DNA from: Glaucostegus cemiculus
Lineage: Eukaryota
Length of the DNA: 64,000 nt
Direction: 5' to 3'
Assembly (NCBI GenBank): GCA_976551045.1
Contig: CDPCPM010000050.1
Coordinates: 18,042,001 to 18,106,000, forward strand
Shown here: piece by piece, positions 1 to 64,000 of the stretch
Position numbering within the stretch: the stretch's first letter is position 1
Layout of the letters: each line of letters opens with the position of its first letter
Notes under the pieces: model-generated
The model's database searches: none
Told to the model about the DNA's origin: nothing
What the model saw: the letters and a program-made list of their open reading frames with translations, nothing else
Translations under genes and position numbers: made by a program

Positions 1-100
1 TAGACGGATATGTGGGAGGAAAGGGTTAGATAATGAGGTGTGGTCTGATGGACGGCACAACATGGAGGGCCGAAGGGCCTGTATTGTGCTGTATTGTTCT
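1..100 (+). mobile_element. CR1-type LINE/SINE 3' tail fragment
   Basis: gggccgaagggcctgtattgtgctgtattgttct, the tail motif shared with other CR1 and SINE ends in this window. Confidence 0.6.
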
Positions 101-570
101 AAATCACTTTGAAAGATGTAACCCCTTCTAACAGGTAATATTCTCACCTGAAATCTGCAAGACTCAGTTGCAACTTCTTCCTGGCTTTATTTCTAGTAAT
201 ATAGTTCGTAGCTGCTCCTCTTTCATACTAATAGAAAAAGAAATCAATGTTTTATTTGTTACAGTATACAAATTATGATTTCACTTGGTGGAAGTGGAAC
301 CATGAAGTGGTAGCACAAAGTCCCTGACAGCAACAGGGGTGACAGTACATGGTGAAGGCAGATCACCTGGATTCAGCACTGGATGGGGTGGGGGTGGGGG
401 TGGGGGGGGGGGGAGGGGAGTGTTGACAGGTTACAGCAACCTGTGGGGTGGGGAAGGGGGTCCATTTGTCACAGCGGCAGGGGAGCGTCGACTGGAGTTG
501 GAGGGTGTACTGGTTACAACCTAGTTAGAGAGAGGGGTCCAACAGGTCATGGTAACGGGAGAGGGAATGG

Positions 571-1243
571 TTGATGGGAAGAGGATGGTGGGGTAGGATT
601 AGTGGGGGTGGTGGGAGAGGGGTAAGGATTGGTGGGGGTGATGAGGAGGGGGTGGGGAAGAGTAGTGGGGAAGGATTTGTGGGATGGGGGCAAGGGTGGT
701 GGGGAAGGGTAACGGGGAGGGGTGGTGATGGGGTGGGGACAGGGGCGGTGGAGAAGGATTGGTGGGGCGGGGTTGATGGCGAGGGGAAGGACTGGTGAGG
801 AAGGGACAGGGGTGGTGGTGGGGTGGGGACAGGGGTGGTGGAGAGGGGAAGGGGTGGTGGGGAAGGAACAGGAGTGGGGACAGGGGTGGTGGGGAAGGAT
901 TGGTGGGGGAAGGATTGGTGATGGGTGGGGGTGGTGGGGAAGGATTGGTGGGGGACGGGGGGTGGTGGGAGGGGGTGGGGACGGGGGCTGGTGGGGAGGG
1001 GGTGGGGACAGGGGTGGGGACGGGGGCTGGTGGGGAGGGGGTGGGGACAGGGGGTGGTGGGGACGGGGGTGGGGACGGGGGGTGGTGGGGACGGGGGTGG
1101 GGACGGGGGGTGGTGGGGAGGGGGTGGGGACGGGGGGTGGTGGGGAGGGGGTGGGGACGGGGGGTGGTGGGGAGGGGGTGGGGACGGGGGGTGGTGGGGA
1201 GGGGGTGGGGAGGGGGTGGGGACGGGGGGTGGTGGGGAGGGAG
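571..1243. repeat. G-rich (plus strand) minisatellite in PES1 intron 1
   Basis: Units of about 28 nt such as ggtggtggggagggggtggggacggggg, homogeneous at about 960-1240 and degenerate (ggggaaggattggtgggg) toward 571. Confidence 0.9.
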
Positions 1244-1244
1244 T

Positions 1245-1720
1245 TCCAGCGACCGGACGGGGTGTCCCTCCTCACGGCAACCGATTGAGGAGGGGGGGTC
1301 CCGGTTACAGTTCACGAGTTCAGCCCCGACGCCCCCCCACCCCGCCGGCCGCCCCGACACCGAACGAACCTTCTTCTTCTCCAGACCCCCCATTTTGTCG
1401 CCGCCGCCAGGCTCCGCACATGGGCAGCAAGGAAGGACCTCGGGCCTTCCACGGCCGGCCGCCGCCGCACCCGAATCTCGGTGAGCTGCAGTGTTGAATT
1501 CAACGATAACGTTGACCGTTTTATTTAAACTAGACGAACGTCTTGCCCTGAAATAAAATCGGCTATTGTGAATTAATGACAGGCAGTCTGTGGGTCGCAC
1601 GCTGGCCCTGGTGGATGACGTCGGCTGTGGGGAGTTGTCCGCTGTTGTGGTGGAGAGAGAAATGTCAGCGCCGCTGAAAGCGTTGACCTAACGACACTAA
1701 TAATACACAAAGCTTTTTTT
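1245..1720. promoter_or_regulatory. CpG island / PES1 promoter and 5' UTR
   Basis: Dense CpG (ccgccgcc, cggccggcc) against a CpG-poor background, surrounding the PES1 ATG. CRE-like TGACGTC near 1616. Confidence 0.75.
1370..1393 (-). CDS. PES1: PES1 (pescadillo homolog) coding exon 1; gene continues beyond the left edge
   Basis: Minus strand reads aaaATG GGG GGT CTG GAG AAG AAG AAG|GTTCGT = MGGLEKKK followed by a GT donor. This matches the N-terminus of vertebrate pescadillo as I recall it, lies in a CpG island, and PES1 is linked to CASTOR1 on human 22q12. Only 8 codons are visible. Confidence 0.85.
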
Positions 1721-2984
1721 CTTTTCGTAGATATATTTTATTATGACTAAAGTTTATTTCTGCAATAAAAGCACTGCAGAAGGAAGTTTCTTCAAGTTGC
1801 TGCAGGGGATTGTGAACAGCTTCCACCTGTGGTCCAGATGCATTGCCGCCTTCTCACCCCCCAAACCCTAAACTTAAAAAGAAGTGCAGATGCTGGAAAA
1901 CAAAACGTTGGAAACACTCAGCAGGTCAGGTAGCATTGGCATTGGTTTATTATTGCCACATGTACCGAGGTAGGGTGAGGAGCTTTTTTCAGAACATCCA
2001 GACAGATCGTGCCATACATCGTAGAATGACAGTAAACAAACGATGACTAACATTAATGAATTAATATATAATTTACAAATTTTATCTATATACTATTACG
2101 GGAAATGATGGCTGCCAGGAAAAGTGTCCGGCCATGGCTATTAAGGGAAGTTACAGATATTAGATCAAAGGAGCCCCTTATGAGAAACATTAAAAAAAAA
2201 GACTTGAAGCTTCTATTGATACGTAAAAGGTAAAATATTAACTAAAGATAGTATGGATCCTTCATAGACTGAGACAGGGGAAATTATATTGGGGTATAAA
2301 GAAAGTGACATAAATTAAACAATGATTTTGTGTCTGAAAGAAGATACATAACAAATGCTGGAAATAGTGAAGACTACAGATCTGGAATGAATGAAGATTC
2401 ATCTAGCATTGTGATTCCATCACAATCTTCTAACTTGTTTTGTAGATGGCACATAAAGACCACATTTTGCTCAGTATCCAACATCCAACGTGCTCTCTGT
2501 AGTCAGTTTGGAATTTCTTAGTCAGTAATGATCTCATTGACAGTAATGTACTTGCAATTGCTGTTGTTGAAGGTCAGAGGAAGAGGTGCGACTCTTTCTT
2601 ATTAGACAAGCTAGAGAATTTGCCCAAATAATGGACTTCATCTTTATCTTAATCTATTGAGATAATTAAGTAACCACAGCTGAACCTCCAGAGAGAGAAA
2701 ACTAAAGGTTTTCTAAAGATTCCATATCAAAATCAAATAAAATCTTAGTGTCATAGAGTTATACAGCATGGAAACGGCCTGTTGGCCCAAGTTTGTCCAT
2801 GCTGACCAAGTTGTCTACCTGAGCTAGTTCGATTTGCCTGTGTTTGGCCCATATCCCTCTAAACCTTTCCAAGCACCTGTCCTTTCAATATCATCCATAT
2901 ATATACATTACAGTAGTCACTTGAATATGTTACACTCCATTTCCCACACAGTTGTTCTCACTCTTTCCATTCCCTCCCAGGGTC

Positions 2985-3840
2985 ATGGAGACACAAGAGA
3001 CTGCAGATGCCAGAATCTGGAGCAACAAACAATGTGCAGAGGGCCATGCAGCATTTGTGGGAGGAAAGAAATTGTTGATGTTTCAGGTTCAAACCCTGCA
3101 TTAGGACTCAACACATTGTTTGTTGTTCCTTCCAGAATCATAATGGGTTCCCATTTTCCAGCCCAACATCGTCAACGTTCAACAGATTACCCTCACCCAT
3201 TTCTAGATTTACCAATGCAACACCATACACACCTTCTCCTTCCCCTCTGTCCATGGTTCAAACTCTAGTTTATTCCCCAATGACCATTGACACAACTTCC
3301 CAATGGCGGCTTCCCATGGACCAACAGGAGATGCGACATTTGCTTCTTACCATTCCCTTCTTATCATCAAGGACCCAATCACATTTCCCAGATCAAACAC
3401 TGATGTATTTGCACTTTATTGTATTTGTGGCTCTACACCAGGGAGACCAAATAAAGATTTCGTGACCACTTTGTAGTATTTCTCTGTTCAGTCTGTGGGA
3501 ATGAGTTCCAGCTACTTTCAGCTTTAATTCCCTGCTCCTCTCCAATTTTGATTGTTTTGTTCTCAGCCACCTGTAATTCACATTCTGCTACCCTCAATAA
3601 CATCCCCATTATTCCACTCTTTCATTTGTTTCCTTATCCCTTTGGCAACCTCTTTGCCTTGAACTATTATTCCTTTGGTCATTTAATCTCTCACACTCAA
3701 CTGTATCTTCCCTGTAGTTTCCTCCATTCCTTCACCCTTTATTTGTATTTCCGAACTTGCTCTGTTGATGTGAAGTGTTTATTCCGTTTGCTTTTCCATG
3801 GATGCTGCATGAGCTGTTGAATATTTCCAGCAAACAGAGG
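2985..3840 (+). mobile_element. Decayed Penelope-like element with an inverted terminal copy
   Basis: 2985-3110 is the family terminus in reverse orientation (ctgcagatgccagaatctggagcaac). 3110-3840 carries degenerate GIY-YIG-like coding (ETK..F.DHF) and the forward terminus (gatgctgc...tttccagca). Confidence 0.55.
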
Positions 3841-6279
3841 TATTTTGGTTTTGAATTTAATACATATTCATTTTGTGAATCTATCTGAGTAAAGGCAAAC
3901 AGGTACCAGAAGGCATATAGGATATCATTTCAAGACATATAAGTGAATGAGACACCAATAATTACAAATGGTGAACATACACGAGAAAGGGATTTAAAGG
4001 TTGAGACAAGAGTACAGATAAAAGCAATAATACATTTTTGAAGTTCAGGTCAGATTGCATTGACAGGCCATCTAAGTTTCGTTCTTTCAATTTACAATCT
4101 TATCTGAAGCCCTTGATGTATTGCTGCCTGTGAAGTTCTTTTGAAACAGGTATTTGAACAGTAGCACAAACTTTTCATTTACTCTTTCAGTCATATTGCT
4201 AACTAAAGAATACTGGGTTGAGTAAATTACAGCAAAATTATTATCACCAGAGTTTTTAAAACCATTGATGAGACCTAGTTGGTCTCATAGCTCATCTCTT
4301 GTGCAATGACTGGTCTCTGTTAATTTGCTGGTTGGTTTTTATTTTAATTAATTTATGGAATCAACTTTGTTTGCATGTCTAGGACCAAGCAAGAGCTTGC
4401 CAGTTATAATTTACTAAAGGAGTGTTTGTGCCAAAACCTTACACAGTAAAACCACAATACAAATGCCCGAATTTTAACAAAGTTTGCTTTCCCTATCAAT
4501 CTCCTACTCTACAAATCACACACCCCTTACTGTTTAAAAACATATAAACCTGATTATTTTGTGTTATTTTATTTAAATTAATTTTAATGCAGCTTTAGAC
4601 AAGATTTCAGTAAAATAAAATCACTTGTTCGGAACTTTGAATTTTTATTAATTGAATCAACCCAGAAATGAAAAGCTAAATTGTGTTTTTTTTTGAGAAA
4701 TGTGCAGCAAGTGGTGTTGTGGTGTTGGTTTGGGTGGGGAAGGAAAGGTGACAGTCCTTGTGTCTGTGGGTTATGACTTTCCATGTGGAGTCCCAAAGAG
4801 GTAATTTGAGATCTCAGTGCACAATCTGTACTCTGTGCTGTTATTGTTTTTACCCATACCACCTCAATGCATTCTGTACTAACCCAATGTAACTGCACTG
4901 TGTAATGAATTGACCTATACGATCGGTATGCAAGGCAAATTTTTTCACTGTACTTTGGTACAAGTGACAATAATAAACCAAGACTAGTACCAATCAATTA
5001 AAGGCATAGAGAAAAGGATGAAGCACATGCTAAGGAGGCTAGGGAAACAAGTCATGCTGTATTCTGGTTCATTCTTTCTAACCTTTAACAATCTAGCAAT
5101 ATAGGGAGAGGACTGAAAGAAGATGAGTATGAATGGCTTCTTAACATAAAGTGAACAAAATCCAGAACTTTTATGAACTTTATATATTCTCATTTTCCTT
5201 GCTATTTTGTTTCCATATAAAAGGCGCATTTCCCATAATTTATTCTGTCCAGAGCATGTTGTTTAATGACATAAGTGGGAGTGTACTCCAGAGATCTTAA
5301 TAACTGGAACATTGACTGTTTACAAGGACTATTTAAACTTGCAATAGTGTGATGTTCTACTGCCATCCTGTGGCTCTGGGTGTAACAACTAACACACTTA
5401 GCCACTCATCAATGTAATTGCAAGCATGCATGAATAGCAATTCATGGAATTTTTTTCTCCAACCTGTACACCTCCTGAAGTTTGAATCTCATAGATTTAT
5501 CATTTTGTAAATATCTTGAAGAAAGCTACATGAAATGCCGTCGTATTTGTTGATTTTCTCTTTGGAGTTTTTCCCACCTGCACTGAGAGCCTGTGCTTTC
5601 GTGGATAGAGAAGAAAATGAAATTGGATGTAAGCTTGTTTGTGTCATGTCTAAAAATGCCATATTCCTTTTGTGGATTTCACAATTGTCCCTATGGGCAT
5701 TCCTGTGGTAGGTGAAACCAACTATACCAAGAAGGGGACTTCGTAACCTCCTCTTCCGGGGAAAATATTCAACAAGTGCCCTGGCAAAGAAAGATGGAAC
5801 ATCAGCCTAATTCTAATGAAAACATATGTCTGGAAGCGTTGGTTTCTTACATTTGGGCCTGATTACAACAGACTGCAGTCCACTGGCCACTTATGAAGTC
5901 ATGCACTGATTTCCTCCAAGATCTTCAGGTGCAATGAACAGCCAGTGTAAAGCTAATTGGATAGGAGGAATAGGCTGTCTTCTCTAAGGAATAAAGCAGC
6001 TGGAATATGATAAATGTACAGATCACAGTCTTTTGTTGGTCTGGGGCACATTTCCAGAACTTATTGATCCTCCAAGTTTGATTTTATATTGTTTTGTTAA
6101 TGTCTAAACTTCTACAAACAAAGTCAAGGAGACCCACAGCAGCAGGAGCAGTTAGTATTATGCTGGTTGGAATCCATTTTAGTTGGAAATGCTTTTACTG
6201 CAAGGCCAGAATTTAATCCCTCAATATGGGAAAATTCTGAGACAAATTTCAGTAAAAAAAACCCTTTTGTTATAAAACA

Positions 6280-6930
6280 ACAAAAAATGTTCCTTTACAT
6301 AACATTTTAATGTAGTAAAAAATGTGTTCACGGAATTGTAATCAAAATATGATACTGGCCCACATAGGAGCTATTAAACCAGCTGGCCAAAAGCTTAATC
6401 AGAAGCAGGTTTTAAGGAATACCTTATTAGAAGAAAGAGAAGGAATGTGGTGGAAAAGGCCTTGGGAGAAATTTCCAGAGCACAGGACTTTGTCAGCAGC
6501 AAGGAGCAATTAAAATAATAGATGTACAAGAGTGCAGAATCAGAGGTGGATATTTTGAAATATTATGAGGGTGGGAAAGGCTATGAAAAAAATTACAAAT
6601 AAGAACAAGAATTTCAAAATGAAAGCTTTGTTTAACCTGGAACCAATTTGGGTCAACAAGCACAATAGTGGTAGGATCCATTAGGAATTGAAACAAAGTG
6701 GGAGTGTTTTCTAAAGATGCATGGAAGATTTTAGGTCAGTAGGGTGCTGGACTAGTCAAGTTTGGAATTAACAGAGAAAGATGAGTTTCAGCAGTAGGTA
6801 ATCTGAAGCAAGAGTGGGGTACGTCAATGAATGTGAACTTAGTGATGGCAACGTGTATGACTGGAAGCTCTTCACAGGGTCAGAGATGACACCTAGGTTG
6901 CATGTAGCTCAGCTTGGTTTCAGAAGAGAG
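6280..6930 (-). mobile_element. Old L2-like LINE 3' fragment
   Basis: aggttttaaggaat...gggagaaatttccagagc resembles the reverse complement of L2 3' ends. The same family appears forward at 42130-42990. Confidence 0.45.
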
Positions 6931-7890
6931 AATAATGATGTAACCAGGCAATTATTTGGGTATAAGACTTCAGCTCGAAGAAGAACTTAAATTGCTAAAT
7001 AGCATGCACCAATGTGACTACACATCATATTAGTACAATAAGAGACTGCTCCTGTTGTTATTCTCAAAATGTACATATTATAAGGGACCAGCAGATGATC
7101 TTATTGAATAAAATTAATGTATGTGCATGCTTCATGTGGTCACAGTTCAAAATACATTGAGGGATTACATTTTGTATTGAACATGGATGACTGAATGGTG
7201 TGATCATTAACGAAAAATACTCTGACTTTTTTGAATGATATTTTAGAATTTAAAATCCAAGGATTTTTTTAGCACACCGTCTGACCTTTGGATCTTGGAA
7301 AATCAGTGTCTGTTCAAATTATAGGTCTAAGGTGGCATTTCACAGTCACCGTAGCAGGACATTCCAGTACTACCTTTCAGATTGTACAAGGGTCCTGCTA
7401 CATTCCAGCAGCTACGAATGATTTTTGTGTTGTAAAGGCAATGCCTTTGTGACAGCATCCTCCATATTTAACCAAGTGAATGAAGTACAGGAATGTTCTG
7501 GCTATAGAAAACAGGAATTAATATAAAGCTAACAAAAAACAACTTCTTATGAAAAGAAGTAACACTATTAGAACATATTCTTTTTCACTGATGCGATTAA
7601 ACAGAATCCTGAAAACATAACAGGTACAAGTATTTTTTTTTTGCATAAAAAGTAACACCAAATGTCAGACAATTTTACAGACTGGCAGAATACTATTGAC
7701 ATTGAATGCAGATTATACCGTTATTTTTGAACCACTAATTGCATTTACCAAATGAAGTATACAGTTTGTGTGGTTTATAGGGCTCAGAAGGATTCTTGAT
7801 TTTGAAGAGTTTTACCAATTAAATACTACAATTGGGAACATGACACAGAGCATCAGATTTGGCTTTAGTGCAAAGGTATGTTTGGTTGCT

Positions 7891-8220
7891 GGATGGCACA
7901 GTGGTGCTGTAGGTAGCGTAGCTATGTTACAGCTCCAGCAACCCAGGTTTGATGTTGGTCTCTGGTACTCTATGTGTGGAGTGCATATGTTCTCCTTTTG
8001 TTTCCTACAGATCCTTTGGTTTCCTTCCAATATTCCAAGGACATACTGGTAGTAACGCTAATTGGTTATAGTAAATTGCCCTAAGTGTTGGTGGCTGATG
8101 GGAGAATTGGGGATGTTAATGGGCCTATGTAAGAGAATATATCACAGGAAAATAAATGGGGATTGGGATTAATGGGCTTCTTTGAGAGTTAATGGGCCAA
8201 GTTCTTTGTTGTATGAAATT
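7891..8220 (+). mobile_element. Decayed tRNA-derived V-SINE
   Basis: tRNA-like head (ggcacagtggtg...cagctccagcaacccaggtttgat) plus a V-domain remnant (ggtttccttccaatattccaagg). Confidence 0.6.
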
Positions 8221-8436
8221 GTATCATAAGGAATTCCGAGGGAGGATACCAAAGCAGATCATTCAAAACACAAATTAGACCTTTTTAAGAAATTATTATT
8301 TTATGTAATAGTAAATTAATAATTTGAATGAAGCCATATGTCAAATGTAGCGTAATTTTGAAGAACGGGTGACTTTGAATGTGTAATTCCCAAAGGTTCG
8401 TCCTTCATTGATGTGTCCCTCACCTCCTGTCCCTGA

Positions 8437-8870
8437 CTATATGATAATCCGGCATCTGATTGTTCAGAAATCCTGATGGTTCAGTATCTGGAACACGAGT
8501 GGGGTCTAGAGTGCAAGCAGGAAGTGTGGCCAGAGCCAGGGTCTGAAGTGCGGCTGGGGCCACAGTTTGGACAATGGGTCTGGTGCATTGCCAGAGCTGG
8601 GGTCATGATCCGCAACACTGGGGTCAGTAATATGGTTAGATTTGTGGCTGGAGAAGGTATACAGAGTACTAGTTTACTTCCTGCTCCCTTTAAACTCACT
8701 GGATTCACTGGATGGATAGTAAATATAGACTTTGTCAGAAACACAACATATTAAAAAAAGAGAAGTAAAAGGATTTGGGTATTGATAGGAGTAACATCCA
8801 ATAGTCTGGAAAACCTGCCAGTCCAGTACCAAAAAAAATCCCAAGGGTGCCAGATTATCAACGCTTCCTG
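8437..8870. mobile_element. Possible decayed MITE (Tc1/mariner-pogo type)
   Basis: gataatccggca (about 8443) and tgccagattatc (about 8847) form a 12-bp inverted repeat with 1 mismatch around a non-coding interior. Confidence 0.35.
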
Positions 8871-9499
8871 CATTGATAAGAGATTGATTTCCATGAAAAG
8901 ACAGCATTATCTTTATTTTTGTATCATGTGTCCTGACTGACAGAACCAGGTAGGCCTTAGTCAACTAATGGTTCCTAACTACCTCAGTAGAAGACTGCAT
9001 GGTTGGAAGAGGACGCTTTTAATGTTAATGGTTATTACAGCCACTTCTGTGTCACATTAGCAAGTCATTTGCACATTGCTGGCAGGATATGTGCATGCCC
9101 TGTGCCCAATTATGTGGGTGATTCAGTACCCATCTCATGGAAAGAGGAGGTCACATTTGAGGGGTAGCAACATTTCTATAAAGTTTCATAAAGTTAGATA
9201 TTATGCTTCTGCCTAAATTCCACATTGCATTTTCCATTAAAAGTTGTGTTGCCCTTTAAAGCTGAATCTTCATTTGGGCTTGCATCTGATCCTGAGACAA
9301 CTGGCTAATCCCTTGGTGCTGAGCCTGCTGAGAATTTATAGATTATGGGAAGCTGGATACATGGATGCATTCCACATACACATCAGCTGTATGCTGCCTG
9401 ATTAAGCCTGATTAAAAGGATGGAAAGTCAAAGAACTTACGTTGTACCTCTTATCATCCATGATTTTAGGTACTGTGCATGGCAAGATTTACATTGCAA

Positions 9500-10190
9500 T
9501 GCACACAAAGTGCTGGAGGAACTCAGCAGGTCAGGCAGCATCTGTGGAGGGAAATGAACAATCAAAGTTTTGGGACGAGACCCTTCATCAGGACTAGAAT
9601 GGAAGAGGGCAGAAGCCAGAATAAAAGGGGAGGGGGAGGGGGAGGAGCAAGAGCTGGCAGGTGATAGGTGAGTCCAGGTGAGAGGGGGAAGCTAGGTAGG
9701 TGGGGGAGTGGGTTGAAAGGGAATGATATCAGAAGCTGGGAGGTGATAGGTGGAAGAGGCAAAGGGCTGAAGAAGAAGGAATCTGATAGAAGAGGATAGT
9801 AGGCCATGGATTAAATGGTGGCAGGTCGTGAGGGCAGGGGAGGGGAAAGAGAAGGGGTGAAGGGGCCACAGGAATGAGGGAAGACAAAGTGGGGGGGGGG
9901 GAATTACCAGAAGAGAAATCAATGTTGATGATGTCAGGTTGGAAACTACCAATATGGAATATGATGTGGTACTCCTCCAACCTGCATCTGGCCTCAAAGT
10001 GGCAGTAGAGGAGGCCATGGATAGACATGTCGGTATGGGAATGGGAAGTGGAATTGAAGTGGCTGGCCACTGGGATATCCTGGCTGTTGCGGCAGATGGA
10101 GCATAGGTGCTTGATGAAGTGGTCCCCCAGACTACATCGGGTCTCACCAATGAGGTGGAGGCTGCACTGAGAGCACCGGATGCAATTTCA
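9500..10190 (-). mobile_element. Penelope-like element 3' fragment (GIY-YIG endonuclease C-terminus plus pseudo-LTR)
   Basis: Minus strand encodes CIRCSQCSLHLIGETR and ASHFNSTSHSHTDMSIHGLLYC...LEEYHIIFHIGSFQPDIINIDFS, typical of the PLE GIY-YIG tail. Decayed hammerhead motif at about 9560-9596. Confidence 0.8.
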
Positions 10191-12754
10191 CATTGCATTG
10201 TGTATGGAGCCAGAACACACACGATACCTTTTCATTTAATAGGAATGTAATAGCAATACTTTCTTCTGTGATCTATTGATGAGTGATTTGTTAAGTATGG
10301 ATGAAATGTTCTTGACAGGCACTTACATCTGTTTCAAATGATAATACGCTACAATCAACTGACTAAAAAGAACAAAATACTTCTGGTATTACCTTAATTC
10401 ATTTTTAAACGGATCAGTGACAGTGAATATAAAACACAAGACTACGTAACTGGTGTAAGTTTCTTTTGTGGTTGGATGAATTGATCTAACTACACAAAGG
10501 CTTTTTCAAGACCATTGTATCTACTGGAAGCAATTTGTATGCAAAAAACATATATTGTCCAGGCTCCTAAGGAATTAGTGTTTACTTTTGGCTGTTATTT
10601 ACTAGATGATAAGGGTATTTTCAATATAGTCAAATCCGTTTGGAATACGGTGACAAAAGTTGCTTATAATGAGAGTTATTTTTGTTATATTTGTTTAAGG
10701 AATTTGAGCATTTCTGACCAAATCCATATTTACTGTCCATCCACAACTGCCCACAAGATGGTAGTGGTATGTCACCTTCTTGAACTGTAGTCCTGTGTTG
10801 TAACTTGAAAAGATTGTCGCCTCAATTTTTAGATGCACTTCGTGCTGCTCCTGGCAAGCTCTTCTATACCACCCATTGAACTTGGATTGGTTCCTTAGCT
10901 TGATGATTGGTAGGAGGGATTTGCTTAGTTATGCAGTTACATAATATGGTATGTACTGGGAATAATTATATGACTGCAGTAAAGCCAAAACAGCTTTCGA
11001 TATTATAACATGAAATGAATTATTCTAAATCAGATTTGTTTTATATTATGAAAAAGTCAGAAATGTCATTTAATATTTTAGTTTTGATAGTGTTATTGCT
11101 GGGTGAAAAATAAGTGGGTAGTTTAGTGACTCATTCTGAACATTAAACATTTCCAATTTCAAGTTGTAAGGTATAGATGAAATGTCTCAGAAATGTGTCC
11201 TATCCTCATTAACTGGAGAACAAAATCAATGGCAGTATTTATTATATTCCCCTCTTCAACAAAGTTGATGTAGAGGCTTTCAATGCAAGATTACCTGTTT
11301 GGCATCAAAACAGAATCAATTTTGGTTTTTTTAATAAATTTTTTTTGGAGATGTGGGTGTTAACTACAAAGACCAGCACTTATTGACCACCTTTGATTGC
11401 TCTTACAAAGCTGATTATGAAGTCATTGTGCTGAAATGCTGCAGTCTTTCAGGTGAAGGTACTTCCACAGTGTAGTTGGGAAGGGAATTTCAGAATTTGG
11501 ACCCGATGAAGATGAAAGGATAGCTTATGATTCCAACTCAGGAGAAGGTGTTATGTTGATATGAGAACATGCCAGTGGAGATGTTCTCTGTCCTTGTTCT
11601 TCTTTACATAGAGCTGGCTTAGGTGGACCTACTGTGTACTGTTGGTAGAGACAACAAAGGTGAACTTGCTAGCAATCAAGCAATTTGTACCATGCACTTA
11701 AGCTCCCTGGTTGGTTTGAACAGTGTGGAAACTATCTGACTACTTTGTGGTGGATCATAGCCTGGTGAATGTAATGTAATTCCTGACTCCCTCAAAGTTC
11801 AGGATAAGCATGATGCTACACATTTTTATTGTGCCTTCTTAATCGTTGAAAGAGAATGATGGGCTTTCTCCTTAAACTCCTGCTGGCCTCTCATGAAAGC
11901 TAAATAGGACTTTGGGTATTTTGATACAGAAGCAACAAAGAAATAGTGCTCTGTTTATGTCTTGTTAACTTGTTGCATTGGGAAAACATTATTAATGAGT
12001 TTTACATTATAATTTTCAATGGAGGCAGATATGATAGAGGTGCTTAAGAGGCTATTAGATAGGCACATGAATATGTAGAGAATGGAGAGATGTGAAGGCA
12101 TGTGAAGGCAGAATGGATTAGTGTAATTTGATATTATTAGCTTAATTAGTTCAGCACAACATCATGGGTGAAGGGCCTGTTCTATGTTATGTTCTATGAT
12201 CTATGTGAGGCATTATTCTCACATCAAAATCAATTGTCATTTTATAATAATTTACATTGTGATTTTTATTTTAATAAGACAACTACTCGCAGACATTTAA
12301 CTTAAAAACAAAAAATAGCGAGGTGACCATTTAAAGAGATATTATTTACTACTTTATCTATGAAGTGCCCAACATTAGTACCACCATATCCCTCTACCCT
12401 TCTACCTCAACTGCAACAACTCGGCTTTTTTCAGTAGTATGTGTGTGGGTGGGGAGGGGGGAGGTGGACATGTATGGGAGGGGTTGTAGGGCTATTAATT
12501 TTCAATAATTTCAGCAGATATTATTGACACATTGAAATCGGAGCTGGAATCCGATTGCTTTCCTTGTTAGCTGAGTTTAGGAGCAGTACAAAAAGATCCA
12601 GCTTAACAAAGAGCCGCCTTCTTGTCTTTTTCGATTTATTGACAAGTGTAAACTATCTTAATGATCATATTAGAAAACAAGAGCTAACCTGGCAATGTAA
12701 ATAATCTGCATCTTTCATTTTAAATTTGTGGTATTCATGAAACAAATTTGTTTT

Positions 12755-13105
12755 AGAATCATTGAATCATAGATACAGTGCATAAACAGGCCCTTCAGCC
12801 CATCGAGTCCATGCTGACCGTCAACCATCCTTTTTACACTAATCGTATATTAATCTCATTAAAAAAAATTCTCCCCACCTTCTCATCAGGGGGAACCTCC
12901 TGCTTACCCACCCTCTCCCCTGTGGCCGCCCCAAGATTCGACCACTCACCATCAGGGACAATTTACAGTGGCCAATTAACTTACCAACCCACACATCATT
13001 GGAAGGTTAGAGAAAACTGGAGCACCCGGAGGAAACCCACACAGTCACAGGGAAAACCTGCAAACTCCACACAGGCAGCATTGGAAGTCACAATCAAACT
13101 TTCTT
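12755..13105 (-). mobile_element. V-SINE
   Basis: Reverse V-domain gaaaactggagcacccggaggaaacccacacagtcacaggg and CR1-like tail acaggcccttcagccc. Confidence 0.7.
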
Positions 13106-13647
13106 TTCAATCCTGAGAGTTTCAGGCTAGGAGTCTCTCATGAGGTCCTTTATTAAATGCTTTGCAAGTCCATATAAGTGATGATCATAATCACTCTGCT
13201 GACCCCTGCTCTAGTTCAATATGCATTTTTGGGAGAGACCCAATATGTACTAATCCAAGGTTTCCCTAGGTTCAGGGTTATAGAGTAGTGAATCTTTTTT
13301 AAGATGAATGAGACAAACACTTGTGTGGAAATGTAGTATTCCCAATCTTATATCACCACGCAAAGGCAGGTTGCATCAATTGAATTAATAATCAAAATAT
13401 AATTGCTGCTCTGTATGTTGACTTGCTGTTTGGTGAAATAAATAGCTTTAAAATTTGCACCTGGTCTCAAAAGTTTATTTTAAGTTTCCCTTACAAAAAA
13501 TACAAGAGATATGTGCATAATCACGTGTGAAAGACGTTATATTTAGTTCTCATGTCAAAGTGCATAGTTACATCTCCTTGAGCTTTGAAACCTGTATGTC
13601 ATCCTCAACCAGAGACAGAGAGAAAAACAAAAAAATGAAAAATCAAC

Positions 13648-13779
13648 AAAACTGCAGATACTGGAAACCTGAAACAAAACAGAAAATGCTGGAAAAACTC
13701 AGCAGGTCAAGCAGCATCTGTGCAAAGAAAAGCAGAGTTAATGTTTCAGGTCAAAGAGTCTTCCCACATCTGCAGTTTT
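13648..13779. mobile_element. Short Penelope-terminus derivative bounded by a 12-bp inverted repeat
   Basis: aaaactgcagat (13648-13659) ... atctgcagtttt (13768-13779). The interior matches PLE termini elsewhere (actcagcaggtcaagcagcatctgtg). Confidence 0.55.
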
Positions 13780-15289
13780 TTTTGTGATTTAAAAAAAAAT
13801 GTTTTCTCTGTTTCAATTCATGGTACAGAACCTCGCCAAGAATCTATTTGAGGTTCAAAGCTGCATATCCTATATGTGCATGTGGTTCTGACTGTTTTAT
13901 ACATACTTATCTGATGTAACTAAATTTTAAATCTACCCTAATGAAACACCTGGATGCAATGTTAATCAAACTTTCCATTCCTGTACTCATTTTAGGAACT
14001 ATGCCTTAATTTATGATCAGTAATGGTACAGCTGCCAGATTCTATTTTTGATTCTGTCATAGTTTTAAGGTTATATATAAATGACTTTTCTATTGGTATC
14101 CCTCACTTCTGTTACATTCTTGTTTTAAAATCTTTATTTTTTTAATATATTACTGAAAATTGGACTATTTTTCTTCTTAGACAGTCCCTTGGCTTCGAGG
14201 ATGACATGCTTCAGGTCTAATGACGAGGCCAGTGTTGGAAGTCAAAACTGTAGCAGCAAGACCTTTAAATGGGGGCCTTGATACAAATTTGACTTCTATT
14301 AATTTTTTAGTTTTTACAATGTTATATGTATCTGTTTACTTATTTACAGTGGATACCTGGGACTGGTGACAATTTGACATATGACATTTTTCTTGTTTTT
14401 ACTTCCAAACTTGTGTTCATTTCATGAAATTCTGATCCATCATTTCCCACATGCCTCCATTCCTGCATGGGCTGAAAATTTGTCCACTCCATTCATCTGA
14501 CCCCAAAAAAACAGGCAGGATCAGTGTATAATTATTGGGTGGATCTATACAAGGGATGGGTCATTTAGTGCAAAAGCTGAATACTTTGGATGCTGGACAT
14601 CTGAAAATAAATACAGAGAACATTGGAAATACTCTGCAGGTTACACAGCATTTGTGGCCTTATATCAGAATCAGAAAAAAATTAGAAATTAAAAAAAATT
14701 GAGAAAATAGGGAAGAACACAAGGCAAGGAATATGGTAGGGCAGCAGACATGAGAGTTTAAATCAAAGAAGGTGTAAAGCAAAGTTTTGGTTTTATGTTG
14801 AGAAGCAAATGAAGGGTCTAGAGGAGTTGTAAGTGGATTTAAAAACTCTTGTGCAATTTAGAACATTATGTGAAACTACTGAATTCAGTACTCAATCCAG
14901 AAGATTTTATTATGTTAAACTGAAGGAAATACTGCAATGCACCTTCAGCCCGCAATGTCTTTCCTCACCTCACCCACATCATTTTACTCCAATGTTGTTT
15001 CTTCTTCCTAGTTACTTACCTTATCCTGTTTTACTGCAGACTGTACGTAGGAGGACCTGGACAGCATCTAGTTTTGGGTAGTAAGTGGCAGGCAACATTG
15101 ACACCACACAAGTGGCAGGCAAAATTGATATTACACAATTGGCAGGTGACGATCCACTCTAACAAGAGCGAGGCTAATCATGTGTCAGAGACTTTCACGG
15201 TATCAGCATCAGCAAGTTCTTTCACCAGTAACATTCTGGGGAATCTCCACTGACTGTAAAATTAACTAGACCAGCCACTGTATTAACTA

Positions 15290-15531
15290 AGCAACAAACA
15301 AGATGCTGGACGACTCAGTGGGTCAGGCAGCATCTATGGAGGGAAGTGAACAGTTGATGTGTTGGGTCTGGACTAAAAGATAGAGGGGAAGTAGCCAATA
15401 TAAAAAGGTGGGGGGGGGGGGAGATGGAGCAAGAGCTAGCAAGTGATAGGTGGATCCAGGAGAGGGAGGGTGATAGGCAGATGGAGGACGAAGAGTGGAA
15501 ATGGTGACAGAGGCTGGGAGGTAATAGGTGG
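15290..15531 (-). mobile_element. Penelope-like pseudo-LTR, left half (split by the LTR retrotransposon)
   Basis: Homologous to 9500-9750 (actcagtgggtcaggcagcatctatggaggg; gagcaagagctagcaagtgataggt) and continues at 22274. Confidence 0.75.
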
Positions 15532-16356
15532 TGTTACGAAGTAGCTTACTTAGGCAAATATCCCTTTTAGATGGGACATTGTGTGTGTGTGCAACGTATT
15601 ACGTCAGCAGAAGATAAGACTAACGTGGTGACATCATTACAAGAGAGAAAAAGATAAGAGAGAGACAGACAGACAGATGGAAAGAGAGAAGAAGGAGAGG
15701 CGGCAGCTTGTTTTGTTTCTGTCGTTGGAAGAAGGACAGTAACTGTGTTTGTCACTAAAATCCGTGGATGGATTTCTGGAGTAGTCCAGTGGAATTCACT
15801 TTGTCGGTAACCTGTAGAAGGACACAGGTGTTTGCGTGAACAACCACATTTTGGATGCTCTTCCGAGTGGCAGATACTGTGGAACAAAGTGACGGAATTC
15901 ACTTTGCTGCTAACCTGTAGAAGAACACAGGTATTTGCATGGACAGTCAACATACAAGGAGTTTTCAGGGTGAGAAAGTCACTACCGAGTAAGCCCTGAA
16001 GTGTCGTTTGAGTTTCGAGTGGAACATTTGGATTTCGTGATTTCTCTCTAATCTCTCTCTATATCTATATTTTGTCTTCGGTGGACATTGCTTGTGAAGA
16101 AGCCTTTATTCGTGTCATCTTACGGCTTACTGAACTGACTTTAAGACCTAATTCCTGGACTTGGAGTTTAGGAACTTGCCGCACATACACGACGAGTAGT
16201 TTTGGGGTTATAGTTAAAGATTTTAACATTTTATTGTGTACTAATATACTAACTTTTTATTCTTATTTTACGTATTATCGGATGTAGTTATTAATAAAGT
16301 AGTCTTAACACTGAAGTATGACTTGGTGTGCTTCTTTTGTTGCTGGTTTCGTAACA
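15532..16356 (+). repeat. 5' LTR (825 bp)
   Basis: TGTTACGAA...TTCGTAACA 9-bp terminal inverted repeat; AATAAA at 16293-16298; duplicated at offset +5913. Confidence 0.97.
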
Positions 16357-16360
16357 AAAT

Positions 16361-16378
16361 TGGGGGCTCGTCCGGGAT
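16361..16378 (+). promoter_or_regulatory. Primer-binding site complementary to the tRNA-Pro 3' end
   Basis: TGGGGGCTCGTCCGGGAT, the 18-nt tRNA-Pro PBS also used by Moloney MLV, 4 nt after the LTR end. Confidence 0.95.
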
Positions 16379-16528
16379 CTTCCCAAGATTAATGAGTGTC
16401 GTTCTGGGATCCAGTCCAAAGATTTGGCTTGCAGTCAAACTTAAGACTGGTGCTGGAGGTCTGAATTTGGACATTGGGGTTGGTCCAATAAATTTTCTTA
16501 ATTGGCGTGTGTGTGGAAACCAGTAGCA

Positions 16529-19500
16529 ATGGAAGCGTTTATGAAAAAACCCACACCAAGTGGATTGCAGAGAATGAAGAAGTCTGAATTATTAATTCTT
16601 GCTACAGAGCTAAAACTTATGACAGTAACACAATCTATGAGAAAAGCAGATATCCAGAGAATAATAGCTGGTCATTATGTGAAAATGCAAGTGTTTGAAG
16701 AGGGAGTAGTAAAACAATTTCCTGGCAGTGAACAAGCGATTTCTGATGCCCAAATTCAGTTAGCAAAGATAGAGGCTGAAAAGGAACAAGCAAGAATAGA
16801 ACAAAAGAAATTAGAGCTAGAATCTGAAAGGGAGCAAAGGAGACTAGAATCTGAAAGAGAGCAAAGGAAATTTGAGGCAGAGCAAAGGAAACTAGAGGCA
16901 GAGGAAAAGAGATTGAAATTTGAGGCTGAAGCAGAGCAAAGAAAGATAGATTCTGAACGAGAACGATTGAAATTTGAGGCTGAGGTAGAGCAAAGGAAAC
17001 TAGAGGTAGAGGAAAAGAGGATGGAATTGAGGAGGATGGAGCTGGAAAGTAAGGAAAGGGAGAAACAAAGGAAATATGATGTAAGACTGAAGAGAAAGAG
17101 TTCAGATTCTGATTCTGATGATGAGTTTTCAGCCAGTAGGGAGGTTAGATTAGTCCCTCCTTTTGATGAAGATCAGGTTGAACAGTATTTCCAACATTTT
17201 GAAAAGGTTGCTACGAGTCTAAGTTGGCCAAAGAGGAGATGGGCTCTTATGTTACAGAGTGTGATTAAAGGCAAAGCTCAAAAAGCTTATTCTGCTTTGT
17301 CTGTGGAGGAGGCAGCTGATTATGAAAAAGTAAAACAAGCAATCTTGAAAGTGTATGAGTTGGTACCAGAAGCGTACAGACAAAAGTTTAGAGACTTGAA
17401 GAAAACTTCAGATCAAACATACATGGAGTTTGCCAATGGAAAGAGAATATGTTTTGAACGATGGTGTATGGCGAAAGATGTAGTTGATGATTATAACAAA
17501 TTGACAGAATTAGTTTTAATAGAAGACTTTAAAAGATGTGTACCAGCTGAAATAGCTGCATACCTAAATGAAAAGAATGTGGACACTTTACAAGAAACTG
17601 CTAGGTTGGCAGATGATTATGCTTTAACCCATAAATACAGATGGGGACAACCTAAAACCTTTCAAAGGAGTTACAGAGACAATCCAGGTAAACCAGAGAT
17701 TAAATTGGGAGATAATCCGAAAGGGAAGGATGACAAGAAGCCAGTGCTGGAGAAACCTGCTGAGCGTCTATGTTATTACTGTAAGAAGCCTGGCCATATG
17801 AAATTTGACTGTTCTGTTTTGAAGAAAAAGCAAGAAAAGGGAGCTGTGCCAACTGCCTGTTGTCAAGTCATTAAACCCGGAAATAGAAGAGGTTTAGGGG
17901 AGGTTGTGAAAGATCAGTCCTTGCTAGAGATGAAGACTGAAAAGCTGGATGAGGTGAGGGAGGAATTCCGTTCATATGTATCAGAAGGTTTTGTTTCACT
18001 GAAGGATGGGTCACCCCAGGTGCCAGTGAAAATTCTTAGAGATACTGGAGCTTCCCAATCTCTCTTGCTGGACAGTGTTTTAAATTTTGGTAAGGAAACT
18101 GAAACTGGTGAGGTAAATCTAGTGCGAGGTGTTACAGGTGATACCATGTTCGTGCCTTTGCACAAGGTGTTTCTAAAATCAAAGTTTGTGGAAGGACCTG
18201 TTGAGATAGGGATACGACCAAGTTTACCAGTGGAGGGTGTTTCTTTGTTATTGGGAAATGACCTTGCAGGTGAAGAATTTGTTTCTGTGGTACAGTTAAC
18301 AACTAAACCAAGCTTTACTGAATCTGAGGATGACGCAGACATTTATCCATCTTGTGCAGTAACCCGAGCTAAAGCTAAAGAATTAGCTAAGGCCGAGAAT
18401 TCTACACAGTCTGAAATTGTTCCTTGTGATAGTCCTAAACAAGAGGAAAGTTATGATGATTTGTCTGACACTTTTTTGTCTTCATTGGAGGATCAAAGTT
18501 TTGGTAGTGAGCCTGAATACAAAGATTTGTCTTTGTCAAGGAAAGAATTTATGGTGGAACAGAATAAAGACCCTGAACTGACTGAGCTGAAGGGAAAAGC
18601 ACTCTCAAGTGAGGAAATTGAAAAAGTGCCAGTTGGATATTATGTCAAAGATGGATTGTTAATGAGGAAATGGAGACCGCCTCATGTCCCTGTGAATGAG
18701 GAGTGGGAAGTTATTCATCAGGTAGTAGTTCCTAAAGTTTATCGGAATGAGATTTTAAACCTGGCCCATAGCATGCCTTTAGGTGGTCATTTAGGGGTGA
18801 ATAAAACTGTGGGGAAGATCTTGAAACAATTCTATTGGCCTGGTTTGAGAAGGGATGTGGTGATGTTTTGTCGAACCTGTCATACATGTCAGATGGTAGG
18901 TAAACCAAATCAAAACCCCCCTGTGGCTCCTCTGAAACCCATTCCTGCTTTTGGTGAACCCTTTTCAAAGGTGATTGTGGATTGTGTTGGACCATTGCCA
19001 AAGTCTAAAGCTGGGAATCAATATTTGTTAACCATCATGTGTACAACTTCTAGATTTCCAGAGGCAATCCCACTTAGAAATATTAAGGCCAAGACAGTGT
19101 CAAAAGCTCTTTTAAAATTCTTTACGTTTGTTGGTTTGCCAAAAGAAATCCAATCTGATCAAGGCAGTAATTTTATGTCCAATTTGTTTCGGCAACTGAT
19201 CCATGAGGTGGGAGCAAAGCAGATTGTGTCATCTGCATATCACCCAGAATCTCAAGGAGCATTGGAGAGATTTCATTCTACTCTCAAAAATATGATGAAG
19301 ACTTATTGCTTTGAAAACACGAAGGATTGGGATGAAGGAATACATTTACTGTTGTTTGCCATTCGAGAGGCAATTCAGGAGTCATTAGGATTTAGTCCAT
19401 TTGAACTTGTATTTGGATATCAGGTGAGAGGACCTTTGGAGTTGTTAAGAGAACAATGGGTTAATGAAGAAGTGCAGTTGAGTCTATTGGATTATGTCCA

Positions 19501-21319
19501 AAAGTTTAAAACTCGGCTGAAGAAAGTCTGTGAGCTAGCGAAAGAGAATTTAAAAACAAGCCAGATTAGGATGAAGGAATATTATGACAAACGTGCTCAG
19601 CCAAGGATATACGCAGTGGGTCAAAAAGTGCTCGCATTTTTCCCTAGTCAGACAAATCCATTGCAGTCGCGGTTTGAAGGACCATTCATTATCGAATCTA
19701 AGATAGGCGACCTCAACTATTTGCTAAAAACCCCAGAGAGACGCAAGAAAACCCAACTCTGTCACGTAAATATGTTGAAACCGTATTATGAGAGGAATAC
19801 AGTGGTGGCCACAGTGAATGAGGTGAAAGATCCTGAGACATCTGTTGTTGACAATGAGGAAGGCCAATGTAGACCAAATATTGTTTCAGCAAGGCTAGAA
19901 AACCAAAATATCTTGGAGAACCTTGAGACAAAGCTGGACCATTTACAAGATTCACAGAAACAGCAGATGAAACAGTTACTTTTAAAATTTAAAAATCTTT
20001 TTCCCAATGTGCCAAACCAAACGTCAATAATTAGCCATGATGTTGACGTTGAGGATGCAAAACCAATCAAACAACACCCATATCGAATGAATGTGGATAA
20101 AAGTAAACTTGTTGATCAGGAAATTGAGTATATGTTAGAAAATGACATCATCAGACGTTCCAGTTCAAACTGGAGTTCGCCCTGTGTAATTGTGCCAAAA
20201 CCTGATGGGACCATTAGATTTTGTACAGATTACAGAAAAGTGAATGCTGTGACAAAGTCGGATGCATACCCCATTCCAAGGGTAGATGATTGCATAGATA
20301 GAGTGGGGACAGCCAAATTTCTTACAAAGATTGATTTACTAAAAGGGTACTGGTGTGTTCCATTAACAGAGAGAGGAAGGGAGATTTCTGCCTTTGCAAC
20401 CCCTTCTGGATTGTATGAATACAATGTTTTGCCATTTGGAATGAAAAATGCCCCAGCAACATTTCAAAGAATGATCAATTCAGTGATTCATGGGTTAAAA
20501 CATACAGATGCCTATATTGATGATCTAGTGACAGGGAATGATACGTGGGAGGATCACATCATTGCATTAGAAAGGTTGTTTGAAAGACTTTCCAAAGCTA
20601 ACCTTACAGTCAATTTGGCTAAAAGTGAATTTGGCCATGCCACTGTGACATATCTTGGTTATGTTGTAGGTCAAGGCAAGTTAGCACCTGTTCAGGCAAA
20701 AGTTCAAGTGATATCTGAATTCCCTGTTCCTACAGGTATCAGAACTGTTAGAAGATTTCTGGGAATGGTTGGATATTATCGGAAATTTTGTAAAAATTTT
20801 GCTGATATTGCTCTTCCCTTAACTAATCTTCTGAAGAAAGGAGTGAAATTTGTTTGGACAGAGTCTTGTCAAGAAGCATTTGAGAAGCTAAAAACCATTT
20901 TGTGTTACTATCCTGTGCTCAAGTCACCTGACTTTGAAAAGCCATTTTCATTAGCAGTAGATGCCAGTGATGAAGCTGCAGGAGCTGTGTTGTTGCAGAA
21001 GAGTGACCTTGATGATATTGACCACCCTGTAGCTTACTTTTCAAAGAAGTTTAATGAGCACCAGAAAAATTACTCTACAATAGAGAAAGAATTGCTTTCA
21101 CTTGTTTTAGCCTTACAACATTTCAATGTGTATGTTTGCCCAACTCAGAAACCATTGATTATATACACAGATCATAATCCGTTAGTGTTTCTGAGCCGAG
21201 TGAAAAACAAAAACAGACGGCTGTTAAACTGGAGTTTAATTCTGCAAGAATTTGATCTCATGATAATTCACATTAAAGGCAAAGATAATGTAATTGCTGA
21301 TTGCCTTTCTCGATGTTAA
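16529..21319 (+). CDS. Gag-Pol polyprotein (1596 aa): coiled-coil/capsid Gag, CCHC knuckle, protease, integrase, RT, RNase H
   Basis: gcaATGg start. CYYCKKPGHMKFDC (17771-17812); LRDTGAS protease (DTG 18041-18049); HHCC zinc finger from 18767; D..D-35-E integrase core (about 18980-19267); GPF motif; RT YIDD (20513-20524); RNase H DAS/EKELL/YTDH/ADCLSR. No stop or frameshift. Confidence 0.97.
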   Translation: MEAFMKKPTPSGLQRMKKSELLILATELKLMTVTQSMRKADIQRIIAGHYVKMQVFEEGVVKQFPGSEQAISDAQIQLAKIEAEKEQARIEQKKLELESEREQRRLESEREQRKFEAEQRKLEAEEKRLKFEAEAEQRKIDSERERLKFEAEVEQRKLEVEEKRMELRRMELESKEREKQRKYDVRLKRKSSDSDSDDEFSASREVRLVPPFDEDQVEQYFQHFEKVATSLSWPKRRWALMLQSVIKGKAQKAYSALSVEEAADYEKVKQAILKVYELVPEAYRQKFRDLKKTSDQTYMEFANGKRICFERWCMAKDVVDDYNKLTELVLIEDFKRCVPAEIAAYLNEKNVDTLQETARLADDYALTHKYRWGQPKTFQRSYRDNPGKPEIKLGDNPKGKDDKKPVLEKPAERLCYYCKKPGHMKFDCSVLKKKQEKGAVPTACCQVIKPGNRRGLGEVVKDQSLLEMKTEKLDEVREEFRSYVSEGFVSLKDGSPQVPVKILRDTGASQSLLLDSVLNFGKETETGEVNLVRGVTGDTMFVPLHKVFLKSKFVEGPVEIGIRPSLPVEGVSLLLGNDLAGEEFVSVVQLTTKPSFTESEDDADIYPSCAVTRAKAKELAKAENSTQSEIVPCDSPKQEESYDDLSDTFLSSLEDQSFGSEPEYKDLSLSRKEFMVEQNKDPELTELKGKALSSEEIEKVPVGYYVKDGLLMRKWRPPHVPVNEEWEVIHQVVVPKVYRNEILNLAHSMPLGGHLGVNKTVGKILKQFYWPGLRRDVVMFCRTCHTCQMVGKPNQNPPVAPLKPIPAFGEPFSKVIVDCVGPLPKSKAGNQYLLTIMCTTSRFPEAIPLRNIKAKTVSKALLKFFTFVGLPKEIQSDQGSNFMSNLFRQLIHEVGAKQIVSSAYHPESQGALERFHSTLKNMMKTYCFENTKDWDEGIHLLLFAIREAIQESLGFSPFELVFGYQVRGPLELLREQWVNEEVQLSLLDYVQKFKTRLKKVCELAKENLKTSQIRMKEYYDKRAQPRIYAVGQKVLAFFPSQTNPLQSRFEGPFIIESKIGDLNYLLKTPERRKKTQLCHVNMLKPYYERNTVVATVNEVKDPETSVVDNEEGQCRPNIVSARLENQNILENLETKLDHLQDSQKQQMKQLLLKFKNLFPNVPNQTSIISHDVDVEDAKPIKQHPYRMNVDKSKLVDQEIEYMLENDIIRRSSSNWSSPCVIVPKPDGTIRFCTDYRKVNAVTKSDAYPIPRVDDCIDRVGTAKFLTKIDLLKGYWCVPLTERGREISAFATPSGLYEYNVLPFGMKNAPATFQRMINSVIHGLKHTDAYIDDLVTGNDTWEDHIIALERLFERLSKANLTVNLAKSEFGHATVTYLGYVVGQGKLAPVQAKVQVISEFPVPTGIRTVRRFLGMVGYYRKFCKNFADIALPLTNLLKKGVKFVWTESCQEAFEKLKTILCYYPVLKSPDFEKPFSLAVDASDEAAGAVLLQKSDLDDIDHPVAYFSKKFNEHQKNYSTIEKELLSLVLALQHFNVYVCPTQKPLIIYTDHNPLVFLSRVKNKNRRLLNWSLILQEFDLMIIHIKGKDNVIADCLSRC

Positions 21320-21434
21320 ACGAAAGACCTATATTGTTACTAATCTGATATACTGTTAGTATGTAGAATGATAATTACTAACATCACTAACTATATGCGC
21401 AGATAATAATTTTCTTTGAAAAAAAATTCTGTTT

Positions 21435-21444
21435 GTGTGGGAGG
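21435..21444 (+). promoter_or_regulatory. Putative short, imperfect polypurine tract
   Basis: gtgtgggagg directly abutting the 3' LTR TG. Confidence 0.55.
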
Positions 21445-22269
21445 TGTTACGAAGTAGCTTACTTAGGCAAATATCCCTTTTAGATGGGACATTGTGTGTG
21501 TGTGCAACGTATTACGTCAGCAGAAGATAAGACTAACGTGGTGACATCATTACAAGAGAGAAAAAGATAAGAGAGAGACAGACAGACAGATGGAAAGAGA
21601 GAAGAAGGAGAGGCGGCAGCTTGTTTTGTTTCTGTCGTTGGAAGAAGGACAGTAACTGTGTTTGTCACTAAAATCCGTGGATGGATTTCTGGAGTAGTCC
21701 AGTGGAATTCACTTTGTCGGTAACCTGTAGAAGGACACAGGTGTTTGCGTGAACAACCACATTTTGGATGCTCTTCCGAGTGGCAGATACTGTGGAACAA
21801 AGTGACGGAATTCACTTTGCTGCTAACCTGTAGAAGAACACAGGTATTTGCATGGACAGTCAACATACAAGGAGTTTTCAGGGTGAGAAAGTCACTACCG
21901 AGTAAGCCCTGAAGTGTCGTTTGAGTTTCGAGTGGAACATTTGGATTTCGTGATTCCTCTCTAATCTCTCTCTATATCTATATTTTGTCTTCGGTGGACA
22001 TTGCTTGTGAAGAAGCCTTTATTCGTGTCATCTTACGGCTTACTGAACTGACTTTAAGACCTAATTCCTGGACTTGGAGTTTAGGAACTTGCCGCACATA
22101 CACGACGAGTAGTTTTGGGGTTATAGTTAAAGATTTTAACATTTTATTGTGTACTAATATACTAACTTTTTATTCTTATTTTACATATTATCGGATGTAG
22201 TTATTAATAAAGTAGTCTTAACACTGAAGTATGACTTGGTGTGCTTCTTTTGTTGCTGGTTTCGTAACA
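21445..22269 (+). repeat. 3' LTR (825 bp)
   Basis: Identical to the 5' LTR by eye except T16043/C21956 and G16272/A22185. Confidence 0.97.
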
Positions 22270-22273
22270 GTGG

Positions 22274-22470
22274 AGGCAACAAATGGCTGCAGATGATGGA
22301 ATCTGATAGGAAGAAAATGGTGGAGCATGGAACCAAATGAGAGAGGTGTAGTGGGCTGATGGGGATAGTGGGGGAGGGGACCCAGTGGGAGGAGTGTGTG
22401 AGTGATGGGCAGATGGAGTGGGTGGAGAAGGAGAAAGAAACAAGTGATGGGGGTGGGGGTGAGTGTAGGA
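22274..22470 (-). mobile_element. Penelope-like pseudo-LTR, right half
   Basis: Joining the flanks gives gggaggtaataggtggaggcaacaaatggctgcagatgatggaatctgatagg, which parallels 9738-9790. Confidence 0.75.
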
Positions 22471-23979
22471 AGAACTGGCCCTGGTGAGATTCAGGGGATT
22501 GTAGGAAACATCTCCTGTGAACCAACTGCTGAACTTTTGGGATTTTCAAATAGTAAAATGTCAGATTATCAGAGTTTTACACAGTAGTAGTTTTGGAAAC
22601 AAAATCTAACATTTGATTGCATAGATTTCTGTGAGCCACTCATTCCCTTTAGCAGTACCATTTGTTAGTTCTCAATTCATTGACAGTTAATTAATTGGAC
22701 ATCAGTAACAGTTTAGTAGTCACTCGAGCTCATTGTTAATTTTGGGCCTAACACACACTTTCAAGTATAGTACCTTTTAAGTGTGTTGCATTATCCACTG
22801 TGAAAGCGTCTTTACAATGGGAGACATTTTCTGCATCACACACTAATCATAGGAGGAACAGAGATGTTATTCTTCAGATCCTAAATGTTCAGTGGAAAAC
22901 AAAATCCACAAGGCAAATCTACCAACTTTCCAGCATTCAAGAAAACTTCATTGTGAAATCTTTACCAACTTCCATTCTCTTTTCAGCATAATAATCTCAA
23001 GCATACACTAGGTCAGTAATTCCCAATTGTCCTTGATTTTTGTTTCTTGAGAATGAGAGAAATGTTTGGCAGTCTTGAAGCTAGAAAGCAGGTAATTAAG
23101 TTGTCGTTGAATTTATAGGGGCTGGTACGCCTACCCGGTTTATAGCCAGGACAGCAGTATTACATGACAATCAAAGCCCACTGCCCTATGGAACAATTCG
23201 GCGAAATCTCTAGTCTGTTTGTGCTGCTTCTGAATCATAGCCATTCCCCCTAATGACCTCCTACCTCCCACTGCCCTGCCCCTGCACCGTTACCATTGGC
23301 TGCCTGACACGTGGACCTTCCTGACACCCCGCCTCTCCTTGTCAATCAGATAGCAGGGAGATTTTGATTGCCTGAAGGGATGACTTTTTTGACTGTCAAT
23401 CAACTAACCTCCCACACCTTCATATCCAACCTAAACAGCACATCAATTTAAATGGTCTTATGATATTTCTTGTGAACTACTTGAATCAGGAAGCCAGGAA
23501 TTGATCTTTAATTAATTCCTGAATAATTCTGAATGGTTGGAACCGTGATGACAGCCATTATTTCTGAAGATTGGCCCAATGTGATCCAATTGCATAAGAC
23601 GACCCTTGGAGAAGCTCAAAACAAACAAGCCCCAAGGCTGAAAGAACATACGATGATTGCCTGTTGAAAATTCTGGCTTCCAGGGAATGTCATTACTCAG
23701 AAACATAATAGGAACTACACTCGTACAAGTTTCTTTCCAATCATTCCCATGACAACTCTTTTCAACAGTTTGACAAGGCTTAAAATTTAAGATTAGGTTA
23801 ACTCCATTCCAGTCAAATAGAGTCGAAACGGTTCAGGTCAAAAAATGTTGAGGCTTTTTTGAGCATTCAGCGCATTATAGAGCTTGATTTTCTTCCTGTG
23901 TTCACACCAAGACAAAGGTTAATGGGAGGAGCATTTCCTTAAAAAAAAGTGTCTCGGAAGTGAGACATTGCCTGTTTAA

Positions 23980-24490
23980 ATGGTAAACGCGAGGCAGCTT
24001 GGAATAGGAGCTTTACAGAGGATTGGACTTAGTTTTTGTCTGATGCAACAATGCTCGTATCTGTCGCAGCTCTTCTCGACCATTTACTGCGTGTGTTTTT
24101 TGGGTTAGAAAAATAGGAAATTCCAAGTAAACCGATGCCATTTGGGCGGGCGGAGCGCACTCCTTCCTACTGCTTCAGTGTACGTGAAAGAGATGGACCT
24201 TCACATCCTGGAGCACCGGCTCCGGGTCACCAGCCTCAGTAAAGCCGGGCTGGAGCGCTACACGCACAGCCTCATCAAGCTGGTCTTCCTGCGGGACAGG
24301 ACAAGGTAAAGGCCCGGTCAGCGGCGACTCGGCCCCGGCTTGGTCCTGTTGCTGTCGGGTCAGGACAGCCCCAGCCCAACAGCTCGACCCACTCCACTCC
24401 CGACCGCACGTCCTCCCTCCGGCTGGTTATCCCCCTCCTCGTCCCGGCACGTCACACATCCTCAACCCACCCCACTCCTCGGCCTCGCAA
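23980..24490 (+). promoter_or_regulatory. CpG island / CASTOR promoter
   Basis: CpG-rich around exon 1; reverse CCAAT (attgg 24022-24026), TGATGCAAC at 24041-24049, GC box gggcgggcgg at 24144-24153. Confidence 0.7.
24193..24305 (+). CDS. CASTOR1: CASTOR1-like cytosolic arginine sensor, coding exon 1
   Basis: MDLHILEHRLRVTSLSKAGLERYTHSLIKLVFLRDRT(R); 113 nt; donor AG|gtaaag. The family is certain; the paralog call rests on PES1 linkage and diagnostic residues. Confidence 0.9.
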
Positions 24491-24514
24491 CTTCCCTTTA
24501 CCTTCCCTTCCTCG

Positions 24515-25780
24515 ACCCCCACCTCCCCCTCCCCTCCTCCCCCCCCACCTCCTCCCCCCCCCCCCCACCTCCTCCCCCCCCCCCCCACCTCCTCCCCCCC
24601 CCACACCTCCTCTCCCCCCCCACACCTCCTCTCCCCCCCCACACCTCCTCTCCCCCCCCACACCTCCTCTCCCCCCCCACACCTCCTCTCCCCCCCCACA
24701 CCTCCTCTCCCCCCCCACACCTCCCCCTCCCCACCCGTCCTCCCCCCCCAACCTCCCCCTCCCCACCCGTCCTCCCCCCCAACCTCCCCCTCCCCACCCG
24801 TCCTCCCCCCCCCAACCTCCCCCTCCCCACCCGTCCTCCCCCCCCAACCTCCCCCTCCCCACCCGTCCTCCTCCCCCAACCTCCCCCTCCCCACCCGTCC
24901 TCCCCCCCCACACCTCCCCCTCCCCACCCGTCCTCCCCCCCCCCCACACCTCCCCCTCCCCACCCGTCCTCCCCCCCCCCACACCTCCCCCTCCCCACCC
25001 GTCCTCCCCCCCCACACCTCCCCCTCCCCACCCGTCCTCCCCCCCCCACACCCCCCCCTCCCCACCCGTCCTCCCCCCCCCACACCCGTCCTCCCCCCCC
25101 CCACACCCGTCCTCCCCCCCCACACCCGTCCTCCCCCCCCCACACCCGTCCTCCCCCCCCCACACCCGTCCTCCCCCCCCCACACCCGTCCTCCCCCCCC
25201 ACACCCGTCCTCCCCCCCCACACCCGTCCTCCCCCCCCCCACACCTCCCCCTCCCCCACACCTCCCCCTCCCCACCCGTCCTCCCCCCCTCCCCACCCGT
25301 CCTCCCCCCCCCCTCCCCACCCGTCCTCCCCCCCCCTCCCCACCCGTCCTCCCCCCCCCTCCCCACCCGTCCTCCCCCCCCCTCCCCACCCGTCCTCCCC
25401 CCCCTCCCCACCCGTCCTCCCCCCCCCCTCCCCACCCGTCCTCCCCCCCCCTCCCCACCCGTCCTCCCCCCCCCTCCCCACCGTCCTCCCCCCCCCCCCC
25501 CCACCCGTCCTCCCCCCCCCCCTCCCCACCCGTCCTCCCCCCCCCCTCCCCACCCGTCCTCCCCCCCCCCTCCCCACCCGTCCTCTCCCCCCCACACCTC
25601 CCCGTCCTCCCCCCCCACACCTCCCCCTCCTCCCCCCCCACACCTCCCCCTCCTCCCCCCCCACACCTCCCCCTCCTCCCCCCCCACACCTCCCCCTCCT
25701 CCCCCCCCCACACCTCCCCCTCCTCCCCCCCCACACCTCCCCCTCCTCCCCCCCCACACCTCCCCCTCCCCCCACCCTGG
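24515..25780. repeat. C-rich compound minisatellite in CASTOR intron 1
   Basis: About 1.25 kb of blocks with units ccccccccacacctcctct, ctccccacccgtcctcccccc, cacacccgtcctccccccc and cacacctccccctcctccccc. Confidence 0.92.
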
Positions 25781-26489
25781 ACCACCCACCCAGCCCCTTC
25801 AACGCACCCCCGCCTTCCCCAACCATGAACCCCCCCCTTGCCCCTTGCTCCTCGCCCCCTTCTCCCAAACCAACCATCTGTGGCCTCGCCCCTTCCATTG
25901 ACTCAGAATGGGAAGCAATGTCCATTAGAAATATTTTATGGTTTTTTGGGAATCTAATTGTCGTGGCGTGATTTGTCTTTAGATTAAACATTTGCCTTAC
26001 AAAGACTCATTGAATATGTTCTTTATATTTTAGGTGGTATTAAATGGGCCACTCCCATCTTTCTCATACCAGAAATGTTCTATCATTTTGTCTTGTTCTT
26101 CAGTCCATCTCATTAAAGTATTGAGGTCTGGATTTTGTCACCAAACTCTCAGGTTTATTGCTACATTTGTGTTTTTTTTTTGGAGTACATTTAATCTAAC
26201 AATAAATTATGGTTCAGCTCTCCTCCCAGAGGACCCATAGGCTGCAGTTGATGTGATTCCAGTTGGCTGGAGGTGTGGGGTATTGCTGTTCATCTTTCTT
26301 TTGGTGGGGGGGGGGGGGCGGTGCGTAGAGGCAATTTGTCAGACAACCTCTAACCTTAATCATTAGCTAAATTGAGACAAATCTGTAGTTAGTATTTGAC
26401 AAGATATTTTTAATCTACATATTCAATTGACTAACATTACATGATTAAAGGAAGAAAACTTGTATTTACACAGCACCATCTGCATTTCC

Positions 26490-27110
26490 AGAATACATAT
26501 GAACTAGGGGCAGGAGTAGGCCACTCAGCCACTGAAGCTGTCAATAAGATCATGGTTAATCCAATTATAACCTCAACTCCATATTCCTGCCTATCCCTGG
26601 TAAAGTTTCACCGCCTTGCTCAACAAAAATCTCATCTGATTCTGCTCTAAAAATGTTTAATTTTGTCCACTTGTCTTTGACAAAGAGATATCTAAAGGTA
26701 TACAGCCTTCTGAGATAGACAACGGAGGCAATTTTTTCTTAAATAGCTGATCCCCTGGCTCTTGATTCTCCCACAAGAGGAAGCAACATCTCCACATCCA
26801 CCCTATACTTCAATCATATCCCCTCTTGACCTAAGCCCCAAATGACATGTGCCCATCCTGTCTAACCTTTAAACAATCCATGCCTTTCCGCTCTTGATCC
26901 TCTAAACTCCAAATGACTTGCACATCCTCTCCAACCTTTACCCTTAAAAAAAAAATAACCCATGTATTCCAAATATCTAGTTAATCTTTTGAGTTTCTAA
27001 CACATTACATCCTTCTGTTAAACAGGAGACTAATACTGTATGTAGTACTCCAGATGTGGTTTCACCAATGCTCTCTTACTGAACTATAACCTTCCAATTT
27101 TTGCCTTCAA
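26490..27110 (-). mobile_element. Decayed CR1 LINE 3' fragment
   Basis: gcaggagtaggccactcagccactgaag tail and gtactccagatgtggtttcacc (reverse of VRPHLEY-like coding). Confidence 0.6.
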
Positions 27111-28660
27111 ATACCCTTGTCATTGTGGTGTTAGATCTGCTGCCTCACAGCTCTAGCATCCAGATTTAATTGTGGAGATGGCACGTGCTCCCTGTGTCTG
27201 CATGAGTTTCTCCTGGGTGTTTGTGTCCCAAATATCTGCTGGTTGGTAGGTTATTTAGCTGCTGTAAATTGCCTTGTGTATGGGTGGCTGGCAGGAGAAT
27301 CAGGGGAGTTAATTGCCATGTGAGAGAAAACAGATTACGGGGAAACAGTTGGTTGAATGAAACTGATGGGATTGCTGTGAGAGTGGCGTAGACTGAATGG
27401 CTTCCTATGTTGTACCAAATATGAAATAAACAATAACTTTTTTTATCTTTCCTAATTACTCTCTATACTTGCATACCAGCCTTTTGAGCCATACTCAAGG
27501 ATGCCCAATTTATGTGGACAGTAGTGGCAGCTAATTTGTGGGAAGCAAGGCTCTACAAATTGCAATGAAACAAAATGATTAGTTGATCAGTTTTTATATG
27601 GAACAAAGAACACTCGACTTTGATAGAACCAATTACTTGGTCCAGCCGGTCATTGGTGTTGATGCACCATATGGGCCATGACCCACTTTGTTTAACCAAA
27701 CTCTTTGGTCCCACTCCCTGAGATTATACTTATCTGGTTTCCACAGCTGTAGAGTGGGATTTGAACTTTGGTCTTTAGATTGTTAGTCTAGGCATTTGGA
27801 TTACCTGTCTAGTAATATAACTGCTGCACCACCACACCACCAAATTTTCTTTTCGAGGGTAGGTAGCAAGTCTTTATAAAGCTCTTTTCATGTAACTGAT
27901 TAACTTTAAGCTTGGCAATGCTATGGTCGTAAATCTGACAAATGAAGTATTGCATTTGAAATGATGTTTTGCATTGTCCATCTTGTACTGAATGATTTGG
28001 ACCTTTTGCCTTCTCTGTAATGTGTACCTGAAAGCATGCATACAAGAAAAGCAAAGTCTGGGGGAATCCTCTGGTGGTTATCATTTTTTGAATTGGGAGG
28101 GCAGTTAATGTTAAATATCTTACAACTAGGAACAGAGTACAAGTATGAGGTCTTTAATAACAATAGGCACCGGTGATGGGATATTTGAGTGAAAATTACG
28201 ATCAAGTTTAGTTTTTTTTTTGTAGACCAGCTGCTTGTCTGATGGAATGTTTAGTTCAATAGTGATGGCAATCTTGTTCATTTTATTTGTTTCATATTTT
28301 GTGCTTTATATTATGTAGGAACAATGAAGGGAATTATGCAGATTACTTATTGGATAATCGTCAGACATCAAAATAACCTTGGTTTTAAATATTTACAGCT
28401 ATATGCTCATCTCTACTAGAACTTTTACAGGTTTACTGTTTTATTGTAAATGCTATAAAATATTGCACCTGGACAGAACAGGTTAAGATTGGTCTGTAAA
28501 ATAAAACCCATTGGCCTCTAGAAACCCTGGATTCCACTGTGGATTTTGAAAGACAAATAATTTGAGTCATCTTCTCCTGAGGTTGTGGGGGGGTGGGTGG
28601 AAAATGATCCCTGACTGTGGAAGTGATCTTTTGTTTTGTCACAGTCTGTCACAGCATTGT

Positions 28661-28906
28661 AAATTTAAATTAAATTTTATTTACAGTGTGGTAACAGGCC
28701 CTTCTGGCCCAATGAGTCCATGCTGCCTATTTTACACCCAAATTAACCTACCCATACATCTTTTTGGAATGTGGGAGGAAGCCGGAGCACCCGGAGGAAA
28801 CCCACACAGACAAGGGAGAACATACAAACTCCTTACAGCGATGGGAATCGAACCCCAATCGCTGGCGCTGTAATAGCGTTGCGCTAAACGTTATGCTATT
28901 GTGCCC
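28661..28906 (-). mobile_element. V-SINE, same subfamily as 55994-56240
   Basis: Reverse B-box ggaatcgaacc, V-domain ggaagccggagcacccggaggaaaccc, tail ggtaacaggcccttctggccc. Confidence 0.85.
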
Positions 28907-29844
28907 ATTAGTGCAGACTAGTTGACAAGCACTTCTGGTTTAACTTATTAGTCACAAGATCTAACATCTTAATAAGCATGTGAGATAGCTACATGAATGA
29001 AATGTTTTTTTAAAATGCAAAACAATTATGTCACACTGAATAGTGTGGGACAACGGAGCAACAGTAGGTGCATTGGCATTCAGCCAGACCTCTGTAAACT
29101 ATGTGTTATGAAAGATGGTGTCTTGTAGGAAAAGCTGAAACCATTGTAATTGAGTGTTTGGTGCTACAAGATACTTTAATTGCAGAAACTGAGCAAGTAG
29201 ACTCAATTTCCATGGCTAAAATGAAGATTTTTTTTCAGTCAATACTGGTGGTCAAACTGTTCCAATGGAACAAAAGTAATCACATCAGAAAGCCACATTT
29301 GGAAACTTGCATAATACCAAACCAGATGAGCAATGAAAGGAATGCATTTTAAACAACATCCATGCATCCAGAGCCAGGGGGGAAATATGGAATGATCTCA
29401 AAATTATGGTAAAAGCTAATAAGGTATCAACATGAATTTTGCCACAGCTGCTGGTTGCTTAATCATGGTTAGGGATACATGTTTAGTACATTTTAGTAAA
29501 GTGGTGTTTATAAGAAATACAATGAAGCTGAGACTGCATTGTGCTAAAACTCTGTAAATTTGAGGTTGAATAGAATGTGTGGTCTTCCTTTTAATGAGCA
29601 GGAAGCGAAGGTACCAATTGTGGTTGATTATGTGAATTAGACCAATCTTGCTACTGCTGGGTTGGCTGAGGTAACCAATGATGAGTTGGAAAAGTGTATT
29701 TCGAGTGAATATATCATGCCCATTTTTAAAGAAACTTCTATTAGAGATGTGAGGATATGTTTAAGGATTTGTATTCCGGTATGAAAAGGCACTAAATCAA
29801 ATATCATGCTGATTTTATGCAAAACTTGACAAATACAATATATC

Positions 29845-30700
29845 AGAGTCAGATTTATTATCACTGACTTAAATGATGTGAAATTTGTTGTTTTGGAGCA
29901 GCAGTACAGTGCAAAGACATAAAATTACTATAAGTAACTAAAATAAATAGTACAAAAAAAGGAATAATGAGGTAGTGTTCAGGGACTGTTCAGAAATCTG
30001 ATAGCGGAGAGGAAGAAGCTGTTTCTGAATCATTGACTGTGGGTTTTATGGGTCCTGTACCTCCTCCCTGATGGCAGTAATGAGAGGGTATGTCCCGCAT
30101 AGTGAGGGTCTTTAGTGATGGATGCTGCCTTCTTGAGGCGTTGCCTTCCTGAGGCATTGCCTCTTGAAGATGTCCTTGATGGTGGGTAGGGTTGTGCCTG
30201 TGATGGAGCTGGCTGAGTCTACAATCCTCTGCAGCCACTTGTGATCCTGTGCATTGGAGCCTCCTTACCAGGCTTGATTTAACCAGTCAGAATGTTCTCC
30301 AGCATAAGTCTATAGAAATTTTTGAGTCTTTGGTGACATACCAAATCTCCTCAAACTCCTAAGTAGAGCTGCAGGCATGATGCCTTCATAATTGCGTCAA
30401 TTTGTTGGGCCCAGGATAGATTCTCTGCAACTTGAAGCTGCTCAACCTTTCCATTGCAGATCTCTCATTGAGGACTGGTGTGTGTTCTCCTGACTTCCCC
30501 TTCCTGAAGTCCACAATCATTTCCTTGGTCTTGCTGACATTGAGTGTGAGGTTGCTGTTGTGACACCAATCAACCAACCAATCTGTCTCACTCCTGTATG
30601 CCACCTCGTTGTCATCTGAGATTCCACCAACAATAGTGGTGTCATCAGCAAATTATAGATGATGTTTGAGCTGTGCTATACAGAAGGTGTGTGTGAAGGA
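29845..30700 (-). mobile_element. Rex1/Babar-type non-LTR retrotransposon RT 3' fragment
   Basis: Minus strand encodes FADDTTIVG.IS and WCHNSNLTLNVSKTKEMIVDFRK, with frameshifts. Confidence 0.75.
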
Positions 30701-30719
30701 AAAGCAAACAAACTGAATG

Positions 30720-32580
30720 ATGTGGTAGGTGCTGCACCATGATTGGGTGAAATCCACTGCTGTAGTTCTTAAAGGAGGTGAGAGTTTCTGATGTTATGGA
30801 AATTTTATATTGACCATTAATAGAATTTTGGATGATGGACAACACTCTCTGGCAGCCTGTCAAATCTGCAAGCGAAATTGGCTAAGGCCAAGATCTTCAT
30901 AAAGTTGTACTTATTCAGCTGGGTGCAAGCTTAGAATGTGAATGCAGCAAGCCAACTGTATCTAATAATTAATCCCCAGAAGGTATTGTATTTGTACACT
31001 TTTATGATGTCCTAATGAGAAACATTCAGGCAACCCTGGATAAGACACTGCGGGGAGCTGTTCATTGTTTGCACGGACAGATGGTATCCTAATTGTAATG
31101 GTCACAGTATTCACAAGGGGCCATCAGCGCAATGTAAAGTTTGAGAAAAATCAATATCCCTTTTGTGCAGCAGGAAGTAATTTACCTGGGCCTGAAAGGA
31201 GATGTAAATAGTCCCTATCCAGAGAAAGAGAAGGTAGAAACTACGATATACAAACCAAGAAACCTGAATGTCAGTGAGTGTTGATTATTTCTAGTTTTGG
31301 CAGATATTGGATTATTGTCATGTACTGAAATACAGTAAATATCTTTTGTGTGCTGTCCAGACATCATTCCAGATGCCTTATAACTTCTACATAGAGGCAA
31401 TCAACAACAGATATAGAAAATGTGCTTTAGATACAACTACTTCTGGTGATTTCTTTGTAGCAATGGAAGTTGTGAATGGTTTTGAAATGTTGAAAAGTTA
31501 GATTGATTCAGATATGTCAGATAGGAGTGTTTTCCCATCACTGCTGCAAACTGCCAATAAATTGGTGTTGCATTAAGTGGGATTAAGAAGTAGTTGTATC
31601 TAAAGAACTATGAAGGAGGATTGCAGAAGTACTTAGTGTGGTATGTTTAAATAGAAATTAAAATGCATTAGCTGTGGCATGCTTATTGTCTTGGTTTGAA
31701 CAAAGATCTGGGTGAGGTAGCTAGCAAGTATATAGTTTGCCAGAACTGCAGAGCCTCAGCACCAAGAGCAGCACTTCAGGTGTGAAAGTGGTTCAGCCCA
31801 TTCCAGCAAGTCCATAGGTTATTGTGAGGAAAGACATGGAGCGTTCTTTAATGTTAGCTGAAGGCCATTTGAAATAGATTATGGTTAATTTATTACCATA
31901 CAGTGGAGGAACTCTGATCCATTTTGTAAACTGTGGTCTTTCTATTTAATCAGATAATAGTCCAGGTTTTGCCCTTTAAACAATTCACGAGGAAAAAAAG
32001 CATCACTCTATTTCTTGCCACCCAGCTTCAAGTGGTGAAGCTGAAAAGTCGGCATGTGTAGTAAAAAGCAATATGAAACACCGTCTGGGAAGGTGAATCA
32101 ATGCTATACCTGTGATGGGACAAACTCCTGTAGAAATGTTGAGGCACAATGACAAGGTGTGTCTGAGTCTGGTTCAGCCCCTAATTTGGAATGAAAAGTG
32201 GAAGAAAGGTAGTTGAAGCAAAGTAAACATTACAAAAAAAACCCACAAAGGCAAGTTTAGTTTGAATGTTAAAGTTCATGTGTAGAGACCTTGAAGCAAG
32301 TCAGAGATGAGAAAATGAGATATTGCAGAGATTGTGGAGAGCTATAGGCCTAAGAATTGGGAGGATTGCGGGAATTCTGAAAGGGTCACATAGACAGCAT
32401 GATTTTTGAGTGTAAGATACCCAAGAAACTGGTGAGGAAAAAGTGAGCCTGGCAGTTGCTGGAGTTGTTTACATGTTATATAACTGTGTTGAGATGAGGC
32501 ACCATTAAAGAGGCCACAGAGGGATGCCACACCAACAACAGCTGTTGGGTCTCCAAATTCAATGTGAGTAATGCCAGCAT
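30720..32580 (+). mobile_element. Highly decayed Gypsy-type pol relic
   Basis: Residual motifs YGNFI (about 30796), SDNSPGF (31950-31970) and CHPASSGEAEK (about 32016-32048) resemble integrase SDNGPQF and YHPASNGLAER. Many stops. Confidence 0.45.
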
Positions 32581-32881
32581 AGGTGGGAAGATTGCAAAGA
32601 CCAATGACTCAGTTAAACCTATTAGTTTATTATTGTCACTTGTACCAAGGTACAGTGAAAAACTTGCCTTGCATACAGTTCATACAGATCAATTCATTAC
32701 AATGCATTGAGGTAGTACAAAGTAAAACAATACAGAATGCAGAGCAAAGTGTCACAGCTACAGAGTGCACTGTAGGTCTAAGGTGCAAGGTCATAACAAG
32801 GTAGATTATGAGGTCAAGAGTCCATCTTATAATACTAACTGGTAAAGTGCAACACCTCTTTCCTTATTAAAAATGTAAGAT

Positions 32882-33070
32882 ATCTTTATTAGTCACATTG
32901 TCGAATCACACAGTGAAATGCATCTTTTGCGTACAATGTTCTGGGGGCAACCTGCAAGTGTCGCCATGCTTCCAGTGCCAACATAGCATGCCCACAACCT
33001 CCTAACCTGTACATCTTTGGATTGTGGGAGGAAACTGGAGGAAACCCATACAGACATGGGGAGAATGTAT
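32882..33070 (-). mobile_element. V-SINE fragment, alternative-tail subfamily
   Basis: Reverse V-domain plus tail atctttattagtcacattg...gcaagtgtcgccatgcttccagtgccaacatagcatgccc. Confidence 0.7.
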
Positions 33071-33441
33071 ATCTTTGATGTATTCCATCATGATGGTTGT
33101 CCAAGCAAAGCCTACGATTAGGCTTCCTGGGTCTCCTATACATCAGTCTGTACATTCTGCAATGTACTTCCGTTGGTAGTCTCAGGTTCATTGGGAGTAC
33201 ATTTTGCAATTGTGGTTCAATCGGCTCCTTGGAAAATCTGTGATGGGATGGTAGTAGCTAAAATAAGTCAAAAATATCCACTATAGTTAACTCTTGTAAA
33301 GTTAACCCTGCACAGCACAATACACATTATTTGGATAGCAATGAAATCTTCTTAAAGACTGCTGGTGCATTGCACCAAGGACTGGGTCCCTATACCACGT
33401 GGACACAGGGAGGGGAAAAAAACTCTTCCAGTTTAAAAAAA

Positions 33442-33797
33442 AACCTGCAGGTGCTGAAAATCTGAAATAAATCAGAAAATGCAGCAAATACTCAATATTT
33501 CCTGTTCCTCAGTAAGGAGGCGGATTGGTAAGATTTTCAAATTTGCTCATTGACCAGCAGTTTACAGTTTATCCCCATGATAACCCAGCTTTTATCCTAT
33601 CAGTGGCATTGCACACCACCTCCCCCCCCCCCCCACCCACCACAGGTAATTGAGCTACTTTAGTCTCCTTCCCAGTTCTAACAAAGGATCCCAACTGCAA
33701 TATTAACTCTGTGTCTTTTCCCACAGATGTGGCCTGACCCGCTGGCTACTTCCAGTATTTTCTGTTTTTATTTTAGTTTTCCAACATCTGCAGTTTT
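33442..33797. mobile_element. Penelope-terminus derivative with about 50-bp imperfect inverted ends
   Basis: aacctgcaggtgctgaaaatctgaaataaatcagaaaatg matches the reverse complement of ttccagtattttctgtttttattttagtttttccaacatctgcagtttt. Confidence 0.55.
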
Positions 33798-34005
33798 ATT
33801 GATTTTTGTTTTCAAGATTTCCTAACTCCTGAATGCTTTTGGTGCTCATTGACTTAAAAAAAAATTAAGTAGACAATCGAGTTGAGCAATTACTGATTTT
33901 TTTTTTCTTTCTCTCCAGTTCATCTAGCTGGGAAGTGTCCTAAACTGTGTATTGCTTATACTTGGCGCTAATATATCTCTCTCTCTCTCATGTTCGCTGG
34001 TGCAG

Positions 34006-34076
34006 GTGCAAGTTTTTCAGCCTGACTGAGATGACTAATGACTACACATTGGTATTAGATGAAGAGGGATTTAAAG
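34006..34076 (+). CDS. CASTOR1: CASTOR1-like exon 2
   Basis: tgcag|G TGC AAG...; CKFFSLTEMTNDYTLVLDEEGFK; 71 nt; donor G|gtacaa; phases join exons 1 and 3. Confidence 0.93.
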
Positions 34077-35689
34077 GTACAAAGTTATTTTACTTCAGTT
34101 TATGAATATCTGTCTACAATATTGACTTTATCAATTGAAACAGTAGCACCAGTACTCGTGCATTGTAATTGATCTCTTACCCTATATGGTTATGGATTTT
34201 GACTCTGCATTATTCATATTGATTAATTTGTCCCCATTGTAATCTAATTTGACAAACTCATTAACCTTTGTCAAGTGTTTAATTTTCTCTTGTATTTATA
34301 GTATTTGTTAATGTTTTCTGCCTTGTTTTAAATATCTTTAAGTGGGTTAACAGCTGCATTTAAAAATGACCTCCAGAGGATTTTTGTGTAATAGTCAAAT
34401 GACAGCTGAATAAGTATTTGTATAAATGCCTCAGCTCCAAGTTCCATGCAGCTAGCTGATAACTCTGTGAAATTATAGTCATTTGGCAGTCAGCTTCCTG
34501 CCTCAGTAACAGCAATGGAGATGAATGACCATTTAAGCTGTTTTAATGCCGGTGGTTAAGCAAGGATAGGAGGACCTGTTGCTCACTGATGTGCTATGGG
34601 ATCTTTTACAAAGGCTGAGTCTATTCTCTTGAGTTTAGAAGAATAGTGGGTGACCGCATTGAAGTGTGCAGCTGGGGTGCAGGAAGGATGGTTGCACTGG
34701 CTGAAAAATCCATGGCTAGGATTCAAAGTCTCAAAATAAGGGCCAGGCCATTTCAGACTGAAAGGAGAGGAGATTTCTTCATTCAGGAGGTAATGAATCT
34801 ATGAAATTCTCTGCCCTAGAGACAGTGAAAGCTCATCTTTGAAAACATTCAAAGCAGATTTATAGATTTCTGGATATTAAAAGAATCAGGAGCATAATAG
34901 GAATGGGGCCAGAAAATGGTAATTGAAGTGAATGATCAGCATGATCTTATTGAATGGTGGAATAGGCCATGGATCTGAATGACCAATTCCTGGTCCAGTT
35001 TCTTTCGTTTAATTAAATAGTGATGTTTTGTATCTTTTGATTTGGATTTTACAGAATGCATTTTCCATAATAAAACTTGATCTGTGATGAAGATATTTAA
35101 TGCATTTTATTCCCTTTTTAGTAAAGTCCTTTTGCTGATCTTTTTCTTTTTAGGAAAAGGTTACCTGCTGATCAATCTGGTTCATTCAATAATGGCACAT
35201 AACCCTAAGATAGGTTTATTCTTCAAACCAAGAATTCAGTATTTTCTTTCCCCTACCTTAGTCCCAGAAATTTAAGAACTTGGACATTTAATGAGCTATT
35301 CAACTATTCTAAGTCCACAACAAACATACTCCAAATAATATTTTTGCAATGAACATCAATGTTTGGAAAAAAAAATTGGAACCTAGTTATTTTTGGGTGA
35401 GTTGTTGTGCTATTTTTTCCAAAGAGCATGCCACATTTTACACCAAATCTGTGCAAAGCCCAAAAGTTTAAGTGATTGTTATTTTTCTCTTTTAAAGTAT
35501 CTAAACTGCATTTGATGCTTTGAGGTTTTATCATTAAACAAAATGCTCCCAATTAGACATTATTCTTGATAACGGATTAGGTTAACTTCTTCTCAAAGAG
35601 GTTCATCTTCCCCATCAGTACTGGCCCTTATTGAGAATTGGTTGTGTAAGTTTTTATAGGTTTGGGAAACTTCCTTAACTTCCTTTTCT

Positions 35690-36850
35690 CTCAAACCATA
35701 CACCTTGTTACAAGTGAGAGATTTTTTTTGAGGTTCTGACTGGCAGAATGGTGGATGTGGTGTATTTGGACTTTAGGAAGATGAGTGATAGTGCCAAGTA
35801 AGAGGTTATTAAACCTTATTGGGGCTGTTAGGGTTAGAGCTGATATATTGATGTGGATTGTGGAGTGGTTAACCCACAGAATGGTTGGGAGAGGGTGGTT
35901 TGGTGGGATTAGGAATAAGTGGGTCATTTTCTGTTAGAGAGCCTATGAGTAGTGCTCAATGCTGCGGGGCTCTGAATTGTTCCCAATCTCTATCAGTGAT
36001 TTGGATGAGGTAACCAAATACAATATACATCCAACTTTGCTAATGACACAGAGCTGGGTTGCAGTGAGTTACGACATAGCCTATTTCCCGCTTACATCAT
36101 CTAAGTACATGGGTGAGAACAAGCAAAATATATGGAAAATGTGAGGTCATTCACTTGGTAGAAATTTTTTTTAAATTAGTGACAGGTTGAAAGGCGGTGG
36201 TGCTCAAAGGGATTGGAGTGACCTGAACAAGGAACAATTAGGAAGGTAAACAGTACATTGGCCTCTAATGCAAGAAGCTTTGAGTACAAGAATAAAGACA
36301 TACTATAATTTATAATGGGCTCTAGTGAGACTGCACCTGGAATATTGTGTGCAGGTCTAGTCTCCCTACCTAAGGAGGTGTATGTTTGCAATAGAGAGAG
36401 TTCCACGAGGATTCACCATATTGATTCACGGAATGGGGTGGAGGGGAATTGTTCTTTTGAGATTAAGCAAACTATTCCTGTACTGTCTAGTGTTTGGAAG
36501 AATGAGAGATAATCACATTGCACCATATAAAATTCTCATGAACCTTGACAGGGCAGATGCGAGGATGGTTCCCCCTTGTCAGCATGTCTGGATCTGGGGG
36601 GGGGGGGTCATAGTCTCAAAATATGTAAACCATTCAGAATTGAGATGGGAACTTCAGGGGCAGGTGAATCTTTGGAATTTTCTATTCAAGAGGCCTGTAT
36701 AAGTTCAGTCACTGAGTACATTCCATAAGTACAGCCTTTTGAATATTTATGGTATCATGAAATATGAAGTCCAAACAGGAAAGTGTTGAGTTAAAGGATT
36801 GACCCTCTGTTGCAATATGTGAGAGCCTGAATGGCCTCCTATTTCTTATG
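35690..36850 (+). mobile_element. Decayed CR1 LINE RT fragment
   Basis: Remnants VDVVYLDF (about 35751), FANDT and VRLHLEYCVQV; CR1 tail ctgaatggcctcctatttcttatg. Confidence 0.7.
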
Positions 36851-36859
36851 TTTTATCTG

Positions 36860-37190
36860 TGGTCACTGTTGTCATGCAGGAAAAGCAACAGCTGATCTGT
36901 GTATAGCAAATACCCAGATAATCTGTTGGTGTTGATTATGGGACATATGTAATGCATGACATAAGTGATGACATCTTGCTTTAAATTAATTCTATGTGAT
37001 TTCTTGCACCCACTTGAGAAGACAGTTGGGGATTTGCTTTAATATACAGTATTTGCTTTAAAATACAGTATTTTCAACAGTGCAGTGCTCCTTTTGAATG
37101 TCAACCTAAATATTTGTGTTTAAGATTCTAAAATGGGACCTGGCCATGAATTGAAACCTTCTGACTCTGCCTCAAATCTGTTGGTAACTA
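36860..37190 (-). mobile_element. Old Deu-domain SINE-like fragment (SacSINE1/AmnSINE1-like)
   Basis: caacagtgcagtgctcc...tgtcaacctaaatatttgtg...aaccttctgactc resembles the reverse of the DeuSINE core as I recall it; not aligned computationally. Confidence 0.4.
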
Positions 37191-39739
37191 AGGTGAAACA
37201 GCACAACATACATTTGAGGGTTTGGATATCCTCAGCCCCAATCAGAATGAAATATTCTTGGCTCAATTACAGTAATCACCAGGAACGATTAGAATAGTCG
37301 ACATAATGTCATTGCTTTTTTTAAAAAAAGCAAATGTAAAGACCGGAGACACAAAAGATGTAGAAAGGGTACACTTCTTTTTTTTCCAAAATTTTCATTA
37401 ATTAAAATCTGAAGTACTGATACTTTGAGGGTTAATTTTTTGTCAGGGAAGTTGTTTGGTACTAATTAAAACTTGCTATTAAAGTTCACTTTAATAGACA
37501 CAACCTATTTTTTTTTTCTCTTGGCTCTGCATATTTCAGTGGCAATTCTCTAGTTATCATCTAGGGAAGTAATGCATTTCAGTCTGCAAATTCATAACTT
37601 CTAAGTTTAAGTGTGTGTTTGGTTTCAGGAAGTTGTTGTATGAGTCACTATTCAGTAGCGCTGAGCCCTATTAGTTCACTTATTTTTAACTGCAAACTCT
37701 GAGGCTTTTGACCAGATTAATTGCTTTTGACTAAATTCATTCTGCACGTGGGGAGGGTAAGAGGGGAAAAGACAGCATTGATTCCACTTAGGTGGTATGT
37801 ACTGTGTGAAGTTTGCTGAGGCTTATGATCTGGAAGCAATCACACAGGAATTGTCTCATTCTAGGTGTTTTGGATCTTAAGTATCAGTTCAACTTGTTAG
37901 TTGCCAGACTGCTGACATTTTAATTTACTTTTAAGTTGCCATTTAAGATAACAAGCATTTTCAATTGATCCCGAAGTGTGTGTGCATGTCGATGAGTACT
38001 GTGTACGGTTTGGCAACCATCTTACATGAAAAGATGTGATTAAACTGGAGAGTGGACGAGGGATGTAGTGACTTATTCAGTCCTTTTCAGCAACGTATTC
38101 ATATGTTGGGGTTGTTTTTGTTTTGGAGCAGAGGAAGCTGAAAGGAGGCACAGTTGAGATGTATAAAATGATGAGGGGGCCAGATAGAGTAAGTAGGAAT
38201 TATTGCTTGATAAGAACTAATTTCACAGATTTGTAAGAAGTGATTTAAAAAAAAAAAATAGAAGTGAGTTTGGGAAATGTTTCTCCACTTAGAGTGGTGA
38301 GATCTGGAGCTCATTGCCTCAGGTTGGTAGAGATGAAAACCCACATCACATTAAAGCACTCCTACAGGGCTACAAACCTGGAGCTGGGACATGGGATAAG
38401 GCTGAGTAGTTCATTTTTGATTGGCATGGACACAATATGCCACATAGAAAACTGATGATGCAGAAGGAAACTATGATTCAGTGCAGACCCATTATAATGC
38501 ACAGCCTGTGGTTTTATCAATCTTTTTCTGGATTACAAATAGAAGAGTTTGCATTCTCATAACCATTAACCCAGTATGGCATTCATTTCAAAGTACATCT
38601 CGAAGTAAGGCCGATGTGCCATTGACTGAATTTGCCAAAGTGTCAGACAAATTTAGATGGTTCACTTAAAAAAAGACAATTAACCTCTTGAAGATGGGCC
38701 CAGATTGTGATGTGTCAGCAAGTAGCTCTTGGATTTGTAATTTCCACCATTTCTTTGTGTTTTCACCAAAACAACTGATGAGATTTTAAAATGTCAAGGA
38801 GGAAAATTGAAGCTGGTTCAATTCTTGGCACAAGCTCTCCTCAAAGTTGACTTTGAATTTCGATTCTGGTTGGAGAATCCCCTTAAATTTATATTATGCC
38901 TCTAACATGGGAAAGCAGCTCCAGTGTTTCACGTAGTTTTTTTTTAAAAGAGCCAGTTGTCATCTAATTGAGGTGTGATATGTTGGGAGGGACAATCAAA
39001 ACTTGATTAGAACTGGACTTGGAGCAGAGTTTGTGGCCTAGGTGGTTGAAGTGATGCTCAGTGGATGTGGTGTGAAGGGTGTCAATGTTACATGAAAGGG
39101 CCCAGTAATTTCTGTTCTTGCATAATACAGACTGCCATTGATTGACATGATGTGAGGAAAGGTTCTTGCACCATTTGAATCTGGGTTTGGGTGGGAAGGA
39201 AGTAGTGATTTAGGGGGCTTGGTTTGCATTGAAATGTTAAAAGACCCAAAATACCAATTATTGCTCTTAACACTGAGAGGCATCTAGTTAAGTCTTCATA
39301 ACAACTGTTTCAAAATGGAAACTGTTTGCATAAGTTACATTTTGTTAACTGTTTTGGATATTATTAATGCATTAGAAAATTTCCATAAATCAGGAGGATG
39401 AAAGGTAATTTATGGAAGTGATGTGAATCAGTGGAATAGATCCTATGAAAAGCAATTGATGCCAGTTTACTAAAGGTCAGATTCTGGAACTCAATGATTC
39501 CTGTGCAAATAAGTTGTAGGTAATCATCTATGATTTCAACAGCTTATCAGACTTGATAAGACTAATGTGATCCTGCCTGCTCATTGCATTTTACCAGTGA
39601 ACATTGTCTCTTTCAGAAAATGGAATTGACAAGCAGAGTTTACAATGCAGCAATATTACAACAAAGATTGATCCTGAATGAGCTATTTATCTTCTATTAC
39701 AATCTTATGTAATCTAAAAGAATTAAACACTTATCAGGG

Positions 39740-41370
39740 TATACATTTGCCTTCCCAAGATGCATCACCTTGCACTTATCAGGATTAAATTCCATCTGCC
39801 AACACTCCACCTAGGTTTTTATCTGATCTCTATCCTGCTGTAGCCTTGGACAACATTTCTCTCTCTCCACAACAGCACCAACTTTTGTGTCCGTCCACAA
39901 ACTTGCCAATCGTACCTCCTTATATTTGCATCCAAGTCATTGATATACGTCACAAATGACAAGGGTGCCTTGGTGTGCACCACTGGTCGCAGAATTCCAG
40001 CCAGTCCTTCGACCTTTGCCCCCTATCACAAAGCCAGTTTTGGAGCCAATTAGCCAGCTTGCCTTGGATCCCATCTTTCTTGAGCTCTGGACCAGTCTAC
40101 CATGCAGGATCTTGTCAAACACCTTCCAATGTCTACTGCCCTGCCTTCATCAATCTTTTTAGTTACCTCCTTGAAAAAAACACACAAGTTAGTGAGGCTG
40201 TCTTTGTTGCTACTCTTTTCTAACTGTCTGCTGAATTCCTAAATTTAGGAAAGTGATTGATAGTCTGTTCAGTCAACAACTACTCATTCCCATTCTCCTT
40301 CCCTGCTCCAGATATCAAAATTTGACTTTGTCATCTCTGTGTTGGACAGAAATGTACTGCTCAATCAACTTGTGAGTTTGAAGAAAAATAAATTGTATGA
40401 GACCTTTACGTGTATGCACATCTTGTATAAGACCAAATCTCACTGAACACAAAGAAGCCATTGTCTAACATTGCAATTCAGCTAGCTTCCTTTATCAACT
40501 ATAATACTGCAAATACTTTGTGAAACTCCAAGTATTTGCTAACTTGATACGACATCCTGGCGGTTTTGCAAGGAGGCAAGGTTAAAAGCTTTGAATAACT
40601 TTATCAGTGTTTGGTTGTTGTTGCTAATGAACAAGGTCTTGATACTGTTCTAAAAAATGTTCCACAAAAATAGCAAGTACTTGAACTGGGACAATTTGTA
40701 TTTATGAACAAATAAAACCAAGAATGGCCAACATTGCTTTTACAGAAGTGTTATCTTTTTCAAATGCAGCATTATTTTTCACCATTTACAGGCCTACCAA
40801 TGGTGACCAACAATGCATATTATTTGTTTGCAAACACAATACAAGTATGATTGCTAGGTGTAAAGAAATTATAACATTATAGGGTTATACAGTGTGGAAT
40901 TAGGCCCTACAGCCCACCACATCTATGCTGACCATTGTGCCTATCTCACTGGTCCCACTTTATTAATTCCAAAGTTCCTCTGTGCCCTAATTATTCAAGT
41001 ACCTGTCAAGATACCTCTTAAATGTTGTTACTGTTCTTGCCACCACCACCTCCTGGCAGATCATTCCAGATACCAGCTACTCTGGAAAAATTTACTCCTC
41101 CCTCTCTCCTTTAACCTTTGCCCTCTAGTTTTAGAATCTCTACCATGGGAGAAATGCTGGCTATCTATCCTCCTAATTTTATATGCCACTATAATGTCTC
41201 TTCTTGGCCTTGCTCCAGAGAAAACAGGTGTAGTTTATCTAATTTCTCCTGATAATTCAGGCAACATCTTGTGAATCTTCTCTGCACCCTCTAGCTTAAC
41301 CATGTCCTTCGTATTATTGGTAAACAGAACTGCGGATAATGCTCCAAGTGCAGCCCAACTAATGTTTAGG
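39740..41370 (-). mobile_element. Decayed CR1 LINE fragments (about 39740-40190 and 40870-41370)
   Basis: Minus strand FDKILHGRLVQ; tail ggccctacagcccacc; cagaactgcggataatgctccaagtgc. Confidence 0.6.
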
Positions 41371-42129
41371 TTGAATTATGGGTGAAATAAGGCTGTAAGG
41401 TGGATCAAGAACATCCTCAATCTTCAAACATGCAGATGGTTTTAAAATCATTAAAGAAATGTTTTATCTCACCGACCGCACAATTCTAGTTAATAAGAGG
41501 TCAGAGTTCCATTTTAATAAATGGGAGCTTTAATTGTTTTCCATTTTCTCCAGGTCATTGCTTGTGACTTCTGATTGTTGACCCGTTACCAAACTGTCTT
41601 TTAAATTTGGAATTTAGTCCCAGACATCTCCTTAAAGTTTAGCCTTTTAATGGAAGCTAGTAATTACTTTCAAACATATTCCTTATCTTGCAAGACAACA
41701 TCCATTTCAGAAATGTGCACTATAATGTATAGAGGTGATTGGGAATGATGCATTCCTGAGGTCATTTGATTTTTGATATTCACTGCAAACAAATTATGAA
41801 ACCCATCTGCATTGGGGGGCGGGGGGAAAAAGCTTCTGAATTTCAATGTAGTGGAAAGGAATTTAAATTAAGCTTTTTTGAGGCAGTTGGCTTGGTTATA
41901 AGTTTGCATTGTCAGCTTTGCTTAGTCTGCCAGCATTTTTAAAGTTGTTTGAGATTTGTGTGCCCCAAGCTGGCAAGTGTGCACTAAAGATCCAAACTGT
42001 GAGCTTTAAATATATAACCGTAGCCAACTGTAAACGTTTTGACAGTTATTTCCTAACTTGTACACGGCATCTTTTGATTGTGTGCAGACAGCAAATTATA
42101 ATTCAGCCTCATCAATTTGCATTTCACCA

Positions 42130-42990
42130 ACATTGCTCATTTCTGTTTCAGCTGCTGAAGCTTATCCAGGCCATCGTTACCGCCTGTTCTGTTGCATACT
42201 GGCCTACCGGGTCACACTCCTTATTTCACCATTGGTAAACTTGGCCATCCAAAATTCTGCTGCCGGGGTACAGTCCTTCTTGCCTTGTGTCCTTGTGCTT
42301 GCTGAGCATCCTTGTCTTGCAGTATATCGATGCCTTGCTTTAAATATTCTCATCCTTATTCATCCTTTCATGGTCTTGCCCTCCGCCTCTGGAATCTCGT
42401 CCTGTCCTTGAAGTACCTGCCCTCCAGTGCTGTTCACTTATCTTCATAGTGTCATGTAGCATGGAAACAAGCCCTTTGGCCCATTGAGTCTATAAAACCA
42501 TCAAGCAATGACTTGTACTAGTCTTTTTTTTCAAATCTCCCAGCATTTCTGTCAGCTCTCCACAGATTTTTACCAATCACCTGCGCACTAAGGGCAATTT
42601 ACAATGGTCAACCAACCTGTTCATCTATGGGATGTGGGAGGAAACTGGAGCACCCAGAGGAAACTCTTGTGGTCCAAGGGGGAAATCTGCAAACTCCACA
42701 CGGGCAGCAGCAGAGTTCAGGGTTAAGCCCAGGTCACTAGCTGAATGGGAGCAGCTCTACTGACTAGATTTTTTTTGGTGTTCCTTGACTACCAAAGTCT
42801 TCAAATTATGGAATTCCTTCTATCAAGCCCCTTCACAGCCCTCCTCATTTCTTCTGTTGGGCACTCCTTAAAACCTACCTCTCTTTAATAAGGCTATTGG
42901 CCATTTACTCAAATAACTCTCTAGGTGGTTGTTAAGTTTGAAGTGCCTTGGAGCTTTGTGCTGTGCTTTTGAAAACATAAGCTGTATAAA
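42130..42990 (+). mobile_element. L2-like fragment interrupted by a minus-strand V-SINE (about 42445-42765)
   Basis: IQNSAA coding remnant and L2-type end (ctccttaaaacctacctc...tataaatgcaaattgt); nested gggaggaaactggagcacccagaggaaac. Confidence 0.55.
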
Positions 42991-43699
42991 TGCAAATTGT
43001 CAGGCGGAGTACTAATTAATAGATTTATCATTAGCTCGGAATGCTTAAATAATGCTTGGGACATCTAAAAGAATTAACTTGGCAAAATCAAGCCATATGT
43101 TATTTGAGGCCTTATTTTGCTGGAAACAATGGCTCACAAATATAGATGTAATGAGTCTATATAGAATTGATTTGTGGTTAGGTTTTTGCTGCTTCAGGTC
43201 ATTACTTTGTTTCTAAATCATGTTTTGACCGGTGTTGCACGTTGAAAGAAACCGCCGTCATTAGTGCCTGCAGCACACCAACCTTTATCAAGAGAAAGCA
43301 ATTTACTTGAAAATTTGCATGTTTTAGAAGCCACGCCAATGGAGTTCAATAAACTTTTATAAATCTTATTGTGAATTTTAACAAGGGTTAATAACTTTTT
43401 AAACAGCAGCTTATGCTATTGATCTTCTGTGGCAAAGAGCAAACTTGGACCCAAGTTGGATTTTAGACAACAGATTCTTAACCCATTGAGTGAATTCCCA
43501 TTCATTAAATTGGAACTTTCTTGGTCTCAGTGCAATTTTGAATGCATGATATTATATGGATTTCTTTTGTTTTGGATCTTTTCATTTAATTTCTATGTTA
43601 AATGTTTGCATGTATTTCATTTTTGAACAAGTTGTTCTGAAATCCTTGCACTTATGATTTGCTTTTCATTCTTGTGGAGGGAGAAATGGACATACCTGA

Positions 43700-44100
43700 G
43701 AGAGTCCCATTTGCCCACATTTAGCCCATATCCCTCTAAACCTTACTTGTCCAAATGTCCTTTAGGTGTTGTAAATGTTCCTACCTCTACCACTTGCTCT
43801 GGCAGCTCGTCCCATACACTCACCACCCTGTGTGCAAAAACTTGCCATTCAGGTCCTTTTACATCTTTCTCCTCTCACCTTAAGCCTATGCCCCCCCCCC
43901 CCCAAATTGTAGTCTCCCCTACCCTGGGAAAAAGACAGTGACCATCCACCTCATGATTTTTATAAACCTCTATAAGGTCACCCCTCAGCCTCCTTCACTC
44001 AAAGGAAAACAGTCCCAGCCTCTCCTTATAACCCAAGCCCTCCTGTCTGGGGTACATCCTTGTGAATCTTTTCTGCATCCTTTCAAGCTTATCAATTTCC
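43700..44100 (-). mobile_element. CR1 LINE 3' fragment
   Basis: Minus strand KLERMQKRFTRMYP..GLGYKERLGLFSFE. Confidence 0.7.
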
Positions 44101-44989
44101 ATTTCTGTGGCGACTGCCTTTAACTGGAAAATTCCCCAACTTTTAACAAACACCAATGAGAACGGGACAAAAACATTCCTGAGCAGAACCAAGAAATGAA
44201 ACACAAGGAATAAAGGCAAGCAAAAATGCACAAATAAACACACAGATCCTTTCACAGATTCACTACAGACGGTGCTCACATTCAATGAGGCACATTTGTT
44301 ACTGAAACTTGGGCATTCAAGGGAGACCTAGTACATAGTTTGAGTGCTGCAAGCAAAATGAGCAGTTAATATGTTGGTTTGGATAGAAATAATAGCCAGG
44401 ATTCTTCGAGGAACATCATGGATCCTGACACACCCACCAGAGATCTGTATCACGTTTTGTGTTGCCCAGGGTTCTAAATAACTAGTTGTTTTATGTGCCA
44501 AAAGCTTGAATCGCATGAAAATGTAATTGTATGGCTCTCAATGTAGCTACAGTAACCACCCTGAATATCTCAGTATGTTGTGAGAAGCTCAAGGAGTTGC
44601 TCACTAATGAACTTTAAAATTAAAGTGGAGATTGAGCTAGTGTAACTATTTCCTTCTCTGAACCCTTGTGACCTGGCTGTCCACAAGACTTGCACTTTCA
44701 CAGGAAAGTAGTAATCTTGGCTTCCCCAGTTCTGGATTCAACCCAAAAAAACCCTTTGAAAATATTAATACTCTGTTAGTGGAATGAAACCTAATCAAAG
44801 GCTCTTCAAAAAGCTGAGAAACTAAATCTTTCTTCAAGCAACAAACTTGCGTGTGATTATGGTACATCTCTTAGTGAGAGTAGACAAGCACATGATAAAG
44901 ATGGTATAATCGTATGTGAAAGGGTAATAGTGAAATTGATTGTGTATGGAAAAACACACAGAGTAATCCAATGTATTTTATAATATGAG

Positions 44990-45560
44990 ATATAACTTAA
45001 TCGGAGGCGTGTGACCCATTTGATTGCACTGAGACAAACAGACAAGGTGACAAAGTTCAAGCTGAATTCTTGCATACCCAAGGCAGGTGGTCCAAAGACT
45101 TGACAAGAAAGATTTGTAATTTGTCCTGCAACACCCTGTGGGGAAAATATCAGTGCTGCTTCTCTCAAATAAACAGTCCTGTATCATGAATGGAGTATAG
45201 CTGATGAGGGATAAGAGAGCGAACACTAATGAGGCACTTCAGCAACGTCAACATGGGACCTGAAAACCCTTGTAAGCTATAATACGTGTAGTTTGTTTGA
45301 AGAGCATTTGGCAATATTATGGATGCTGGAAAACCTTGAAGTTTAGCAAAGAAATTCTGCATAGCAAGATTGTACCAGGTTAATGAAAGGATAATGAGAG
45401 CAAAGTCCACTGATGGAAGGTTGCCGCTTGATGTGGTGATTTAATAATTTGGTGTGTCCTCTCTTGAGATTGACTGGGCTCATTGGCTCCATGCCATGCA
45501 TTGTCAGCTGTAATGGTAATCTGCATAGCACAGCGAGTCTTGGTTATCACCTCATTGTAA
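44990..45560 (+). mobile_element. Possible very old Gypsy gag relic
   Basis: Frame-hopping remnants IGG.DPFDCTET and AGGPKT..ICPATP resemble N-termini of Gypsy gag proteins; weak. Confidence 0.25.
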
Positions 45561-45764
45561 ATCTTGCTCATCATAAAAGTAAAATCTTTATTATGAGAAT
45601 ATAAATTAGAGGGTTATCTACTTAAGGATTATAAAACAGTAAGAGGTGGAGTGAAATACTGATAAAGGCAGCATGTATTATTTTTAATAACCTAGTTTGT
45701 TATGGAAATTTGCCGTTTGGCCCGTTTTTTTTAAAAAAAGAAATCTTGAGATGTGGATTTTTGT

Positions 45765-46250
45765 ATTGGTTTATTATTGTCACTTGTACCAAGGTGCAGT
45801 GAAAAGCTGGTCTTACAAACTGATCGTACAAGTCAATTCATTACACAGTGCAGTTACATAGTTAGTACAAAGTGCTTGAAATAGTACAGTGAAAACTGTA
45901 ACAGTACAGAATAAAGTGTCACAGCTACAGAGTGCAGTGCGATAAGGTGCAAGGTCGCACAAGGTAGAATGTGAGGTCACAGACCATCTCATTGTACAAG
46001 GGAACCGTTCAATAGTTGTATCACAGTGGGGAAGAAGCTGTCCTTACGTCTGGTGGTATGTGCCCTCGGGCATCTGTATCTTCTACCTGATGGAAGAGGA
46101 GAGAAGAGACAATGGTCTAGATGAATGGGGTCTTTGATTTATACTGGCCGCTACACCAAGACAACGAGAGATAAAGACAGAGTCCAAGGAGGGGAGGTTG
46201 GTGTCCATGATGCGCTGGGCTGTGTCCACAACTCTCTGCAGCTTCTTGCG
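45765..46250 (-). mobile_element. Rex1-type LINE 3' end
   Basis: Reverse tail tattggtttattattgtcacttgtaccaaggtgcagtgaaaag. The same tail occurs at about 1935-1990 (-), 4810-4990 (+), 32620-32830 (-) and 51100-51260 (+). Confidence 0.65.
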
Positions 46251-46639
46251 GAGAGAAGCTCGTGTATGTCTCAGTCATACAGCACTGAGGTGGGCTCTTT
46301 GACCCACCATTTCTAAGCTGACCAGCAGTTACCATCTGCACTTGTCCTGTAGCCTGTGTAAGCTTTCAAATGCATTCTCTCATTTTTTTTAAATGATTGT
46401 AATTAAAACCTGTTGTGAAACATTTTGTCCCTACTTTGCTAATTATTGTAGATTAGATTGTATTGATAAATGAGGAATTGCTGGGATGAATCAAAAAGGA
46501 AAGATTATTACAACGCCATCTTCAGAGTTTATTTACTTGTGAAGATTTGCACATTTTTGTACTCATTTGGGTCTTGCGGCTTCTTTAAGATTTGTTTTAA
46601 TAGTTGCTGCATTAGCAAACATGTCCTATGGACTTGTGC

Positions 46640-47720
46640 CAGACTGCACATGCTGGAATCTGGAGCAAAAAATAACCTGTGGAGGAATTCAGAGGGTGAG
46701 GCAGCATCTGTGGAGATAAAGTGACGGTTGACTTTTGGGTTGAGATCCTCCATCAGGACTGAGAATGTAGAGGGAAGTTGGCCAATAGTGAAGTGAAAGG
46801 GAGGTGAGAGACAGGCTGGTGGGGAATGGGTAGAACTTGGGTGATGGGTAGATGGAACCAGGTGGGAGAAGGTAATGTATCTAGGTAATGAGGGAGGGGG
46901 TGGGGGAGAGAGAAGGGATGGAAAGAGTGAACAAAGGAGAGAGACCCTGGGTGGACTGATGAGAGTGGGAAAGGAACACTGGGGAATGAATTACCTGAAA
47001 TTGGAAAATTCGATGTTTGTACCACTCTACTTTAGGCTGTCCAAACGGAATATGAGATGTTGTTCTACTGGTTGCATTTGACCTTGCTGTGGCAGTGGAG
47101 AGAACAGAGGGAAAATGGGGCCATGTAAGAATGGGAAGGGGAGTTGAAATGATGCGCAACCGGAAGCTCAAGATGGCCGTTGTGAGCAAGTTGCAGGCAC
47201 TCTGCAAAATTGTTGCCTCGTTTATGATCGATCACGCCAATATAGAACAGGCCACATTGTGAGCACCAAATGCAATAAACCCAGTTTGGAGGAGGTGCAT
47301 GTGAATCTCTGCCTCACCTGGGAGGGCTGCTTCGGTCCCTCGATGGTGGAGAGGGAGGAGGTGTAGGGACGGGTGTTGCACCTCCTACGATTGCAGGGGA
47401 AAATGCCTGGGGATGGAGAGGAATGGGTGGGGAGGTACGAGTGGACCAGGAAGTCATGGTGAGAGTTGTCCTTCTAGAAAACAAAGAAGCTGGGAGGGGA
47501 AGATGTGACTGGTGGTGGGATCCTTTTGGAACTTATGGAAGTGATGAACAATGATGTGCTAGATGCAGAGACTAGTGGGGTGGAAGCTGAGGACTAGGGA
47601 GATTCTATACCTGCTCTGTCTGGGATGAAGTGGGTAAGAACAAATGTGAGAAATAGAGGAAATGCATGTGAGGGCTTCTTCAATGTTGGTGGGGGAAGCT
47701 ATGTTTTCTGACAAAGGAAG
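46640..47720 (-). mobile_element. Penelope-like element fragment
   Basis: Minus strand VYCIWCSQCGLFYIG (47236-47280, GIY-YIG motif) plus pseudo-LTR with a decayed hammerhead motif at about 46725-46761. Confidence 0.8.
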
Positions 47721-49699
47721 GCGTCTCCTAAGTCCTGTAAGTGAAAGCCTATTCATGCCAAACTGGAACTGGGTTGAAACTTGCCAGAGTTGTTCTTGAC
47801 CCAACTGGCTAAACCCTAATCACTACAGTTCAGCAACTCTATGATCACTTTGCATTAAAATGGACTTTGTTCTTTTTTGTTCTAATTGTGTTCTTTCTTG
47901 TAAAAATAGTGTATAATTTATGTTTAATTTGTGTTTTTCTTGTGATTGCTGCTTGTATGATGCTATGTGCCTGCGATGCTGCTGCAAGCAAGTTTTTCAT
48001 TGTACCTGTGCCCACATGTGCACATGACAATAAACTAGACTGGTGCAGAAGTCTTGCACCTTGCAAAAGAAATGGCTCCTACTAAGAGGAAGAAAGTCTA
48101 AATTTGATGCCATTACTGAGTTCTTGAATTTGCTATTTTTAACCAAATTGCAGTATAATTTCCTTCATCACCCTTCCTCAAACCCAACCCCATTTCAAAT
48201 ATTTATCTCAAGCATTTGGATGCAAATTAACAATGCCCTGTGAAATTTTGCCTATTTTGTATCTGAGGACACTTATAGCCCTTTTGATGTTATTCTCATT
48301 TTAATGTTTTCTGAAACTGTGTTTGCCTTAAACTTTGTTACTGAAATCGGAGACTTTCATTGGTCTTAGCATTGCATGTACCCTCCTATGCCCATCCCTT
48401 TTAACTTTCTTGGGGTTAGTTACAGTGATTTGAGTGGCTTGGGTTCTTGGACTATTTAAAACTTGAATTTTTTAAATTTAAAATTTGAATTTGAATGACT
48501 CTTTTTTTGTGTTTTTTCTTTTTCCAATGACCATTGAATTAACTAGTTAAACAGTTTAGGGCAAATGTCAGTTTGGAAAGTCAAAAGGTCATGACTATCT
48601 TCAACATTAGATTATTTCTCACATTTTCCACCTTCATATTTCTCTCAAGGCTCTGACTTGTCATGTGTTTACATGAACATTTATCTAATTGAGTTTGTGT
48701 TATCATTGATTTCAACAATGGCATAGATTGTGCTTGACCTGCGCCCCCTGCAGGATTTCTACAGCCCTGCTGCTCCCAATGTGCCAGTAACCTCATTGCT
48801 GTAGTCATTCTGCAGGGCTCTGTGGGCCGCAAGTGGTGACTGGGCCACCAGTCGGGAGGACCTTTCCATTGTTTTTAAATGTCTCCTGATTTTTACAAAA
48901 AGTTAAACATTTCTGCTTGCCTGTAGCAGCCATTTATATTAACACATCTTTTTCTATGTTAAAGTATTTTGATGCCATTGTCATGATAAAGTCACCTTAA
49001 TATATTTACAATGCTTTATATTAGCTAGGAATTAAAAAAAAAGCTTTAATCAAAAACTAAAGTTATTTGTTTTTACTTTAGCATTAACTTTTTATTTGGG
49101 TCAGTTCAGATTATTGGGTAAATTCATTTTTTCTTTTGAACTATTATTTGGATATCATTTGACATTTTCACTTGTCAGCTTTTAAGCTTGCTGAGAATGT
49201 GCATTGAAAAGCTTGTGTGTGCATGAACGGCTTACTATTACTTGTATTGTTAAATATTGTGCAATGCCCACTCTGAAGATAATTTTTATTTTGAAACGTG
49301 GGAGAGTTACTGGGATGATTTTTGAGGTTTCCAATTTCCTTCCATATCTTTTGGACTACAGAAATGCAACAATTAGAGAGATGTTGATCTCCCTTCACAT
49401 TTTATTTAGGTCTTCTAGTTTCTGCTGAAGATAATTCCAGTAATGCAAATGCGTGGGAGTTGTAGTTCCCATTTTAATATAGTCGCTAATGGTCATAAGA
49501 TTTTTGAGTGTCAGAACATGACTAATTTCTTGGGTTCAAAGGACTAAAAGGGGCTCAAAGCCAAGACTTTGTCCTGTTATGTTTTCAAGTAGATATAAAC
49601 ACTTTCTGAATTTGGTTTGTGATCACAGAAAAGAACAAAAATGAAATTAAGAAACCAAAAGGCAATTTATTTCTTTGTTCCAGGCTGACAGTTGGTGGG

Positions 49700-50035
49700 G
49701 CAGACTCCATGTGGGATTGTAGAGCTGTTGTTCATAGCTCCAGTGACCTGGGTTCAATCCTGACCTTTGATTCTGACTGTGTGGAGTTTGCACATTATCC
49801 CTTTGACTGCATTTGTTTTCCCCCTGAAAGTGCTTCAATTTCCTTCGTGTACCACAGATGTGCAGGTTAATTGGCCACTACATTTTCCTCTAATCTGTAT
49901 AGGTAAGTGATAGAATTGGGGTGGAAGACTTAATGAGAACGTGGGGAGAGCAAAATGGAATTGGTATAAATGGATGCTTGATGGATAGTGTGGAATCGAT
50001 GGGTCAAAGGGCCCCTTCCACGCTATATGATTCTA
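49700..50035 (+). mobile_element. Decayed V-SINE
   Basis: B-box ggttcaatcc, gtggagtttgcacatt, CR1-like tail gatgggtcaaagggcc. Confidence 0.6.
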
Positions 50036-51099
50036 AAACATGTTGGTCAGTGTGTTAAATAAGGTGCTGGTTGATTATTTAAAATTGAATATATGAGCGA
50101 TTATTGATCAAGTAAATAATGAAATATGGTGCCTGTGGTGTAATGTCTTACACCAGGTCACCTGCAGTGAACTTTGAGCCAACTACTGCTTCCTTGCCTT
50201 CTCTTATCTGCAGTGGCAACTTGATTCCCAAAACTGACTCCTGATTGGCTAGGCCCTGCAGAGAGCAGAACCTTCCCGTCAGAAGTACAGCCCACCTCCA
50301 ACAATGGTTTCACAACCAGCTGAGAGACACATCTAGGTTCATCAGCTGTGATCTGTCAAAAATAAAACATTAACTGTCTCTGGGGGAAAATATTCAAATT
50401 TATTAAAAATTAATTGGTCTATTTGACCATTTAAATTATGATAATCAAATTATAAAAAGAATCAAAAACATTAAACAGTGCTTGAAACACTGGCAAACAC
50501 CTTTCTCATTAAAAACATTTTAATTTAATTTGGTTGAATTGAAAAAAAAATTGTATGAAACTTTCCTGTCTGCCTTAACTGTTCCTGACCACTTGAAATT
50601 AATGGTTTCATTGAACACTGGCCCAGATTCACTGGATGGACATCCTACCACAACTGGGAAATGGCAGGAAGTTCACTGTCTGTTGCTGCACACTGTGTCC
50701 AATGTTGATGCATGGTCAGATGGCGTCTGGGACCTCACTATGTTTGGGATTCTTGCCATTATATGTGTGACCTACAGAAATAATTTGGAATAACAATCTG
50801 ACTCTCTCAGCAATGTAGTTCTGCAACAGTGCTGTACAGAAATATCTCTGAGATGCATATGGGTTAAGTTCTATCAGTTGATTGGAGGATCTCAAAGATT
50901 CCTTCAGGGGAGATGGAGATTTTGTGGGGATTTAAATTGCAAATTTTACCAGTGATGATATTGCCTACCATGAGTGGGAATTTGTATGCAATTGGTGGGG
51001 AAAATAAGGGTTTGGTTTAAGTATTTGCATTGTTATTTTTCTGGTTGAATAAAATTGAACATTTCAGAACTTGCCCATTGTATTTCACTTCTTTCCATC

Positions 51100-51260
51100 A
51101 ACTGTCTACCTTTCTCTGTAACTGTAACACTATATTCTGCATTCTGTTTTGTTTTCCTTTTGTACTATCTCGATGTACTCGTGTATGGAATGGTCTATGT
51201 GAAAGACATGAAACAAAAGCTTTTCACTGTATCTCGGTACATGTGATAATAAACCAATTA
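51100..51260 (+). mobile_element. Rex1-type LINE tail abutting the exon 3 acceptor
   Basis: ttctctgtaactgtaacac...ttttcactgtatctcggtacatgtgataataaaccaatta, the same family as 4810-4990. Confidence 0.7.
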
Positions 51261-51273
51261 CTCGTGTTTTCAG

Positions 51274-51467
51274 AGTTGCCTCAAACAGACTTCCTGCAAG
51301 TAGGAGAAGCAATCTGGCTGGCACTGAATGTTGTGTCCAATGGTCATTCTTCAACCAGCTCTCAGACAATTGGAGTGACAAAGATAGCAAAATCTGTGAT
51401 TGCTCCACTAGCTCAACATAACGTTTCGGTGTTTATGTTATCGACCTACCAGACTGACTTCATAATG
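51274..51467 (+). CDS. CASTOR1: CASTOR1-like exon 3
   Basis: ttttcag|AG; ELPQTDFLQVGEAIWLALNVVSNGHSSTSSQTIGVTKIAKSVIAPLAQHNVSVFMLSTYQTDFIM; 194 nt; donor gtgagc. Confidence 0.95.
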
Positions 51468-52457
51468 GTGAGCAGGCGTTCTATCTCTCTTGATTATTCT
51501 TGCACAGTATCCTGGAGGAAGCAACATTAATTATTTGCATTTGGCAAACTTCCTTTTACTGATAAAGAAAAGCCTGAATGTACAATAGCACTGCAGAATC
51601 TCATGTGTACAGCATTGTGGTGATGCTTTGAACAATAGGCACTGCAGTTTGGTTCTATTCAATCTAAAATGATTTTTCCTAATTTATCTCCCATGAAATT
51701 GTATCATGGTGTATGTGCTATGTTTTGTTCCTGTCACCAAGACCCAAAGGAAACGTAAGGGTGATTCCTTTCAAGTTGAGGGTTATACAGCAGGTCTTCC
51801 AAAGCTGAGCCAATCTTGGCCAGGGAAGGAACCAAGTTGAGAAGGGAGAGTTCATGTTTCAATATGATGCTTCAATGGGATAAGTAAGGTTAATCTGGAT
51901 TTCTAATTTAGAGTATGCCAGGAAACTGGAATGAGCACATTTTTGTTCAACTTTTTTTTAAAACAAAAAACAACCTACTAAATGAAATGAAACCAAGTAA
52001 CGTGGGTGAGGAATGACAATTCTCAGAATAAACATGAATTTTTGATATAGTTCACTATACCAGATTTTGCCTGGTGTAGTGGACTAATCGCCAGATTTTA
52101 ACATTTCACAAACATTTTTTCCGGTCGCATTAATTTATATTCGTTCAGTGGTAATTATGCTAGGGGAATCAGTTTTTGACAGGGTCTTGTCTTTGTGCCA
52201 GGCACTTATGTGCACATTACAGCAGTCTCATGTGAACAAGCTCCCATAATGTTATTACATTGACTTTTTTGAATTGTGGACATAATCAACTTGTGGACAT
52301 CTGTTAAAACGAAACCCTGTCATGACTCAGAAATGGCCTGTATAGTTTTGGTGAGAAAATTTACAGGGTGAAGACTTGGGTCCACTTTTTTTTTACAATG
52401 TGCTTTGAACCAAAACTTAATAGTGTATTGACTGTGTTAGTGATTATCTTTAAGTGT

Positions 52458-54753
52458 ATGATTGAGTTCAGAATGAAATTTGAAAATGAGAAGCTGATGA
52501 CTGGAGTGTCGACATTTCAGTGGAACAAGGGGAATTACAGAAGGATGAGAGAAGAGTTGGTCCAGATTGATTGGAAATATAAGCTTGCTGGAGGGACAGC
52601 AGAACATAAATGGGTGGACTTTAAGCAAGTAATAAGGAAAATGCAGGATAGACACATTCCAAGAAAAAAGAAGGTTTTAAATGGAAAAAGGACACAAATG
52701 TGGATAACGAGAGAGGTGAAAGTTAAAATAAGAGCAAAAGGGAGGCCATATAAGGAAGCAAGAAAAAGCGGGAAAACAGAAGACTGGGAAACTTTTAAGA
52801 ACCTACAGAAAGAAACTAAGAAGGTCATTAGAAAAGAAAAGAGAAATTATGAAATGAAATTGGCAGAGAACATTCAAAAGGATACTAAGAGTTTTTTTAA
52901 ATATATAAGAAGTAAAAGAGAGACGCGGGTTGATATAGGACCGATAGAAAATGATGCGGGAGAGATTATTATGGATGATAAAGAGATGGCGGAGGTGCTA
53001 AATCAGTATTTTGCGTTGGTCTTCACGGTGGAAGATATTAACAATATACCGGTTAGTCAAGGGTCTCGAGGGACGTAATTAAGTACAGTTAAGGTTACTA
53101 GAGAGAAAGTGTTGGGGAAGCTAAATGGGTTAAAGACTGATAAGTTTCCGGGACCGGATGAGATACATCTCCGTGTACTGAAGGAAGTAGCTTTAGAAAT
53201 AGTGGAGGCATTAGTGATAACTTTTCAGGAATCGATAGACGCTTGAGAGGTTCCGGAGGACTGGAGGGCCGTGAATGTAGTTCCATTGTATAAGAAAGGT
53301 GGGAGACAGCACAAAGGAAATTACAGACCTATCAGTCTTACGTCTGTGGTGGGGAAGATACTGGAATCGATCCTCAAGGACGAGGTGATGGGATACTTGG
53401 AGGCGCAAGGCAAGATAGGTCCTAGTCAACATGGGTTCGTGAAGGGAAGATCCTGCCTGACCAATTTATTGGAGTTTTTTTGAAGAAATCTCAGGCAGGG
53501 TGGATAAGGGAGAGGCCGTAGATGTAGTGTATTTAGACTTTCAGAAGGCATTCGACAAGGTGCCACACAAAAGACTAATTAGTAAGATGAGAGAGCACGG
53601 AATAACAGGCAGGATAACAGAATGGGTGGAGCATTGGCTGGATGGCAGGAAACAGGGTGGGAATAAAAGGTTCCTGTTCTGGTTGGCTGCCGGTTACTAG
53701 TGGTGTTCCGCAGGGGTCGGTGTTGGGGCCCCTTCTTTTTACCTTGTATATTAATGATTTAGACGAAGGAATTAATGGGTTTGTGGCCAAGTTTGCAGAT
53801 GACACTAAGATTGGGGGGGGGGGGGAGTGGAGAGTATTTGAGGAGACAGGAAAGTTACAGAGATACTTGGATATTCTAGGAGAATGGGCGAAGAAATGGC
53901 AGATGAGGTTCAACGTGGAAAAATGTGCAGTTGTACACTTCGGAAGTAGAAATGGATGGGCAGACTATTATCTAGAAGGAGATAAAATTGGAAGCACAGA
54001 AGTACAAAGGGACTTGGGGGTGCTCGTACAGGATAACCTAAAGGTTAACCGCCAGTTTGGATCGGCAGTAAGGAAAGCGAATGCTATGTTGGCATTTATT
54101 TCGAAGGGTATAGTATATAAAAGCAAGGAAGTGTTGATGAGGCTATACAGGGCACTGGTGAGGCCTCACTTGGAGTACTGTGTGCAGTTTTGGGTCCCAT
54201 ACCTTAGGAAGGATGTGCTGATGTTGGAGAGGGTTCAGAGGAGATTTACTAGGATGATTCCTGGGATGAAAAAGTTTACATATGAGGAGCGACTGTCGTC
54301 ACTTGGACTGTACTCGTTGGAGTACAGAAGAATGAGAGGGGACCTAATAGAAATGTACAAGATGTTGAAAGGAATGGACCAAGTGAATGTGATCAAGCTG
54401 TTTCCCTTGGTGGGGGAATCCAGGACTAGAGGACACAACCTTAGAATTAGAGGAAGCAGGTTCAAAACAGAGATAAGGAGGAATTTCTTTAGCCAGAGGG
54501 TGGTGAACCTGTGGAACTCCTTACCACAGAAAGCAGTGGAAGCCAGATCATTGGGGATATTCAAGAAGAAAATAGATAGATATCTAATTGGTCAAGGTAT
54601 CAAGGGATATGGAGATAAGGCAGGGATTTGGACTTAGAATAGGGTTGTTTTTTTTTCCTCATCCTCTTTTTTTCCCCCCACCCTCCCTTCCCTTTGGAGC
54701 AGACTCGATGGGCCGACTGGCCTGCTTCTGCTCCATTATCTTGTGATCTTGTG
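52458..54753 (+). mobile_element. 5'-truncated, relatively young CR1 LINE (disrupted ORF2 plus 3' UTR)
   Basis: NYRPISLTSVVGK, YLDFQKAFDKVPH, GVPQGSVLGP, FADD, VRPHLEYCVQFW. Stops at about 53076 and 53244, frameshifts near 53480 and 53655. Tail gatgggccgactggcctgcttctgctcc...(tcttgtga)x2. Confidence 0.93.
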
Positions 54754-54917
54754 AGTAAAACAGATGACTTGTAAATCACTGGAAAAATCATTGTGCAGTA
54801 GATTGCTATGTACTAAGACCTAGAATGTGGTTGTGAGCATATGTATTCCACAAAAGACAGTGACTATGTAATTATGCTTTGTTTTTCTATTTAATATTCT
54901 TTAATTTGTGTGCCCAG

Positions 54918-55050
54918 GTGAGGGAGAGTGATTTACCAGCAGTCATTTGCACCCTGTCTGAAGAATTCAGTATTTACAAGGAGGAAAATGGTGAATCGGT
55001 CCCAGTTGACAGTGGCTATGTTACAAATGGCTTTATAAAACCCAAAAACG
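54918..55050 (+). CDS. CASTOR1: CASTOR1-like exon 4
   Basis: cccag|GTG; VRESDLPAVICTLSEEFSIYKEENGESVPVDSGYVTNGFIKPKN; 133 nt; donor gtaaag. Confidence 0.95.
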
Positions 55051-55399
55051 GTAAAGTAAAATTGCTAGATTGGTTCTTCATAAGTATCATGTGATCCACA
55101 TAATTAACATGGAATCTCAATTACTAAAACTTGTTGATTAAATGTCATTGAAACAAAGGAAGAATGTGACAAAGTACAAGAAAGCATTAATGAATTTGCA
55201 GAATAAGCTTGTTTTAAAGAAAAATGAGTGTTGGTATAGCTCAATATGAGACAGTAGTTTAACTGGACATTTGAGCCTCCATACTGTTTGAGTAACAGTA
55301 TGAATGTAATCAATGGGGGGTGGGGGGAGGGGAGAAAAAAATATCTGGATGTACAGGTGCATAAGTGATTCAGTTATGAGGTTTTTTTAAAGTACATCA

Positions 55400-56830
55400 A
55401 CCACTTATGTTCAGTTCTTTCAGGATATAATTGAAAGATAGGGAAGTGATATGGAAATTGTGTTTGAACTTGTGTTCAACTTTAGTTAGTTATGCACAGT
55501 TCGGGTTTCTGTATTTTGAAAAAGAGACTTGAGTCAAAACAATAGTTTACAAGAATTATACCAGACCTGAGAGGAGTATGGTTATCAGGAAGGTCTGGAC
55601 AGGTTGGGGTCCTTTTAAGGGTTGATCTGAAGTATCTTAAAATAATGAGAGGATTTGATAGATTAGCCACATAGGATATATTTCCACTCCTGCTCAAGTC
55701 CAAGTTTGGATATCTTGTGTGTATAACGGTCACTAACAAATCTAATGCTGATGACATAAAGATGGGTAAAAAAAATAAGTTGTAAAGAGGACATAAGGCT
55801 ACAACAGAGTAGACATTGTGAAAAGGCAAAGATTTGACAAATGGAGTATATTTTGGGAAACTGTGAAGTTAATTTATTTCGGTAGGAAAAATTGAAAAAG
55901 AAACATTTACAAGATGGTGAGAGTTTGCAGAGGGATCTGAGTGTCCTAGTTCACGATGTGTATAAGGCTAGTATGCAGGTTCAGCAAGTAACTGGGGCGG
56001 CGCGATAGCGTAGCGGTTAGTGCGACGCTGTTACAGCGCCAGAGATCGGGGTTCGATTCCCGTCGCTGACTGTAAGGAGTTTGTACGTTCTCCCGTGTCT
56101 GCGTGGGTTTCCTCCGGGTGCTCCGGTTTCCTTCCACATTCTAAAGACATAGGGGTAGGTTAATTTGGGGGTTTAAAATGGGCGGTGCGGACTCATTGGG
56201 CCGAAAGGGCCTGTTACCATGCTGTAAATAAAAAAAAAAAGAAAGCTATCAGAATGTTATTGTTTTTTATGAGGAGAACTGAGCACAAAAGTCGGGAGGT
56301 AGTTCTTCAGTTAGCTAAGACATTGGTGAGACCGGTATTAGCCTTAACTAAGGAGGGATGTAGATGCTTTGGATGTGGTTCAGAGAAGATTTACTTAGAC
56401 TGATACCTGAAATGGATGCGTTAGGACAAGATCTGGTGGAGTTTAGAAGAGTGAGAGGGAACTTTATTAAAACATTTAAGATCTTGGGTGTCTTGACAGG
56501 GTGAAGATGGAGAGAATTTTCCCTCTTTATAGAAAAATCAAGAATAATGGATTGCTGCTAAAAAATGAGTTGCCTGTTTACAACAAAGATAGTGAATTTT
56601 TTATCTTGGACATTGAGATTCATAAGCCGTTGGAACTCTTTTCCTCAAAGGACAGTGGAAGCAGAGCCTTGCAATATCTTTAAGGTAGAGTTAGAATTTT
56701 GATAAGAAAGGTAGTGAAAGGTTACTGGAAGTACGTGAAAATGAGGAGTTGAAATTGCAGGTCAGACAGTCTTATTTAGTGGAATGTGCATGAGGGACTG
56801 TATGTCCTTCTCTTGTTCCTATCTTGTATG
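55400..56830 (+). mobile_element. Old CR1 fragments hosting a nested SINE
   Basis: ADDIK and KTLVRP remnants; CR1 sequence cagcaagtaact|...|gaaagctatcagaatg is contiguous across the SINE. Confidence 0.6.
55994..56240 (+). mobile_element. Young full-length tRNA-derived V-SINE (HE1-like)
   Basis: A-box TAGCGTAGCGG at 56006-56016, B-box GGTTCGATTCC at 56050-56060, V-domain gggtttcctccgggtgctccggtttcc, CR1-like tail gggccgaaagggcctgtt, A-tail; CpGs retained. Confidence 0.9.
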
Positions 56831-58040
56831 ATGGTATGCATGTAATGGAGAGTTGGGGAAGAACCACTTGTACTAAAAGAATGATAAGACTGTGCAATGT
56901 GTTCCTGCAGGGAATGGTTGAGGCAAATGGCCTGGTTGAACTTGATGTGAACCTGGATAGCACAAGATTTGAAAGGTTATAGTGATGGCTTTAAGTGTAG
57001 GGGGTGAAGAAGGTGCTTGTGAGGAGTGCAAATTTTGACACGGACCACTTGATTGTAAGCCCCACTTCTGTGGTGCAGACTCTGTTCCACTCCACTTGTT
57101 TTTACCTCAAAAACACAGTATTTGCTAAAAGGAATAAATGTTGTAAAATGGCTATGAAGGCAGGCACAGATAATTAATTTATGCTTTTTGTATCACAATA
57201 TATACAATTAATAGTTAATCTAGTATAAGCAAATCAATAATTTCAAATAATGGTTACAAGTTTTTTTAATCTTTATGAGAGTTAATCCCATTTTTGCAGT
57301 GTTCTGACCTGCATGAGAGCTCCAAGAATTCCTTTTGTCCTTGGCAATGTTGTCTAGGAAACTTACTGTGTAACTAGATCAGTATAAATTGATGACTTGG
57401 CGCTTCCAGCCATTATTGGGTTTTGTGATGGGCACCACGGGGGAATTTCAAACACATCTTTTTTCAATCTTATCTGAATAAAATGTAAAGATTTTGTGGT
57501 TTACATGGGTAATTCTGGACTCATTCTTTGCAATTATACATTTTAATGACTAATTATATAATTACAAATGTTGACTATTGCTGGATATATTTGATATATT
57601 GAACCAAAAGAATCCATGTAGGATGTTTGATCTCCATGCCAGGCACAGCTATCAGCGACAGCTTCAATTAATTCTGGAGCTGTTTGTATCTGAGGCAAAG
57701 TAAGCACAAAGGATTTTTGTTTCGAACAATTGGACTCTATTCTAAACTTAGTTTATTCCACAGGGACATCTGCAATGCATTTTGAATTAAAAGGTCATTG
57801 AAATTTCCTGGAAACTGAAGCTTGTTAGAGAAGAAAATATAATTTTGCTTTCAAAACCAATTTTAAAGCAAGGGTCTAAATCCAAAAGCATTAACCCTTG
57901 ATGCTCCTTAAAAAGAGAGTGGATAAGGAAACTAAAGCAGTTATGTCAATAATATTTGGAGATCCATGAAAGTAAAAGGTTCATAGTTTATTCTTGTGAC
58001 TGCCTAACTAGAACCTTCACCATGTGTTTTCCTCTGACAG

Positions 58041-58164
58041 TTGCCAGCCCCACAGTTCACCCAGTGCTAAGTCCCAAGAACCAGTTCTGTGTCATGAGCC
58101 TGGACCCAGATACGCTTCCTGCCATTGCCACTATTCTCATGGATGTCATGTTTTATTCTGCAAG
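58041..58164 (+). CDS. CASTOR1: CASTOR1-like exon 5
   Basis: gacag|TT; VASPTVHPVLSPKNQFCVMSLDPDTLPAIATILMDVMFYSA(S); 124 nt; donor gtacat. Confidence 0.95.
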
Positions 58165-58523
58165 GTACATATCTCTTGATATGATAATTTATAAGCCTTA
58201 CTTATAAAGCCACTTTAATGGTGTGAGTGTCTGTCCTTGCTGTTGTTTCTAAGTTTCTCCTATATTTTCTTCTTTTTAATTGAATACTTCTTTATTGTTA
58301 ATATTGCTTTTGCTTAGTCCTCTGCAGGATCTACAGATTTCATCCCATGATCTCAAATAGTTTATGTGAGGAATCTTCAATTAAACTTCATTTCTTTATT
58401 TTCTCTGACACATGAATAATAAGCTCAAGGTGCTGAGTGACTTCTCTTTTACAAAACATAAAACAAATTTGTGATTGTTGCTTTTTTAAAGAATGGCCTA
58501 AATGGTTTGTTCATCCTTTGCAG

Positions 58524-58631
58524 TTTGAAAGCTCGATCTGCGGATCAGGACCTTGACTACATTCGTTTCTTTTCTTTTTCTTTGATTGATGGCTATATTT
58601 CCATTGTGGTTGATACCCAGACGCAGAAGCG
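58524..58631 (+). CDS. CASTOR1: CASTOR1-like exon 6
   Basis: ttgcag|T; LKARSADQDLDYIRFFSFSLIDGYISIVVDTQTQK(R); 108 nt; donor gtgagt. Confidence 0.93.
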
Positions 58632-60472
58632 GTGAGTTTACAGAATCTTTTAAGGGATCATTGTGAAATTGGACATTTTTGTAATGTTCGGATGTGTTAT
58701 TTATCTAATAAGGGCTCTTGGATCAACCTTGAGTGTGGCTTGAAATGATCCTTGAGATTGTGATACAGAATTATATTTTTGCCGTCTTCTACCCATGGAA
58801 TCATACAACATAAAATATTTTCTTTTTGCCCCATCGACCCTGAGTTAGCTCTTTGAAATTGTCCACTTCTATCGGCTTCCCTTTCACCTTATTCTTTAAC
58901 TTACTTTTCCAATTACTTATCCAATTCCTTTTTGAAACCTCCCAACGCCCTCTTCAGCCAGTGCATTCAGTTTGTTGTGCAAAGGCAAAACTGCTTCTCT
59001 CCTCTGATTCCTTCGCAGCAATGGTAAATTTGTCCATCAGTACTTCCTACCACTACCTTCAATTGATCTGTCTTCCTACTCAATCAAAATTCCTGTAGGT
59101 CTCTCTTTAAGTTGTCAGAAAGAGAAGCTCAGGTTCTCCAAGCTCTTCATTGGCTGTCATCCCCCATTTCTGGAATGGTTCTAACAAATCTCCTTGCAGC
59201 TGATTCTCTGCATCCTTCCAATTATGGACCCAGTTCTCCCAATAATCCGTCACCTAAGCTGGGACAGCCCTTGCTGGCAATGCAGCACTGCTTATGGTCA
59301 GTCTGCTAGTTGAGATGCCCTACGGAGCCAACTCTAGCACTGTAACCTAGTAATGACCTAGATTTCTAGTGTACCAAAGAAATTTTGTACCTAAAGCTGA
59401 TTTTCAAAACATTCAGAATCTTTCTGAATACAACATACAATCGGAGCATCTTAAAGATTCTGAAAAATTAGACAATTAAAATTCCCACATAATCGATAAT
59501 TCTTAAAGTATATATTTAAAAAAAAATCAGCTAACCAATTACAATTGCCACCCTTTAAATGAAACCAAGATAATTAAAAGCAAAGGAAGATCCCCTTTTC
59601 CTTTCAGCAGCCCCATAATCTCCATTAATATTAGTGGGTCAGTCTGCCACCAGCAGGAGACCACATTGAAACACATCCCTGCTATTGTTTAGTAGGTGTA
59701 GGATGTCTGCTCACACGTGGCCAAACACAAGTCTCAAACTTGCTGGGATTTCACTGGATAATTTGGGACCTCGATCATTCACCAGCAGTGCTTCCCCACT
59801 GGAGTTCCTGCATTCCCAGCACAGCCAAATGAGTTTGAGCAGTTTTTAAGTAAGTCACTTTGGGCTTGTTCATTGCTCTCCATTCCTCATATGTTCCCAC
59901 TTTTGGGAGTAAAATACTTTTTGTAGATAACCATTTATGTGGAGTTGTTCTATAATTGACTTTGAACTCTCTTTTTGACATTGATTGCATTGTGCCATTT
60001 TATACATGTGGAAAAAGTGAGTACAGTGGAATGGGATGTTACCATTGACATTTTGTGGTTATTGTACCTGGTCCTGGTAATTTACACCAGCAGAGTTCTT
60101 GTTGCCCAATTGAGACCCTTCCTCAAACCAAAAGTGATATGCATAATGTTGTTTCAAAAAACTGGAGGCTTGTATTAGTAACCTCTGCCTTGGGCTGAAT
60201 GGTCTTTTCTCCATTATTTTCTAGGATGCTGATGGTTGGGGTAGATGATTGCCAGAGGACAGCACGTTACTGCTAAACAATGTAGATGTGGATGTTCTGT
60301 GCTTTCATTTGATTATCTTTGGGGAATTATTTTTTTACTCCCTGAACACTTGTATCTGGTTGTGGTCAAGTGCATGATGGGGCAGGTTACACGTGGCAGG
60401 GTGACCTTCCTGGGGTCAAGTGGGATCTTTCTTATTCAATGCTCACCTAACTGCTGTCTCCTCTTGCAACAG

Positions 60473-60555
60473 ATTCCCCAGCAACCTGCTCCTCACAAGT
60501 GCTTCAAGTGAGTTATGGAGGATGGTGCGAATAGGTGGTCAGCCCCTGGGATTTG
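60473..60555 (+). CDS. CASTOR1: CASTOR1-like exon 7 (remaining exons outside window)
   Basis: caacag|A; FPSNLLLTSASSELWRMVRIGGQPLGF; 83 nt; donor gtaatt. No DECGIVAQ exon seen before 64000. Confidence 0.95.
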
Positions 60556-62483
60556 GTAATTATAAAATCCTACTTGTCTTTTGTTGCTGAATAGGAGTTG
60601 AAAAGTCTGAAACTTAAGTCTACAGGCTCCATAAGTCCATAAACTGGAAAACACACCCATCACTGGATGGGGTATCCACACCTCCACAGTATTGTAATGT
60701 TTGGCATCAAAAGCACATAAGGCCAATAAGAAAGAAGTTAATTGAAAGTGGAAAGGGAGGAAACTAATTCTGCTGTTCGTAGGAACAAACAGATGTACGT
60801 ACGTCGGACTTCCGAATTTGAAAATATTATGGGAACTCATTGATATGTACAAGTGCCCGTAAGTTGGGCATTCATAACCCAGGCGGGCCTATACTTTGTT
60901 AATGTGTTGGATCTGTGGATTGATTCTCAGTGGAGCTGGGGGCAGTCATTTTTAGTTGGTAAGTCCTGAAAACTGCATTTTGATTTTGGACAAAATCCAG
61001 TTTTGAAAGGAATGTGAGCCTCCAGCCACAGAGCTATTACCTACCTGAGCTTAGCAGAATAGAGGTGTCTGCTTTGGGTGTTGATGAGCATCTGTAGCAG
61101 CATGAATACCAGAACTTTGCCAAGCACGTCTCTCTGCCTTAAAGATGCCTGAAACACAGACAGTGTCCTTCCTCAACAAACTGCTGAGTACTTCCAGCAT
61201 TTTCTGTTTCTGTTTTTAGCATCTGCAGCAGTAGCTTTTGATTTTTCAACTCTCTGACTTGTTTTTCTTTGAACCTGTCTCAAAAAGGATAAGATGTTTC
61301 CAAAGCAACAAATTCTCCCTTCATAGGAATCTTGGATGTTCCTTCAATGTGAATGGTCCCAATGAATTCAATGGGATTTTTTTTTTGCTGAGTCATTTCC
61401 AATCCAGTGTGGGAATGATCTCAGCACACAACATGCAGACAAGTGACAATTATTCATGGAGACATTGCAGTGTTTGGGGTACAGCTGATCGTGCACGAGG
61501 ATGTGGGCAGGGTGTTGTTGCTCACATGGTTTGACTTATCGCTACAGAAATTCTCCCTGGTGCACCCATGCACACAATGTGGACTTGGGCTGAGGTCATC
61601 TTCCTTACTGTTACTGCTGCAGAACACAACATACTGGACTTCCTAATTTAACATTCTGAAATAACATTGCCCTCGATCTTGTTCATTTGATGTGCTTTGA
61701 CTTTATTTCAGAGCCAGATCTTAAAAGAAAGAAATGAACAGCAGGGCCTTTTCTATCTTAAAAAAGGTTCTATCATTCACCATCCTGACAAAGAACAGGT
61801 TCCAACATCACAGGTTTTGTGCCAAGGGACCTTGAGTTGTGTAGTGAGGAGGAAGGAATGCAGCTTAAAACCACTTATAAAACTAATACCATAACTCCCC
61901 AAAGCCTAAATGTTCCAGCTGAACTGTGCCGAGTTTTATCTAGACCTGAGCAACCACTGCCCAGGGTTTAGTTACGGTGTTAAAATCTTTGTGATGCACA
62001 AAAGAAAGTTTTTGCTGTACACCAAGTTGAAAGATGAAATAAAGGCAAAGAATATTTACAGAGAAATCGGAGAGTGCCAATACTCTGGCTGCAATATCAA
62101 AGGGCAAGTAAACAACAATAGACGTTCATGGAACTTTGCATTTGTAAAATCAGATGCACCTTCTCTGAGAATTTTCTTTTAACGTGGTACGGTCATCGCT
62201 GGCAAGGCCAGCATTAGTTTAATTCAATGGTATTACTTGCAAATTTACAAATAAAGTATATTTGTATGTCACCGTTCAGTACAAGCTACATCATTCCATT
62301 TATATGACATCAACATGAGGTGAATTTTTCTTTCAATCCTGGAGCAGGTTGTTTTTCCCTGGGTTCGGTGTGCAATGGCAAGTGTCTGACACTGGCCTTT
62401 CTCACAGAGAGCCTTTGGCTGCACCAAACTTCAGCGTGTCCCTCAGCATGTACCCCCACACCTTGGAGCATATCAATATGCAG

Positions 62484-62761
62484 ATCTTTATTAGCCACAT
62501 GTACGTTGAAACACATCTTTTTCATAGAATGTTCTGGTGGCAGCCCGCAAGTGTCACCTTGCTTCCGGTGCCAACATAGCATGCCCACAACTTCCTAACA
62601 CGTACATCTTTGGAATATGGGAGGAAACTGGAGCACCTGGAGGAAACCCATGCAGATATGAGGAGAACGTACAAACTCCTTACAGACTGTGGTTGGAATT
62701 GAACCCGGGTCGCTGGTGCTGTAATAGCGTTATGCTAACTGCTACTCTACTGTGCCTGCCC
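62484..62761 (-). mobile_element. Full-length V-SINE, alternative-tail subfamily
   Basis: Reverse B-box ggaattgaacc and V-domain; the tail on the minus strand ends gtacatgtggctaataaaga. Confidence 0.85.
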
Positions 62762-64000
62762 TCAGCTCTCTGCAATGGAAGACCAAGTTTTGCTCAGAGC
62801 AGAGGGCATCTTTCACTGAGTTCATAAGCTACCAGCAGCAGTTAATGTTTGTCTCAATGTGTCATGGGAGCAGCTTGTGGAGCATGGTCCTGTGTTAGGG
62901 AGGAGTGAAACCTGATCGGGATCTTTGCATTGCTTTCCAGACCTCCTTGATAACTGCACATGTCAAACTGAGATGGATGATGGCCTCACCTGGAGGGCAG
63001 TGTGGCACTGACACCCTGGTTGTATATGAAGATCTGATGGGAAGGGCCATTCACTCCACCAACCAGCCAAGCAAGGTTTCGGTGCTTGTCTGAAAGTTCA
63101 GACTTTGACAATCTGCTCAGGAACCCTTCCACAGTCCCACCATCTCCTTTTCCTGCCAACAACCACAGGTTGTCCTGTGGTCAGAGGTATATCTCTGCAT
63201 GGACTTGTCTATGACTGACGGCCATGGCTGTGCAGTCCAGCTGAAAAGGCCATTTTTTACAGTAATGTGGCCAGAACACTTCGCCGCACTGGGGACAGAG
63301 GGAACATCAGCATAGAGGGATGTTTCTTGTGAACCCAGGGTCTGCTATTAGCTTGATGCAGCCACACACCAAGATGGTCATAAGAATGAATGCCACATTG
63401 GGTGCATTATTTCTACTGCCCCCTGCACCTTCTAGACATTCCCAGGTCTGGTTTCTGTGGGGGAGGGAGAGCTGCAGCACGGGTGCAGGGTGTGACCCAC
63501 CCGTGTCTTGCACACCCACTCCATCCTCTCGCCCGAGGACAGGGTTCTCCCCTGCACCCGAGAGGGACTATCGCTCCCGAAACTTCAGTGTCTGCTTCAC
63601 CTTGGCTGTTTCCGGTCATGCCCTTGGTCCTCTGCGCCATATCCCCAGCAGCCTTGGGTGATTGTACTTCATGTAAAGGGGCAAGTCGTCACCTTTGCTC
63701 TGATCAACTCCGGTACTTGTGATCCAGTTTGAACTGGTCGCAGGTGCTCTTCAGTCTGAGGGCCAACAGTGGATACAAGCAGAAGACACTGAGCTCAGCA
63801 TTATTGCTCAACCCTAATTGCCTTTTAGCAATAGTGTTGAGCTGCCAGCTGGAACTGCTGTGTTCCCTGTGCTGAATGTACCTCCTCAGTGTTGTTTGGT
63901 CAGGAGACCCAGGAATTAGAACAGTAACAATGAAATTGCAGTGTTATATTTCCAACTTGGGCAATCTGCAGGGATTGAGAGTTGCTGCAAATTCAGCATT

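Follow-up and report, generated by a model that had tools for sequence, protein, structure and literature searches.

Nearly half of a Gmr1-like retrotransposon family in the ray Glaucostegus cemiculus lacks the integrase core and probably borrows integrase from complete copies

Introduction

Several retroelement families are described as pairs of a competent and a defective form, and the closest analogues of the form reported here are the mouse IAP IΔ1 elements and the C and D types of cattle ERVK[2-1-LTR]. According to the available text on IAP IΔ1, part of gag and pol has been lost, Gag and Pol are needed in trans, and the fusion protein acts in cis (PMC6466679), while the pattern in cattle was read as co-packaging and trans-complementation (PMC10924933). 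Semi-autonomous partners that also encode some proteins are described in wheat (RLG_Sabrina_SA with Wilma; PMC9744471) and barley (BARE-2, which has no Gag; cited in PMC13570524).

Among the Ty3/Gypsy retrotransposons, Gmr1-like elements have integrase ahead of reverse transcriptase (RT) as their hallmark, and the LTR end motifs TGTNANR and CGTNACA are given for rGmr1 (Table 3 of PMC3601003). A SCAN-like capsid in Gag (bioRxiv 10.1101/2025.03.03.638093) and one fused Gag-Pol ORF (PMC11117352) serve as further criteria. Here, we describe a Gmr1-like copy found in a 64,000-nucleotide stretch of the Glaucostegus cemiculus genome (hereafter the window) and the family to which it belongs.

Results

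The element (Table 1) had been predicted to carry intact catalytic motifs (CCHC, DTG, HHCC, D-D35-E, YIDD and RNase H), LTRs differing at 2 of 825 positions, and a perfect target-site duplication (TSD) and primer-binding site (PBS), and all of this was borne out. Every motif was located in the 1596-aa ORF, where the integrase HHCC occupies residues 747-787 and the catalytic residues are D818, D877 and E913, with 35 residues between the last two. Alignment of the LTRs gave two mismatches and zero gaps, GTGG stands on both sides, and all 18 nt of the PBS pair with the CCA-bearing 3′ terminus of a tRNA-Pro gene from the same genome. The Pfam domain order is SCAN, zf-CCHC, Integrase_H2C2, rve, SH3, RVT_1 and RT_RNaseH; no protease domain was matched in this search of the ORF.

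Table 1. Features of the element and its surroundings, numbered from the first base of the window
Feature	Position	Strand	Remarks
Older host repeat, split by the insertion	15295..15531, resuming 22274-22331	+	
Left TSD, 4 bp, GTGG	15528..15531	+	in register with older repeat
5′ LTR, 825 bp, TG...CA	15532..16356	+	ends fit rGmr1 motifs TGTNANR / CGTNACA; AATAAA at 16293
PBS for tRNA-Pro	16361..16378	+	18/18 match; 4-nt spacer after LTR
Single Gag-PR-IN-RT-RNase H ORF, 1596 aa	16529..21319	+	no stop
Gag stretch of Glu/Arg/Lys-rich repeats (aa 71-190)	16739..17098	+	length differs among copies
SCAN-like capsid domain (aa 280-369)	17366..17635	+	Pfam PF02023, 45.1 bits vs cut-off 27, E 9e-12
CCHC zinc knuckle (aa 415-428)	17771..17812	+	Pfam zf-CCHC and motif
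Protease DTG (aa 505-507)	18041..18049	+	motif alone
Integrase: HHCC, D-D(35)-E core, SH3-like C-terminal domain	18728..19786	+	Pfam and motifs
Segment missing from integrase-less sister copies	19021..19813	+	edges share short microhomology
RT, RVT_1 (aa 1222-1379)	20192..20665	+	YIDD at 20513-20524 (aa 1329-1332)
RNase H	20930..21316	+	four acidic residues present; Pfam and motif
Putative PPT, short purine-rich	21435..21444	+	by position before 3′ LTR; kept in copies
3′ LTR, 825 bp	21445..22269	+	2 differences from 5′ LTR
Right TSD, 4 bp, GTGG	22270..22273	+	
CASTOR-family host gene, first coding exon	24193..24305	+	not part of element

The flanks match adjoining pieces, at 9502-9753 and 9760-9810 of the window, of another copy of one older repeat, and this alignment is in register with the 4-bp duplication. 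The CASTOR-family exon begins 1,924 bp downstream of the 3′ LTR on the same strand.

The evidence from the sequence supports the predicted assignment to the Gmr1-like Ty3/Gypsy retrotransposons, an already known kind: integrase (rve, aa 811-906) precedes an RVT_1-type RT, the SCAN model matches Gag above the Pfam cut-off, and the LTR ends fit those of rGmr1. A Ty1/copia identity was rejected on the RVT_1 match, together with no RVT_2 match at E 0.01 in the Pfam search of the ORF. Ty3 Gag-Pol was the top hit among 219 solved-structure matches (E 1e-128). In a FastTree phylogeny of 125 RT-RNase H sequences, none of them named Gmr1, 121 were split with support 1.0 from four plant or arachnid Gypsy polyproteins, which are the only outgroups and include two tandem fusions. 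The nearest named relative, Pristis pectinata LOC127579869, has the same domain order and is 93% identical across RT-RNase H, with an overall identity of about 80%; the sawfish relatives sit in RefSeq as uncharacterized host genes. No integrase deletion was seen in the 15 listed RefSeq proteins of this group (P0002, P0122-P0135), several of which are too short to judge.

The original prediction also held that near-identical copies exist and that this one is very recent, transposition-competent and possibly polymorphic. The first part stood, as sister copies at 99.8% and 99.7% identity were found, with identical LTR pairs and other flanks; the second fared poorly. Scaled by the mutation rate of the epaulette shark, two LTR differences correspond to about 1.7 million generations (range 0.2-6.3 million), and in slow-mutating sharks and rays LTR identity exaggerates the youth of insertions. 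The window copy has two private non-synonymous integrase changes, at codons 964 and 1027, the former codon being otherwise uniform, both among the sister copies (26 of 26) and in four aligned distant integrase-bearing relatives. The assembly holds no empty allele; the flank is single-copy, with no alternative haplotype. None of the Logan contigs (X1, X3, X5 and X7) bridged the left junction, which sits in a common repeat, and no RNA data set was among the holders listed for the sequence. The open ORF, the catalytic motifs, the PBS, the two LTR differences and the near-identical sisters would all suit a currently mobile, polymorphic source element, but given four private changes of post-insertion type (two between the LTRs, two in integrase), the estimated age and the lack of an empty allele beside a single-copy flank, we consider it unlikely that this copy is one. 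The single copy is ordinary, and the interest lies in its family.

The assembly contains 2,641 exact LTR-PBS junctions. Exact internal junctions numbered 1,364 for integrase-bearing copies, 1,150 for an in-frame integrase deletion and 11 for a frameshifted deletion, counts from which segmental duplicates have not been removed (among 100 fetched loci, 5 had common flanks) and which miss diverged copies. The family comprises about 2,500 copies whose interior is complete or partly deleted, and about 46% of them lack the integrase core. The missing segment holds the second Asp, the Glu and the C-terminal domain of integrase, and the deleted form retains one open frame for Gag, protease, RT and RNase H. 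All 36 aligned in-frame deleted copies have the junction and the variants flanking it in common, which points to a single origin of the deletion. In X1, summed Logan contig depth was 18-31 thousand over the integrase core vs 65-107 thousand in the other pol bins, a dip that fits a common deleted form, although depth is not copy number and the deletion joint was absent among the 15 of 500 matches listed; the dip is therefore given no weight here. X3 and X5 yielded relatives, mostly at 90-95%.

Among two-LTR loci, a TSD of at least 4 bp was present at 32 of 36 in the deleted form and 25 of 29 in the integrase-bearing form, and both sets showed the same C-T-A-G bias. Median LTR divergence is 0.0036 in the deleted and 0.0085 in the integrase-bearing copies (p=0.004), and deleted copies are no older than complete ones. 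The ORF is fully open in 12 of 40 deleted vs 4 of 29 integrase-bearing loci picked by position (Fisher p=0.15).

Except within about 100 nt of the junction, the two forms exchange sequence freely. Linkage of variants to the deletion (r2) is 0.5-0.9 within about 70 nt and about 0.01-0.07 elsewhere, and all four haplotypes are present for 149 of 165 distant SNPs vs 1 of 13 near SNPs (127 of 139 and 0 of 11 with CpG sites removed). In trees of the LTR, Gag, RT and RNase H, both forms are mixed (17-20 label changes; shuffled mean 19-23), whereas the junction-adjacent tree separates them (3 changes vs 21 shuffled). A separate clonal deleted lineage was rejected on the intermixing in these four trees.

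Shared variants of deleted copies have a low dN/dS in RT (0.04), RNase H (0.12) and capsid (0.11), compared with 0.45-0.62 for singletons in the same regions. Since the forms recombine, this purifying selection may date from the segments' time in complete copies. Variants that occur in at least three deleted copies and are private to them, as judged against 29 integrase-bearing copies only, comprise 11 synonymous and 3 non-synonymous changes vs 113:275 for singletons (p=0.0003). In the integrase remnant, too, shared variants have a low dN/dS (0.16), which a need for RT alone leaves unexplained. Some disruptions have spread: a frameshift at codon 1582, ahead of the last RNase H Asp, is common to 5 of 36 deleted copies, and an extra 1.07-kb deletion to 3 of 8 frameshifted ones. 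Trans supply of all proteins is therefore possible. Nearly all remaining ORF disruptions are singletons.

Among the protein-database homologues listed, 23 of 120 lack the integrase core in frame. They belong to three distinct clades of the RT tree, and their breakpoints differ between clades, suggesting that up to three other Gmr1-like lineages may have lost integrase in frame independently.

Discussion

In this study, an intact Gmr1-like Gypsy copy led to a family in which nearly half of the copies have lost integrase while keeping Gag, protease, RT and RNase H in frame. The deleted form combines the features of a defective partner, namely one shared high-copy deletion, normal insertion scars and recombination with the complete form, and deleted copies that lack integrase with their other genes in frame probably borrow it from complete copies. 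RNAs of both forms would be packaged into one particle, RT would switch templates between them, and the integrase of a complete copy would insert the cDNA of the deleted form in trans. Selection may hold the deleted form's frame open in cis: because integrase precedes RT, RT can still be translated only if the loss preserves the frame. Translation of its own proteins in cis is favoured by the junction ratio and the private synonymous excess, and opposed by the shared disruptions and recombination.

The deleted form might instead be a plain non-autonomous passenger that receives all proteins in trans, its ORF kept open by an in-frame founder and recombination with complete copies. Free recombination would bring in purified alleles, the codon 1582 frameshift and the larger deletion have been passed on, and the cattle D-type is described as spreading without an intact ORF (PMC10924933). 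We regard this as improbable, given that the frameshifted junction accounts for 11 of 1,161 deleted copies vs 26 and 120 for two in-frame junction hybrids whose crossover windows are comparable in size, that private shared variants are mostly synonymous, that nearly all other disruptions are singletons, and that in-frame loss of integrase also occurred in independent lineages, though a protein search reveals in-frame cases only. A ratio of in-frame to frameshifted copies of about 100:1 is also expected if one in-frame founder merely spread first.

It is very improbable that deleted copies insert integrase-free, through cDNA recombination with existing copies, or multiply by segmental duplication. 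Such mobilisation is cited for fission yeast Tf elements (PMC13570524) and the 5 duplicates among 100 fetched loci would fit, but the 32 loci with their own TSD have distinct flanks and the target bias of complete copies. Conversion of an existing complete copy by cDNA, which would retain an old TSD, may still play a part, but the LTR pairs of deleted copies are younger. Repeated reverse transcription of a spliced transcript from many complete copies is hardly credible and was rejected: the removed segment ends beside AG, some complete copies have GT at its left edge and the forms are intermixed in trees, but excision from GT to AG would take out 794 nt, placing the junction one base off from that observed, and the tight linkage of variants on either side of the junction points to one origin.

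Borrowing of integrase from complete copies is the reading that we prefer. More tentatively, integrase may be a shared good in Gmr1-like particles, with integrase-only cheaters arising recurrently across animals, acting like an allele within a freely recombining element population and held near half of copies by frequency-dependent selection. Integrase lying upstream of RT in one ORF would let such elements repeatedly spawn cheaters that keep all other proteins. If true, the ray and up to three unrelated Gmr1-like lineages would represent a recurring class of semi-autonomous LTR elements across animals. The integrase-only deletion reached about 46% of a family with thousands of members, whereas the frameshifted version remained at about 1%. 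The family may show which retroelement proteins serve the RNA that encodes them and which are open to sharing. It also offers a large natural data set for the study of cheater dynamics, as well as of template switching, in a vertebrate retrotransposon that is a relative of the SCAN domain's source. Pipelines demanding an integrase domain overlook half of such families.

With the rGmr1 clade, as far as the accessible text of its descriptions goes, the element shares the SCAN capsid, the PR-IN-RT-RH order, the LTR end motifs, a single fused ORF (1500-1630 aa) and a length of 6-6.7 kb; it differs in its 825-bp LTR. The thousands of copies here contrast with 6-20 in pufferfish Gmr elements (PMC11117352), and the accessible text of the three descriptions (PMC3601003, bioRxiv 10.1101/2025.03.03.638093, PMC11117352) makes no mention of an in-frame integrase-less form. 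Neither an integrase-only in-frame deleted Gmr1-like subfamily nor this G. cemiculus family was found in a search of listings and main text in mainly open-access literature, and the high-copy in-frame integrase-less half appears to be new. Judging from the parts of the papers at hand, RLG_Sabrina_SA keeps Gag-protease, has neither RT nor integrase and shows hardly any homology to its helper (PMC9744471). Cattle ERVK[2-1-LTR] C and D are closer, in that competent and defective forms recombine freely and linkage is about 1 only at the boundary; the D-type is an endogenous retrovirus in which the central segment is swapped and every ORF is disrupted, and its family's mobilisation has been measured (PMC10924933), whereas the G. 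cemiculus family is known from sequence. Like mouse IAP IΔ1 (PMC6466679), the deleted form is non-autonomous and very successful, and its internal deletion leaves a single open fusion ORF whose product may act in cis; unlike it, the form in G. cemiculus keeps Gag, protease, RT and RNase H whole and loses integrase alone.

RESULTS

Structure and clade of the element

Re-analysis bore out the original prediction as to the location of the element, its LTRs, 4-bp target-site duplication (TSD), ORF, catalytic motifs (the full set was found on inspection) and primer-binding site (PBS). The LTR pair aligned with two substitutions and no gaps over 825 bp, which matches the earlier count by eye, and the flanks are adjoining parts of one older repeat, in register. 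Pfam placed SCAN (the capsid domain sought in Gag), zinc knuckle, integrase zinc finger, rve core, SH3-like domain, RVT_1 and RNase H in this order in the ORF. The PBS, starting 4 nt past the LTR end, is complementary at 18 of 18 nt to a tRNA-Pro gene from the same genome. The usual LTR-PBS spacing is two bases; here it is four in nearly all copies, so the integrase may trim a longer end. A tRNA-Pro-like gene in a further stretch, L101, was labelled Gln by ARAGORN (bacterial mode) and has a 17-nt intron-like insert right behind the anticodon; the tRNA-Pro 3′ motif has 309 exact matches in the genome, one overlapping an LTR-PBS junction (C7:9181578).

Features of the window and of stretch L101
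Feature	Position	Strand	Detail
5′ LTR	15532-16356	+	825 bp
LTR-PBS spacer	16357-16360		
ORF	16529-21319	+	single, 1596 aa
Segment absent from deleted form	19021-19813		
3′ LTR	21445-22269	+	825 bp
CASTOR-family gene exons	24193-24305 and 51309-51482	+	best protein matches CASTOR1
Low-complexity arrays	24438-26000 and 574-1262		long, C-rich and G-rich; the former lies right behind the first CASTOR exon
Broken RVT_1 reading frames	52398-54637		likely an old LINE
tRNA-Pro-like gene	L101:1434-1524		

The reverse transcriptase (RT) is of the Gypsy type (RVT_1 matched in Pfam, RVT_2 absent), and the best solved-structure match of the protein was Ty3. In an RT-RNase H tree of 125 rows, none named Gmr1, 121 integrase-first rows split from four plant/arachnid Gypsy proteins with a support of 1.0. 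The features that define Gmr1-like elements in the portions of the sources available to us, namely domain order and SCAN (bioRxiv 10.1101/2025.03.03.638093), a single ORF (PMC11117352) and LTR end motifs (PMC3601003), are all present in the window copy. The predicted Gmr1-like assignment therefore holds, and the element adds a new member to a known clade; the nearest named relative among the homologues listed is a sawfish protein (93% over RT-RNase H), which makes a ray the likely host.

A CASTOR-family gene in the same orientation as the element starts 1,924 bp past the 3′ LTR. Its exons match CASTOR1 at E 2e-8 to 6e-8 and CASTOR2 at 4e-6, ACT_7 exons follow inside and beyond the window, and a paralogue lies on contig C281. 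The 3′ LTR could influence the promoter of this gene.

An integrase-less form of the same family

Exact patterns, with zero control matches, found 3,877 LTR starts and 2,641 LTR-PBS junctions in the 2.85-Gb assembly. The spacing between LTRs was bimodal, the short class lacking a segment with the integrase's second catalytic Asp, its Glu and its C-terminal domain. The common junction drops a net 795 nt and keeps the frame; in a rare one the loss is 793 nt, which shifts the frame. The in-frame deletion was counted 1,150 times, the frameshifted one 11 times and the integrase-bearing form 1,364 times, the last by a degenerate pattern that may include older copies. The breakpoints have short microhomology in common, which would fit an origin by template switching.

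Of the 100 loci fetched, 17 stretches were taken as the best LTR matches and 83 for their position on the first contigs. Segmental duplicates with common flanks account for five. At the 75 non-duplicate two-LTR loci (window included), the ends matched over 4 bp in 59, over 5 bp in 7 and not at all in 9. The resulting 66 TSDs have a palindromic target preference (C-T-A-G within the duplication, T at positions -5 and -3, and A at positions +3 and +5). TSDs flanked 32 of 36 deleted and 25 of 29 complete copies, with the same target bias, and median LTR divergence was 0.0036 in deleted versus 0.0085 in integrase-bearing copies (p = 0.004). Among position-picked loci, the ORF was open throughout in 12 of 40 deleted, 4 of 29 integrase-bearing and 0 of 8 frameshifted copies. 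The density of the deleted form was about tenfold higher on contigs C1 and C3 (21 copies per 11.3 Mb and 19 per 13.1 Mb, several being segmental duplicates) than on C5 or C12 (7 per 46 Mb).

Sequence exchange and selection

Across 73 aligned copies, trees of the LTR, Gag, RT and RNase H intermixed deleted and complete copies, and the junction-adjacent tree sorted them by form. Linkage to the deletion (r2) was 0.5-0.9 inside about 70 nt and near background farther away. In 64 position-picked rows, 149 of 165 distant SNPs showed all four haplotypes, as did 1 of 13 near the junction (127 of 139 and 0 of 11 excluding CpG sites). This pattern shows that the deletion had a single origin and now acts like an allele. 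The exchange probably took place at reverse transcription, in the course of which recombination is described in the part of a review available to us (PMC6894440); gene conversion among genomic copies may have brought it about instead.

For variants in at least three deleted copies, dN/dS was 0.04 in RT, 0.12 in RNase H and 0.11 in the capsid; for singletons in these regions it was 0.45-0.62. Deleted-only variants, i.e., those not in the 29 integrase-bearing copies, comprised 11 synonymous and 3 non-synonymous when shared, against 113 and 275 as singletons (p = 0.0003). Junction hybrids with the frame intact numbered 26 and 120, beside the 11 frameshifted junctions. Several points weigh against a strict need in cis for an open frame: recombination is able to bring purified alleles into deleted copies, dN/dS is low (0.16) in the integrase remnant too, a frameshift near the RNase H end is common to five deleted copies and a second large deletion to three frameshifted ones. 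The former is a 2-nt loss at codon 1582, before the last RNase H Asp (L009, L038, L055, L091 and L097), which may have been inherited or may reflect a slippage hot spot; the latter, a 1.07-kb loss covering the protease (L041, L042 and L048), probably marks a fully non-autonomous offshoot.

Integrase loss in other lineages

Among the best 120 of 3,179 protein matches, the integrase core is missing from 23 whose ORF is otherwise open; such a search shows in-frame losses only. They fall into three other Gmr1-like RT clades with distinct breakpoints (P0084-P0086 plus P0088; P0083; and 18 proteins from P0090 to P0121). Some rows of these ENA records may come from the same locus. Six were aligned in detail. 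These clades retain the C-terminal domain partly or wholly, whereas the ray deleted form does not.

Age and activity of the window copy

Sister copies 99.8% and 99.7% identical, with identical LTR pairs, were found at other flanks, so the subfamily is among the youngest. At the shark mutation rate of 7e-10 per base per generation (from the accessible part of PMC10587355), which may not be the ray's, two LTR differences correspond to about 1.7 million generations (0.2-6.3), a figure that RT errors would shorten, and zero differences still allow up to 2.6 million. Two non-synonymous changes in the integrase are private to this copy, and one of them lies at a position conserved among the distant relatives aligned. 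The open ORF and the sisters favour the predicted very recent, competent copy, while the age and the integrase changes weigh against it. The suggested polymorphism gained no support, no empty allele being present in the assembly, where the flank is single-copy.

DISCUSSION

In LTR elements a tRNA primes reverse transcription inside a particle that contains two RNAs, and integrase performs the insertion. The deleted copies have integrase-type insertion scars and have exchanged sequence with complete copies. We infer from these genomic traces that deleted RNA would be co-packaged with RNA and proteins from complete copies, whose integrase would insert it. With less certainty, the frame may be kept since RT sits downstream of integrase and the element benefits when its own RNA is translated.

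Semi-autonomous partners are already known, such as IAP IΔ1, ERVK D and, in the section available to us, Sabrina_SA (PMC9744471). The literature searched (listings and partial texts) did not describe any partner that has lost only integrase, keeps Gag-PR-RT-RNase H in frame and makes up half of its family. As far as the accessible parts of these papers go, cattle ERVK C/D has the same pattern of linkage and mixing, read there as co-packaging (PMC10924933), and translation of its own RNA helps mouse IAP IΔ1 (PMC6466679), in parallel with our proposal.
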